A DNA stretch of 61,635 nucleotides, filler included, from Dirinaria sp. TL-2023a (taxonomy: Eukaryota), in NCBI GenBank assembly GCA_051941275.1. It is 19 parts of 19 records of this genome, joined end to end, with 100 filler letters (N's around TTAATTAATTAA, not from the genome) between each part and the next. Parts side by side here need not be neighbours in the genome. Positions count along the whole stretch, not along the records: positions 3,294 to 6,483 come from JAVEBF010002099.1; 18 more parts are not named here. One strand, 5' to 3'. A program made the translations under genes and the position numbers. This document shows positions 1-61,635 of this stretch, piece after piece; position 1 is the first letter of the stretch; each line of letters begins with the position of its first letter. Below the pieces are notes generated by a model. It searched no databases and was not told where the DNA came from. It saw only the letters and a program-made list of their open reading frames with translations.

Positions 1-139
1 CTTAAACTCATAGAGTTCTCGCATGAAGGATTTTCTAGTACTACGAATAGATGAAACGACATGTAATATAAAGAAAGTAGACGCAGCGTTAGCGCAGCGT
101 CGACACAAGTACATAGATCTCGCATAGGTCCCTAGTGAG

Positions 140-660
140 TGTTGAATCGAGTAAGAATTAAAAAAAAAAAAAAATTCGTTTTTGATTTTCTTTCGTAATG
201 AATCATGTATACGTCGTCGTAATAAATCGATCAATATAAATTTAAATATTTTGTTTTTTTTTTCGATGAGTCACACATTTTTTTTGTTACATTTGATCGC
301 TGTTAATTCAGAATGTCTCGATTGTTTTTTTTGATGATTCATTGTAATTCGAATATCGTGTGTTTGAAAACTCAGTTTTCGTATTTTTTTTTGAGAATGT
401 ATCTCGTTCGAAACGTATATAATGCACGTTAAACGATAATTAACATTCTCATAACGTTGTCTCCTGAGTAATTTCATGTCGTTAATAATTTCGTGAATTA
501 TATCGTTTATTATTTCATCGCATTTTCGCTATCGATGTATTTAACAATAATGAGTACAATAAAATCGATAATCGTATCAATTTTTTATCGTTGCGTTTTC
601 TCGATTCAACATTAATATATTTGTACGTTTCAAAATTTTTCGTTCTCGAGTTATGTAACA
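140..660. mobile_element. AT-rich, CC/GG-depleted repeat relic (RIP-like mutated, family unidentifiable)
   Basis: Almost no CC/GG but many CG, TC and GA dinucleotides. Ends at TGTAACA (654-660), where composition switches abruptly. Confidence 0.55.
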
Positions 661-664
661 GTGA

Positions 665-988
665 TACCTGATACATTGATATATATTAACCAATGCAGAC
701 TAGCGTCGCTTGGCAGCCGAGGGTGCCCAGGGGCAATCCTTCGGGGTCTGAAGTATGGCTAGCGCCGCCTAGAAGCCAGCGTCGAAAGACTGAATCTCGA
801 GACTGACTAGAAGTCAGTGAGCAGTTGACGCTTATAGAGCATTGTGCCTACGAGCGCTCGTGATCCGCCAGCGCGGGGCTCGTCATGATGGGGCAATGTT
901 AACGCTCGCGGTTAAGTATAGGGGACCACCCACCTTTTCGGAGGGGGTCCTTAGTAATTAGTTCTAGCAGGAACTACAGTATCAGGTA
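665..988. mobile_element. Candidate small insertion (MITE or solo-LTR-like) bounded by a 10-bp inverted repeat
   Basis: TACCTGATAC (665-674) and GTATCAGGTA (979-988) are perfect reverse complements. The interior is GC-richer and keeps CC/GG. Confidence 0.3.
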
Positions 989-1001
989 GCCATATAATCT
1001 A

Positions 1002-1950
1002 TTACACTGCCACGTCTTTCACACAAGTACTGCGTCGACGGGTAACCGGCGCATACGACCTTACAGTGACTCTTGCTCTCTGCCAAAGCTCCTTGATATA
1101 AGGTACCTGCGCAGCGATATCAATACCACTTGCAAACATTAACACGCTCCCAAAGTCGCTCAGATTCTCTCCTTTGCCATACGGGCTATCGACCCACGTA
1201 CACAGAGCTGAGGCATTTAGGTGTCTCAGCAATCTGCGTGTGAAGCCGTTTTTAGGTTTTATAAGGATATATATCTTTCCGTTTCGATCATACGCATCGG
1301 CGTCCCACCAAGTTATCATGAAAGAATGACTCTGAAAGAGAGACCAAAAACTGCAAGAGGGCACTCATATGTAGACATACTGCTCGGCTCGTACTTTTCA
1401 GAAGCGACGAACGTTGATCTCGACGCAGAATGCATCATTAGCGTTGTGACGTTGAATCACTCGTGCGGTCGCGTATGATTGACGTCAAGAAGACTGACGA
1501 AACAGAATTCGAGCGTATCTCAGTAGAGTGATGACGACGAAAATAGAAGCGGCGATAATGACATAAATTCTGGAATAATTGAAAACCACATTCAAATGAC
1601 GCCACAGCGCTATTACGAGCAATATCGCGAGCGCCGAATGCGATTTGATAAAGAATTCGTAAAGAGCGACTCGAGTTCATGTGAGAAGGAATATGGAACA
1701 CAGAGCTATGCTGGTCTAAACTATTATCAGTCGATTCCTGCTCGTGTATAACTTTCGACTTACCAAGAAACCATAGAAATGCAGTGAATTTTTGAGACTT
1801 AGAGCATTATGACAAACAAAGATGAGCACGTGAATCAATGTTTGAACGAAAGTCATAAACCCGACTGAACCGTGAAGCGCGCGAAAAATGTGTAACGACA
1901 GACCCAACAAATCCGCCGTAAAACTCAAGAATGATGCCTTCAGAATCGAT
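1002..1950 (-). pseudogene. Ferric reductase-like (FRE) gene, degenerate: transmembrane plus FAD/NAD-binding part
   Basis: Fragments SFTADLLGLSLHIFRALHGSVGFMTFVQTLIHVL (heme-ligand His helices), FQSHSFMITWW (HPF motif changed to HSF), IKPKNGFTRRL and WVDSPYG..VLMFASGIDIAAQVPYIKEL (DGPYG and GIGI motifs altered). Broken into short ORFs. Confidence 0.75.
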
Positions 1951-2203
1951 AATGAGAATGCAGTCCTCGGAAACCAAATTCGTTTCATATACTCTCTCCA
2001 TCTCGTTCATTCGAAGCTTGAGAAGTCGTGCCTCGAAGACGCTTCCGATGTCTCTGCTCAGCTCAGAGATACAAAACATCGGTGAAACTGCGTGTCTTGC
2101 AAATCACAGTCTTCGTCTCGATAGAGTTCTGAAATAAACGAACTTCTCTGTTAGTAGTCAGCAGTAAGCCGATCTGTTCATGAGGAAAACGCTTGCGCCC
2201 TAT

Positions 2204-2502
2204 AAATTGCCCTCTTTGTCCCGACGCACACGATAAATTTCGTGCGTCAAAATGTCAAAATTCGATTCGTTCAGCATATGCTGCTTCATATCAAGAACAA
2301 CGTGAAATGTTGCTTGATTAAGCTCTGGCGCCTGAAAAGGCTCAACGTGAGCAAAGTGTTGCCTTGTCTCAAGTTCGCCTTCGTATTCGCTTGTTGAACG
2401 TCCTGCTCATACAAGATAGGCTTTTATGGCGTCAGTATGCTGCTCTCAGCTGCGACCGTCCCCTTCGAACTCATTCACTCGAAGTCTTAGAATCACTCGT
2501 TT
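2204..2502 (-). pseudogene. Degenerate hypothetical gene upstream of the FRE relic
   Basis: Manual translation KRVILRLRVNEFEGDGRS*EQHTDAIKAYLV*AG..RQHFAHVEPFQAPELNQATFHVVLDMKQH..LTHEIYRVRRDKEGN. It is protein-like with two in-frame TGA and is followed by a CTAACAG intron end. Confidence 0.45.
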
Positions 2503-3193
2503 TGATCGATTTTCGAAACACATAGCTGTGGGGTTCATGGAGGTAGCGACAGTTGATGAGGTTGTCGACATTGCCATAGTTTTCAGTAGAGACACGAAGA
2601 TAGCATGTAAAATACTTTAGTTTTGTTGACACGCTAACTCATCTCGGCTGACGCTAAGCCTGCCATCTTGCGGTTAATCTTCCCCATAAATGGACCGTGT
2701 TTTTGCTTATCGTACTCGCCAAGTGTTATGGATTTTCACATGCTTCTTCCTGTGCTTCTGGGACTAGCATTTTGGTACTAGCTTTTATCTTTTACTTCTA
2801 TGGCTTTGCACCATGCACTTGGCGCATTTCCGCACCAATGCCGGTTTCAGATGCTTCCGGGCCTATGGCGCAAACCCCTGGGGTAGGTATGGTCTATTTA
2901 GCAGGCGATTGCACCCAGATTTCCCAGGGCATCACCATTATTATTAGCTATTTTGACTATCTACCTTATAGGTAATATCATTATATTTGGCCCACCATTT
3001 GGTCCATAACAACGAGTAAAAACGATCGTGAAGATAACAAATTCTCGCAAAAACGTGATAACACGTTCGCTGCAACTGAGAATAATGATAACTCCAAATC
3101 GTCAAACGAATCGAATCAGTCAGAGAATCACGCGAAACGTGACAAAAATGAACGAAACAACTTCTCTCGTGATCGCGAAAATCGCTCTCAGAA

Positions 3194-3293
3194 NNNNNNN
3201 NNNNNNNNNNNNNNNNNNNNNNNNNNNNNNNNNNNNNTTAATTAATTAANNNNNNNNNNNNNNNNNNNNNNNNNNNNNNNNNNNNNNNNNNNN
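3194..3293. other. Artificial contig spacer (first of 18): 44 N + TTAATTAATTAA + 44 N
   Basis: Identical 100-bp spacers start at 3194, 6484, 9763, 13036, 16305, 19571, 22825, 26078, 29328, 32578, 35824, 39068, 42303, 45535, 48765, 51987, 55204 and 58420. The 12-mer has stops in all six frames. Contig lengths never increase along the window. Confidence 0.99.
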
Positions 3294-6200
3294 GAACTAC
3301 GCAGACGATGCTTCGTGCGACGCTCCTGAGGCCAAATTCCTCTAAAGCCGTCACACAGATCATCGACGACGAGTAAATTTCAGAACGTTTCGATAATTGC
3401 TGAGAATAGCGTGATAGCTAAACTATTTAAGAAAAATCGATCGAATGACTCAATCGAGAGTCAAACGACATTGACGAGTTAGCGTAACGACGACGACGAC
3501 ATGAAAACAAAACAGAACGTGTCATTCACACAGAATATGAAACGTATCTTTATATAGAGCTTATTCACAGACGAGAAACTATAATGAAGACAAGCTCAGA
3601 GCTTCGAATATTACAGTACAACGTTCAAAAATCAAGAGACAAAGTGATGATAACTTTGTTACAGAAAGAAAAGATCAAGAAATATGATATATTAGTGATA
3701 CAGAAGTTCTGACGTCACAGCGAGAGCGCGAAGACGTACAACTCGCGAAGCTTCGACTTCACGCTAAAGAATAACGAAGAAAGAACGTGTTTCTATGTAA
3801 ACAAACGAATTGATAACAACAGTTGACATACAAAGTGACATTTCAGAGATGTGAGTACAATCACTCTGCATCTGCATTCTGAAGACAAAGAGAATGAGAA
3901 TACGACATTTCATATTCATGAAGTGTATAATTCGTCTTCGACGAATTACAATGAAGTAAACGACAAAGAAAATCTATCAGAAGTGAAGACAGCAATGCGC
4001 ATGCACGAAGAAAGTGTAGTAGTGAAAGACTTCAATTTACATCATTCATTATGAGTCGAATCATTCTATCTCAAACAACATTTTCTGATCGACGATTTAC
4101 TAAATATCATGCAGAACGTCGACGTCTCGCTGACGCTCTCAAAAGAAACTATAACGAGAAACTATCAGAGAACTCAGACTATCATAGATCTGAGCTTCAC
4201 TACAGACAGCGTTGCTGAAAGATTAATATATTGCGAAGTAGATGAGAAGATGAAGAACGCATTCGATCATCTGTCAATACGAACGATTTTGAATCTTCGC
4301 ACACAGAAGAAATCACAACGTCATCTTCGTCGCAACTGAAAAAGAATGAATGTGAAAAAGTTTGACAATGTGCTTCAAAATCATCTGTCAGAATCATTGT
4401 CACAACAGTCGACAAATCGTCAACGAATCAATGAGTATATAATGAAGCTACTAAACGTTTTGAAAAAAGCAACAGAGACATTTACATCGTGAATCAAGTC
4501 GCACGAGATAGTCAAAGCAGCATGAACAAACGAGTGCACTCAAGCAGTGAAGAAAGCTAGACGTCTACGACGCGAATGTCGTATCTCGACAAACTAACAG
4601 ATGTATCAAAAAGTCTGCGATAGAAAAAAAAAGATATTGAGAAAGCATAAGCGAAACGAGTTTCGCACAATCATGAAAGTCTCGAAGACGACTAATAAAG
4701 ATCTCTTCAACAACGCTAAATGAGCGCGAAATGCGATAGCAAACACACTGACTCAATCGAATATTTCGTCACTGAATCAGAGCGAAGTCATCGTCATCAC
4801 GACGACTCAGAAAACGAAAGTCATGTTTCAGATTCATTTTTCACTCTCATCAGAAGCATCAATGAACGATATTGAAGATTTCATCTACTCGACATCTATC
4901 GAGAAAGATGATTCAGTCACAGAAACAGAGGTGAAGAAGACAATACACAAAACGATCTCTGATAAAGCTTCAGAAATCAATGAAGTCACGAACAGAGCAC
5001 TAAAACAGCTAACACGTATCGCTTTATCACAGATAACATCGCTGTTCGCGAAATGCATACAAGAGAGCGTTCAATCAGCACACTTCAAGAGAGTCGCTAT
5101 CATTGTATTGCGAGAATCGAGTAAAAAGAACTATACGAATTTCTCGACATATAGATCTATAACTTTTCTGAACACATTGAGCAAGACGCTGAAGTTTGTC
5201 ATTTCAGAACGCATGCGCTATGCTGTTAAGAAGTTTGACATGCTATCAAATACACAAATGAGAGCTAAAAAACAGCGATTCGTGAACACAGCACTTCAGC
5301 TCATAACAGAGAAGATGCATACGATATGAAGCGAAAACAAGAAGCGAATGACATCGTTACTGAGTTTGAACGTTTTTGAAGCGTTCAACAATGTATCACA
5401 TGTCAGACTGCTTCATAATATGCGCAAAAGAAGAATGTCGAAACGTTTACTGATCTGAGTGAAAAATTTTTTGAAGAAGCGTTGAATCACACTGACAATT
5501 GACGATTATACGCAATCGAAGCGCAGTGTGACGATGAAAATCTCTCAGAGATTCTCGTTTTCATCGATATTATATCTGTTCTATAACGCGAATTTACTCG
5601 AAGTATGCGATGATATACGATTTCGCACTAACGTTACAGAATTTATCGACGATGTCAACATATTAATTTATAGTGAGTCGACGAAACGCAATTGTCAAAT
5701 GCTAAACGAGATGTACAACAAATGCGAACAATGAGCGCAAAGATATGACTCGAAATTCGTCAAGCGAAAGCACGAGCTAATTCACTTCTCGAGAATCTCT
5801 AAAAGATTCAATATGAGCGTCAGCGTTATACTAAATGAACACGAGATAAACGTTAAATTCGATATCAGAGTGCGCGAAGTTCAGCTGAACTCAAAACTGC
5901 GATGAAAATCACATTTGCGTCAGATTGAGACAAAACTCGTCGTGAGACATAAGATTGCACAGATAATCACTGACTTTATATGAGACTCGACAATGACAGC
6001 AAGCAAGCGTATATACTTCGAAGTATCACGTTCGATGATTAGTCACGAGACAATCGTTTGATACACATCAACAGATATCAAAGATCACAGAAAAACGATT
6101 GATGCGAAACTTCGCTCTATTCAGAGCAGAGAACTTCGTCAGATCACAAACGTCTATAAAGCGACATCAACGAAAACATTGCAAATGAAAATCAACACGA

Positions 6201-6483
6201 CGTCTATTGACATTTATCTCAAAAAGTTGCTTCAGAGATCAATAATAAACATGAATGCAAAAGACTCGAGAAAAACGATGAAAACAGCGATGACACGCAT
6301 AAAACGCGATATACTTTTTAGAAAAAATCGTAAATCAAAACTCAAAACGACGTCACTCGAGTTTAAAAAAAATGAATGCGTCAAACATTGAGTGAAAAAT
6401 TTACGTCACGACGACAAATTTATATCGCGACATCATGAGCAAAGTTTTCGAAAATAATTATTCAGAATGAGACACTAGCAATA
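3294..6483 (+). mobile_element. Tad1-like LINE retrotransposon: ORF2 (APE endonuclease + reverse transcriptase) from ATG 3584, inactivated by hypermutation
   Basis: ORF fragments at 3851, 4109, 4823, 5528 and 6179 are all in the frame of ATG 3584 and are separated mostly by TGA. APE motifs LRILQYNVQKS, KDFNLHH, IIDLSF, FDHLSI. RT motifs YRSITFLNTLSK, SQRFSFSSILYLFY (from QGSPLSP) and EFIDDVNIL. Confidence 0.95.
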
Positions 6484-7063
6484 NNNNNNNNNNNNNNNNN
6501 NNNNNNNNNNNNNNNNNNNNNNNNNNNTTAATTAATTAANNNNNNNNNNNNNNNNNNNNNNNNNNNNNNNNNNNNNNNNNNNNCACGTTGAAATCTCTTG
6601 ATTTGCTGCTCGGGGGGAGGGGGGGCGACTCTGCTTGAGGAAGTACTGGAAGGTGTGGCCACAACGTATTTGGCGCTCGCAACCTACCTCAGGTAAGTAA
6701 AAATCGATTCCGAGGTCGTGGGTCTATGCCCGATTGCGCTTGACGTGGAAGCGATATGGCTTTACGCAAAACCCTCATCACATTCTACAAATGATGTTCA
6801 CGTGTAATACACTATATTTGATGAAAAAGCTAATGATCTATTTGTGCAGTAATCCGATCTCATCTCTAGCGGGTTTCACTTGGACTGCGAGATTGCTCGA
6901 CAATACTCTCCAGGGTCAAATTACGCGAGTTCAACACAGATTCTTCCGGTGATATTTCTCCTCCAAAATTTGCAAAGTTTGGCTTTTTGATAGCCAAAAA
7001 CAAGCTGAGTATGTTCTAGATTCTTCTTGATAGTTTTGAGAACGGCATCCTTCATGAATGATC

Positions 7064-8643
7064 CTACACACCTTGAAATGCAGAATCCCTCGTCTCAACC
7101 TGCACAATGCTCCTTTGGACATCAATGCCGTTTTCAGGAGCTATCCTCTTCGGTATACCTTTCATCTCATAGCCACTTTCAAGATCCCGCATGGCTGAAC
7201 TATCAATATGTGCATTTCTGGAACTGGGGACCAGTCGAATGTCTTGGCTGGTATCAGCTGAGCTCTTACGTCTATGCCGTTTATTCTCGAGCCCGACATA
7301 TTGCCTCGAGTCCGGACTAGACGTCTTGCTGCGTATAGAGAGGAGGCTCTTTAAAGATCCCAGAAAAGAATTGACAGAAGTGTGGGAAATCAAGCCCCAA
7401 ATGGAGGGCAGATTGACAGCGATCAAGGCAAGCCCAGTCTCAAGCATCGAAAACCATACGGCCTGGGTGTCATTGACTATGAAGAATTAGAGCAAGAACA
7501 ACTTGTTGGGGACGAGACGCATACGTTGAATGTCTATCGCTGACTTATGTGAGGCGCCTATTAGTGTTTATCAGTGTACCGAAGCCGGATGTAGGATAGC
7601 GCATCGCGCACGCACCGCCCGCAAGCCTAACAAAGATGACGAGCCTTGCGATAGAGGCACCGAAACCACTACAGTAGCCAATCAGTATGTGGAACAAGCT
7701 GATTAGAAATCTTGAGTGTGGTCTGCTCACACTAACGCCAGCAAGAAGATTGCAGTTATGCTAATCTTACGAGTTATCGTTGTTTTCAATGACCAGATCT
7801 AGAGCGGTGATAGTCAGCGTCTGCCTTATTGATATCTGGGATGTGACGAGATACCGAAGGAACCGGCACGATCAGGACGAAGAAGTCGAGACTGAAGTCG
7901 GTAATAGCATAGGCCTCCTCAAACCGCTCTGTTATGATACAATACTTCGCAAAAGGAAAGTTTCCCTTCCAAGCAGCATTTGGATGGGAGCCACAAGCTG
8001 ACGCGTAGAACGTAATGAAGGTAATCGCCCAAGCCGCAATGAGGATGATAAGACTCCAGATTATCGAGTTGAGTTTTCCGGGTCGATGCGCACAGAATAC
8101 TCGCCTGAAGAATGATAGCGCAGCGATTTTGATAAGTGCTAAATCAAGAATTTGGAGTATCTGTAGGGCAAATATGAGCTAAATCGATCATTAGCCATAT
8201 GCGTATCCAGAACTGTGGCTACATGGTCCATTCAAACCTTTTCACATAAAATGGTCGATGGTGCAGTAAATGTCGGAGGACCTGGTGGAGAAGGATATCC
8301 GAAAGCTCGATTGGCGACCCCTGTTCAAGAATCGACTTTAGGTCTATATTGACTGTAATGCGCAAGCCAAGTATAGGTTTGATATCATACCAATGAGTGC
8401 GCTGATCGCCATGCCGATGAAAAGTACCTACCAGACCCGACTGGTGAGCAGGATGGTTGAAAAAATTGGAGCATAATTACATGCTTGGGCCCATACTAAT
8501 GCGGGTATTTGAGCCCAGTCATCAAACTCCAAGTTCACTTTAAGCTTCATTCTTGTGTAGAACCGCAAGCTAACAGCCACAATCCCTAGAGCCGGTAGCA
8601 CTGTACTACAAGCCCAGATACCTCCTGGTGAAGTCGTCGACAT
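7064..8643 (-). CDS. PTH11-like (fungal rhodopsin-domain) integral membrane protein, multi-exon
   Basis: N-terminus MSTTSPGGIWACSTVLPALGIVAVSLRFYTRMKLKVNLEFDDW and C-terminal WFSMLETGLALIAVNLPSIW are typical of the family. Several GT-AG introns. Confidence 0.85.
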
Positions 8644-9862
8644 ATTGATAACGTTATGGACTCGGCGCAGAGACAACTGTATGAGACACAAGAATAAGTT
8701 AAGGGAAGCAGCAGACAGAGTGCACGAACACAAGAGACAATGAGGTAAATCTAGCAGAGAAGTGGAATGAAGTGGAGCATGGCAATATTCGACGGAGATC
8801 ACCGTCTGCTTGCGCGGCAAAAAGGAGGCATGGGCACATCATTAGGCCCCACGCGTATCGAAAGGCATCCACCATGACGCAACAAGCAACCTCTTGCACG
8901 CATATGCAGCCAAATGGAGGAAGATCAGTGCTAACATGTGATACTGGTACTTCCAATTCCGGAACAGTCATTTCTGTATATGGCTATATCAATGCCGTGT
9001 TGAACTGATGCAGCTCGTGATGCATTGTTGAACGCCAACGTGATTGTCACTAGCCAGACTGAGGCTCAGAACTGCCACGGTTACTTACGATCATATCAAA
9101 GGGTCCTACTCAGCGCGGTCAGTGTCATGATCAATGTCAGGACGATCACTACCTTCGGCGACTTTTGAGCGGTCGCGCTAGTGCAGCTGATTGCGATAAA
9201 CGGGACTTGGTTACAGTGCCTTCCACTTGCATCTGGGGGTAGCTGCAGCAAGGTCAGGAGGGCTCGTCCGACCCTGAGCTGATTCACGGACCCAAGTCAA
9301 GATCGGCCTGACTGCCCAATGAAAGAGGTCGGAGCATGCTGAATGAAGTAGGTAGGTTATTAGAGAGGTCCTTACTGCGCACCATACAATGCAGCTCGCC
9401 ACATACGTCAGGATTGGGGCGCAGTCGGTGGAGGACTATCCAAATCTACTACACTACTTTCAAGTAACAGGTGAAAGGTGTGAATGCCTCGTGCGGCTGC
9501 TCGGCCCTCCTGTGCAGTGCGGGCCGTAACAACGTCTCCGTCTGCCTTGCATTTGCTGCACCTCCCCACTTCTGCCTAAAGTTTGACTTTGCAACTGAAA
9601 GTTTCAAGGATGAACATTCCCCTCGATATGAATAAGATCATTCGATCGGGTATAGATGGTTCAGGAAAGTGGGCGTGTAAGAGCGATCCACCGTATCGCA
9701 CGTACAGTGGTAGGGCAGCATAGATTCGACTACCGTCCCATCCTGTCACATACCATTCATTGNNNNNNNNNNNNNNNNNNNNNNNNNNNNNNNNNNNNNN
9801 NNNNNNTTAATTAATTAANNNNNNNNNNNNNNNNNNNNNNNNNNNNNNNNNNNNNNNNNNNN

Positions 9863-10543
9863 CATCTTTTTCCTATCGTCCGGTATGGGTTGCATTATCT
9901 GCGCCGTCTTTAGTTTCGGTAGCAACTCCAAGAGATCCGTCAGCGTTTCCTTCGAGGCATTCAGTTCGTTTTCGATTGCTTCATCCATGAAAATGGATAG
10001 CCATATAGAGACAAGGGCAATGGACCGAAAGCTCTGAATCTGATCTGCGACATCAGAGACGACGAGAAGAAGATCTTGATCGCCAAGAAGCGGCTTTATA
10101 GTGTGCTCTAACGATCTAATAATGACAAAGATGGGCCATTTTGAGAGTCCCGTTGGAAATTCTGATGTGAGGTAGGCGAGCCTAGATTGAAGCTCAACCA
10201 CCTTCTCCTTATCTTCCTCGAAAGACGACCATCGTGTCACTGTTAGCTCATGTTCTATCACCTTGATGATTTGGTCCAACGTCCACTCGCAGGGTTCCAA
10301 CAAGTCTTTAACGTCAACTAAGTGATTCGGATCCAGTTCCTCATAGTCACAGATGGTTAACTTTAATCGCTGAACCTGTTCTGTGATTCCGGAGATGTCA
10401 AAAGGAAGGCGTGGACCATAAAGAAGCGATTCCAATTTGCGCTCATACACTTCGATTCGACGGTCCAAACGCGCGAGTGGATACAAGGAATGGGCAATAT
10501 GCCAGGCAGTCGAGGAACCAGAGAATCTGCGACTATATGCCAT
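9863..10543 (-). CDS. Hypothetical all-helical protein with a 112-aa internal repeat; 3' end truncated by contig end
   Basis: Stop-free frame of more than 225 codons from ATG 10543 into the spacer, with amphipathic helical pattern. Confidence 0.6.
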
Positions 10544-11731
10544 GTCCAAATCAAAGACTTCCTAGGCTCTTCTCAGTTTATTATGGTGAAGCTGTAAAAG
10601 CGAGCAGCCTTGCGACTTGGGGCAACTCCGTCAAGGCTGCTAGCTGATTGGCTAGAGCAAGGAGCTGTGCGCAACGAGTACCTTAGGCTAAGATTTGGTC
10701 CTTGATAGTTGATTTCCGCACTGCAACACATAGTATTTGTCCTAGTGGAATTGTTTTTCGACTACCTTGAATCATTTTCATGAATGCGAGGCTGCTTGCT
10801 GCCTGACCATGCTGCAGACCAGGCGCCAGTAGCGCACTAGAGCCAAATCTGGTTAGAGTTTTTGAAAGGTGCTAAGGTACATAATGTAAGATACATACTG
10901 TATGTCGGAGCCAAATCTCCTGGACAAGGTATGATCATTATCACATGACTATCCGCCGTGCAACTTGCTCACAAACGCAAAATGCTGGGACACGGATCCA
11001 TTCTGCAGCTCCCTTCAGGCAGAAAGATTTTGGACAGTACAGTAGGTATAGCCGAAACGCCTGGCCATTTGTAATGTACATACGTTCGAACGTCCACCTT
11101 ACCTTACTGTAGATATGTACACCCGGCAGTACGGACAGTAAGCGTAAACGAGAGCGTTAACCAAATGAGCGCATGATTGCAAATCTCTTCTTTTAACACT
11201 TGATTACTGCCACTGGAATCCATACAGATTGTAAGATACAAAAATCAAGAAGAAGTACCTACCTCAGGGCAAATGCTCGAACATGAATCTGGTTAGCGCT
11301 TTCGGTTATGCTTCCCCTCCGAAGGAGATCTCGTTTAACGGCGTCGGTTACGCTTTCTGTCCGAATTCACAGCATCTTGTCTCTTGTTTCCCGGGAGCGC
11401 GGCTTGTTTGTTTGCTGCGGAGGCACTACCGTGATTGTGGTACAGCTACTTACTCGATGAAGCCGGTCATGATGTCAACCCCCACCTCTTGAGTGACATT
11501 TGGAGGCTTCGAATCGCCCCGCCATTACTTCATCCACCATGACTTCATGTTCACTTGCTGTGCCTTAAGTAAAGAGATGCATCGACTCTCCGGTTTTCTT
11601 TCTTCACCTTCCAATTCTCCTTCTCCTTGCAAACCACATCCACTTCTTGCAACCCATTCACTATCCAGAGCTTCAGCCCCTCATCAACCAGCACTCACAA
11701 ACCTTGAACTACTCCTCTAGTTCAGCACATC

Positions 11732-12632
11732 ATGCCTGAACAACTCAAAGCCTCGGAGGTCGACTCCAAGACCGACCCTACCGTGGCCAAGCAGTGGGAC
11801 ACTGAGACCCCCAAGAAAGACCAAATCCAAGACTTCTACAAGACCGTCGACGGCCTCAAGATTGGTCTGCTGACCACCATTCGCGATGGAGTGGGGCCCG
11901 TTTCGAGGTCAATGGCTGTTGCAAAGCGTGAAGGTATGTCTTTCCCCTGTAGTTGGAGCTCCCGCAGTATATCCCATCCGATGCTCGCCATTTTCAATCA
12001 TCATGGCCTGCTCTAGCAAGCAAGCAAGCCAAGCGATTCAATGGCCCCACGACCACCTTCTCCTTACTCACCTCCCAAAACTCAATTACATCAAACAATC
12101 CCCTCCGAAAGACCCAATCTAACGAAGAATCATCCAGGCCCCGACTTCCTCTTCCTAGCCAACAACCATTCCAAGAAATTCTCCGACCTGGAACAGAACA
12201 AAACGGCACAGGTAACCTTCCAAAATTCGTCCTCGCAGGACTGGGTCAGCGTATCGGGCACGGCGACCGTGGCGAACAACTCCGACCCACGCATCAAGGA
12301 GCTATATTCCAAGTCAACCAGCGCGTGGTTCGGTGACTTGGGCGATGGTAACTCCCCTCTCTTCCCCCGAAATCCAATGCTCCCACTTTCCCCCCGATCA
12401 CAAAAAAAAAAAATACTAACAATCCTTCGTAGGCGTCCACACCGGCACCCCCGAAGACCCACGCATGGCCCTGATCGAGGTGAAAGCGAACTACATCTCC
12501 TACTGGAAGAGCACGGTGTCGAGTGTGGGATTCGCCAAGGAAGTCGCGACGGCGACCATGAGCGGGCGCGTCGCGAACACGGGCACGCTGAGGCAGTTGA
12601 CCGCGGAGGATATCCGCTCCATGAGGGAGTAA
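11732..12632 (+). CDS. bli-3: BLI-3 blue-light-inducible protein (pyridoxamine 5'-phosphate oxidase-like, FMN-binding split barrel)
   Basis: Three exons (introns about 11934-12137 and 12348-12432): SKTDPTVAKQWD..VSRSMAVAKRE/GPDFLFLAN..DWVSVSGTA..AWFGDLGD/GVHTGTPEDPRMALIEV; stop TAA 12630-12632. Confidence 0.85.
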
Positions 12633-14562
12633 TTCCGCTTGAATGGGGCAACTGTCCTGTGTGAGGTGATGAACATGAAAAATCGCATGGTACTGGCAAC
12701 ATGGCATGGCATGGCTTGGCATAAGCGCTGAAAAGGGGGCAAATGGTATGTAGAACAAGGTAGCATATAGTGGCAGCTTTTAAAGAAGTAGGAATTGCAT
12801 TGCACTGCATGGCATGACAATGGCTTAATTTGCAACTTCACATACCACGAAAGAACCCTCCCTTCTCTTCATTTTCCCGAATGCCAAACAAAAATAAGTA
12901 TATTTCCACCCATCCCCTTTCCCTCCTCCCTGGGGCCTCACGTTCTTCAGGTAAAACCTAAATCGCCTCCTTACTTTTCTCATTCTCAATCCTAGTAGTC
13001 CCAAAACTCATTGAAACTGAAAGCCACCCCCCCCCNNNNNNNNNNNNNNNNNNNNNNNNNNNNNNNNNNNNNNNNNNNNTTAATTAATTAANNNNNNNNN
13101 NNNNNNNNNNNNNNNNNNNNNNNNNNNNNNNNNNNCTGACTTCTGGGGGTGGGGTTTTGGGTTGGATGATATTGATTGGGGGATTAGTAGTTTCGAGGTG
13201 AGTAAAGGTCAGCGCAAAGTCACCCCCGTATGTACATAGGTAGGTTCCATGGGTAAGGGGACATCCCATGCTGCAGAGATATCTTTATTGGGAGGTAAGG
13301 TAGGGAGGGGCGAGAGGGGGAGGCGAGAATTCCTGAAACAGGATGTGGCGTCACGACTGGGACTGGGACTGGGGCAGTAGTGGCGTTGTGAGAGAGATCT
13401 GAACTTCAGGGTGTTTTTTTCTTTTTTCCCTTCTGGAAGTTTGGGGCATGTTTTAAAAAATATATGTTCGAAGTGATAGGTTGATAAATTGTGGTGGGGG
13501 GTTGCCGTTGGCCTGGAATCTTTGTTGATGGGGTTTTTAAAATACGTGGTGATTTGGAGATTGGACGGGTGATTGGGGAGAAGTGGGTAAGGTGTGAGAG
13601 AGAGAGAGGCTGGACGTTTTTGTATGTAGAAGCATTACACATTTGACGATCATAGGAGTAAAAAAGGTAATGGACACAATAATGGTACCTTATGGCTTTT
13701 TTTCAGCTATGTATGTACTGTACACGGATGGCGTGAAGCTTTCGGAAGAGAAATTTTATACACATGATATGCAGTATGCACGGCCGTTGAAATCACGCTA
13801 CTTACTACGAGATATGGTGGGATGAAAGGTTTATTTATGCAGGAGAGAGCTTTGAGAAAGAGCACAGATTATTATTAGCAATCGGAAATATCGGCTTTCT
13901 CTCCTTTTCTCCTCTCTCTTGTCGTTCTCGGGTTTTGGGTGATAGAAGGAGGGGATATAATTTTGATATGTTTTGGGTTGGGGGTTTTGTGTATATCGTG
14001 TAGGATCGTGCGAGGATGTTATGTAGGGTGGGTTTTATATGTAGTGTAAGTATTTCAGGTTTGAAGAGATTGTGCGAAGGAGATGTATTGGGATCTGGAA
14101 TCTGGATCTGTCTATCTGGTGTGGATAATTGGGAAAAAGGAAAAAAACTTGGAAAATTATGTGAAAAGTTTGGAATGAAATAGGCATACATAGAGTGGAA
14201 TTGGGATCTGGTAGGAGCACTCGTATTTTTTAATGGTTTCTTTGTTAAAATTTTGGAATGGATGGGGATACTACTACTGTGCTGTGGTGAGTCTGCTTGA
14301 CTGAACTAAGGTACGAAATGGAACATCGTGAGTTGTGGTAATCTTACAACTACAAGAAATGCCACTTTGTGTTAAAGTAAGGTATGATGAGGGTAACCCT
14401 CTAGAAGATTGGAAAGTTCAAACCCTGCTCGAACCCTCTTGCGCAATCAGCCCTAATCAAGCGAGTCTCGGCGCTCTTAGCACCTATGACGCAATCAATC
14501 TTGGAGAAGAATGAGTCCGTCAGAAACAATTTTCTACTTGAATCACCTTTACAGCTGCAACC

Positions 14563-15973
14563 ATGGCACCAATTGAACCCTACACTGTCTCAGTTCCTGA
14601 TAGCAAGCTCGCCACCCTCGCGCAAAAGCTATCCACAGTCACTTTCCCGGACGAGCTCGACGACGCCGGCTGGGACTATGGAGCGCCTTTGGCGGACATC
14701 AAGCGGCTGACCGAGTACTGGCGAGACAGCTATGACTGGCGAGCGCAAGAAGCAGCGATCAACAAGATCCCGCAATACCACACAGATGTCCATGTCGACG
14801 GCTTCGGGACACTGGACATCCATTTTGCGTATCGGAAGAGTGAGGTCGAGGGCGCTATACCACTGCTATTCGTCCACGGCTGTAGGTGTTCTGCCGTCGA
14901 TCTACCTAGTCTCGCATGAATATCAATGAGCGGCATTCAACAGATCAGTTTCTGGCAGTGACTGATGAGAGCAAGGGCCCGGCAGCTTCCTCGAGGTGTC
15001 CAAGATCCTGAAGCCGCTGACTGAAGGTGGCACCGACTTCCCCGCCTTCCATGTCATTGCCCCCTCGTTGCCAAACTTTGGATTTTCGGCCGCCGTGCGT
15101 AAGAAAGGGTTCGGGCTCGCGCAGTATGCAGAGACGTGCCATAAACTGATGGCGAAACTGGGATACGAGAAATACGGTCAGTGCCGCGCCATCCTTCTCT
15201 TATAACCACGATGAAAATACTGAAAAACCCACCCCCCAACAGTCACCCAAGGCGGCGACTGGGGCTGCATGATAACGCGCATCATGGGCCTGCTCTACCC
15301 ATCGCACGTAATGGCCACACACATCAACATGATCCGGGGCTCCGCCCCAACCTGGACCTCCAACCCCCTCCTCTCCCTCCAGCACCTCCTCACACCCTAC
15401 AACCCCCGCGAAAAAGCCGGGTTCGCACGCACAACCTGGTTCCAGAACGAAGGCTCCGGTTACCGGCACGAGCAATCCACCAAACCACAAACCCTAGGCT
15501 ACAGCCTAACCGACTCGCCCCCCGGCCTCCTAGCCTGGATCTACGAAAAACTCCACGACTGGACCGACGCCTACCCTTGGTCCCCGGACGAGATCCTGAC
15601 CTGGGTCTCGCTGTACTATTTCTCGACCGCGGGGCCCGCGGCCTCGGTGCGCATCTACTACGAGTCCACTCATGCCAGCAATGGCATCGGCCGCGAGCGC
15701 ACCCAGCGCTATATCCCGCGTGTGAAATTGGGCCTGGCGCATTTCCCGCAGGAGCTCAGTGTCGTCCCCAAAACGTACGGGCGCACCATGGGCCCCGTGG
15801 TGTGGGAGAGCGAGTACGACCGCGGCGGGCATTTCGCGGCTTGGGAGCGGCCTGAGGCCCTTGTGGGCGATCTGAGAGGTATGTTTGGGAAGGGAGGGGG
15901 CGCGTTTGCATGTGTGGAAGGTAGGGCTGGGTATGTGCGGACGGACAGTACTACGACGAAGGCGAAATTGTGA
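14563..15973 (+). CDS. Epoxide hydrolase (microsomal type, EHN + alpha/beta hydrolase)
   Basis: Introns 14882-14975 and 15177-15242. Spliced motifs [22 protein letters not shown] (nucleophile Asp), [15 protein letters not shown] and GGHFAAWE. Confidence 0.95.
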
Positions 15974-16404
15974 TGTGCGAAGGAATCATTCTAAAATTTA
16001 CATGAGAAGGACTTGGAGTTAAAACGGTATGAAGTCGGATGAAGAAACGAGCAATGACTTTTTTTCAAACGACGAAATAAGAAAAAACGAATGATATCTG
16101 TTCTGTTTTTTTTTTTTTTCCTATTTTCTTCTCTCTCTTTGGATGATCACCTTTTCTTTGAAAACATTGACATCGCAGAACTTTTGACACACCCGGAACC
16201 TAACTCACCCTCCTGACCTTTTTTCATGATCCACTTTTTTCCATATTGCCTGCGCTCAGCAACCAACCAAGCACAGAACGGCGACGACGCCCACATCTGG
16301 CTTGNNNNNNNNNNNNNNNNNNNNNNNNNNNNNNNNNNNNNNNNNNNNTTAATTAATTAANNNNNNNNNNNNNNNNNNNNNNNNNNNNNNNNNNNNNNNN
16401 NNNN

Positions 16405-16438
<34 letters not shown>

Positions 16439-16707
16439 CGATTTCACGCTGATTTATACATATATCGATCCTTTGTCATTGGACTTTCTTTTCGATCGAG
16501 GACACAGTCATGCAAAGGTCAAAGAACCGCATCGTGAATGGCTTCCGCCGTCCCTCATCCTGTAAACTTCAGAAGCAATGGCGGCAAGTATCTCATAGGT
16601 GATCCTACCTTTCAGCTATGAACCGACACCAGCACCAGTCGAAGCATGCAAAGCAGCCTCTAAAAAGCCGCTGGGTCAGCCTCGCCTCGCTTAATCTCAA
16701 CACGGAG

Positions 16708-17373
16708 TCAGAGACACATACCAATCATGACCAACACCAACGCCCGCGACCCCTCCTCGCCATTCACATCGCCCAGATATGCCACCGCGCCCTCGCCACA
16801 CTTCTCCAGAACAGCGGGAGACTGGGCCAGGTCGACCTCCTCGGCCGGGAAAACCGCGGACTGAGTACGGGAAGCGGTAGTGGGACCATAGATCGTCGAC
16901 GCACTCTGCGCATTCTGCACGTGCAAGGCTTTCATCGAATACTCCGGCTGCAGCTTGCCGAACCGCTCGGCACCGAAACGGTCCCTGAAAGCCTGGTTCA
17001 GGACGAAATCGGTGCGGTGGTAGTCCCCGGTTGTCCAGGGAAGATTGAAGGCGGCCATGAAGGCATCGAGGTCAGGCGGGCGGCAGAAATTGCTGAAATT
17101 GAGGCAGCAGATCAGAGTACCGCCGGTTTGCACATAGGAGGTCAGCTCCGTCTGCAGGGCTTTGTGACGCTTCGCGGTGATCGAGCCGTGCGTGGCTATG
17201 ATTACGGTGGGCTGGGATTGTTCGAGGGATAGAGTCTTGCTGCTTGTGAAGTCGATCTCTTGGGTGCGGAATCGGGTTCGTAGAGTTGTTAGGAAGTCGG
17301 AGTAGATCGCCTCCAGCAGCCCGTCGGGAGATCCTTGGGTAAGTTACAGTATCTGGGGGTTAGAGGATGACAT
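16708..17373 (-). pseudogene. Conserved fungal hypothetical protein; frame from ATG 17373 has a TAA at codon 10
   Basis: MSSSNPQIL*LTQG..YVQTGGTLICCLNFSNF..FNLPWTTGDYHRT..YSMKALHV..GEGAVAYLGDVNGEEGS. The frame is otherwise open for about 220 codons. Confidence 0.6.
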
Positions 17374-17753
17374 TTTGATGGCTGATCTGGTCCAGCTGGA
17401 TGCTCTGTTTTTGTGTGGAGGTGGGTATTACTAGATAAGAGGTGGATGGAAGAGAAAAGAGAAAAGAATATTTGTGGGTTTGTTTGCTCGGTTACCCCGC
17501 AAAAAGGGGGCTTGGCAGTGCAAGCGGCTTTTCCCGGTGCTAGCGAATACACCAGCATAAGGGGTGAACTGCGTCAGGCCGTCACCACCATTGGTGCGAT
17601 CGAGATTTTCCCAATTTGGTAAAATGCTTCCTGGGCCTGATTTAGTACACTTCCACGTATCTTGCTGCCCAGCCCTGGACCTCCACGATCTTGCTATTGT
17701 CTATTTTCTCTTTTCCCTTGTTTTTCTCCTTTAGATCGCGTATGGTTCGGACG

Positions 17754-18446
17754 TTAGTTGCGCAGTTCTTCAAGTCTTTCATTCTCATTCTCCACCTCCT
17801 CCTTCATCAAATCAAAAGTCTGCCCATCCCGCCAGAAACCCTTGTCGTACCTATAAAGGGTCAATCCCGTCACGACGCCTGTACTCCCCTTGAAACTCGT
17901 CTCAACCGCGTCTCGCGTCTTCCGGGCAAAGGGCATCTTGACGAAGTTCTGAATCGTGTAATGCGCTTTATTGAACTTCTGATCCTGTTTACTCAAGAAT
18001 GACTGCCATCGCTCCTGGAGCCGCGCGTGGATCACAGAAGCGGAGGGCGCATGTACTTTGATGATCACGCCACGGTTTATGACATGGGCGCCTGCGGTTC
18101 TGATCAGGAAAGGACTGTGTGCTTCGGCGACTTCCCTGATGTCTTGGCGAATCGTGTCGAGTTGGGATCCCGGTAGAGCGCGGAAGAGGGCAACGTGCGC
18201 GTCTACGTGGTTGACCTTGGTTGGAAAATGTTCCTCTCGGAGCCGCGTCATGCATTCTTGATGTGCGGGGTCGGTGCAGAGTGCTAGCACGTAAACATCC
18301 GATTCCAGGACGGCGGTGTTGGGCGTGTGGTCTGCGTGGCGAGTGTAAGGCTGACTTTCTTGGGTCTTTGGAGAAGGGATGAGATTCATAGATGATGAGG
18401 AGGTGAGAGGAGATAGGAAAGGCTTTCTGAGGCGTAGGATTGACAT
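17754..18446 (-). CDS. 2H phosphoesterase / 2'-5' RNA ligase family protein
   Basis: LREEHFP..DAHVALFRALP and KAHYTIQN motifs, followed by GLTLYRYDKGFW. Confidence 0.8.
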   Translation of the reverse strand: MSILRLRKPFLSPLTSSSSMNLIPSPKTQESQPYTRHADHTPNTAVLESDVYVLALCTDPAHQECMTRLREEHFPTKVNHVDAHVALFRALPGSQLDTIRQDIREVAEAHSPFLIRTAGAHVINRGVIIKVHAPSASVIHARLQERWQSFLSKQDQKFNKAHYTIQNFVKMPFARKTRDAVETSFKGSTGVVTGLTLYRYDKGFWRDGQTFDLMKEEVENENERLEELRN

Positions 18447-19684
18447 GCTCTAGATAATCCTCATGATACAAATTGTCTGAGAGACGCGTATGATCAGCAT
18501 GACCAACGGCCAAAATCTTGATGATGTCATCGGTCTCGTTCTTGGCGCTTCAGTCGTTCCCCCCCTGAATTTATTCCTTTATTTTAGAGGAGCATATTTA
18601 CTGCGAGGCAAGTTGGAAGGGTTGCATGTTAGGTGTTCCATCCATGCATATGTTGTCGCTTCAGTCATTTGCCTCGCACACTATTTTATCCATTCTTTAT
18701 CCATAGATAGCAACCACTCTCTTAATTAACAATTCACGCAAAATCAATTTCCAATAAAATGTGAACCGAGCGAAAGGGTCGTCAGTTATTCGCCGGGCAG
18801 AAAAGAAGTTGACAGCAGATCAGCGCAAATTTTATACAAATGATCTCCTTGATAATACCCGAGAAAACGACCTCCACAGCCCCCCAAATGCCGATCACGT
18901 TCAGAATATCGCATATATGTATAAAATTCAACGATTACAGTCCAAAATCCTTTTTCCAGTAACGCCGAAGCCAAATGTAGATATATATCGTGAAAATAAT
19001 CAAGAAACCTAACAAAGCATCAGAGCGAGATGCGCATAGAAGCGCCAGTCGGGTTCAGGTGCCACAGACACCAGCAAGTACGTGCTTGCGTATCCACCTA
19101 TTCTTCGCCTGCTTCATACTACCCCGAGTAGGCCCAGAGTCAAGGCAGCTTTGCGCGATGAAGCCGTGCGCATCTGCTAGAACTACTCTGGGCTCACCTC
19201 CAATATTTCGAAAGTAGAATGCGCAACTTTTCATATATCATGAACGTTAGGACTGGAATGCTTAGTCTGAGGCCAGTGGCTTTTAGTGGATGGTTGTGTA
19301 ACAATGTGTTGATCAACGGCTGCATAATAGTATGTGCGATTGGAGGGTGGGTTTCAGGGGTTCTGTGTCGCTATCACATGCGAAAGGAAGACGCGGTCCA
19401 TGTTGCTAGATTTAGTTGCGATCCGCGAAATTTCCGATCATACTGCCTCCGCACCGTCCGCTAGGGATGATGAGGGGTCAGAATCGTGTTTCATTGCAAC
19501 TTCGCGCGTCGAAAAGATCGTGCATGCGTAGTGTCCTAGTCGGCGACTGTGCAGCATTAAGTTGTCATCGNNNNNNNNNNNNNNNNNNNNNNNNNNNNNN
19601 NNNNNNNNNNNNNNTTAATTAATTAANNNNNNNNNNNNNNNNNNNNNNNNNNNNNNNNNNNNNNNNNNNNGGTTACCACGTAGC

Positions 19685-19798
19685 AAGGTGGTGGTGTAGC
19701 GGTAAAGTGTCCGCGAACAACTTTGGCTTTCCATCGTCTCACACCCACCCTATACGGATGCACCATTTTTTTCCGGGTTCGAATCCTGATGGGAGCCA
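19685..19798 (+). ncRNA. tRNA-like relic (Pol III A and B boxes); not a clean cloverleaf
   Basis: A-box-like TGGTGTAGCGG (19692-19702), perfect B box GGTTCGAATCC (19776-19786) and 3' TGGGAGCCA. The acceptor stem does not pair with the bases before the A box, and a T7 run lies before the B box. Confidence 0.35.
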
Positions 19799-20834
19799 AA
19801 AAAATTTTCTATTTCTTTTTTTCTCTTCTCTTTTTTTCTTTCTAAAGTTGTTAGCATACTACTACCTTTACTATAACATCTACTTCGATATCCTCCATAG
19901 CCGATTTCGCTACAAGAAACCCCAGCTTGTACAGTATGATGAGAATACTCTACATTACTCGTCATGATAAGTCAAAGTGATAGATAGACCTTTTTGACTC
20001 GAGTTCCCAAAACCTGGTATAAGCCAGGAATATCGGTAAATTGAATTCTCCAGACTGATCGCCTCCATAGGAAATAAGGTATGAAAACACATTTCTTTCT
20101 TCTGATACTATACCTTAAGTCCGCTTTTTCCCATTCCACTCTTCATCTTGTTTTGCGCCTCATAATCCCAAACCCAGGGGCAATCGCCACCCGATCGCAT
20201 GACGTTTTTTGCGCGGTCAGATGGATGTTCAACAAAAATCTCGTTCGTTCAGCACAGCCCCAGATCTTAAAAGCCCCTCTACGGTGATACTGGAGAAAGC
20301 CGGAACGAAAATCTGTCTCCCGGTGGGTGTTGTGCTCACGTGCAGGCTTTTGGTCCCAACCCATCAGCCACATGCTCGAAAATTTCCCCCTTTTCTTCTC
20401 CAAAGAAGGTTCAAACCATCAAAAGGGAGTACCGTTCGGCCAGCGAGCGTGCTCACCGAGAGATATTGAGCTCGTCAACCCGACTTTGACTTCTGGTTGA
20501 TATACGCCACATGCTCAAAAGTTACCCCTTTTGTCCTCAAAAAATGCCTCAAAGTTCCCCAAAAAAAAGTATCATCCTCTCAACGGATGCATTTTTTTTA
20601 CTTTGAAGATTTTTCATGAGTCATAAGACTCCCTTCCATACTATATAAACACTCCTATCCTCCCAGCTCTTAATTCCGTCCTCAGAATCCTTCCAGTCTG
20701 AATTGCTGTCCAATTTGTATCCCACCCTTAAACATACATAAACCCACATATCTACCACCCATCCACACATATATAAACCCACTCTTATTCCCATCTCGTA
20801 AACATACATCCATCCATCCATCAATTCATCCATA

Positions 20835-21209
20835 ATGGCACCCACCTCACGCCACACGAAATCCGCCTCCATGGCACCAGCCAAAAACCCAGATGCGTTG
20901 CCAAAGCGTCAAGCCAACACAAAATACCCAAAAGAATGGTATCCTGAATTCTGGGCCGACGACGACCCTCCCATTGCCAATGCTGCCTTTGGTACCCATA
21001 GCTTTTTATATCGAGTAGCAATAGACACTACCACGTCCAAGGCACCGATTGATCTGAGGCATCCGAAGGAGAAGCCTCATCGGTGCTGGCAGTGCAGGCG
21101 GCGGAAGAAGAAGAATGTGTTCAAGAGGATGATTGACCATTTCTTGATGAAGTATCCGAAAAGCCCGGCGGGGCAGGGGGTTTGGTTGAGTGATGCGAGG
21201 AGGAGATAG
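20835..21209 (+). CDS. Possible small basic hypothetical protein (124 aa)
   Basis: ATG in a good context (CATAATGG); HPKEKPHRCWQC resembles half of a zinc finger. No family recognised. Confidence 0.3.
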   Translation: MAPTSRHTKSASMAPAKNPDALPKRQANTKYPKEWYPEFWADDDPPIANAAFGTHSFLYRVAIDTTTSKAPIDLRHPKEKPHRCWQCRRRKKKNVFKRMIDHFLMKYPKSPAGQGVWLSDARRR

Positions 21210-21679
21210 ATAAAGAATTGTGACCGAAAAGGTTTTGGGCTTTTTGCCGTCGATCGGATATATGCCGCCCGGCTTCAGATGTTCTGCTCACCGTCATCAT
21301 CGTCATCGCCGCACCCAAAAAACCACACTACAATCACATCATCTGGTCCTCGAAGAAGAGGAAGACCTCCCACCACGCTCCATCAATGACATCCACCTCT
21401 CCGCCTCATCAAAACCATCACTCCCTCAAAGCCAATAAAAAAAGTACCGAGCATATCCCACCCTGGAACAAAGAAGACGATGCATCAGCTCAAGCAGCGA
21501 GCAAACAATCCACGAGCAGCAGGAATACTGAAAATCCTCAGAGATGCAAAGACAACACCATCCTCCACCACCCCATCCTCTTCATCTCAAACCCCGATTC
21601 GATTGGAGCTAAAGAAAGCTCGAGCAGAAGAATAAAAGCACCAGTCACACCACAACCAAGGTCTCAAGTGCATATTATC

Positions 21680-21712
21680 TATATATATATATATATATAT
21701 ATAGATATATAT
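21680..21712. repeat. (TA)n microsatellite
   Basis: Read directly; interrupted once by G. Confidence 0.9.
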
Positions 21713-24700
21713 ACAGCCACACTCACGATCCCGAGCCAATTCCAGAGCGCACTACAAACTCCAGTGCGAGGAATATACAAAAACCTTCATTATCTAGCAA
21801 CTCTTGAAGCCGAAGTATCGATCCGACAAGCGATGAATGTGCGCGAACATTATCTGGGATGAAATTTGTGATAGGTCTCGAAAGGGCTCGTTGGAGTCTT
21901 GGGGAATAAGGTCGTTTGTCTCGGAGCATTGATGATGAGGTTTGTTGGTTTTTTTTTGGGATTGTTGGGTTTTTTTCATTGAAGATATTTCTGTTGGACG
22001 AGAAGTGCGCTGAGCCGAGGGAGGTAGTCTAGCCTTTTTATTTTTTTAGCATCGCCAACAATCAAGCATTATTGAAATTCTAAGCAGTTCGAATCTTATT
22101 ATTTTCACTTGTCAAGAATTTTGGAATCAAAATTGCATTCAAAATTCTTGCACATTGGAATTATGCCTGATCCCCTGATCCCCATGTTTTTCCAAAGGTC
22201 GCAAAAGCAGCAATCGTACAACGATTCGAGATCCTTCGCAGATCAAAATACCTACATAATGTTCACTCCTAAAAGCCAGTACAGAGTGTCACAAGCAACA
22301 CGCGCGATTCAGCAATCAGCCACAGACACCCCAGAGTAAAAGGCAGCCTGCGGCAGTGATTTCCAAGGTGTGAGAACATTATGACTTGCCTATACCAAGC
22401 GAATATTTGTGATTGCATTTACTTATATACCGATTTTTCGATACCAAAAGAATAGTTAATAGTGCTAGACCCTGTCGGGCTCGCACCATCTTCGTGAGAT
22501 TGCCATAATTAAAGGAGAAAAGGAAAAGAAGGATAAAAGGAGAAGTGGGGTTAAGTACACAATTTGTATGCATGTGGCACCAGTGCGGCTTTGTTTTCCT
22601 TTAGATGGAATGTTCGTCTCTTGGATCTTTCCGCCCATCATGTAGGAGGCCGCACAGGCCGTCTGCGCTTTTGAGAGACTCGACCAAGGACAGAGACTCG
22701 CAAGGCCAAAGCAGCTAAGTCGAATGAGCAACACCCTCAGCTATACAAGATCGTGATGCCGAGACAGAAATTCTGGCGCAGAGGCCAGGAAACGTCATGT
22801 ACTGTGTTATTTGAGCGCACATGCNNNNNNNNNNNNNNNNNNNNNNNNNNNNNNNNNNNNNNNNNNNNTTAATTAATTAANNNNNNNNNNNNNNNNNNNN
22901 NNNNNNNNNNNNNNNNNNNNNNNNGGCACCCTGGGCCAGGCTTGCAGTACTCTGAGGCCACTGGGGCCAGCTCCAGGTCTGGCTGGAACCGAATGCCATA
23001 GCCCGTACGAAACAGGAAGCGGCCAGACATGGAAGCAGAGCCTGGGAGAGATTCAATATTCCGAATCCAGCCTAGGGCCAGTCGTCGATCAATAATTGCC
23101 AGTCAGGGGCAATTTGACGGCTAGCGGTAAGGGAGCGGTAAGGTAAAATACGATACCTTACGCCCGGTGACGTGGAAAAGCATCGAGTGTATTCTTCCCG
23201 CATTTCCCGACTCTCTGTTCAAAAACGACTTCGATGCCATCTGACCGGGCACACCACAACCCCCCGGCTCTCCTTGTTCCCAGATGACTCTTCAGTCCGT
23301 ACTATGATTTTTTACCATCGCCTATTATTCATTTTTAGAGTATCTTCCCAATTCTTGGTGGCTATATTTAAACATTCACCTATGCACCCGACCTTTTACC
23401 CATCATCGACGAGCATCTCCAGGCTAAAGAGGCTACCTTACAGACCCACCCCCCGCCATCTCACCTTCGTAATCCGGCACCTTCACGTGAACATGACTTC
23501 CATTTTCAAAATTGCTCTAGAAACTCGCACATCCCTATCTTGCCTAGTCAATCGACGGGGCCACACGACACACACCGACTATGCCTCCACGGGCACCTGA
23601 CACTTGTTGTGTATCAGCTTGACGAGGCCAACAACCCATCCGTGAAATCTCCAGCTGCGAGATAGAGCATCCTGAAAGTGATAATCCCTTCCACCTCCCC
23701 ACGGGATCGCTCCTATCACTGTGATAGCCCGTCCACACAACTGCGCTGGGCTGGACAAATAAAATGCTGACAGGAAGCTGACAAGCAGCGGCGGCTCGGC
23801 TGTCCTACACACCATCCACGCAGTTTGCCCCCAATAATCTTCTCGCGAGCTGGTGGTGATCTGTCATTTAGTCTGCGTTCTATCTCAAGCACACTAGCCG
23901 CGCGAACAAGAGATCTGAAATCTGTTCAACGACAATTGGACCCACCATTCACCAAGGTGAACAAGGCTGCCGAACACTGACTCGCAACCAAAAATCGCCG
24001 CCGACGGAGAGTGCCAATCGCTTGCGCTAACCATTGTTTTTTCCACTCTAGCGCTGCCGGGCATGCAGATAGATAATACTACCTTACATGATCCAGTAAG
24101 CCTTGTTGTTCAGCAGTAGGATCATCGTGGTACTTCGCTGCATTGTCACCAGAGTGCATCGGCGTCTGCAGCATGAACAATCTGAAAAGGTATCCTCGAT
24201 CTTGTGCTGCGGGCGTAGGGATGATCCCCTAACCATCATACGAGATTCATGCTTCACCGACATGGCCCGGGTCGCGACGGGCTGACCAAAATCTACAAAG
24301 GATCCAGATGAGTGGTTTCCCTCCCTTGCATATCGCGCCACATTTTCTCGCTACCGACAAAGAGGGTGTCCCATGGCGCACGGGAAACGGTGGTGCTGGC
24401 TGCAGAATGGCGCAAGACCTCGTGTTCAACTAGCTCGACTAGTTCGACGGGGTGGTATTCGCTTATATCGACATGCTTTAGACCAGAGCAACTAGAAAGT
24501 CGTTCCGCTACGCCCCGTGAGCACGATCCACGAGAAATATCCGCACTCCTGCGCGATGAAGCATATGTACTGCTTCTGTAGAGGGTTCTCGTCTACAGGG
24601 ATGCTCTCTATGGAAGGGACAGGCTCCAGCGAAAGTGGTGTTCTAGACGTTAAAAACCCGTCGAATGCAAGTCATCGTTGAGAATTGTGTGGTTCTTCTC

Positions 24701-26730
24701 CGCTTTCCCACACACCATCAGCTGCTGCAATTGCTGCAATAATCTGTAGCTCGCACGAGCTCACACGAGCAGCCAGATACTGCAAACCCATGACTTGCAC
24801 GAGCTGCATGCGTGCTGTATTGAAGCACTTCTGGGTTGTTCGCCCTTTATCGGGCGCAAATCGGATGGCAGATTTTCGATCCTGTGAGGCCCGACCAACC
24901 AGCCTGGTGCAGAGAAGAACCTGGATGGAACAGCCCAAGAATGCCCTGATCGAACCCTAGAATTACAACTTCGCTTCCAATCTAAGGTAAGGTACATCAA
25001 GGTCCCTTGGTACATTGAAGTACCTTACCTATCTCGGGTACGCCACGTCTAGGTAAGTACAAGGTAAGTCTCAACCATGTAGTAGATACAAGGTATGCAT
25101 AACGTAAGACGCAATCTATCAGACAGACTGTCAGATGCCAAATTTGGCAGGGTCGCAACACGGTCAGCGTCTAACAGCTACTACATTTGCAACACCTTAC
25201 AGTACTATGATCATATGACGGGCAAAAAATGAGGATGAATTACTTACCAAATCCACGATTTTTTTCGACGCAACATTAATTCCATCACTTGCCAATTATC
25301 TGTCCTATCAATGAGAATTGAAGGCGAAAGTTCTGTTACTTGACTCGCGCATTTCCAGGATCTCAAACAAACCCCTGCATGAGATATCAGTCTGCTACAA
25401 TATTAATCTATAGGATCTGGAAATTAAGAACATCCTGCATCTACTTGTACAGTACATTTGCACGCATGCATGCACGATCACTCATGACATGCTCGACATG
25501 CACAGCAGTCAGCAGCAGCGCACAGATCTGTATGTACGAGGATATCGATATCGGGCCTTTTTCATTAATTGAACTCCTATTCCTAGTTTCGTGCATGCAA
25601 AGCTATTTTCTTCATGAGCATCTTTCCCAACCCATCAAAAAAAAAGACTAGAACCTCCTTATGATATACAGAGCACATTCTGATTGTGCAATGCCAGTAA
25701 CTCGGTGAGCTTTTCTCTCACCCTTAGGAAAAAAAAAAGAAAAAGAAAAAGAGGGGGGTGGGTTGCATTGACACCTTCCCCATGGGGATTGACAGCATAT
25801 ACCTGCACAATTTGATCACGCAATGCCAGTCTGATGGTGTGTGCCTTTCCCAAACATGTCCCAATAAAAAGAGAGTTATCGTATTGACACCTGGAGTACA
25901 TGCCTACACATTCCGATTATGCAAAGCCAGTTTTCTGACAGATGGGACCCACTCCCAATGCCAAAAAAAGAAAAAAAAAAAAAGAAAAAAAAAAAATCTA
26001 AGATAAAAACGTTGTTGGGGAAGAAAAAAAAAAAAGAGCGGGGATGGGGCCGCGGTTGGGTGTGGGAGGGAGAAAGCNNNNNNNNNNNNNNNNNNNNNNN
26101 NNNNNNNNNNNNNNNNNNNNNTTAATTAATTAANNNNNNNNNNNNNNNNNNNNNNNNNNNNNNNNNNNNNNNNNNNNCCCTGTCTCTTTGCCCCCTGGTC
26201 TGACCGAGGCTTGCCAAGCCGATCGATCGCCTCCTACACGGGACCCGGTAGTCAGATGCAGGTGTTCTTTCATGCTTAATCACATCGAAACTAAGGTAGT
26301 AGCATAGGGGGCAGGACCAGTAATGTAAGTATTTCTAAGAGGGTGTTATTATTATTGTTATTTTTATTTTCGTTCGTATCACCGCTACCTCTGCCACTGC
26401 CACTACCACTTCCACTACCAATTACCACGACCAATTACCACTACCAGCTACCACCCTGTCTAAAAATTTAAACAAACCAACCCCACTGAGCCATACTAGG
26501 TACTCGTACTGGCCATACTACCATTGGCCACACTAATCCCCCCCCTCGCTCGGCTCGTCCGCTTGTCTTCGATGTCGTCGTTAATTCGCCGAGACTGGCT
26601 CGAACTAAAGCAACTTTGACAGTAACGTTCGCTCAAAGCAAAAAGTGGATCGTCATTTCACATTCGATCTCTAGCGTGATGCTTAGACTTCCCTCTGTCG
26701 GTCTCTTCCTCCAGACCTTGCAGTCTTGCA

Positions 26731-26760
26731 CCTACCTTACCTTACCTTGCCTTACCTTAG
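26731..26760. repeat. (CCTTA/TACCT)n pentamer tandem repeat
   Basis: cctaccttaccttaccttgccttaccttag. Confidence 0.85.
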
Positions 26761-27901
26761 TCGCTGACGGATGCGGCTTGCTCCTTTGAGAAACCTCGAG
26801 ATATGGGCAACCCTGTCTGTCTGTCGGCTAACTTTGACAGCAGCGGGCGGGTAAAGTCATCTTCTCCACTGTCATCTGGCCTTCCTCTGCTCTTAGGCCC
26901 GAAAGTCTCTCTTCGTGGATGGCGATCACATGGAACATCTCCCCCTTCCCCCCCCCTCCTCCTCCTGGGTGCCATTATCCGAAAAGTAGTAGTATCTGTC
27001 TGCTCTCCCAAACCTCATCATTCCTCAACTGCCTCGAAACTCTCCCTTATTATTTGTGGCATGCTCAAAACAGCCATCTCTTCTACCCTTCGAATCCTCC
27101 AAGACGTAATAACGTAGTACCAAACACCTCAAGCACAGAAACCTTAGCCCCTTCTATATCACATCACATATCACTGTCCTACTTGGCTCCAAATTAGGCA
27201 ACTCCGCCTTCTGACAGGGCGACCACTTGTACCGAAAGCGTCATCCCACCATTAAACCCCATCATTCCTGGATTGGCTTACAAAAGCCCCGAGTGCAGAC
27301 TGCAGACGTGGCTCTCCTTCGATAGGCCATGTACAGCCGTTTTTCCACTCTTCGCCCGAGCCACCTGACCCACTTCATGCGACTAATCCAACTTTTGTGA
27401 CTGCGAAGGGACGAGGGACATCTTTCCCTTTATCTGGAGGATACCACATCGGCAAGTCGCCTCAAAAGCAATCCCGTCCCTGGCAGGTCGTAGCCCACAA
27501 TCGCAAGCGAGGAAGCAGTCGCCTATCTCTCGACTGTGCTGGACTTGTTCGGGGAGCTGGACGGATCATCAGCCTGTCAACGTCAAGTGTGGGTCATCGT
27601 CTTGCATTGTGGGGTCCAATCGTTGGATCAAGGTCGAATAACATATATTGCCGCACCAAGGGACGGTGGTATATGGCCCCTTCAGCTTCTTTCAGTGAAT
27701 CAAACCAACGTAAGCATTCTCCCTTTCTCCAACCCCCTTTCCCAATCCTCTGCTACTATATTTAAGGCCATGCGGCCATTGCTTCTTCGGTGCCAGGTTC
27801 CAGTCTCTTGGGTCTCCTTATAATTCGTTACTTATCCCTATGGAGTCCCTCTCTACTACTACTCAGTCTCCTAATTGATGTCTACTAACATTTCACTCAA
27901 G

Positions 27902-29244
27902 TCCCACGACTGAAATGGGGACTTGGTAGTCCACGCGAAAATCCGTGTTCTATCACAGAAGGAAACCAGCTCCCCATTTCAATGGGTCGACATTCTCGGC
28001 GCTCTGAAGCGCCGGAGCATCGGCGATCACCGACATCGCTGCATCGAGAACAGACTCAGCTGCCGCCAATTTCACAGGTATTCAGAGATTGCTTTCTGAA
28101 AACAATGTTTTGCGCCACTAAGAAGCGAGTGACAGGCTATACCGGAAATTGGGTGGCATCCTGCGAATGCCAATCTTGCAGATTATCGAAGTAAGCTCGA
28201 TCATCATCCGAGTGGGCTCTCCCAATATCACGGGCGGTCCCTTGTACCACCCGCGTCCGCATCGAGTAGATCAGCAACCCGCGCAGCACCACCTTTAGAA
28301 GTACCCCGGGATCGTCCTCAGAGTAGACAGCCAACGCCCAGTGACCGCGATAGCAGCTCGGCAATGCGTATGCCCATCCATCCCGGGCCCCCTCATCGCA
28401 GCAGCTGTTCCTCTTCATCTTCGGATTTTTCCTCAAATCGGCGTACTACTAACACTTCGCCATCCGTGTCTCCTAACGAAAGCGGCGAACACCGTTTACC
28501 CTCTAGGAAACCATCGCCTGAGAGGATTAAATCCGAGGACGAATCACGGTATGCCCGTGGCGGGTCTTCAGCTCCCTCTTCAAGTCCGTATGCTTCGTTT
28601 CTCTCGCACACACCACCTTCCGGGCAGTGGAATGACTATGGCCCTCAGCCCCTCGATTTGCGCCATCTTCCCAAGTCTGGCTACGCGTCAAGCCCTCCGG
28701 CGGTCATTCCGAGTCCAGGCTATTCGGTAGCCCCAGGCCCGTACATTGCGTATTCCGGTCCTCCCAGCGAAATCCAACCTTTCCCCTCGAAAAACGGGCA
28801 GCAAAATTATGCTCTGGGCTTCCAAAATGTGGATGCCGGAGAGCCGAGCAGCAAGAAGCGCCGAGGCAATCTACCCAGATGGAAGACTGATCTGATGAAG
28901 CGATGGTACGAAGCGCACATCAAGAACCCTTACCCGAACGATCAGGAAAAGCGCGAACTGATGGCTGCCACCGATCTCACGTTAGAGCAGGTACGTTGTT
29001 TCTCCGGCCCGTCTTTTCCCGTTCGGCGCTTCTTTGGCGGTTTTGCCCTGCTGACATGCCGGAAAAAAAGGTGGCCAACTGGTTCATCAACTGCAGGCGC
29101 CGACACGGACCGCAGATGAGCAGAGATGCGGAAGCGGAAGAGATGCTTCGAAGGACGCATGGGGAGTCGCAATTGGGATCGACAGACCGATCGCCACGCC
29201 GTTGTGACCCGGTGTCGAGGCAGCGATTCAAGTCTGAACGATAG
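27902..29244 (+). CDS. TALE-class (Homeobox_KN) homeodomain transcription factor; true start uncertain
   Basis: Introns 28078-28135 and 28991-29070. Spliced homeodomain KKRRGNLPRWKTDLMKRWYEAHIKNPYPNDQEKRELMAATDLTLEQ/VANWFINCRRR. The frame is open upstream of ATG 27982 to a CTAAC..AAG acceptor at 27901. Confidence 0.9.
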
Positions 29245-29427
29245 CCCAGCTTCAGGGTTCGGATCGATTATCTGAAAGTTTCTACGTTTTCTTCCGGCAT
29301 GATTTTCCAATTTCAGGGGTTCGGGGGNNNNNNNNNNNNNNNNNNNNNNNNNNNNNNNNNNNNNNNNNNNNTTAATTAATTAANNNNNNNNNNNNNNNNN
29401 NNNNNNNNNNNNNNNNNNNNNNNNNNN

Positions 29428-30723
29428 CGGCCCACATTGGCGCATCAGCGGGAGTTTTCAAAGACCAAAGGACCAGCACTTGCCCTACCATCTGTCCCTT
29501 CCAGGGAGAGCAATCTGTGTTCCGCAGCTGCTAGCGACCCTCAAGCATCACCCATCGAGGACTCCGCCTGCTCACTCGAGCAGTCTCCTCAACAGCCAGT
29601 CTCCAAGTTAAAGCGCATTCCCATACTCAGTCTTACAGGAGATAAGACAGAACGCCCAAAGAGAGACAGCCAACATCGGATGCTGTCCGGCTGGTTTAAC
29701 GGCGAATCTGAACCCATCAATATCGGCATTGTACCCTCGCCCACCAAAGAGCAGGTGGATCCCTTGCCCACCATGGCTTCGAAAACTACGCAAACCACGC
29801 CGAAGCCAGCACTCTCGAGCCGCTTCTCCTTCTTCACCAGCAAACCTTCGTCGGCTAAGATATCGTCAGCAACAGACCCCACCGATGAGTTTCTGGATCT
29901 CGATATCAACGCAGCTCTCTTTCCGTCCGGTCCGGCCGATGCGTTCTCTCCAGCATCATTCAAGAACCACATGCAACACGCGGAAGGTCTACTATCTCGG
30001 CTACAGGCGGCTTACCGAGAGCGTACAATTTCCTTGCGAGAGATGCAAGCGGAGAAAGAGACTCAAGCCGAGGAGAGAGAAGGCGCCGAGACACGCTCCA
30101 AACATCTAAAGATTCAGTTGGATGATATGTCGGCCAAACTGGCGGAGCAAGATAACGCAATGATGGATTTGGTAGAGCAACTAGCGAATGAGAAACGGCT
30201 GAGGCGAGAAGAAGAGAGTGCTCGTAAGAGAAGTGTCAGGCTTGTCAAGCCTTTGGGTATCGGGGCCTTGACACCTGTTACGTCAGATGCGGGTGTTGGG
30301 CACGACAGCCAAAGCACCCGGATGAGCTCAGCAAGCACCACGGACTGCGACTCCGAGGATGAAAGCTCGGCAGAGAGCTTGTTTTCCAAGAAGCGTAGCT
30401 CATCGCCACGGATGTCGCTATCGTCCGTCTCGACAACCAGCTCTCCAGAAACCTACCAGCCCCCCGAGGTGTCCAGCATTGCTATTGCGCAAACAGCACG
30501 CCTTCGACATGGCCAGCCAACGCTTGTCAAATCCCAGCGTCAAGGTTCGGTGGGCGCAGCTTCGCCTGCTTGGAATTGCGCCAACTGTCAAGGTGGCAAT
30601 GCTTCAGAGGCCTGGACGGTGGTTAGTGTACTGAAGGAAGAAAACAAGTGCCTGAAGGATAGGGTCGAGCATATGGAGCAGGCTTTGGAAGGGTGTTTGG
30701 ACGTGGTCAATAGGCTGAGCTGA
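29428..30723 (+). CDS. Conserved fungal hypothetical protein, Ser-rich with coiled coil; 5' probably truncated
   Basis: 428-codon open frame with LDINAALFP..FSPASFKN, RSKHLKIQLDDM and C-terminal CANCQG..EAW..LKEENKCLK..LEGCLDVV. Confidence 0.8.
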   Translation, partial: RPTLAHQREFSKTKGPALALPSVPSRESNLCSAAASDPQASPIEDSACSLEQSPQQPVSKLKRIPILSLTGDKTERPKRDSQHRMLSGWFNGESEPINIGIVPSPTKEQVDPLPTMASKTTQTTPKPALSSRFSFFTSKPSSAKISSATDPTDEFLDLDINAALFPSGPADAFSPASFKNHMQHAEGLLSRLQAAYRERTISLREMQAEKETQAEEREGAETRSKHLKIQLDDMSAKLAEQDNAMMDLVEQLANEKRLRREEESARKRSVRLVKPLGIGALTPVTSDAGVGHDSQSTRMSSASTTDCDSEDESSAESLFSKKRSSSPRMSLSSVSTTSSPETYQPPEVSSIAIAQTARLRHGQPTLVKSQRQGSVGAASPAWNCANCQGGNASEAWTVVSVLKEENKCLKDRVEHMEQALEGCLDVVNRLS

Positions 30724-31559
30724 TCGTGTTCAACGGCATACGTATCTGAGACGTTTGGCGTTTTGCATGATTGGTCTGTTATTGGACATGGCTCATGCGC
30801 TGGAAACGGAGAGCTGGAAGTATGACTGTACATCATCCGATAGACTGTATTGTCGGACTTACACACTACTTTACTAGCACGTAGAGTAAATAGCACCTTT
30901 CAAGTGTCTTGACAAAAATGGTTCTGACTATCATTCCAGGGACTGAATTGCCAGATTGGTTTAAATGGTCGTAGTAGATAGCCCGATTTACCTTCAGTAT
31001 CCGTTGACCCCCTGGCTCGCCTCGCTCGAGCCTGGACCCTGGAACCGGCGCTTCACCCGAAATGCCGGCAGCAATCCTACGATCGAGGACTTTACCACGA
31101 TTGGCCCCCTCGTTCATTTCGTCCTTTCGAAAACCACACTGCGTGCCTCATCAAGGAGTACATCGAATACAGTTTGGTACCCTTTTGAGCGCCAAGCCAA
31201 AGCTGTTCAGCAGCTCACGTGTAGACGTGCATTCCCGCCATCGAGTCATGTCGCTGATCCTCCCCAGCCACTCGCGTCGTGCCAGGCATCAGTCTTCGCC
31301 ACTGCGATTTCATTCATGGCTGTGAATCGATATTTCCTGCTTTTCTATCACGAATCCAAATAATGTAATTGCACTTCGTCATGAGTTTACGGTCCATGAA
31401 CATGCCATTCATTCTCTTACTGTTCTTACAATGGCTTTGAACGCCGTGTCATCACCTTGACGTCCAATTCTCTTCCATGAAAGCCATTACTTAGAACGCA
31501 GCGATTTTCTTTCCTAATTTCCCTCTCTCCTGAATTTCAGTCATATCTTGAAAGCAATA

Positions 31560-32577
31560 ATGCCCTTCATACCGCACACTCCCGAGTCTCTCCTCCCCCG
31601 CTCTGACTCTAAGAACCCTGCCACAACTTGCAAAGGCATCACTCAAGCCGGCCGACCTTGCCGACGCTCTCTAGCTTCGAAGTCGCTCAGCTCAAGATCG
31701 AAGACTAGCAACGGTGTGCTGGCGGTACTACCCGGCGATGATGAGCATGAAGGTGCAGCAGCTTTCTTCTGCCATGATCACCGGGATCAAGCCGCGGCCT
31801 TGGAAAATGCAGGTCAAGGTGGCACACAGCTACATACTTTGCAGGAGCGAAGTAGTATTGACACCTTGGTCGAGAGGATGGGGAGCATCAATCTTGGAGG
31901 CGGGAAGAAGAGGAGGCGTGAGCAGAGGGGTGGGAGAGTGGCCAGAAAGGAAACACTTCCGCAGAAATGGCAAGCAGTGGAAGGGCCGGTGATGGCGATC
32001 CCCAATGAAAGAGAGAAAGTTAGAATGGATGCGTGGACGAGGAAAAAAGAGAAACCGAGCTTTTGGTCGATGTTCTGCTGTGCGACGGTAGATCATGAAT
32101 ACGACACCCAGCTACCAAGGCCTCAACGAGCCGGGGAGAAGCAGGACGGCGCGACAGCTACGAGCGCAAGTATGCCCACTGCCGTCCATCCTCGAACCAG
32201 CAGCAGCAGTAGGCCCACAGACCGACCACCATTATCACCAAAGACCGCGAATCCCACTCTTCGCCCAACCTTACCGCGTGACCCATCGTCACAAACCCAA
32301 CATCTCCTCTCATGGATACCCAAAAGCCTCTCTCCGCAACAAACATCCGCCCTGCTTTCCGAGCTCGCAAAGCCCGTATCTCCGCACGACGAGGAAGGGT
32401 ACATTTACATCTTCTGGCTCACGCCGCAATCGCACAGCGCACCGGACCCCTCAACCGTCTCCTCGCTGCTGGGGAACAACTCCCCTCTTCCTTCTCCACG
32501 AGGGAGAAGAAGACGCAGCACCAGCAACAGCAACGAACTCCCCCTCCGCCACCCCCCTCCCCCCAGCAGCGAAGCGC
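31560..32577 (+). CDS. DUF1766 / MUG113 (T5orf172, GIY-YIG-like) domain protein, 3' truncated
   Basis: MPFIPHTPESLLPRSDSKNPATTCKGIT..GRPCRR, FFCHDH and LLSELAKPVSPHDEEGYIYIFWL. Confidence 0.8.
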
Positions 32578-33179
32578 NNNNNNNNNNNNNNNNNNNNNNN
32601 NNNNNNNNNNNNNNNNNNNNNTTAATTAATTAANNNNNNNNNNNNNNNNNNNNNNNNNNNNNNNNNNNNNNNNNNNNGGTTGTTTTCGACTTAGTAACGT
32701 CCTCGGGTTATTCTCCGAGGCGTGAGTGTTCTCATTTCGGTAGTGCAGGTGCTATGGATTAAGTTGGGGATAATGCGGATTCACAGACAAGAGAGATTTG
32801 GCCACGTTGAATTTCGAAATAAAACAGATTATTGCCCCTGACAAATCTAAAGAAAGAGCAAAGCTTCCCAAGAAAGAACTCTTCGCAAGTCCAATCGCAG
32901 GGTTGCTGATGTGGCGCATTCAACGTTTGTCGCGTACTCCCCTGCAGATTACTCTCAAGAGAACTTTTTCTTTTCACATAGATCCGACGTTCAGAGATCG
33001 GGTCGCTTATCTCATGCATGAAATGTGCAACCCCCAATCTCAACTCGCCGACATGGCGTGCGTGATACAAGCACACCATCCATCCCATCTTTACTTTTGA
33101 AAGGATAAAAAAAATATAAAAAAAAGGGAAAAAACAACCAAAAGGGCAAACCTTCACTCTCATCTTTCACCCCTACACT

Positions 33180-33822
33180 ATGCTCTCCACCTCCCTCATC
33201 CCATTCCTCCTCTTTCTCTCCGTCCCCGCCCACGCTCTAACGGTTCCTCTCCCCCTGGTCCTCCATAATACCACCGCTGCCCTCTCCACGCCCTTCAACG
33301 CTTCCCACATCCCCTCCCAAAGCAGCGGTGTCTGGTACTGTTATAACCATCCCGAACCTCCCCTCCACCGCACCACTTACGGGGCCTGCGCCCATATCGC
33401 GGCCGCTCTCAACACCCTCGATCCAACTGGCGAGCGCGAATTCCTCTTCTCCCCCCGCCGCGTGGCGGATATCCAGCTCCCCTACGCGTTGCGGTGGGAG
33501 AATTGCGTGATGGATCTGCGCGGCGTGGACGCGGATGGCTGGGACGTGTTTCCGATAAGGATGCTGGCGAGTGCTGTGCTGGATTTGGCGAGGACGTGAG
33601 TTCTCTAATTTTTTTTTTTTTCCTCTTTGTCCCTTTTCTCCTTCTTGAGGGGATTTCGGGTAGTGGGGGAATGATTTAGCTGATAAAATTTATGGTACAT
33701 ACAGATGTGTGCAGGAGAGAGCGCATGTTGGGGGGTGGGGGACGGTCGGGTATCACTGGCGGTTGAATGTTGCATTGGTGGGAATCGAAGCGCTGGTGGG
33801 TGGCAGTCAGAGTGATAGCTGA
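33180..33822 (+). CDS. Small secreted 4-Cys protein (177 aa), effector-like
   Basis: Signal peptide MLSTSLIPFLLFLSVPAHA. Intron 33596-33704 (GTGAGT..CTGAT..CAG) joins in frame to CVQERAHVGGWGTVGYHWRLNVALVG..; stop TGA 33820-33822. Confidence 0.75.
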
Positions 33823-34907
33823 GACGGACAGTCTGGATGTAGATGCAGAAGAGTGGCAATATTGTGTGTCTGAGAGTGAGAGAGCGCGTTCTAGAGGGTT
33901 TGTATATCGATCTCGCGATGAAATGGTTACGTATTTCAGTGCAGCTCATTTGAGCAAGCAGAGAATTGGAACAAATCATGGACTCGGATAGGTGAAGTTA
34001 CAAAAGAGATATAGGCCGTATAAAGACGAAAAGCATGGACTGGATAGCCTTCTTTAAAGGCGATAGGATACATCAGCATCCTGATTCCCATGCTTCTAAG
34101 AGTGCTATCCTTCGGCTGTTTTCGACTCTGTTGACGCGCTCTTATCGACAGATGATATTTTCTAGCGTCGAGATCAGTAGCTTATCCTTTGCATAGCATG
34201 AGCACAAGCTAGATTAGATTTTCAATTCTTTACTCTCGTAGAGCGTGCTGGACCTCCGTTTAGAGCTGTGAGATCAACAACTTCGCATCATAAATTCATT
34301 TCTTGTTTTGCAATGTTCCAACTTATCCGATCAACATCGAGAGTCGTGCTTCTCGCTTCCTCATGAGCACATCTATCCCGTTGAGGAAAATACACGAGCT
34401 TCATGAACCAGAATGCTGAAGAAACTTTCTCACGCGACATCTCAAAAGACCATTGGAGAGTAACGGATGTTGGTCTAAAGCATACTTGTATATTCATACG
34501 ATGTATGTTGTGGCGTATCATCGAGTACGAGGACAAAGCCCAGGAATTTTGGCAAGACACTGAAAGAACTTTAAAGATGTTGAAGCTGTTGAGCCAATTT
34601 GGCCCAAATTCGGCGATCAAACCCGCTTACTACATGTACATTACCTAAGCGATAGCTCAAGTGCCAAGCCCGCTCAACCCTGTGATTGATTCACCTTATA
34701 AACACTTTCCTACCTCCCTCATGAATCATCGTGTCAGACAGCAAATCTTGCACATTGCATCAAAAGAGGACCCCTCTTTTGGTGAATGCTTATTGCTGTA
34801 TTTGTTGATTTATTTTGTCCCACACATCGTTTCAAAGCAAGCCCGAGATTGCTTTTATACTTCGTCAATCTACTCCACAGACACTAAGCAGTCTTGAATT
34901 TTTGACC

Positions 34908-35516
34908 ATGTCGGGCAACGAGCCAGCAGTAGGGCTAGGTTGGGAGCCATCAAGCTGGGAATCAGACGATCAACGCCCAAAACCCTCAAGATGGGAAGAT
35001 AAATTGCTCGGCAAGCGTATCGTTTCCCTCGAACCCCGCTGCGCTCATCTAGAGGTGTATGCCTGCATCGACCCGCCCGTGCCAGATACAGATCTACCCA
35101 CTCACGTTGCAATCACGATGAACATACCGGCCAACGGTTCTCAGACGTCCAACCAAGCTTGCACTCTCCTGGAGCTACCTGCCGAAATACGCAACAAGAT
35201 CATGCAAGAGCTATTTCGCGACGTGAGTGTCAAAGATTGGGGAAGGAATGTTGGCGTGACCCCAGCTTCCATCATCTTCACCTGCAAACAGTTCTACAAT
35301 GAGACCAGAAACCTCGCGAAAGAGGCGTGTACGTTTCGGTTTGAGGATCTTCCATGGCAACATCGTCTTGTAGCCCATGGCTACGTAATGATCTGCGATT
35401 TGCGAGATAACCGGTATGTTACTCGGGCCTTTGAAGCCTTATCAATATCTAACATTCACAGGTTAAATTTACATCTGAATAGATCCGGGGTCGTCGATAG
35501 ATACTATTATGCCTGA
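34908..35516 (+). CDS. Peptidase inhibitor I78-like protein containing an F-box-like insert
   Basis: WEDKLLGKRI..TFRFEDLPWQHRLV..MICDLRDNR/LNLHLNRSGVVDRYYYA after removing intron 35414-35461. The central LLELPAEIRNKIMQELF..IIFTCKQFYNE is F-box-like. Confidence 0.6.
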   Translation: MSGNEPAVGLGWEPSSWESDDQRPKPSRWEDKLLGKRIVSLEPRCAHLEVYACIDPPVPDTDLPTHVAITMNIPANGSQTSNQACTLLELPAEIRNKIMQELFRDVSVKDWGRNVGVTPASIIFTCKQFYNETRNLAKEACTFRFEDLPWQHRLVAHGYVMICDLRDNRYVTRAFEALSISNIHRLNLHLNRSGVVDRYYYA

Positions 35517-35923
35517 TTAGCTTGCGTACCCAAACGAGCCTTGGGATTTGCAGGTTTCTGGGCGTAGAAGAATCATCGGGAGGTTTTAGTCTAATGTTTC
35601 CCCTATGTGCGAATAAACCACCACTCAGAGTAGGTTCGGATAAATTAAGTCCTGAACCAGATGTTTACTGCTGCTTTGCGTATGGAGCCCAAAGTGCAGT
35701 TGCTTGAAAATGCACGTCACACTTGCTGCGTACAACTGTTTTGCACGCTTTTGTGGGACCATTCCTCGTGCATGAAGACTGAAGCCTGTGTCTGTACCTC
35801 TCGACAACGCCGTCTCCTAATCGNNNNNNNNNNNNNNNNNNNNNNNNNNNNNNNNNNNNNNNNNNNNTTAATTAATTAANNNNNNNNNNNNNNNNNNNNN
35901 NNNNNNNNNNNNNNNNNNNNNNN

Positions 35924-38179
35924 CCTCCTCCCTCTCCCCATAAAGCCTGCCCTCCAACATCGCCAGCACCGCAACCGCCGCACGGATAATGATGCCGTCG
36001 CCCTCGAACACCATCACGTCCCAGACGCGCGTCGCGAGCTCGACGCCCAACCCCTGGCCCGGGCCGAGGAACAAGGTGCGCATCATGGGCTCGAAGATCT
36101 GGTGGTGCGAGAGGCCGAGCCCGGACGGTTCGGGCGTGAAGAAGTGGCCGTGCAGCCGCGGTAGCTTGTGCAGGAGCAGGGCGTCGATTAGTTGATATGT
36201 CCGTGCCATTGCTGAGGGTTCGCCTGTTAGGAAGGCGAGGGGGCAGGGCCGGTTTAGGAGGTTGCAGAGGGCGAGGAAGGCGCGGGATGGGGTGGGGAAG
36301 GTTAGGACTAGGAGCGCGGCGAGGAGCTATCGAGGATGAAGTGTGAGTTGAGGTTGATTTCCATTTTTTTCGGGGATAATACATACATGAGTGCCATGGC
36401 TGTAGCCGACGTCGGAGCGGTACATGCAATACGCCTTCAAGACGTCTGCGAGATCGTGATGCAGCGGGCTGCCCGGCTGGAAGATCTTCAGCTCCGGGAA
36501 GGTGAGTTTGATGTCGCGCTCGATGGCTTCGAACCATATACGCTCTTTGCACGGGTCGTCTTGATCGCCGCCGCACCGGGACAGGCGCACTTCGACATCC
36601 CGTGACCTTTGCAGGGCCTTTTCGAAAGTCGAGCTCCCGAGCGCCAGTTCGTTGCCTATGGCCCGCTCCCAGACTTCGGCCCGCGAGCGAGGAGCGACGC
36701 CCTTCCACCACAGTTCCCGGGTCCGGGGCTCGCGAATGACGCGGTCCCAGTCTGGCAGTACATGTTCCTCCCACAGACGCTGCAGAGTGGTTTTGGTATC
36801 GTCTTTCGCACATCGTTCGCTTGCCACGCTTGCTGCTTTGCGCTTATCTAGACGTTCGGAATAGTTAGCTATGTTTTCCATGTTCCCCCCAATGGATTGG
36901 CTTTGTAGGAAAGAAGAGATGTACCAGCCTGCAAGCTCAGCTCCATCATCCGCTGATACTCCTTCAAATGTCTCTTCTCTTCCTTTTGGCTTTTGGGAGG
37001 CAGCCAACTGGGCCGTGTCCTGCTCATAACCTTCTCCTTTTCTTTACTTATCGGTAGCGGATCAATCATGACATTATTCTTCCGTAGAGGTGGCAATTCG
37101 ATGCTTGTTGCAGATCTGGCTTTGATGTCAAAACTCGGTCTCTGCGGTAGGCTCCCATGTTGACCATCATCCGGTGTTCGACGGCTGGACTTATCCGCAA
37201 ACGTTTCAAGCGCTTTGGTTAGGTCTTGTGCTTCGTCCGAGAGCTCGGCCATGGCGACGGTCCAAGATTTAGCACGACTCTTGGCAAAATGGTCCGGGAG
37301 GTTGCCAGTGGACATCCCTCGAGGAGCCTTTGGCTTGAGCGGCGAACCGGGCGCCGACCCCAGTGTACTAGAGATTGCGGAATTCGGGACGCCAGCGGGG
37401 AATTCACGGGGAGAATTCGGGATGATCATGTTTAACTTTGGAGAAGTGGTGGTGAGGGGAGCAGGCTTCCGCTGGTTTTCACCAAACGACCGCTTCTGAG
37501 GGGAGATCATATTCTCAGCAGTTGGCGGACGGGGCGAAAGCGGGACATTCCATAGATTGACATCTTCCGGAAGATCCTCATCCAATTCATCGTACTCTTT
37601 CTCCAACTCTTTTGCCGTTTTCCGAGTGGGTTGCCATGAACCTCTTCTGGCGGGAGCTGTCCTCAAAGGGGGTGATATGGTTGGCCACTCAGAAACCAGG
37701 TTGATTGTGGCTGATTTGGGTAGCATAGGAACGGCCGGAGGCGCCGAAGGGGAAGGCGAGCGGGATCGGCTATGGTTGCTCATAGCTCTTCTCGCTAACG
37801 GTGTTGACGAGGCTGTAAAGCTTCGTCGAGCGCCTGGCACGAGGAAGGCTTGATTACGGCCAACAGCCGGGCGATTCTGACTCTGGCCATTGAGGACGGG
37901 ACTTGACAGTCTCCGGTCGCCGAGCGTGAGCTCGCGAAAAGGGCCCGCAATCGCGTCGCTGTGGGGCCCTCTGCTCATTTTTGGGGCGACTCCCTTGTTA
38001 TGCCTGCCATGGACTCTCCGGTTTTCGCCCAGGCACTCCGTGTCGAGGCTGATTTCTTCAAAGTGCGCAGTATCGGACAAGGTCGACTCGTCGCCAGAGA
38101 GGGAGGAGCGGAAAGAAGAGGAACGAGAGTCGGTCAATCCAGGTGGTGACGGTGGGTCTGGTGGACCGAAAGCTGTCAT
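35924..38179 (-). CDS. TBC (Rab-GAP)-domain protein with long low-complexity N-terminus; 3' truncated
   Basis: Introns 36848-36924 and 36327-36386. Motifs [50 protein letters not shown] and [11 protein letters not shown]. The ATG at 38179 (MTAFGP) is more plausible than the ORF-track start at 38443. Confidence 0.9.
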
Positions 38180-38559
38180 TTCATGGTAGAGTATTGCTGG
38201 ATCGATTAATGAACGGTGCCGCGTGTGGCTCGAAGCAGTGGGAGGGCAAGCAGAAGAAAAGGAGCTGATAGTTGGGTAGCGATTGGCGGAGTTGATTGCG
38301 GCGCGGAGAATTGGATCGGCGGTCTTGCACGGCGAGCAACAACGATGATGATTATCCAAAGAGAGTCTCTCATTAACATGTACAAAGGCGTTCAAAATAT
38401 GTACAGAAGCATAAGCGCGGTCATTGTCTTCAGAACAAAGCAAGCAAGACCCGAAGATGGAGGTTGGACCGACGAGGCCGAGGGGAGTCTTGGTCTCTAA
38501 AGAAGACAGAAATCTGCTCCCCGCTCAGTCAGAAGCTCTCCCGAGATGACCGTTTTTAG

Positions 38560-39067
38560 CGAGTTGACTGAGTGAGCAGAGATGACGCGACATCTCATCA
38601 GAGTGATCAGCATCTCAGATCGAGTGAGCAAACTCATTCTTCATCTTTTCACTCACTCAATTCTCGAACGTTCGAGCAGCTCAAAAAACGCGCGCACATT
38701 CTCACGTTTTTTGACATAATCTCATTCATGTGATTTTGAAAATGAATGTCGTGATGAAAACAAAAGAGAAACGATGCGTCGTCAGTTCTCGTTTTTTCGA
38801 TTTCAAAATCGTCATCGTTCTTTTCATTTTACTCGTTCTCAACATTGTCATTTATTTTATACGATCATGAGTCGAAAAGAAATCTCGCTCGAGAACTTTT
38901 TGAAAAAAATCGAAATCAATAATTACAAACAAAACGCTCATCAGACGGAGAACAACATCAAAAACAATATCAAATATGTGAAAAAAAAACTCTAAAAAAT
39001 CAAAATTAAGCGTTGAAACGTTATGAAAAATAAGTGCAAACGTCAACTCAATTCGATCAAAACATTT
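38560..39067. mobile_element. CC/GG-depleted repeat relic upstream of the TBC gene
   Basis: Abrupt loss of CC/GG after about 38555, with rising AT content. Confidence 0.6.
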
Positions 39068-39167
39068 NNNNNNNNNNNNNNNNNNNNNNNNNNNNNNNNN
39101 NNNNNNNNNNNTTAATTAATTAANNNNNNNNNNNNNNNNNNNNNNNNNNNNNNNNNNNNNNNNNNNN

Positions 39168-42100
39168 ATTTGATTTTGCAAACGATACGTCGCGACGTCT
39201 CGCTTGAGTCGTCGCTCGATCTCGAACTCATTTCTTTTTTGAATTTCGATGAATCAAAATCTCGAGAAACTCGTCAGCAGACGATTTGTTTTTCATTTCG
39301 TCTGCTGACGAGTTTTTTATTTTTTTTCTGTTTTCATTCCGTCTGCTGACGAAGTTTTTGTTTTTTTTTTTTTGTCTTTATTTCGTTTATTGACGAGTTT
39401 TCTGTCTTTTTTCTGTCTTTATTTCATCTGCTGACGAGTTTTTTGTCATTTTCTCTGCGTTGTTTCGTTCGCTGACCGATTTTTTTAAATGTCGTCGCTT
39501 TTATCGAAACAATTTCTGAAATCAATATCGTGTTTTTTACGACTTCTAATCTCACAAATAACTCGTTCAGCGATTTCGCTCGCGAGAGCAACGCATTTTT
39601 CGTTTCGTTCAATCAAACTCTACAGAAATCTCAGCTCAATATCGCGTTCTCGTTTTTCAACGAATCAGATTTCGACAAATTCGACAAACGAGATTCTCAT
39701 TTGACAAAATACGAACTCTGTATTACACTCGTCGCGAAATTGTCGACTCGAATCTTTTTTCTCACGTTTATTGTTGTACTTTCGATCGTTATTCAGATAC
39801 ACCGCTTCTCGTACTCAAACCGCACAGCATCGAGATCTTTAAAATAAGTATCGTTCGTGGAGGACGCTCAAGATTAATGCACATGAGTTTCAATCCTCAG
39901 CACTGTTGATGTCTCGCGCTCATTGTCATAATTTAGTTAGTCTTCGATAAGTTTCATGAAGAGATCAAGCAGCTCGAGAAAATTAACGCATTTTGAATTT
40001 ACGAATCCCATATTAGAGTTCAGATGACTTGCAAATTATGCCAAGTCATCAGAATCAAATGTGCTCATGTGTATCACGAGTGTCACATCTCTTTGCTCAC
40101 GAAAACTCTTAGAAAGCACACAGTTTATTTCAGACATTCTAATGTCGCCGCGTTCTGATTTGAAAAGTATTCAAAGGAGAGCACTCGGAATCCGCTTAGC
40201 TCTTTCAAGAGCAGAATTGTGTTTCAGAACAGGACTTCAGCTCTAAAACGCGCCTTCGATGGAACGTCGAGAAAAGATGAAAGAAGCTAATTACGAAAAA
40301 ATGTCGTTTCTCATAAGAAGCAACTGTTCCACACAAATTCGACAACGGAACTGAATGATAAAAGTTCAAAATTATAAAATTAAAATCAAGTTTCTTCACG
40401 CCTTGTCTGTACAATTTCGATTCATCAGTTTTGGGTGTTTGCTCATAATCTATCCTACTCAAGACTGTACTTCAAACACTTATTCAAACTGCGCTTTACC
40501 TCGACAACTTAGATATCTCAAAACTTATATAGTATCTTTTCAAAAAGTTATTCTAATAAAAACTACACTTTAAAAGTTCATTCAAAAAAAGACTTGATCA
40601 GTCGTGCTATCAAACTTCAAAGAATAATTCTTTCGTCGAAGAACAGTATCTCTACGTTGGAACATCTGAGAAGAAACATCTAAGAAAAGGCTCTGATGAG
40701 AGAGACGCTCGAAGTTTATAAATCGTAAACTGTTCGACTACGCTTCTACTAATATAGTCTTCGACTATCTGGTGATATGATCTGCAAACTCTCCTCGGTG
40801 CTCGAGCAATTTTTATTTTATGCTTCCTTTATCGTATCTAGGTGACTGATAAAATCGGATCTACAAGAAATATGACTTTCAGGGAGAAAAAGACATGGAA
40901 TTAGAATTTTAAAGCCCTTAGGGGCAGACCTTCAGCACCAGTGGGCCAAGAGGGAAGTTCTGCGATTACCGCGCTCAAGCTCGCAAGAATTTGGACGCTG
41001 AAGTTGGCTGCCACGATACTCATCTTGTGCATGTAAACTGTCTAAAGGATCAGTGAATAGCAAATTCCATCTCTATCCTCCGGGACTGCTGTCTAAATTA
41101 CAAACAAAAGAAAATCTGAAAAAACATAACACATTCATCCGCGAGGAAAGATCAAGGCCGGAAGATTACATTAGTATGCTGAGATCTCGATGTAGAAGGA
41201 TATTTATCCTGGCGATCACCTTCTAAAGTGACATTTAAAAACTTGAATCGAACGATGCGTATTGAAATTCTGCGATTCCAAAAAATTCGCTCATATCGAG
41301 AGGGAAATATACAGAGCCACTCTGGACGAAGAGTCTAGATTTATCAAAACGATGAGCGAAGGAAAATCATGATTTTTTCGTCAAATCGCATAATGTCGGA
41401 ATCGATGCTGCGATAAATCTCATTTTTTCAGTTTCGTCTCGCTTTATACGAGCAGCAGATTTATCGTCATTATGAATCAGACTGAGTTTCATTGTTAAAC
41501 AAAATAATCTGCTTCCGCGCTGGAAACAGGACGAGTTCTGGGTCGTTTGGCTCGCCCGCTTACTCACAGATTCGAAACATCCAGCTTTCGCTTTGGAAAA
41601 AAGCGTTTTGGCTTTCTTATCCAATCAAGATTTGAGGAATCGATGTCTCGGAGCTCTGACGAAATGATACTATTCTAATTTGTGTGGACGTTGAAAAGTT
41701 CTTCGTTTCTCGGGAAGCAATCATAAATTGCTAGCGAGCGTGCGAAATATTTGAAAAAAGAAAATGATATCACTTATGTTTTTTATTTAATGATCATCGA
41801 AATTGTTATGTTTGATATATGATATATCTCTGAATCTACTAATCTTTGATCCTTGCAGAAAAAAACAACTCCATCCCGCAAACGAGTTCGTCGATCTCGA
41901 CTGTTCGATTTGAAGATTCAATCTCTCATGTACAACTTACTCAATCAAGATAAATTGTTCGAGTTCAATTCTTCTTAAAATCGACTGTCTAACGAATTCG
42001 CGTAGCTGAACATGCGAATCGAAAAATGAAATTTGTAAACGATGATTTAACACGTTTTCATTATAAAGACGATAAATCGAACATGATGATTAATATCGAC

Positions 42101-42302
42101 TTGCAGACACATTTGAGAAACTTTTTTCGAATTGTCGCTAAATCAATCGTAGTGACGATTGAAGATTCAATCTTCAGTCCGTTCACTCGCATTCTCGAAT
42201 CAACAGAATTCGATAAAAATATTCACTAGAATGATAATCAAAAAGAAAAAGAGTTAACGTACGAACTAATACTGACTCTGATGTGTTCGCACAGTCTACG
42301 AG
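39168..42302. pseudogene. Partly hypermutated, formerly coding or repeat DNA; identity unresolved
   Basis: Both ends are nearly free of CC/GG while the middle (about 40700-41700) retains some. Only short, stop-ridden protein-like frames remain. Confidence 0.5.
39290..39450. repeat. Degenerate tandem repeat, unit about 40 bp, 4 copies (core TTTCGTCTGCTGACGAGTTTT)
   Basis: Core recurs at about 39296, 39337, 39381 and 39422. Confidence 0.75.
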
Positions 42303-42402
42303 NNNNNNNNNNNNNNNNNNNNNNNNNNNNNNNNNNNNNNNNNNNNTTAATTAATTAANNNNNNNNNNNNNNNNNNNNNNNNNNNNNNNNNNNNNNNNNN
42401 NN

Positions 42403-42489
42403 CCGGTACAGAGAGGAGAAGGTTGCGAGGGAGCCGACGAGGATGGAGAGGTAGGCGAAGGGGATGGAGAGGCCGATCCAGTCTACCAT
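42403..42489 (-). CDS. SEC66: Sec66/Sec71 ER translocation subunit, 5' end only
   Basis: Manual translation from ATG 42489: MVDWIGLSIPFAYLSILVGSLATFSSLYR, the characteristic fungal Sec66 N-terminus. Absent from the ORF track. Confidence 0.8.
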
Positions 42490-43082
42490 TTTTTGGGGAG
42501 ACGAGGGGGGAAGTTGAGGAGGTCGTAAGATAGGGTTTCGGGAGAGTGGTTGGAGTGTCAGAGAGATCGCTGTTTCAGCTCAGTGCGATCATGGTAGATG
42601 TATGTGCCCGATGTGGCGATGGAGAGCGTGTGATCAGGGAGATTTCGCAATGCGAATGGCAGGCTGGATTGAATATTACAGACTTTCTACGTCTTGAGGA
42701 ATCGTGAAAAAGATGACCAAAGGACACCTTCCCCTACCTTAGTTTAGCGACACGCGCTTTAGTTTAGGGCTGACAGGGACAGGGTTGATCTGGACAGGGT
42801 TCGAGGGGCAGTTGAAGGCGGCGGCAGCCGTTAGTGGCAAGCAAGTTGACGTGATGAGGATTTAGAAGTAAATGGAAAGTACCGAAGTTATCTTTAAGGT
42901 ACATGTATTACTTTTGAGTTCGAAACACCTTCGGGTGTCTCTGACCGATTCCTGGATAAAACTTTGCCCAGTATGTGCTAACGGTTTTTTTTTTTTTTTT
43001 CACTCGAACCTTTTTCCCTCTCCACGTTCCATGATCAAGTAGCCAGGCCCTCCTCTACATACCGCACTTCGAACTACCGGCT

Positions 43083-45168
43083 ATGCCTCCCTCAAACTCG
43101 ATCCTTCTGCGCTTCGAAAGCAAAAATGGCCAGTTCCGCCTCACAGTCAACCCGAACGACGAGTTCCCAGAGCTCCTGCCCACGATCCTAGACCACCTGC
43201 CCAAAGACGTAGATTCGAGATCTCTGGTCCTGTCGAACAAGCCTCATGGGGGGCAAGACCGGCTCCTCAACTCGCTGAAAGGCGTCACCATAAACCGAGT
43301 CGGTCTGTCCCACGGCGACAAATTATTCCTCAAGTATTCCGACCAGCCTCCAATAAATGGCCACTCGGTAGCTCCTCCTCCTCCTCCTGCCACAGCTGCT
43401 CAACCATATAACTCCTCAAACCGACTGAATGGACTCCCTATCCTCCCGACCGAAGACCTACCCATCGCTCCTCCACCCCAGACCTCGCCCACAGCCACGA
43501 TCAAGAATCCGTGGGAAGTGGTCCAGCAGTCGCCGCTGGATTCGCGGCTGGATAAAGAAGATGGGAAGATCCCGCGGAAGCTCGATCAGAAAATGTGCAG
43601 GCATGGGGCGAAAGGGATGTGCGATTACTGCATGCCTCTGGAGCCGTACAACGCGAATTACCTGGCGGAGAAGAAGATCAAGCATTTGTCGTTTCACTCC
43701 TATCTGCGCAAGATCAATTCCGCCACCAACAAGCCCGAACTGAAGTCCTCGTACATGCCACCCCTGAGCGAGCCGTATTATCGGGTCAAGCGGAATTGCC
43801 CGTCGGGCCATCCGCCCTGGCCAGAAGGGATTTGCACCAAGTGCCAGCCGAGTGCCATTACATTACAAGCGCAGCAATTCCGGATGGTGGATCATGTCGA
43901 GTTCACTACGCCGGATCTGATAAACTCGCTGCTCGACTTCTGGAGGCAGACGGGCGAACAGCGTGTGGGTTTCTTATACGGACACTACGAAGAGTACAAG
44001 GAGGTACCGCTGGGGATCAAAGCTGTCGTGGAGGCTATCTACGAACCGCCGCAGATAGACGAGGTTGACGGATGCACACTGCACGAATGGGACAACGAGA
44101 AGGATGTGGACGAAGTGGCACGTCTATGTGGGCTGCAGAAGGTCGGAGTGATATACACAGATCTGATAGACGCTGGTGCGGGGGATGGTACAGTGGTCTG
44201 CAAGCGACATGTCGATTCATACTATCTATCATCGCTCGAGATCACCTTCGCTGCTCGATTGCAGGCCCAAAACCCGAAGCCGACGAAATGGAGCGACACC
44301 GGCCGGTTCGGATCCAACTTTGTAACTTGCGTCGTGAGTGGCGATGAGGATGGAGGCATCGCCATCAGTGCGTTCCAGGTTTCGAACTCGGCCGTGGAGA
44401 TGGTGCGAGCGGATATTGTCGAGCCGTCGGCAGATCCAGCGGTCATGCTTGTGAGGGACGAAGAGCAGGAGCAAGGCTCCGCGCACCGGACCCGATATAT
44501 CCCCGAAGTCTTCTACCGGCGGATCAACGAGTACGGGGCGAGCGTGCAAGAAAACGCCAAACCCGCTTTTCCGGTCGAGTACCTGCTCCTCACCCTGACC
44601 CATGGCTTCCCCGCCAGCCCGACCCCGATGTTCAACACGTCGAATTTCACCATCGAAAATCGACAGATGATGGGTCAGAGCCAGGAGCTGAGCGCGGTGG
44701 CCAAGAAACTGGGCGTCAGTCCGGGCAAGATCGACGCGAATGCCAGTATGAAATCTGTATCCGATTTCCATTTGCTGTGCTTTATTCATGGGATGGGCAT
44801 TTTGAGCAAGGTAACCCCCCCTGCCTGTCCTCGCCTATTCTGACCCCTTTTCTTTTTTTTTTAAAAAAAAAAAAGGAAAAAAAAAAACTGACACGATCTC
44901 TTCCTTTCTTTTTCTCCAGGAAGAAGAAGCCCTCCTCTGCCGCACCGCGCGTTCGCACGATCTGGACGAAGGGTTCCAGCTGATCAGCACCCCTGGCTGG
45001 GCCACCTTGCTGGCCATATTGCAAGAGAGCGGTGAGCGCCCCCCCAAGCGTCCTTGTTCGCCGGCTTCGCTTGAAGCACGCCATCGCCATGGTGCCGGCG
45101 TCCCCGGCGTCCCCGGCTCCTCAGCAGAGCAGCTTGCTAAGCGGTTCAAGGGAGCTAGCCTGAGCTAG
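43083..45168 (+). CDS. NPL4: Nuclear protein localization protein 4 (Cdc48-Ufd1-Npl4 cofactor)
   Basis: [68 protein letters not shown] and [14 protein letters not shown]. Intron 44811-44919; stop TAG 45166-45168. Confidence 0.97.
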
Positions 45169-45274
45169 TAGCGCGCGTTTTTTTGCTTGCATTTCAAGGT
45201 ACCGTATCCGTAAAAGGTAAGGTGCCTAGGTAGGTAGGTATTTCTCACACCATAACCACCACTACCACCCATGT

Positions 45275-45275
<1 letters not shown>

Positions 45276-45306
<31 letters not shown>
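45276..45306. repeat. (GT)n microsatellite
   Basis: Read directly. Confidence 0.95.
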
Positions 45307-45310
<4 letters not shown>

Positions 45311-45472
45311 GTGACCGGCGGGGCGGGGTTTGTGTGCATTAGAACCAGCTCGCATTAGCATAGCAGCAGGTGTAGTAGCACTCAAGTATGTAGGTTTTCG
45401 AGGTCACACCTACCTACCTTTCCTCTTCACCCAGGGAAATAGAAAACTTCTTAAACAAAGAAGAATATTCAC

Positions 45473-45498
45473 CCTCCTCCTCCTCCTCCTCCTCCTCC
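45473..45498. repeat. (CCT)n microsatellite
   Basis: Read directly. Confidence 0.9.
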
Positions 45499-46337
45499 GA
45501 TAGAATCTGTGATCCCGTACGGTAAGGTAGTTTTNNNNNNNNNNNNNNNNNNNNNNNNNNNNNNNNNNNNNNNNNNNNTTAATTAATTAANNNNNNNNNN
45601 NNNNNNNNNNNNNNNNNNNNNNNNNNNNNNNNNNAAAATGTATATTCAATTTTTTTTTTTTTTTTTTTTTTCCTTCCTTTGCTTCGCCAAAGTTCTGGAT
45701 TTGGCAGGAGATCAATGATGAAGGAGACCCACAAAATAATAAAAAGTAAAATTCGCATTACTCGGAGGCGATGCAGATCCAAGAACACAAACAATGGATT
45801 AAAGTAGTTTACAGGCAAGCTAGAGGAGGGGGAGCTCTGGAGTTTCATAAACAAAGTATAATCTTTGATTTATCATCCCTTGGAGTGATTTCAGAGATGA
45901 AACTGAAAAGAAGCAGGTACTAAGGTACACTTGATCTAAGCCAGGATGTGAATAGAGCTGGAGGGGGAAAAAAAAGGAAAGGAAAGTTGGTAAGGGGCGA
46001 AGGGGTTGATATACTTGGGGATTGAGTGCGGGGTGACTCGTAGTGAAAGTGGGATTGTGCTAACATAGCAAGCCTCCTTCATGAGCATCCTAAATGATCA
46101 ACTCTTGACTCTACACCTGAGATGGTGGTGGATGACTCAGCAGCCAGCTGACAGCCGCCAGCGTCAACTGACACCATGCGCGCCTTAATTTCACCACTTC
46201 ACCTTCTGATTTCCCTTTTTGCAATTTTTTTTTTTCTTTTCTCTTCTGAATTATAGACTTTATTCCATCATTAGATTTCTTCTAGGCTTTCTGGTCACTC
46301 ACCTGTCGGTCTGATGAGGTGAGGATGCGTCTACGCG

Positions 46338-48181
46338 ATGCCCTCTAAGAGCCCTAACCGCAGTATTAATGGCGGTATCGACAAGCTCGACTTCGATGCG
46401 AACCGGAAAAAGCCTTCGAGTCTCCATGATTCCGAGCACTCTGGTCCCAGTGGCTTGCTCAGAGATGACGATAGTCTCCTCAGTGATGTCGTTGAAGGGG
46501 TCATAGAGCGCGACAGGCGGAGAATGAAGCGAGCAGTCACCAAGTACCTGAGCTTTGCTTGCGCTATTCTGAGCTGGTATGGCTATCTCATGATTACGGC
46601 GCGCTCATCTTTGGAAACCGCTTGTGAAGACGGAGGATAGAATTACAACGCTGACGGTCGAATGTCAGTCTCTGTGCTGGCTCTATAACAGCCTACTCGC
46701 TCTATGGCCCCCTTTTCCAGACCCGTCTCCGCTATACCCAATTCCAAGTCAATGCAGTCTCCATCACCGCCGAGCTGGCCATGTACCTTCCCGTTCCCCT
46801 GTTTGGATATCTATGCGATCGCTATAATCCTCGCATCCTTTCCGCCTTGGCAGGAATTCTCTTCGGTGTAGGCTACCTTTTGGCAGCGCTCACTTACAAC
46901 ACAAATGACCACAAGAATCTGAAATCCTGGCCATTTGGTACCATGATATTGGCGTTTGTGGGTATAGGCATGGGCACAAGCTGCATGTATATAAGCGCTG
47001 TCACGACGTGCGCGAAAAATTTTGGGAGGGGTAGTCATAAAGGTTTAGCATTGGCAATGCCCATAGCAGCGTTTGGTCTCAGTGGGATGTGGCTGAGCCA
47101 GGTTGGGAGTCAGCTTCTCTACGACCGAGAACGAGGCGACATCGACGTCTTCCGCTTTTTTGTCTTCCTATCCGGCCTGCTCTTTGGTGTGGGTTTCCTT
47201 GGCGCGATAGCGTTGAAGGTGGTCAACGAAGAAGAGTTAATTGAGGAAGCGGTTTCTGAGCTTGAACGCAGTGGTCTGCTGGAAAACAGCCCTTTCTTCC
47301 AGCGGTCATTACTCCATGACAGCACCCTAAACCACAACAATACGTCCTACGGCACGCTCACACCTCCACCCTCTGATCCTCCGACCGAAACCGCTTCACT
47401 TGCGTCTGCTGACCCCAGCGAGTCCTCGGAAAATCGCCGCAAGAAGTCCTGGCTTCTGAATACCGAGACCCGCCTTTTCCTTTTTGATCCCACGATGTGG
47501 CTTCTCGCTGCAGGCTTCTTCCTCGTCACAGGCCCTGGCGAAGCCTTCATTAATAACCTCGGCACGATTCTCTCCACCCTATACCCGCCTCCATCAGCCG
47601 GCCCACCGCCATCGAACTCACCCGCAACCCATGTCTCCATTGTAGCTATAACATCTACCCTGGCCCGCCTTGCGACAGGCACGCTATCCGACCTTCTCGC
47701 CCCTACGTCCAATCCCCACCAGCAGTATCAACCCCGACGCTCCGTCTCCCGCCTAACCTTCCTCCTCACTTCCACTTTCCTGCTTTCGCTTTCCCAAATC
47801 ATCCTCGCATCCGGCCTGGTACAGTCCCATCCCTCCCTCTTCGGCCTCATATCCAGCCTCCAAGGCCTGGGTTACGGCGCCGTTTTCTCCCTCACGCCCA
47901 TCGTCGTGAGCGTGGTCTGGGGCGTGGAGAATTTCGGCACGAATTGGGGCGTGGTGGCCGTGATGCCTGCCGGTGGAGCCGCCGTATGGGGGGCTGTCTA
48001 TAGTCTTGTCTACCAGATGGGGATCGAGGAGCGCAAGGCCAGTGCAGCGCGCGAGACGAGATGTTTCGGCTTGAGATGCTACGCGGGAACCTTCTGGGCT
48101 ATGGCTGTCTGTTCATGGGTTGCGATCGGGCTTTGGGCGTTGGCGTGGAGGCGCTGGAGAAGGCGGGGGATTGCTGTGTAA
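46338..48181 (+). CDS. MCH1: MCH1-like MFS transporter (monocarboxylate-transporter homologue / nodulin-like)
   Basis: Intron 46577-46668 gives ILSCLCAGSITAYSLYG. Also MYLPVPLFGYLCDRY, AVTTCAKNFG, GPGEAFINNLG and WGVENFGTNWG. Confidence 0.9.
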
Positions 48182-48864
48182 TTAATTGTACGGGTGTAGA
48201 ATTTAGGCATTGGTGGGCTATTATACAGCATGGACAGGATACTTACTTAGAAGATATATACAGAAGTTCGTGTGTTCGGACAGGGAATACTGAGTAAATC
48301 GTATGAACCCCTACTTTACCCCTTTCTTGGGGGTGGGTGGGTCGCACAGCGAGGTAAGAGGGCTATTAGATCCAGCCCCGTCAAGATCTTACCTTACCTT
48401 TCATTTTTCTCCCCCAAAAAGAAAAAAAAAGGAAAAAATTAAAATTGAGATAGAAATCGAATACATCAAAAGCCCCACTGAGACGAGCGAATGAACGAGA
48501 AAGGGGGCAAATCTATACCAAAACAGGCAGATAGAGATAGCATATACTGTACAAAACTGCAACATATATGCATGGAAGAGAAGAGTGGAAGACGATTTTA
48601 ATTCACCCCCATTTCCCCTCTTCCCCCTTCTTCTCAACTCAACTCAATTACCGTGCGACGCGCTCTCGAATTTTACTTTTTTCTACTTCTTCTTCTTCTT
48701 CTTCTATAAAATCATTTTCTGATTTTTTTTTTTTCTCTTCTTCTTTTTAATAGCCACATCGCCCNNNNNNNNNNNNNNNNNNNNNNNNNNNNNNNNNNNN
48801 NNNNNNNNTTAATTAATTAANNNNNNNNNNNNNNNNNNNNNNNNNNNNNNNNNNNNNNNNNNNN

Positions 48865-49733
48865 TGATTTGAGGGTTGCTTGATCCCAGCCGTTCATGAA
48901 ATCGCCGTGGAACCCGAAGCCCGTCATGTCACCCTGGGAAAACGTGAAGTTGCCACCGTCTTGGTTGATTTTGCTGACGCTGTACAGCACCTCGTAGAAA
49001 AGATGCAGCAGAGGAACCGGGTGAGTGGAAGGGCAATTGCCGTTGTCGAGGTCGGACATGTACTCCACGTGGCTGTTGTCGGTCTTGTACAGATTGACGC
49101 CGTCCCAGCATGACTGGAAGTGGATCTGTGCGCGCAGGCCGTTGATACAGCTGGTCCGAGTCATGCCCGGCTGCTCTTTGCTCGGTGCGGTTTCTAAGCA
49201 GGCAAAGCTGGCGCGGTCGGCTTTCGGACGGTTGCTGCCGGGAATCAAGTTTTGAGTGTCGTATGAACGCAGAGACGGTATGCCGGAAAGCATTCTGAAG
49301 CCTGGCGGGAAGGGTTGGATGTTGGTCTTATTGTTGCCGCGGCCGAGGTAGTATACGGTCATGCCATCATTAGGGACTTCCTCGAAAGAGCCATTCGCAT
49401 GATGGTAGTAGAGGATCGGTGTCCAGTATGCTGACTTGTCGGCGCCGATCTCGCAGGATGTGCAGTTGGATTGTTGGAGAGACTGGAAGTCCGAGTTAAG
49501 GCTGATGTTCGAAGCTAGGCGCATAGTCAATACAGATTTCCGTGACGACGGAGCAGGAATTTGTTAGACGAACCTCCAGCAATTTTGTGGGCGTGACTGG
49601 ACAGTTTGCCAGGTGTCACGACCGGGTCAATGCGACCCGTCTGGACGATGCCACATGACAAGCGCCAGAAGGCCTGAGAAGAGCCAACCAAAAAACTAAG
49701 AGCAACAGCAGCTGTAGAGAATCTAGCGTACAT
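48865..49733 (-). CDS. Secreted DUF1996 domain protein (often WSC-associated), 3' truncated
   Basis: Signal peptide, then AFWRLSC..RIDPVV.PG..SSHAH. Intron 49515-49573. Also DKSAYWTP, FQSCWDG and GFGFHGDFMNGWD. Confidence 0.93.
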
Positions 49734-52700
49734 CTTGAATGTATAATCAGGGCAAAGGAGTGTTCAGGAGCAGCTCTGTGGCAAGTGCATGTGGCAGGAT
49801 CCGTGCTTGGGTCTTATACAGGTCGATAGAGTCGTCCAGCGACTGATCTATAGCGCTTCTAGAATTGTGCCCGTTTGAGGATGGTTGATTCGAAAGGAAA
49901 ATGTGGAAAGTAGCTTCGGAAAGACAAAGGTGTGGAGGCCCAGGCTCGTGTCTCCTTCTTTGTTTATATCGCGTGGCTGTTCCATAATAAAGAAGGTAAA
50001 ACTTGAAGTAATGAATGACATGCAATGAACTGAGAACCGGCAACTTTGATACCTCGGATCGCCACAGCATGCTGTTGGTCAAACAATCCCCGGCAGGACA
50101 GAACGCTGGATCTAGTACTCGTGCTTTGGTAGGTAGGCAATTGCACGTTTCAATGAAGATGTGTTTTGTTTGGTTCTAAGAGCTGCTAGCTACTGCTCTT
50201 TGTTGCAGATAGTTTCAAGCTTTAGTCACTCTCTGTTCGCCATAAACTTGATAAGGGTTTCAGGGCGCTAGTGCATATTTGCTGGGAGAGTCAGCCATAA
50301 GGTAGGTAGATATAGGCCATAGGAGGTTGGAAGGGCGAGCGCTTACTCCGGTGAATCGCGGATATGTCTGCCTCTCGAGTCCCTTCTTGGTCCAATGGCG
50401 TCTCCTTGTCTCTTAGTTTGTACCCATTCACTATTCTAACGTTCATTGATCGGGAAAATACAGTTCATTCCGAGCTTGCGCCGATCGTCAATCGCACCGT
50501 CGCATTCATAGAGCAAAGCATCATCCTCATGAATGTCTTTCCGGTTCACTGACTTGGCGAGAATCCATATCAAGTGTCTAACAGCATTTGCAGCATTCGC
50601 TCTTTGTGATTTTGGTGGCTGTTTCGAAGATATCGAAGGACCATAGCTCTTATGAAGAGTAACAGTACGGCGATAAGCGGACATATTGTGCCTACTGGAG
50701 TAGATATTTATTGTGAGCGTACTTGCTCGAGACCTAGGTAAATTCGTTTCGGACTTATGCATATTCATGCTATAGAGAATCCGTAAATCACCATCATAGA
50801 AGTGGCCATTAGTTGTCCGCTCGAGGTCAGCTCGGCAAGAACCTATCCTGTAAACAAGACTCTCAAAGAGCCGATGCTTTCACTGTGTGTCTAGACGCCT
50901 GTTAGAACTATAAATGGAGAAATGGAAGCCTAGGCAGCAAAAGTCTTTGAGAACGCATGCTAAAAATAGCCTTGTTGTGGATGTGGCGTTGTCTTCGAGT
51001 CGACTTAGAGTGAAGCAGAAGATCGACCTGTTCTCGCTACTCAATTTGAATCTGGAAACGACCTTCCTTGTTTCAATGAAACTGTGTAGGTTTTCATGGT
51101 CTCGAAATCTGCGCATTGAATTTCCAGGCTTTGCCTCTTCCGGCCTGCTGACTCGAGCCAAGATTTGCCAAGCTTGGAGTGGATGAGTCAGCGACAAAGA
51201 GACGACAGAGAAGGATATACAGATGCGATCGTTGTTCTTTGTCGTTGGCTTAGAAGTCTGCTGTGGACTACCTCGCTATCATTGGTTTCAATTGGATATG
51301 GCCCACGGATAGGCTAGTAACGACAATCCGCTCATGGTCTACGCCGCTCTTTCTACGGGATGCATCCAAAGCTAACCCGACAGCATTTTCTTCCAGACGC
51401 ACTAGATAGAGAGGTTTCTACCAAAACACCTTGGCAGCATGGTGGCAATTAATGTACTGCTCGCGATGGAGACCCATTCATATCCCTCTATGCAACGAGG
51501 GTAGCGTGTTATTCTCTCCGTTATCGAGGAGTAACGCGCTCTCACCATTCATACCTCACTATTATCACAATGCTCCAATTGTTCGGTACCGATCTCCTCT
51601 GTGAGAAAGTAGCACTATTGCAGTCGACGATTCTCCATCCTCATCTCACTTTGAGTTTGATGGCTTAGGGAGACTGAACGCCTCTCGCTATGACGAGCAG
51701 TAGCGGAGCTGAGCTCAATGACGATCGTGCTCTTGGACCAGCGGCTTGTGTTAGCTCGACAGAGCACCTGTTCCATGTTGGCAGCAAATCTCCAGGTAAT
51801 ACCAACTTCCCAGACAGCCAGCTTTAGCTCAACCATATGTAGATAATACTCTTTAAAGCGGATCTTTACTCCCACCCTTTCTGGACGGTCACAAACTAGC
51901 ACATCATAAACCACGCCTTCGGGCTGTTTGGCATCACCCAAAGAGTGAGATTCGGCCGCTTCGAGGGCCGCCAGAGGCGTAAAGGTNNNNNNNNNNNNNN
52001 NNNNNNNNNNNNNNNNNNNNNNNNNNNNNNTTAATTAATTAANNNNNNNNNNNNNNNNNNNNNNNNNNNNNNNNNNNNNNNNNNNNGGGGTGGGTGGCTT
52101 ACGCATGATACTACGGCACCCATTTTTGCGGTTTTGGTTTTGGGTTTGGAGGTGAGGTAGGGATAGGGGTTTTGGTTGTGATGTAGTTGGGGATGCTGGA
52201 GTATGTATGTAGAGCTGCTAGAAGAGAGAGAAAGATTGTAATCAAGTAAAGTTAGGGAGTTTGGGTTGATGAAGTGAGAGAGAAAAATTTTTAGTCACGA
52301 GGACCGAGTTAAGAGTGAAGGAAGAAATGGAAGAAAACAAAAACCTAGAAGAATCTGGCAAGCGCGGGAAAGGCGTCTGTTGTTATTGCTCCACCTTTTT
52401 TTTTCTTAAACCTCGGCGCGTGTGTGCGTATGCAACTTGACACCTCACTGTCACAACAGTGAATAATAATGGATCGCAATTTCCCAAGTTTATTTGGGGG
52501 GGGGGGGGAGGTGGCCCATGCTTTTATATCAAATCTCGCTTTTCCCACGTACCTACGTCATCTTGACTTACGGGGTAAGGTAATTTTCTAACCAATTGCA
52601 AATCTACATACCACCAGCTTTTCATAGGCTCGCATACGGAAGAATGGGGGGGGGGGATTCAATTTTTGCATCATCTTGCTGATCCGTGACCTGAGTTGCT

Positions 52701-53675
52701 GTTGCAGAAAAACCTGGAAAGTTGAGGATTGAGCGGATAAGGTAGGTTTCGTTGATGCTTGCACAGCCACACAGCCACACTTTTCTAAACTGGATTGGGG
52801 AAAGGGTCAGGGGATGACTGTGGCGATCGTTTGCGGATCATGGACGGTTCTAGAGTGGATGGGGAAGGAGAGGGGGATGATCGCTGTGGCTGATCGGAGG
52901 GGTTTTGCCGAGTTGTCCCGTGTATGCACTGTGCTTTGACACTTGCCTCATTTGTTTTGTTCACTTCTCTTACGGAATACCTGAGGTGGCTTTTTACCTT
53001 TATGTAACAGTGCATTATGCACGCCTGCAGGTGAGGTTGGGCATCCATGACTCGGTACCTTACCTTACCCATTTCGTCCTGATCTTGCCAGTGCTTTAAG
53101 GGTTGTTGTGTGGCATATTGGATGAGATTCCATCGGGTTCGGAGAGGATTGTAGCGATTGCGAATTGATATTGGGACATAAGGTATTGACACCTTATGCG
53201 AAGTAGGCGCATCCCCTCGATCGAGGATCACGGCGTACATACCTCACCTGACCTTTTACTCATTCATTCACTCTAGGTTCAGAGCCGCATGAGCGTTACT
53301 TCACAAGTGGCTCATTCCTTGGCAATATCTACATAGTTGGCACTCGGTGCCTGCTTTAGCTCACCTTACTAACTTTACCACCACCCAGCAGTCGCCGATG
53401 ATCAGGTGATAGGTGTTGACAAAATCTCGCGCCGGACTGGTTCGTACCTAGCAACTAGCTTCAAAAAGCAACCTTTAACACTTCTCGCTAAGTCTTGGTT
53501 GCCTGAACCTCACTAACCAGCTCGCGTCCTCACGCGTTTACCTCAGTACCTACTACCAGCGGTGCTGCCACAACCTGTGCGATCACCATTTGTGCCACCA
53601 CGATCTGTGCTTCTACTTCTACTTCAATCTCTACTTCTAACCTGCTGTAACCAAACCTGTCGAAGATAACTCATC

Positions 53676-55085
53676 ATGACTCCGGTACGGGTCCGAGGCA
53701 AGAAGTACCGCAAGAAGCCAACCGCGTCAGCGCAACAACCACGCGAGGACGGACGTGCCTCCCTTCGGAAGAACCAGAAACAAACCAAGAGCAAGAATTC
53801 CAAGCTGGAGTCGTCTAGCGATTCGCAGAAGAACCAAAAACAGCTCAAGAGAAAAAAGTCTAAGCTGAAGTCGTCTAGTGGTTCGCGCAAACGTGTTCGG
53901 GTCCAAGATGATCGTGCAGTTGCCCAGCCTGCAAAAGCTCTTTCGGCCCTCGAGTCTTTACCGGTGGAGGTCCTCGAACCCATTTTCCTCCAAAGCCTGA
54001 ACCTGAGCATGCCTCGAGCCTCTAACGTGTTGGGGAGGAAGCTGGCTTCGAGACACGTCAAGAGCAATTTATTCATGACTGTCTTTCCCTCGAAACACCA
54101 TGAAATGAGAAATGAGCCTTACTTGCTCGAGATACTTGGTTCTGAACCAGCGATCGGAAGACTCCAATCACAGATGCTCGCATTGAAGTGGATGACGTCA
54201 GACTTTCTCCAATCGATGCTAGAAGAGTACACGGCGAGAACCATAGTACACTTCTTCAATCAGCACGAGCTTGGCTGGGTTGATCTTGAGCGCCCGCTGC
54301 AAGTGGACGAGGCTCACCTGCCGCGCCAATTTGACGTATCGACAGCGTCTAAAGAAGTGACCGTCGAGCCTGTTCGTAGCTTCTATAAGAAACATTATTC
54401 GCGCGTGATAATCTATGGGCCAATGGAGCAGCAGTGGAGCTGGATGAACGAGTCAGGTTCCAAAAAAGTCACGATGGGTATCAATTTCCGAGATGGCCAC
54501 TTCTCTATCACAGTCTCGGACACCTCAGAAAATGAGACTAGCATAATCCTACGGCATGAATCAAGCGCTCTGTACTGCCACTCAGGTTGTCGAATACCGC
54601 AGAAATTGCTACATGGGCCTTGGTCAGATGCCAAATGTGAACACTTAGAACGTATTTTTAGTGCAGGAGCCAAAATCGATTTCACCGGCGCCACGACCGA
54701 CGAGGAAGTCGCAGCAGGAGGTTTGCGGGAAGCAATGACCCAGAACCACGTCCGGGCCATGCACGCTTTGATCGGCAGAGCAGGTATCCGCGAATGCAAG
54801 CTCATGGAAAAGGATGGTCGGTCCTCTTTTTTCCCGGAACGAGCTGAAGCATTCGGCCACTTGTGCGTTGGTGTGGTCGTTACGACGGAGCTTTTCAAAT
54901 TCGCACTGGACAATGAATGCCCTGTATTCACTCTGTGGAGCCTTGCCGATGCAATGAACATCCGCGTCAACTGGAAAGACAAAGCACTCAGTCGCTGGGC
55001 CTTGAAGAAGAAACACGAAGGCGATGAACGAGGTCAATGGCTGTGGGATAGTCTAAGTTACGCTGGCCATAACTCCTTTGACTAA
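53676..55085 (+). CDS. Hypothetical protein (469 aa) with basic N-terminus and F-box-like motif
   Basis: Long single-exon ORF with LSALESLPVEVLEPIFLQSLNLSMPRAS and IPQKLLHGPWS. Confidence 0.8.
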   Translation: MTPVRVRGKKYRKKPTASAQQPREDGRASLRKNQKQTKSKNSKLESSSDSQKNQKQLKRKKSKLKSSSGSRKRVRVQDDRAVAQPAKALSALESLPVEVLEPIFLQSLNLSMPRASNVLGRKLASRHVKSNLFMTVFPSKHHEMRNEPYLLEILGSEPAIGRLQSQMLALKWMTSDFLQSMLEEYTARTIVHFFNQHELGWVDLERPLQVDEAHLPRQFDVSTASKEVTVEPVRSFYKKHYSRVIIYGPMEQQWSWMNESGSKKVTMGINFRDGHFSITVSDTSENETSIILRHESSALYCHSGCRIPQKLLHGPWSDAKCEHLERIFSAGAKIDFTGATTDEEVAAGGLREAMTQNHVRAMHALIGRAGIRECKLMEKDGRSSFFPERAEAFGHLCVGVVVTTELFKFALDNECPVFTLWSLADAMNIRVNWKDKALSRWALKKKHEGDERGQWLWDSLSYAGHNSFD

Positions 55086-55303
55086 AGAAGGAATGAGCTC
55101 CACACCCAAAAACCACTTGGCAAGCAGGAATTCAAGACGACGAACGACCGCGTTCTTTACCAAGGTACAACAAAGCCATGACGAGCGGGAAGGGGGAGAC
55201 TGANNNNNNNNNNNNNNNNNNNNNNNNNNNNNNNNNNNNNNNNNNNNTTAATTAATTAANNNNNNNNNNNNNNNNNNNNNNNNNNNNNNNNNNNNNNNNN
55301 NNN

Positions 55304-56703
55304 GGTGTTGCTGCTGATAGCTGAGGAGGGATCGATGGGGGCGGACGAAGGAGAAGCAGCCTTGTTCGAACCCGTGGCGGCGGCGGCGGGAGATAGTAAA
55401 GGGGAGCCGGTGCTGACGCGGCCGAAGGTGCCGGGGGAGAGCAAGGGGGAGCCTCGGGCGAGCTTTTCGGCTTTGGCGCGCTCTTCTTCTTCCTTGGCTT
55501 GTTTGCGCAGCGCTTTTTTGTGGGCTTTGCGCTGCTCTTCTTTCTGACGCCGGGCTTCGAGGAGTTCTTGCCGGTTTCGAGCGGGTTTGCCGTTCAGGCC
55601 GTCGGCTTTGCGGGCCGCGCGGAGTTCTTCGATGCGTGCTTGGAGGCGCAGTTTGAGTTCTTCCGGGGTTTCTTTGGGACGCGAGGGTTCGGTTGCTGGC
55701 TTGGCCGATGGAGATGTAGAGTCGGTAGTGCTGTTCTTTGGATGTGTAGATGAAGAGTCGGCAATGCTGTTCTGCGGATGTGTAGATATAGAGTTGGTAG
55801 TGTTATTCTTTGGATCCGCTTCCTCAGGCACAACCGGAGGGGCCAGAGAGGATATAGATGATGAACCGGACTGTGTGATTGGTGCATCGAAAGCAGGCGA
55901 GTCTGGGAAAGGAGATGGGGAAGCTGTTGAAGAGGCCTTGTCGTGGGCTTCTTTGGCGATGTCTTCCACATCGATCTTATCCATGTCACCGGCCATGAAA
56001 TCGACACCCTCTTCCTCATCACTGCCCGACTCCTGGGCTGCTGTCTTGCCTTCCACGCCCTGGTCCTTCTTCGACTTTTTGGCTTCTTTCTTGGCGGCTT
56101 GTGCTGCCTTCTTCACCTTTCTCCGCTCTCTCTTCTCTTTCTTCTTGCTAGCCTTGGTCTTCTGTGCTGTTGTACCGGCTTGCGTCGCTGCTTCTGCAAC
56201 ATCTTTGCTTTCACCTGACGATGTTGTTCCCTTTGCGGTTCTATCTCCAGCCTTCTGCTTTTTTGCCTTCTTCGTGGCTCTCTTCAAACCCTCCAGCGAT
56301 TTCTCTTGGTCCACACGTTCTGTGTCTGAGCCACCTTCCTCCTCCCGCTTCCGCTTCCGAGCGTTCTCATCCATGACATCTTTCACACTCTTCGCATTAG
56401 CCGGATCTAATTTGGCGAACTTCGCATTCCGTTTCTCCTCTTTCGTCTGCTTCTTGCGCCGCCACTGATCCTACAGATAGGATGTCCATGATCAGCGAGG
56501 GTCACTAGGGCAGGTTGTGGCAAGTCAGCCATACACTCGTATCTTCACCATAATAATCTTTCGCCGGTATGATCGACAGCAGGCCGTTGAATGCTTCAGC
56601 GTGACTCCTAAGTCGCTCCTGTGGTTGCCTTTAGCGTTTATTTGCTGCCGCATGCTTTCACAACCCAAATGTTCGGAGGTCTCACTTCAAGGCTTTCCGA
56701 CAT
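55304..56703 (-). CDS. RRP14: 60S ribosome biogenesis protein Rrp14 (SURF6 family), 3' truncated
   Basis: Two short 5' exons splice to give MSESLE/ERLRSHAEAFNGLLSIIPAKDYYGEDTS/DQWRRKKQTKEE..AKLDP. Later LQARIEELRAARKADG..ARNRQELLEARR. Confidence 0.92.
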
Positions 56704-56980
56704 TGTGATCGCTGTCCCTTAACGATAGCTGTTCGAAGCACCTGTGACAGCACACCGACATCCCTCAGCCTCAGGCCTCGAGGTACTGTGAGGTAGAGTA
56801 CTTCATGCATCCATACGAGTCAAGACCAACCCAAGATTGTGCGGGAAATCTTGGCACGCTAACATGCTAGGGCTTTGGGCAAATCTAGGCAGCTTTTGCC
56901 GAGGTTGGATACTCTAGACTCATAGAAGTGCATTTGCAGCTCATGAAAGTAATGTATCCTCCATCTAGTGACCGGCAAAG

Positions 56981-57733
56981 ATGCCTCTTCAAATGACACA
57001 GATTCAACCAGATCTGACCCTTTATTTCTTGCAGAGCTCCCGCTCCATCCGCATCGCTTGGCTTCTCGAGGAACTGGGGCTTCCCTACAAACTTGAGTGC
57101 TGGGACCGCGAAGACACAGGTCTTGCACCTGCCGAATACAAGGAGCGATGTGGTACGCGGCTGGGCAAAGCTCCTGTACTGAGAGATGGGGATTTGATCC
57201 TGCAAGAGAGTGGCGCTATCACTGAGTAAGGCTACCATGACTCGCTTAGCTTTCCGAATTGGCAAGCATCCGTCTGATAGGGAGGGAGATATCTCTGCGA
57301 GAACTACGATCCATCCCATCAATTCCTCCCCACCGGGCCGCCCGAAGAGCGTGCCAAAGTCCGGGAATGGATCCACTCCGCCGAAGGCATTTTCATGACC
57401 CATTGCCTGCCTACGGTCTATAACCGGCGCATCGACGCCTCCCTGGCGGAGAAGCTGGCGCCGGGTATCGAGAAGGTGGTTGCCAAAGACCTGGACTGGT
57501 TGGAAGAGGAATATGCCGCGAGGGGAGGGAAATACCTGGTCGGTAATGATCTTACCGCGGCGGATATCATGGTGGCATTCTCGGTGCATTTCGTCTTTGC
57601 CATGGGACTGGCAACCAAAGACCCAATTCAAAGCTCAACCCAAAAATGGAAGGGGGTGAGGTCGTGGCTGGCACAGTGTTTGGCAAGGGAGCCGTATCGA
57701 AGAGCTGTGGAGAAGACAGGGTACAAGCTCTAA
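56981..57733 (+). CDS. Glutathione S-transferase (Gtt1-like)
   Basis: LYFLQSSRSIRIAWLLEELGLPY, LGKAPVLRDG..LQESGAITE/YL and YLVGNDLTAADIM. Intron 57226-57288. Confidence 0.93.
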
Positions 57734-57832
57734 ATATACCAAAGCCTGCCACCTCGTTGTTCGCCGAATCGTTGCGAAGGGGTATCGTACCGTCATCTTC
57801 CCAAACGCCCATTTTTCACCTTGTTGAACCGC

Positions 57833-58419
57833 TCACGAATCCCCCTTTGGCGGAAACTTACTCCCTCTTATCCCCCCGTCCCTGCTCACCCTCACGAACC
57901 TCACCGTATTCAATCCCTCCCAAGCCCCTCCCCACTCCTTCAAAGTCTCTAAATTCGCCTCATCCTCCAGATCCGGCAGCCAGAAACCACCATTATACTC
58001 CCGTTCCTCCGCCTCAATCTTTTGCTTCAACAGGTCCTCCTTCATGCTCGATGGCCGACCAGGCCGTCGCTGGGCTTCGAGCTGCGCAAGTTCGGGAAGG
58101 GAGCGGGCCAGATATCTTTTCGGGTTCGTAAGCCATTTGCATTCCAAAAAAAAAAACCAGGTGGGGAAAATGTATAGCGAACCTCTGAATCAACTCATGA
58201 ACCTGACCTCGCTCTATCGCGCCGCCACTGATACTGCGCGCAGCTTTCGCAGCGCCTTGGAAATACGATATTCGCTGCACTTTGAACACATTATTCCCAT
58301 CAGTTCCCCCTATCTTCGTTCTCCCTCCAAAAAAATCAAAAAAAAACCCCAAAAGGAAAAACCCACAAACCACTCCCTGCCCCTTCCCCCTCGCCGCAGC
58401 GAGATTCCCCAACCTCACC
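57833..58419 (-). CDS. TMA16: Translation machinery-associated protein 16, 5' truncated
   Basis: Introns 58280-58366 and 58116-58182. ELAQLEAQRRPGRPSSMKEDLL..EEREYNGGFWLPDL. Confidence 0.88.
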
Positions 58420-58519
58420 NNNNNNNNNNNNNNNNNNNNNNNNNNNNNNNNNNNNNNNNNNNNTTAATTAATTAANNNNNNNNNNNNNNNNNNNNNNNNN
58501 NNNNNNNNNNNNNNNNNNN

Positions 58520-59447
58520 GTAGAAGACTGCGCCCAAGTCCCTTAGAATCTGTGATAGCAGACTCTCTTGCTCTGGTGTCGTTGGCTCGTTGGCGTAGCG
58601 TGCCATACCGATTGATGACGGATGAGGAGGAGTCACGAAGCAGTCCTTGAGCGAGATCGGGAGCCCGTGGAATGGCCCAACGACATATCCGGTTCGCTCT
58701 AGATGCTCGTCGAGGGACGTTGCTCGTTCGATGGCCTGCTCGAAGAGAATCTCTGTGATGCAGTTGGTCTGCCATAGTGTGAAATATCATACGGAGCCAG
58801 ATTGAGGGATGAAAATAGGCGCTAAGGCTGAGACGCGTGTGAATACATTTGGGCAAGTTGAAGGGCATTCGACAAGAAAAATCCTGCTAGGTACACGCTC
58901 GATTCAGAGGTCTCTTAGCGATACGAAAAAGGATTTTTTTGCGAAGGTTGCTAGTCGATGCTCAATTGCAGGAAGGCTTTCCGGACAGCTAACCACGTCA
59001 GAGCGTCGATTTGTGGTTCACGCATGGTCCCGTCGAAACCCATGACGCAAGGGAAATATACATTTTACTCTCTCTCAGACAATTAAGGAAGATGGGGCTC
59101 CAAACCGAAAGGGCGTCTGTGCGACTGTCCCGTGCAAGATTGCCACAATGCAAAAGAACTGGCAAAGGAAGCTTCACCAATTGATGAGCGATAGCAGCTG
59201 CTTTACAGAAGGCTTCTGTGACCTCCAAAGCGCTCCATCTTTTCTCTCTGATTTTGAAAAGGATATGCTCTGCCTTCGAGTCCACAATTTCGAATTCGGC
59301 AGCTGATAGATGTTGTTGCGGTATCGACGTGACATTCCGAGGTAAATTTCGCAGGCTGGACTGGGAAAGTTTGTATTTTGTTGGTAAGGCTTCATCTCGC
59401 CGTTTCCGAGCCTGCGCCGCGATTTCTTTGTATTTAGGCTCAGCCAT
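58520..59447 (-). CDS. Amidase-signature family enzyme (acetamidase/general amidase), 3' truncated
   Basis: WSALEVTEAFCKAAAIAHQL / intron 58769-59177 / TNCITEILFEQAIERA..GPFHGLPISLKD (catalytic Lys)..LGAVFY. Confidence 0.93.
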
Positions 59448-60026
59448 TGGTTGATGGTACTTTTACATGAGCTGAGAAAAGTATGAATTCAGATGGTATA
59501 TTCAACGCGCCGTTAGTTCAAGTTGATTAAATATCTTGTGTATCTCCACTTTGCTAAGACGTCATCGAGGCGCGAGTACATGAAGGTACCTTACTTCACC
59601 TCGGTTTCTCATTGGGAATAGTCTCTTGGCATTTATCAAGTGCCACTATCACTGTGCGTTTCCGTGTATTCTGGCTGCATATACTGATGCCGAGCGGTAT
59701 CCTGCTCAGGGCACAGAACTTATCGCGATGTTCTTCGAAACTTTTGAGAATGATGACCATTATGGTGATAGCAGCGAAGCAAATATCGAAGAGATGTGTA
59801 TTGATAAGAGAGTGTATGAGCATCAGTTGTAATCTTTCTGGTGAGAGTTTCATTGTCCAACATAGATCCGAAAGATTGAATCCAGCTGTCATATGTCCGT
59901 TTAGACTTGGGCTGGATTGTAGATATCTTCTACCCTGAGGTTTTCTGAAGCATGATATCACCGAAATGCAAGCAACTAACACTCATTGTGCACTTAGCCT
60001 GAAATTCGAAATATGGACCCCGCCTC

Positions 60027-61584
60027 TCATGCACCACTTTCTCTCCCTGTTCCATCTAATTTAGCTATTTTGCGCGTGTGACGCTTGACGACTAAGACCA
60101 AGAATGGAGTTGATGCTGCCGAAATCAGGGCTAAAGTTGTATATGCCCAGCCTCGACCTATTGCTTGGATCATGGGTTGGATAGCGGCGGAGGCAGCAGC
60201 GCCAACTTCGCATCTGAACAAATTATTTGCAGCCGTTGCAGCCGCAGAGCGCCCCGGCCAAATGTCAACCATCAGGGTGCTCAGAACTTGCATCGACGCA
60301 CTGAGCAGAAAGCTTGTTGCAAACAGAAGGATTATAGGTCCAGCAAGGTTGACATGTAGTTCCAGCAGCCATCCGTAGATTATCACAAGCAAAGCCATGG
60401 CGAGATACAGGGGAAAGCCGATTTCAAGGCGGGCTTTCGCAATAGGAAAGTTGGTAAGGTCTTGTGCTTCGTTTGCGATGATCGGTAATTGTAGACGTTG
60501 GCAGTAGCGCTTGAAATTCCAGTCAATGATTTTTCCCGTCACCAGAGCCGAAGAAACGCCTCCCACACCAATTGGAATGAACATCAAGGAAATTTGGATG
60601 TCATTGAAACCGTATATTGCGTTGTAAGAAGCCGCAGCGTCTGTAGTGATGGCATAAAAACATGCGCGAGCGAAGGAGTTTGCAAGAAGAATGAGGAATG
60701 ACTCCAGGTTAACTGCAATCCGAAGTGTTGGCAATGGATTCGGCATGCGAAATCTAGGACCTTCGCGAATTCCTTGTGCCTGTCTTTGATTCGCGGTAAG
60801 ATTCTTCTTCTGTCGAAGCCTATTTCCAATAAGATCGAGCAGAGACCTGTTTAGAATTGGAGGTGGAATCGATCCGTTACCGACGATTGCTCTGCAAGTC
60901 TCCGGTAAGAAAAGTAAGAAGGGCACGAAGAAGCAACCACTAAGTATAAGCAAGGTCCAGAATATCCAGTGCCAGTTCAGGTTCTGCGCAATTAGCCCAC
61001 CGATGATGGGTGAGATTGATGGCCCCAAAAGGTCGCCCAGAGTTGCCCAGGACATGTAGGTTCCTCGATCTGCCGGACCTGCAGTGTCTCCAACGAGAGC
61101 GACTGAAAGAGCGATGGTCCCACTACTACCTGCGCTTTGAAGCAGTCGAAGCCCCAGCAATGCGGCGAAAGAATCTTGCAGGGCAAGTCCAAGATTAGCA
61201 GCGGTGTAGAGTATGAAGCACATGAAGTAGGCTGGGCGCCTGCCGATTTCGTCGGAAGCGCTGGCAACTATCATTGGCGCAATACCCTGCATGATCTTAA
61301 ATAGCAATTAGCAAAGCTTCTTAGGCTGACTGCCACTGACAGTAGCATAGCAGCAGCTCAAAGAAGGCGATGTCTACCTGGTAGGTCGTGACCGTGAGAT
61401 TGATCTGAGAAATAGAGACACGCAAATCTTTGGCGATAGTATTGAGAGCAGGGAAGTACACATTTGAAGAAAGCGGTGAAAAGAAGCCTGCAAAAGAACC
61501 GGCTATGAGTATCATCTTCTTTTGTCTAGTAGTGAAAATCGAATATTCCCCCTCGCTTCTTATAAACTGTGTAGCAGGAACCAT
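60027..61584 (-). CDS. MFS drug:H+ antiporter (DHA1, Qdr/Aqr1-like)
   Basis: YSIFTTRQKK..FFSPLSSNVYFPAL..INLTVTTYQ / intron 61296-61377 / IMQGIAP..DEIGRRP, RLLQSAGSSG, LPETCR and AANNLFRC. Confidence 0.95.
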
Positions 61585-61635
61585 CTTGGTGTCGCGGAAG
61601 TCAAGATCACTATGCGACTCGTGAGAAATCTGTTC

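Follow-up and report, generated by a model that had tools for sequence, protein, structure and literature searches.

The window analysed here is a stretch of 61,635 nucleotides made up of 19 unlinked contigs, each 3.1-3.2 kb long, with the linker N44-TTAATTAATTAA-N44. The initial annotation treated the contigs as neighbouring sequence, a view that has to be abandoned, as they do not constitute one locus. The host was correctly taken for a fungus: a taxonomic check of contigs 12 and 14 identified a lecanoromycete, and a matching record is labelled Dirinaria sp. by one source. Contig 2, outside those two checked contigs, is attributed to the mycobiont by its membership of the same assembly.

Contig 2 (3294-6483) consists entirely of 56 nt of ordinary sequence and a tract that is practically devoid of CC and GG (Table 1). 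The tract is a copy of a non-LTR (LINE) retrotransposon, as judged by an endonuclease domain and by alignment to relatives with reverse transcriptase. We found that 97% of the ORF2 frame (3584-6481) can be aligned to intact LINE ORF2 proteins with no frame change; the relatives so aligned carry RVT_1 and RNase H domains, and RVT_1 was undetected by Pfam in the ORF2 of the mutated copy. ORF2 lacks its last ~330 residues because the element runs off the contig end. The frame had been described as intact and free of Pro, Gly and Trp codons; there are indeed no frameshifts and no Pro, Gly or TGG codons, yet it contains 19 in-frame stops (16 TGA, two TAA and one TAG), with TGA at Trp positions. The element belongs to a multi-copy LINE family represented by public relatives. 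Within the window, a blastn search for a second copy among the 19 contigs gave low-complexity matches only, and blastx found no second LINE ORF2.

Table 1. Positions of the features described, counted along the whole window.
Feature	Position	Strand	Basis or remark
LINE 3' UTR and poly(A) end (poly(A) ~159-175), start of contig 1	1..175	+	partly mutated
CC/GG-poor stretch past LINE poly(A)	176..667	.	CC/GG run scan
Ferric-reductase-like pseudogene, contig 1	1005..1715	-	FAD_binding_8, E 3.6e-7 (six-frame Pfam scan)
CC/GG-free end of contig 1	3005..3193	.	run scan
Ordinary-density start of contig 2 (flank or unmutated side of boundary)	3294..3349	.	4 CC, 2 GG in 56 nt
CC/GG-free tract, hypermutated non-LTR retrotransposon copy	3350..6483	+	0 CC, 1 GG
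ORF2 frame, 966 codons	3584..6481	+	alignment to intact relatives, no frameshift
ORF2 endonuclease domain	3911..4279	+	Pfam Exo_endo_phos_2, residues 110-232, E 4.3e-10
Sole surviving GG of the tract	4930..4931	+	dinucleotide count
CC/GG-free end of contig 12	38551..39067	.	1 GG in 517 nt
CC/GG-free start of contig 13	39168..39802	.	2 CC, 0 GG in 635 nt
CC/GG-poor end of contig 13	41714..42302	.	5 CC, 0 GG in 589 nt

Composition of the CC/GG-free tract

Counting bore out what the initial annotation had read by eye: the 3134 nt from 3350 to 6483 contain no CC and a single GG (4930-4931), where the base composition (589 C and 581 G) predicts ~111 CC and ~108 GG. There are two CC/GG-free runs of 1582 and 1554 nt. 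For the ordinary contigs 3-11 and 14-19, six CC/GG-free runs longer than 70 nt were listed, of which the longest has 106 nt. The onset of the mutated zone is abrupt and lies 235 nt upstream of ORF2.

The densities of CpA, CpG and CpT within the tract are normal, and the reported abundance of CA, TG and CG is reflected in observed/expected ratios of 1.16, 1.13 and 1.76, respectively. The ratios for TC (1.61) and GA (1.47) are raised, those for CT (0.93) and AG (1.02) show no enrichment, and that for TA is 0.60. There are ~61 CpG per kb in the tract vs. 64 per kb in an intact relative, the public metagenome locus L001, i.e., the CpG density is unchanged. The GC content of the tract is down only to 37%. 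It had been anticipated that classical RIP indices would under-detect such a pattern, and the tract is in fact not flagged by them (TA/AT 0.59, (CA+TG)/(AC+GT) 1.13, composite -0.55); the pattern is also not of the CpA type, just as had been proposed, with both CpA and CpG left alone. Genes in the window had further been called CC/GG-rich. The ordinary genic contigs show no depletion (observed/expected CC 1.02, GG 1.01), which agrees with this statement; however, the window is a set of 19 joined contigs, and therefore these genes sit on unlinked contigs.

Direction and context of the changes

The five motif readings by which the direction of mutation had been argued (KDFNLHHSL*, QKF*, QRFSFSS, EFIDD and FDHLS) all hold in comparison with intact relatives. 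The 45 Pro residues aligned in the intact relative P0003 are replaced in the window element by 38 Ser, 4 Leu, 2 Phe and 1 Thr, and the 61 aligned Gly residues mostly by E (18), D (13), S (9), N (6), R (4) and K (3).

For a reversal test, we used 164 columns in which at least three intact relatives agree and the window element differs. Allowing any T>C or A>G change restores 141 of these 164 conserved mismatches. Undoing CC>TC and GG>GA (the CpC rule) restores 112, and the rival rules restore 39 (3' C of CC), 9 (CpA), 12 (CpG) and 25 (CpT). The intact DNA of L001 and its hypermutated twin P0002, both from public data, served as a matched pair that is ungapped over 1292 codons. Of the 322 amino-acid differences in this pair, 318 can be explained by C>T or G>A alone. 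The numbers of mutated among informative C sites in this pair are 119/130 for CpC, 4/214 for CpA, 6/163 for CpG and 1/67 for CpT; for G sites, they are 199/234 for GpG, 3/195 for ApG, 12/144 for CpG and 1/140 for TpG. The ratio of on-target to off-target changes is 318:27 (11.8), and CpG accounts for 18 of the 27 off-target sites.

Both the reversal test and the pair point to the direction given by the initial annotation, namely, loss of the 5' C of CC (CC>TC and GG>GA). The changes are transitions only, as in RIP, of the C:G to T:A type (318/322 in the pair and 141/164 in the window element); within CC, it is the 5' C that is targeted, and both strands were hit (0 CC and 1 GG in the tract; CpC 119/130 and GpG 199/234 in the pair). 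The preference for CpA, the TpA product and the positive indices of RIP are not found here (CpA 4/214 vs. CpC 119/130), nor is CpG the main target, given its ratio of 1.76 in the tract and 6/163 and 12/144 mutated sites in the pair.

Isolated CC was converted at ~96%: target dinucleotides of the pair followed by A, G or T were mutated in 98/101, 96/97 and 93/101 cases, respectively, compared to 31/65 for CCC, and the 5' neighbour of the target C had no effect. Among 11 unmutated CpC targets, the 3' C was mutated in seven, of unknown status in four and certainly intact in none; the leftover targets stayed unmutated because their neighbour had already been lost. In a codon-threaded comparison of the window element to the L001 DNA, which is noisy because the families are only ~64% identical, T replaced 58% of the reference C's that precede another C, and 14-27% of those in other contexts. 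When a majority consensus of eight intact metagenome copies was used, the CpC/GpG enrichment was only moderate (for example, C>T at CpC in L008, 36/73) and not decisive. The three full-length hypermutated twins P0002, P0195 and P0200 are only 3-6 residues apart and therefore represent one mutated locus; we rejected them as independent events.

Further tracts in the window and in public data

Contig 1 starts with a LINE end, positions 82-174 of which are ~84% identical to the LINE family of the metagenome loci L002-L004, L007 and L008. Mutations affect 4 of 9 CC/GG targets in this piece of 3' UTR (a small sample). The segment 29-667, which includes the stretch past the poly(A), has a GC content of 0.30 and a CpG observed/expected ratio of 2.9. 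The ferric-reductase-like pseudogene of the same contig is partly mutated, with 4 TGA and 6 TGG at Trp positions and with 5 Pro and 6 Gly remaining, and it is overlapped by a zone (~1400-2800) with ~40% of the expected CC/GG. P0323, the closest relative of this pseudogene, contains no Pro and one Gly in 324 residues; in a weakly supported comparison of the two, with 43 changes unexplained, mutation is highest at CC (5/9) and GG (6/7). These sequences suggest that mutation reaches, at least in part, beyond the LINE ORF2.

The tract of contig 12 starts ~30 nt past an ordinary RabGAP-TBC open reading frame, the product of which is 100% identical to a protein from the record labelled Dirinaria sp. 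In contig 13, the CC/GG-free start gives way to a partly depleted zone that extends to ~41700, and a six-frame scan of this contig found no Pfam domain. The terminal tracts of contigs 1, 12 and 13 adjoin normal sequence.

In L001, a zone of 2687 nt with five CC/GG extends to 2688, no more than 5 nt from where an intact LINE is inserted (5' junction at 2683). Tract borders are sharp, and the tracts are associated with transposon sequence. CpG is also lost in the older tracts of L001 (1-2500) and L006 (1-550), with observed/expected ratios of 0.34-0.38. A six-frame Pfam scan of L001 1-2687 gave an endonuclease match below the threshold. No conserved gene was found in the flanks of the metagenome loci. 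The signature is present in metagenome contigs of several other assemblies and in dozens of protein clusters (NCBI, JGI, ENA and Logan sources); identical signatures thus occur in independent public assemblies. Of the LINE matches in a public protein collection, 40 of 68 have less than 2% Pro plus Gly, a fraction that is biased upward because the query that supplied the search words was itself free of Pro and Gly.

Origin of the hypermutation and comparison to known systems

We consider it probable that the tract is a retrotransposon copy killed by an enzymatic, RIP-like C-to-T hypermutation of duplex DNA that is targeted to CpC. It should be noted that intact copies of the family lie alongside mutated ones in related metagenome contigs, which counts against this reading. 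A rather improbable alternative is a constitutive process with no homology trigger, i.e., CpC methylation in heterochromatic repeat islands and gradual loss of the methylated cytosines by spontaneous deamination on an evolutionary timescale. Tracts that form islands at contig ends beside partly depleted zones would be expected from such a process, and the CpG loss in the older L001 and L006 tracts resembles methylation decay. However, 92% of CpC and 85% of GpG were converted in the L001/P0002 pair with only 4 of 322 amino-acid changes requiring anything but C>T/G>A, and non-target transitions amount to ~2%, where slow decay would presumably have left much more background change; moreover, an intact LINE directly abuts the saturated tract in L001, and the CpG density of the window tract is unchanged. 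Compared to neutral divergence, the mutations accumulated quickly.

Editing of LINE RNA and first-strand cDNA by a single-strand deaminase during retrotransposition, with copies dead on arrival, is very unlikely in our estimate, even though the principal substrate is a LINE and the onset of the mutated zone upstream of ORF2 is sharp. The deaminase APOBEC3G acts on the 3' C of CC in minus-strand cDNA, so that GG>AG and TGG>TAG appear on the plus strand alone. The tract is reminiscent of its action in the CC context, the retroelement substrate and the conversion of Trp codons to stops. By contrast, it is the 5' C that was hit here (112 vs. 39 of 164 mismatches restored), the stops are TGA (16 vs. 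one TAG), and both strands are saturated, CC (0) being as absent as GG (1), so that strand asymmetry is lacking. The stretch past the poly(A) (176-667), unclassified contig ends and the ferric-reductase-like sequence are affected as well; this affected non-LINE DNA is not decisive against cDNA editing because it may itself consist of retrocopies. As the tract is one entire 3.2-kb contig of a fragmented, metagenome-derived assembly of short contigs, a sequencing or assembly artefact was also considered, and we regard it as extremely improbable: the same signature is found beside normal sequence in other contigs of this assembly, in metagenome contigs of other assemblies and in dozens of protein clusters, codon logic is kept (TGG>TGA, Pro>Ser), and CpA, CpG and CpT are intact. 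UV damage was rejected by inference, since TC is in excess instead of depleted and the tracts have sharp borders, and a homopolymer-compressed assembly was rejected, as AA and TT are abundant.

For the CpC-targeted hypermutation of duplex DNA, the mutagenic step would need a C directly 3' of the target cytosine (CpC to TpC), and the same event would be read on the opposite strand as GpG to GpA. It would have run to near-saturation, with practically no CC or GG remaining and with CpA, CpG and CpT spared. The trigger may be sequence repetition, as in RIP, and the action may take place before meiosis; the specificity could reside in a methyltransferase-like enzyme of the RID/DIM-2 type, or else in the deamination step of such a pathway. 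No DNA methyltransferase or deaminase gene was found within the window. It is possible, although we think it doubtful, that lecanoromycetes possess a distinct cytosine mutator that acts on duplex DNA, almost absolutely requires a 3' C, and is either separate from the CpA-reading RIP machinery or a re-targeted version of it. Related contigs differ in having lost CpC alone, CpC plus CpG, or CpC plus CpA; therefore, several mutators may coexist, or the specificity step may be switchable.

RIP is a textbook fungal genome defence, and the tract shares with RIP of Neurospora crassa the restriction to C:G to T:A transitions, the involvement of both strands, the 3'-base specificity, stop-riddled transposon copies, sharp borders and partly affected zones alongside; the 3'-neighbour rule fits the geometry of RIP and of DNA methyltransferases. 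However, both the RID and the DIM-2 routes of Neurospora are described as reading CpA (10.1101/115501), with TpA as the product, whereas here the target is CpC, the product is TpC/GpA, GC falls only to 37%, and classical indices are negative. The RIPCAL paper reports the CpA preference of RIP, with a CpA dominance of 2.13 in one S. nodorum family (PMC2621366); compared to that value, the specificity in the L001/P0002 pair (11.8) is far tighter. The same source describes CpG- or TpCpG-biased RIP-like hypermutation of Aspergillus nidulans MATE and Microbotryum Ty1 (PMC2621366), which is likewise a non-CpA, repeat-associated C-to-T hypermutation and shows that the 3'-neighbour preference can vary by lineage. 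Unlike in these elements, CpG is spared in the window tract and was hit only weakly, as a secondary target, in the L001/P0002 pair; CpG loss is confined to some older tracts of related contigs.

Among lichen fungi, RIP has been defined by low GC (10-20%) in Cladonia rangiformis (PMC12542154), and classical RIP has been reported for Xanthoria, in its low-GC form (10.1101/2025.11.25.690456), and for Endocarpon (PMC3897900); the accessible portions of these three reports do not mention a CpC context, and their criteria are low GC or the TA/AT and (CA+TG)/(AC+GT) indices. The broad host group and the transposon-rich islands with sharp borders are similar to ours, whereas the window tracts would fail both the low-GC and the index criteria given there. 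The latest kingdom-wide survey, of 1,239 genomes, concludes that CpA preference is common to RIP-like defences (PMC12543289). This conclusion and the Cladonia and Xanthoria accounts count against a CpC-targeted process. In the full-text literature covered (main texts, few subscription journals), no description of CpC-dominant RIP was found.

The CpC target distinguishes the tract from the CpA target known in other fungi. GC content, TA/AT and the CpA-based composite miss such tracts; therefore, RIP-like activity is under-counted in lichen fungi and metagenomes. Dozens of Pro/Gly-free 'proteins' of 500-1300 residues in public collections appear to be annotation artefacts, i.e., relics read through TGA stops. 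To our knowledge, the dinucleotide choice of RIP has no molecular explanation. A CpC-reading lineage, if true, would break the kingdom-wide CpA generalisation of the survey (PMC12543289), and it would be a natural contrast for finding the enzyme that sets specificity. Should the mutator indeed be distinct, comparison of CpC- and CpA-type lineages could pinpoint the component responsible for the dinucleotide choice of RIP, possibly the unidentified deaminase, and a strictly CC-specific cytosine mutator of duplex DNA would be relevant to DNA deaminase research.

Composition of the tract and its LINE substrate

The 61,635-base window consists of 19 pieces ordered by length, from 3193 down to 3116 bases, with 18 joints of the form N44-TTAATTAATTAA-N44 (e.g., window 3194-3293, 6484-6583 and 16 more). 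The pieces are short contigs from a fragmented assembly; they are unlinked, and adjacency across the spacers is meaningless. Contig 2 (3294-6483) is taken up entirely by the finding, and is assigned to the same fungus as the other contigs on the basis of assembly membership and the shared signature.

The tract at 3350-6483 (3134 nt, GC 0.37) contains no CC and a single GG (at 4930), whereas its own base composition predicts ~111 and ~108, respectively. This leaves two runs without CC/GG, 1582 and 1554 nt long; the ordinary contigs 3-11 and 14-19 have six such runs above 70 nt, with a maximum of 106 nt. The observed/expected ratios are 1.16 for CA, 1.13 for TG and 1.76 for CG, 1.61 for TC and 1.47 for GA, and 0.93 for CT and 1.02 for AG; CpA, CpG and CpT per kb are similar to those of an intact relative. 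These counts agree with the initial annotation, which had reported one GG, no CC and abundant CA, TG and CG. The border is sharp, because the initial 56 nt of contig 2 still hold 4 CC and 2 GG. The annotation had also taken the genes "here" as a contrast: CC and GG are normal in the nine genic contigs pooled (observed/expected 1.02 and 1.01), but these genes are on unlinked contigs, since the window is made of 19 separate ones. The RIP indices of the tract (TA/AT 0.59; (CA+TG)/(AC+GT) 1.13; composite -0.55, not flagged) are such that methods based on low GC or classical indices miss it, as had been anticipated for TpA/CpA-based indices.

The LINE ORF2 frame lacks Pro, Gly and TGG codons altogether, and encodes an endonuclease domain (Pfam Exo_endo_phos_2, E 4.3e-10). 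Without any frame change, 97% of it aligns to intact proteins of 1100-1360 residues with endonuclease, RVT_1 and RNase H domains; the contig stops within the element, ~330 residues short of the ORF2 end. All five motif readings proposed earlier are present. The frame had been called intact, which holds for the absence of frameshifts, but not in view of the 19 in-frame stops. No ORF1 similarity was detectable in the 235 nt upstream of ORF2 in this copy. Upstream of ORF2, full-length members of the family in metagenome loci have a ~550-residue ORF1 with Cys/His-rich knuckles (~1440-3000 in L003, L005 and L007; 1109-2770 in L009); the copy in locus L001 is 5'-truncated at 2683.

Features of the window
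Feature	Position	Strand	Remarks
LINE ORF2 frame	3584-6481	+	single frame, 19 in-frame stops: 16 TGA, 2 TAA, 1 TAG
CC/GG-free or -poor tract	29-667		contig 1
Ferric-reductase-like pseudogene	1005-1715	-	contig 1; FAD_binding_8, E 3.6e-7
CC/GG-free or -poor tract	3005-3193		contig 1
CC/GG-free or -poor tract	38551-39067		contig 12
CC/GG-free or -poor tract	39168-39802		contig 13
CC/GG-free or -poor tract	41714-42302		contig 13

Direction and sequence context of the changes

In the alignment with P0003, a public intact ORF2 protein of 1292 residues, 45 Pro correspond to 38 Ser, 4 Leu, 2 Phe and 1 Thr in the window, 61 Gly correspond mostly to E (18), D (13), S (9), N (6), R (4) and K (3), and 14 of 15 Trp lie at TGA. 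We then considered the 164 columns in which the window departs from a residue shared by three or more intact relatives, and scored a back-mutation when it restored the conserved residue. Any T>C or A>G restored 141 columns, and changes limited to T before C or A after G, i.e., the 5' C of CC, restored 112. APOBEC3G targets the 3' C of CC, and this rule restored 39; the CpA, CpG and CpT rules restored 9, 12 and 25, respectively.

A nearly ancestral pair gives a DNA-level view. The DNA of intact copies (L001-L009) was taken from metagenome contigs, and the protein encoded by L001 shares 1269 of its 1292 residues with P0003. The homologue search also returned P0002, a hypermutated protein of equal length that contains three Gly and no Pro, which was threaded ungapped on the L001 codons, counting only sites readable from the protein. 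C>T or G>A alone suffices for 318 of the 322 changed residues. Mutated C sites comprise 119/130 CpC, 4/214 CpA, 6/163 CpG and 1/67 CpT; mutated G sites comprise 199/234 GpG, 3/195 ApG, 12/144 CpG and 1/140 TpG. The ratio of on-target to off-target changes is 318:27 (11.8), and CpG accounts for 18 of the 27. Both comparisons thus bear out the proposed direction and context (CC to TC and GG to GA, at the 5' C), as well as the claim that CpA is not the target.

The first C was mutated in 98/101 CCA, 96/97 CCG and 93/101 CCT trinucleotides; the lower value for CCC (31/65) is expected if the middle C is often mutated first and thus shields the first. The 5' neighbour of the target C has no influence. 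Among 11 unmutated CpC targets, the 3' neighbour is mutated in seven and undeterminable in four, and is certainly intact in none. This fine context indicates that the process reads the current sequence, dinucleotide by dinucleotide, with very high specificity. It should be noted that the change was fast compared to neutral divergence, since the two copies hardly differ otherwise; the pair therefore points to enzymatic hypermutation and not to slow decay.

Other depleted tracts, their neighbours and relatives

Zones of partial CC/GG depletion adjoin the five further tracts of the window, in which CpG observed/expected is 1.8-2.9 and TpA is low. Contig 1 starts with a LINE 3' UTR and poly(A), the 3' end being ~84% identical to the metagenome LINE family; the DNA past the poly(A) is CC/GG-poor as well. 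The ferric-reductase-like pseudogene shows partial CpC mutation: of its Trp positions, four read TGA and six TGG. Among 1.8 billion representatives, the sequence closest to it is P0323 (69% identity), whose 324 residues include a single Gly and no Pro; of the best 150 matches (P0323-P0472), four have <2% Pro+Gly, with normal Trp counts. Ferric reductases form one of the four families of auxiliary genes in Starship giant transposons, and the pseudogene may be Starship debris. On contig 13, an ~83-nt unit occurs in two tandem copies (39285-39452, 81% identity) within a CC/GG-free tract.

The RabGAP-TBC gene of contig 12 adjoins a CC/GG-free tract, and its product matches a protein labelled "Dirinaria sp. 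TL-2023a" at 100% identity over 76% of the query; Dirinaria belongs to Caliciales, Lecanoromycetes. The Npl4 gene (contig 14) shows 82-84% identity to its counterparts in Usnea, Imshaugia, Pseudevernia, Alectoria and Stereocaulon, with one further match at 98%. The remaining contigs carry ordinary fungal genes; no methyltransferase or deaminase gene was found on the other contigs of the window.

Of the LINE matches (P0002-P0069), 40/68 have <2% Pro+Gly and keep 10-28 Trp, a fraction inflated by search words derived from a Pro/Gly-free query. The Pro/Gly-poor public proteins, both LINE and ferric-reductase matches, are probably hypermutated relics in which the gene caller took TGA stops as Trp; one bears the source name "tellurite resistance protein". 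Locus L001 has a zone with 5 CC/GG in 2687 nt, which contains an older LINE relic in reverse orientation and ends at 2688, at most 5 nt from the 5' truncation junction (2683) of an intact LINE.

The window tracts have lost CpC alone. In L001 1-2500 and L006 1-550, CpG is also lost (observed/expected 0.34-0.38), and CA and TG are enriched; in L009 1-1000, CA/TG are depleted in addition to CC/GG, and TA/AT is 1.16, the look of classical RIP. This suggests several mutational specificities among related fungi. The LINE copy of L009 is interrupted by a second retroelement with normal CC/GG (4272-6910, minus strand), with an RVT_1 reverse transcriptase (6089-6910, E 7e-8) and a 340-residue ORF (4272-5291), tyrosine-recombinase-like by eye, without a Pfam match. 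Directly downstream of the L008 copy lies a DDE_1 transposase gene of ordinary composition (6371-7477, minus strand).

Candidate mechanisms and known systems

In the lichen tracts, the 3' base of the target C sets the specificity, and transitions alone arise on both strands, with sharp borders and spill-over to neighbouring DNA. This geometry is that of RIP and DNA methyltransferase-like enzymes, and unlike that of APOBEC-type single-strand deaminases. The probable explanation, in our view, is a process of the RIP type, triggered by homology and specific for CpC. Constitutive CpC methylation followed by slow decay is unlikely, given that the L001/P0002 pair is nearly free of other differences; editing coupled to retrotransposition appears less plausible still, and an artefact is highly improbable. 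Some of the probability is given to none of these explanations.

The lichen tract lacks the CpA preference of RIP. The accessible text of the RIPCAL paper names CpA as the context usually preferred; A. nidulans is listed with CpG plus CpA, Microbotryum with CpG/TpCpG, and Magnaporthe with CpT as an accompanying context. A CpC index is defined there, but no CpC-dominant case is given (PMC2621366). According to a survey from 2025 that covered 1,239 fungal genomes, CpA preference is common to RIP-like defences (PMC12543289). In the available portions of the lichen-fungus papers (PMC12542154, 10.1101/2025.11.25.690456, PMC3897900), RIP is defined via low GC or classical indices, and CpC is absent. 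A full-text literature search, covering main texts and few subscription journals, found no description of CpC-dominant RIP.

In Neurospora, RID-dependent mutation is confined to the repeat, and DIM-2-dependent mutation spreads to adjoining single-copy DNA; both routes prefer CpA, though DIM-2 methylates all contexts, and for this reason the authors favour deamination as a distinct step that has a specificity of its own (10.1101/115501). On such a model, the specificity step of the lichen lineage would require C in place of A. The initial observation is confirmed, and the direction and context read from it are correct; the phenomenon is best described as RIP-like hypermutation in a variant with a CpC target and a putative homology trigger.
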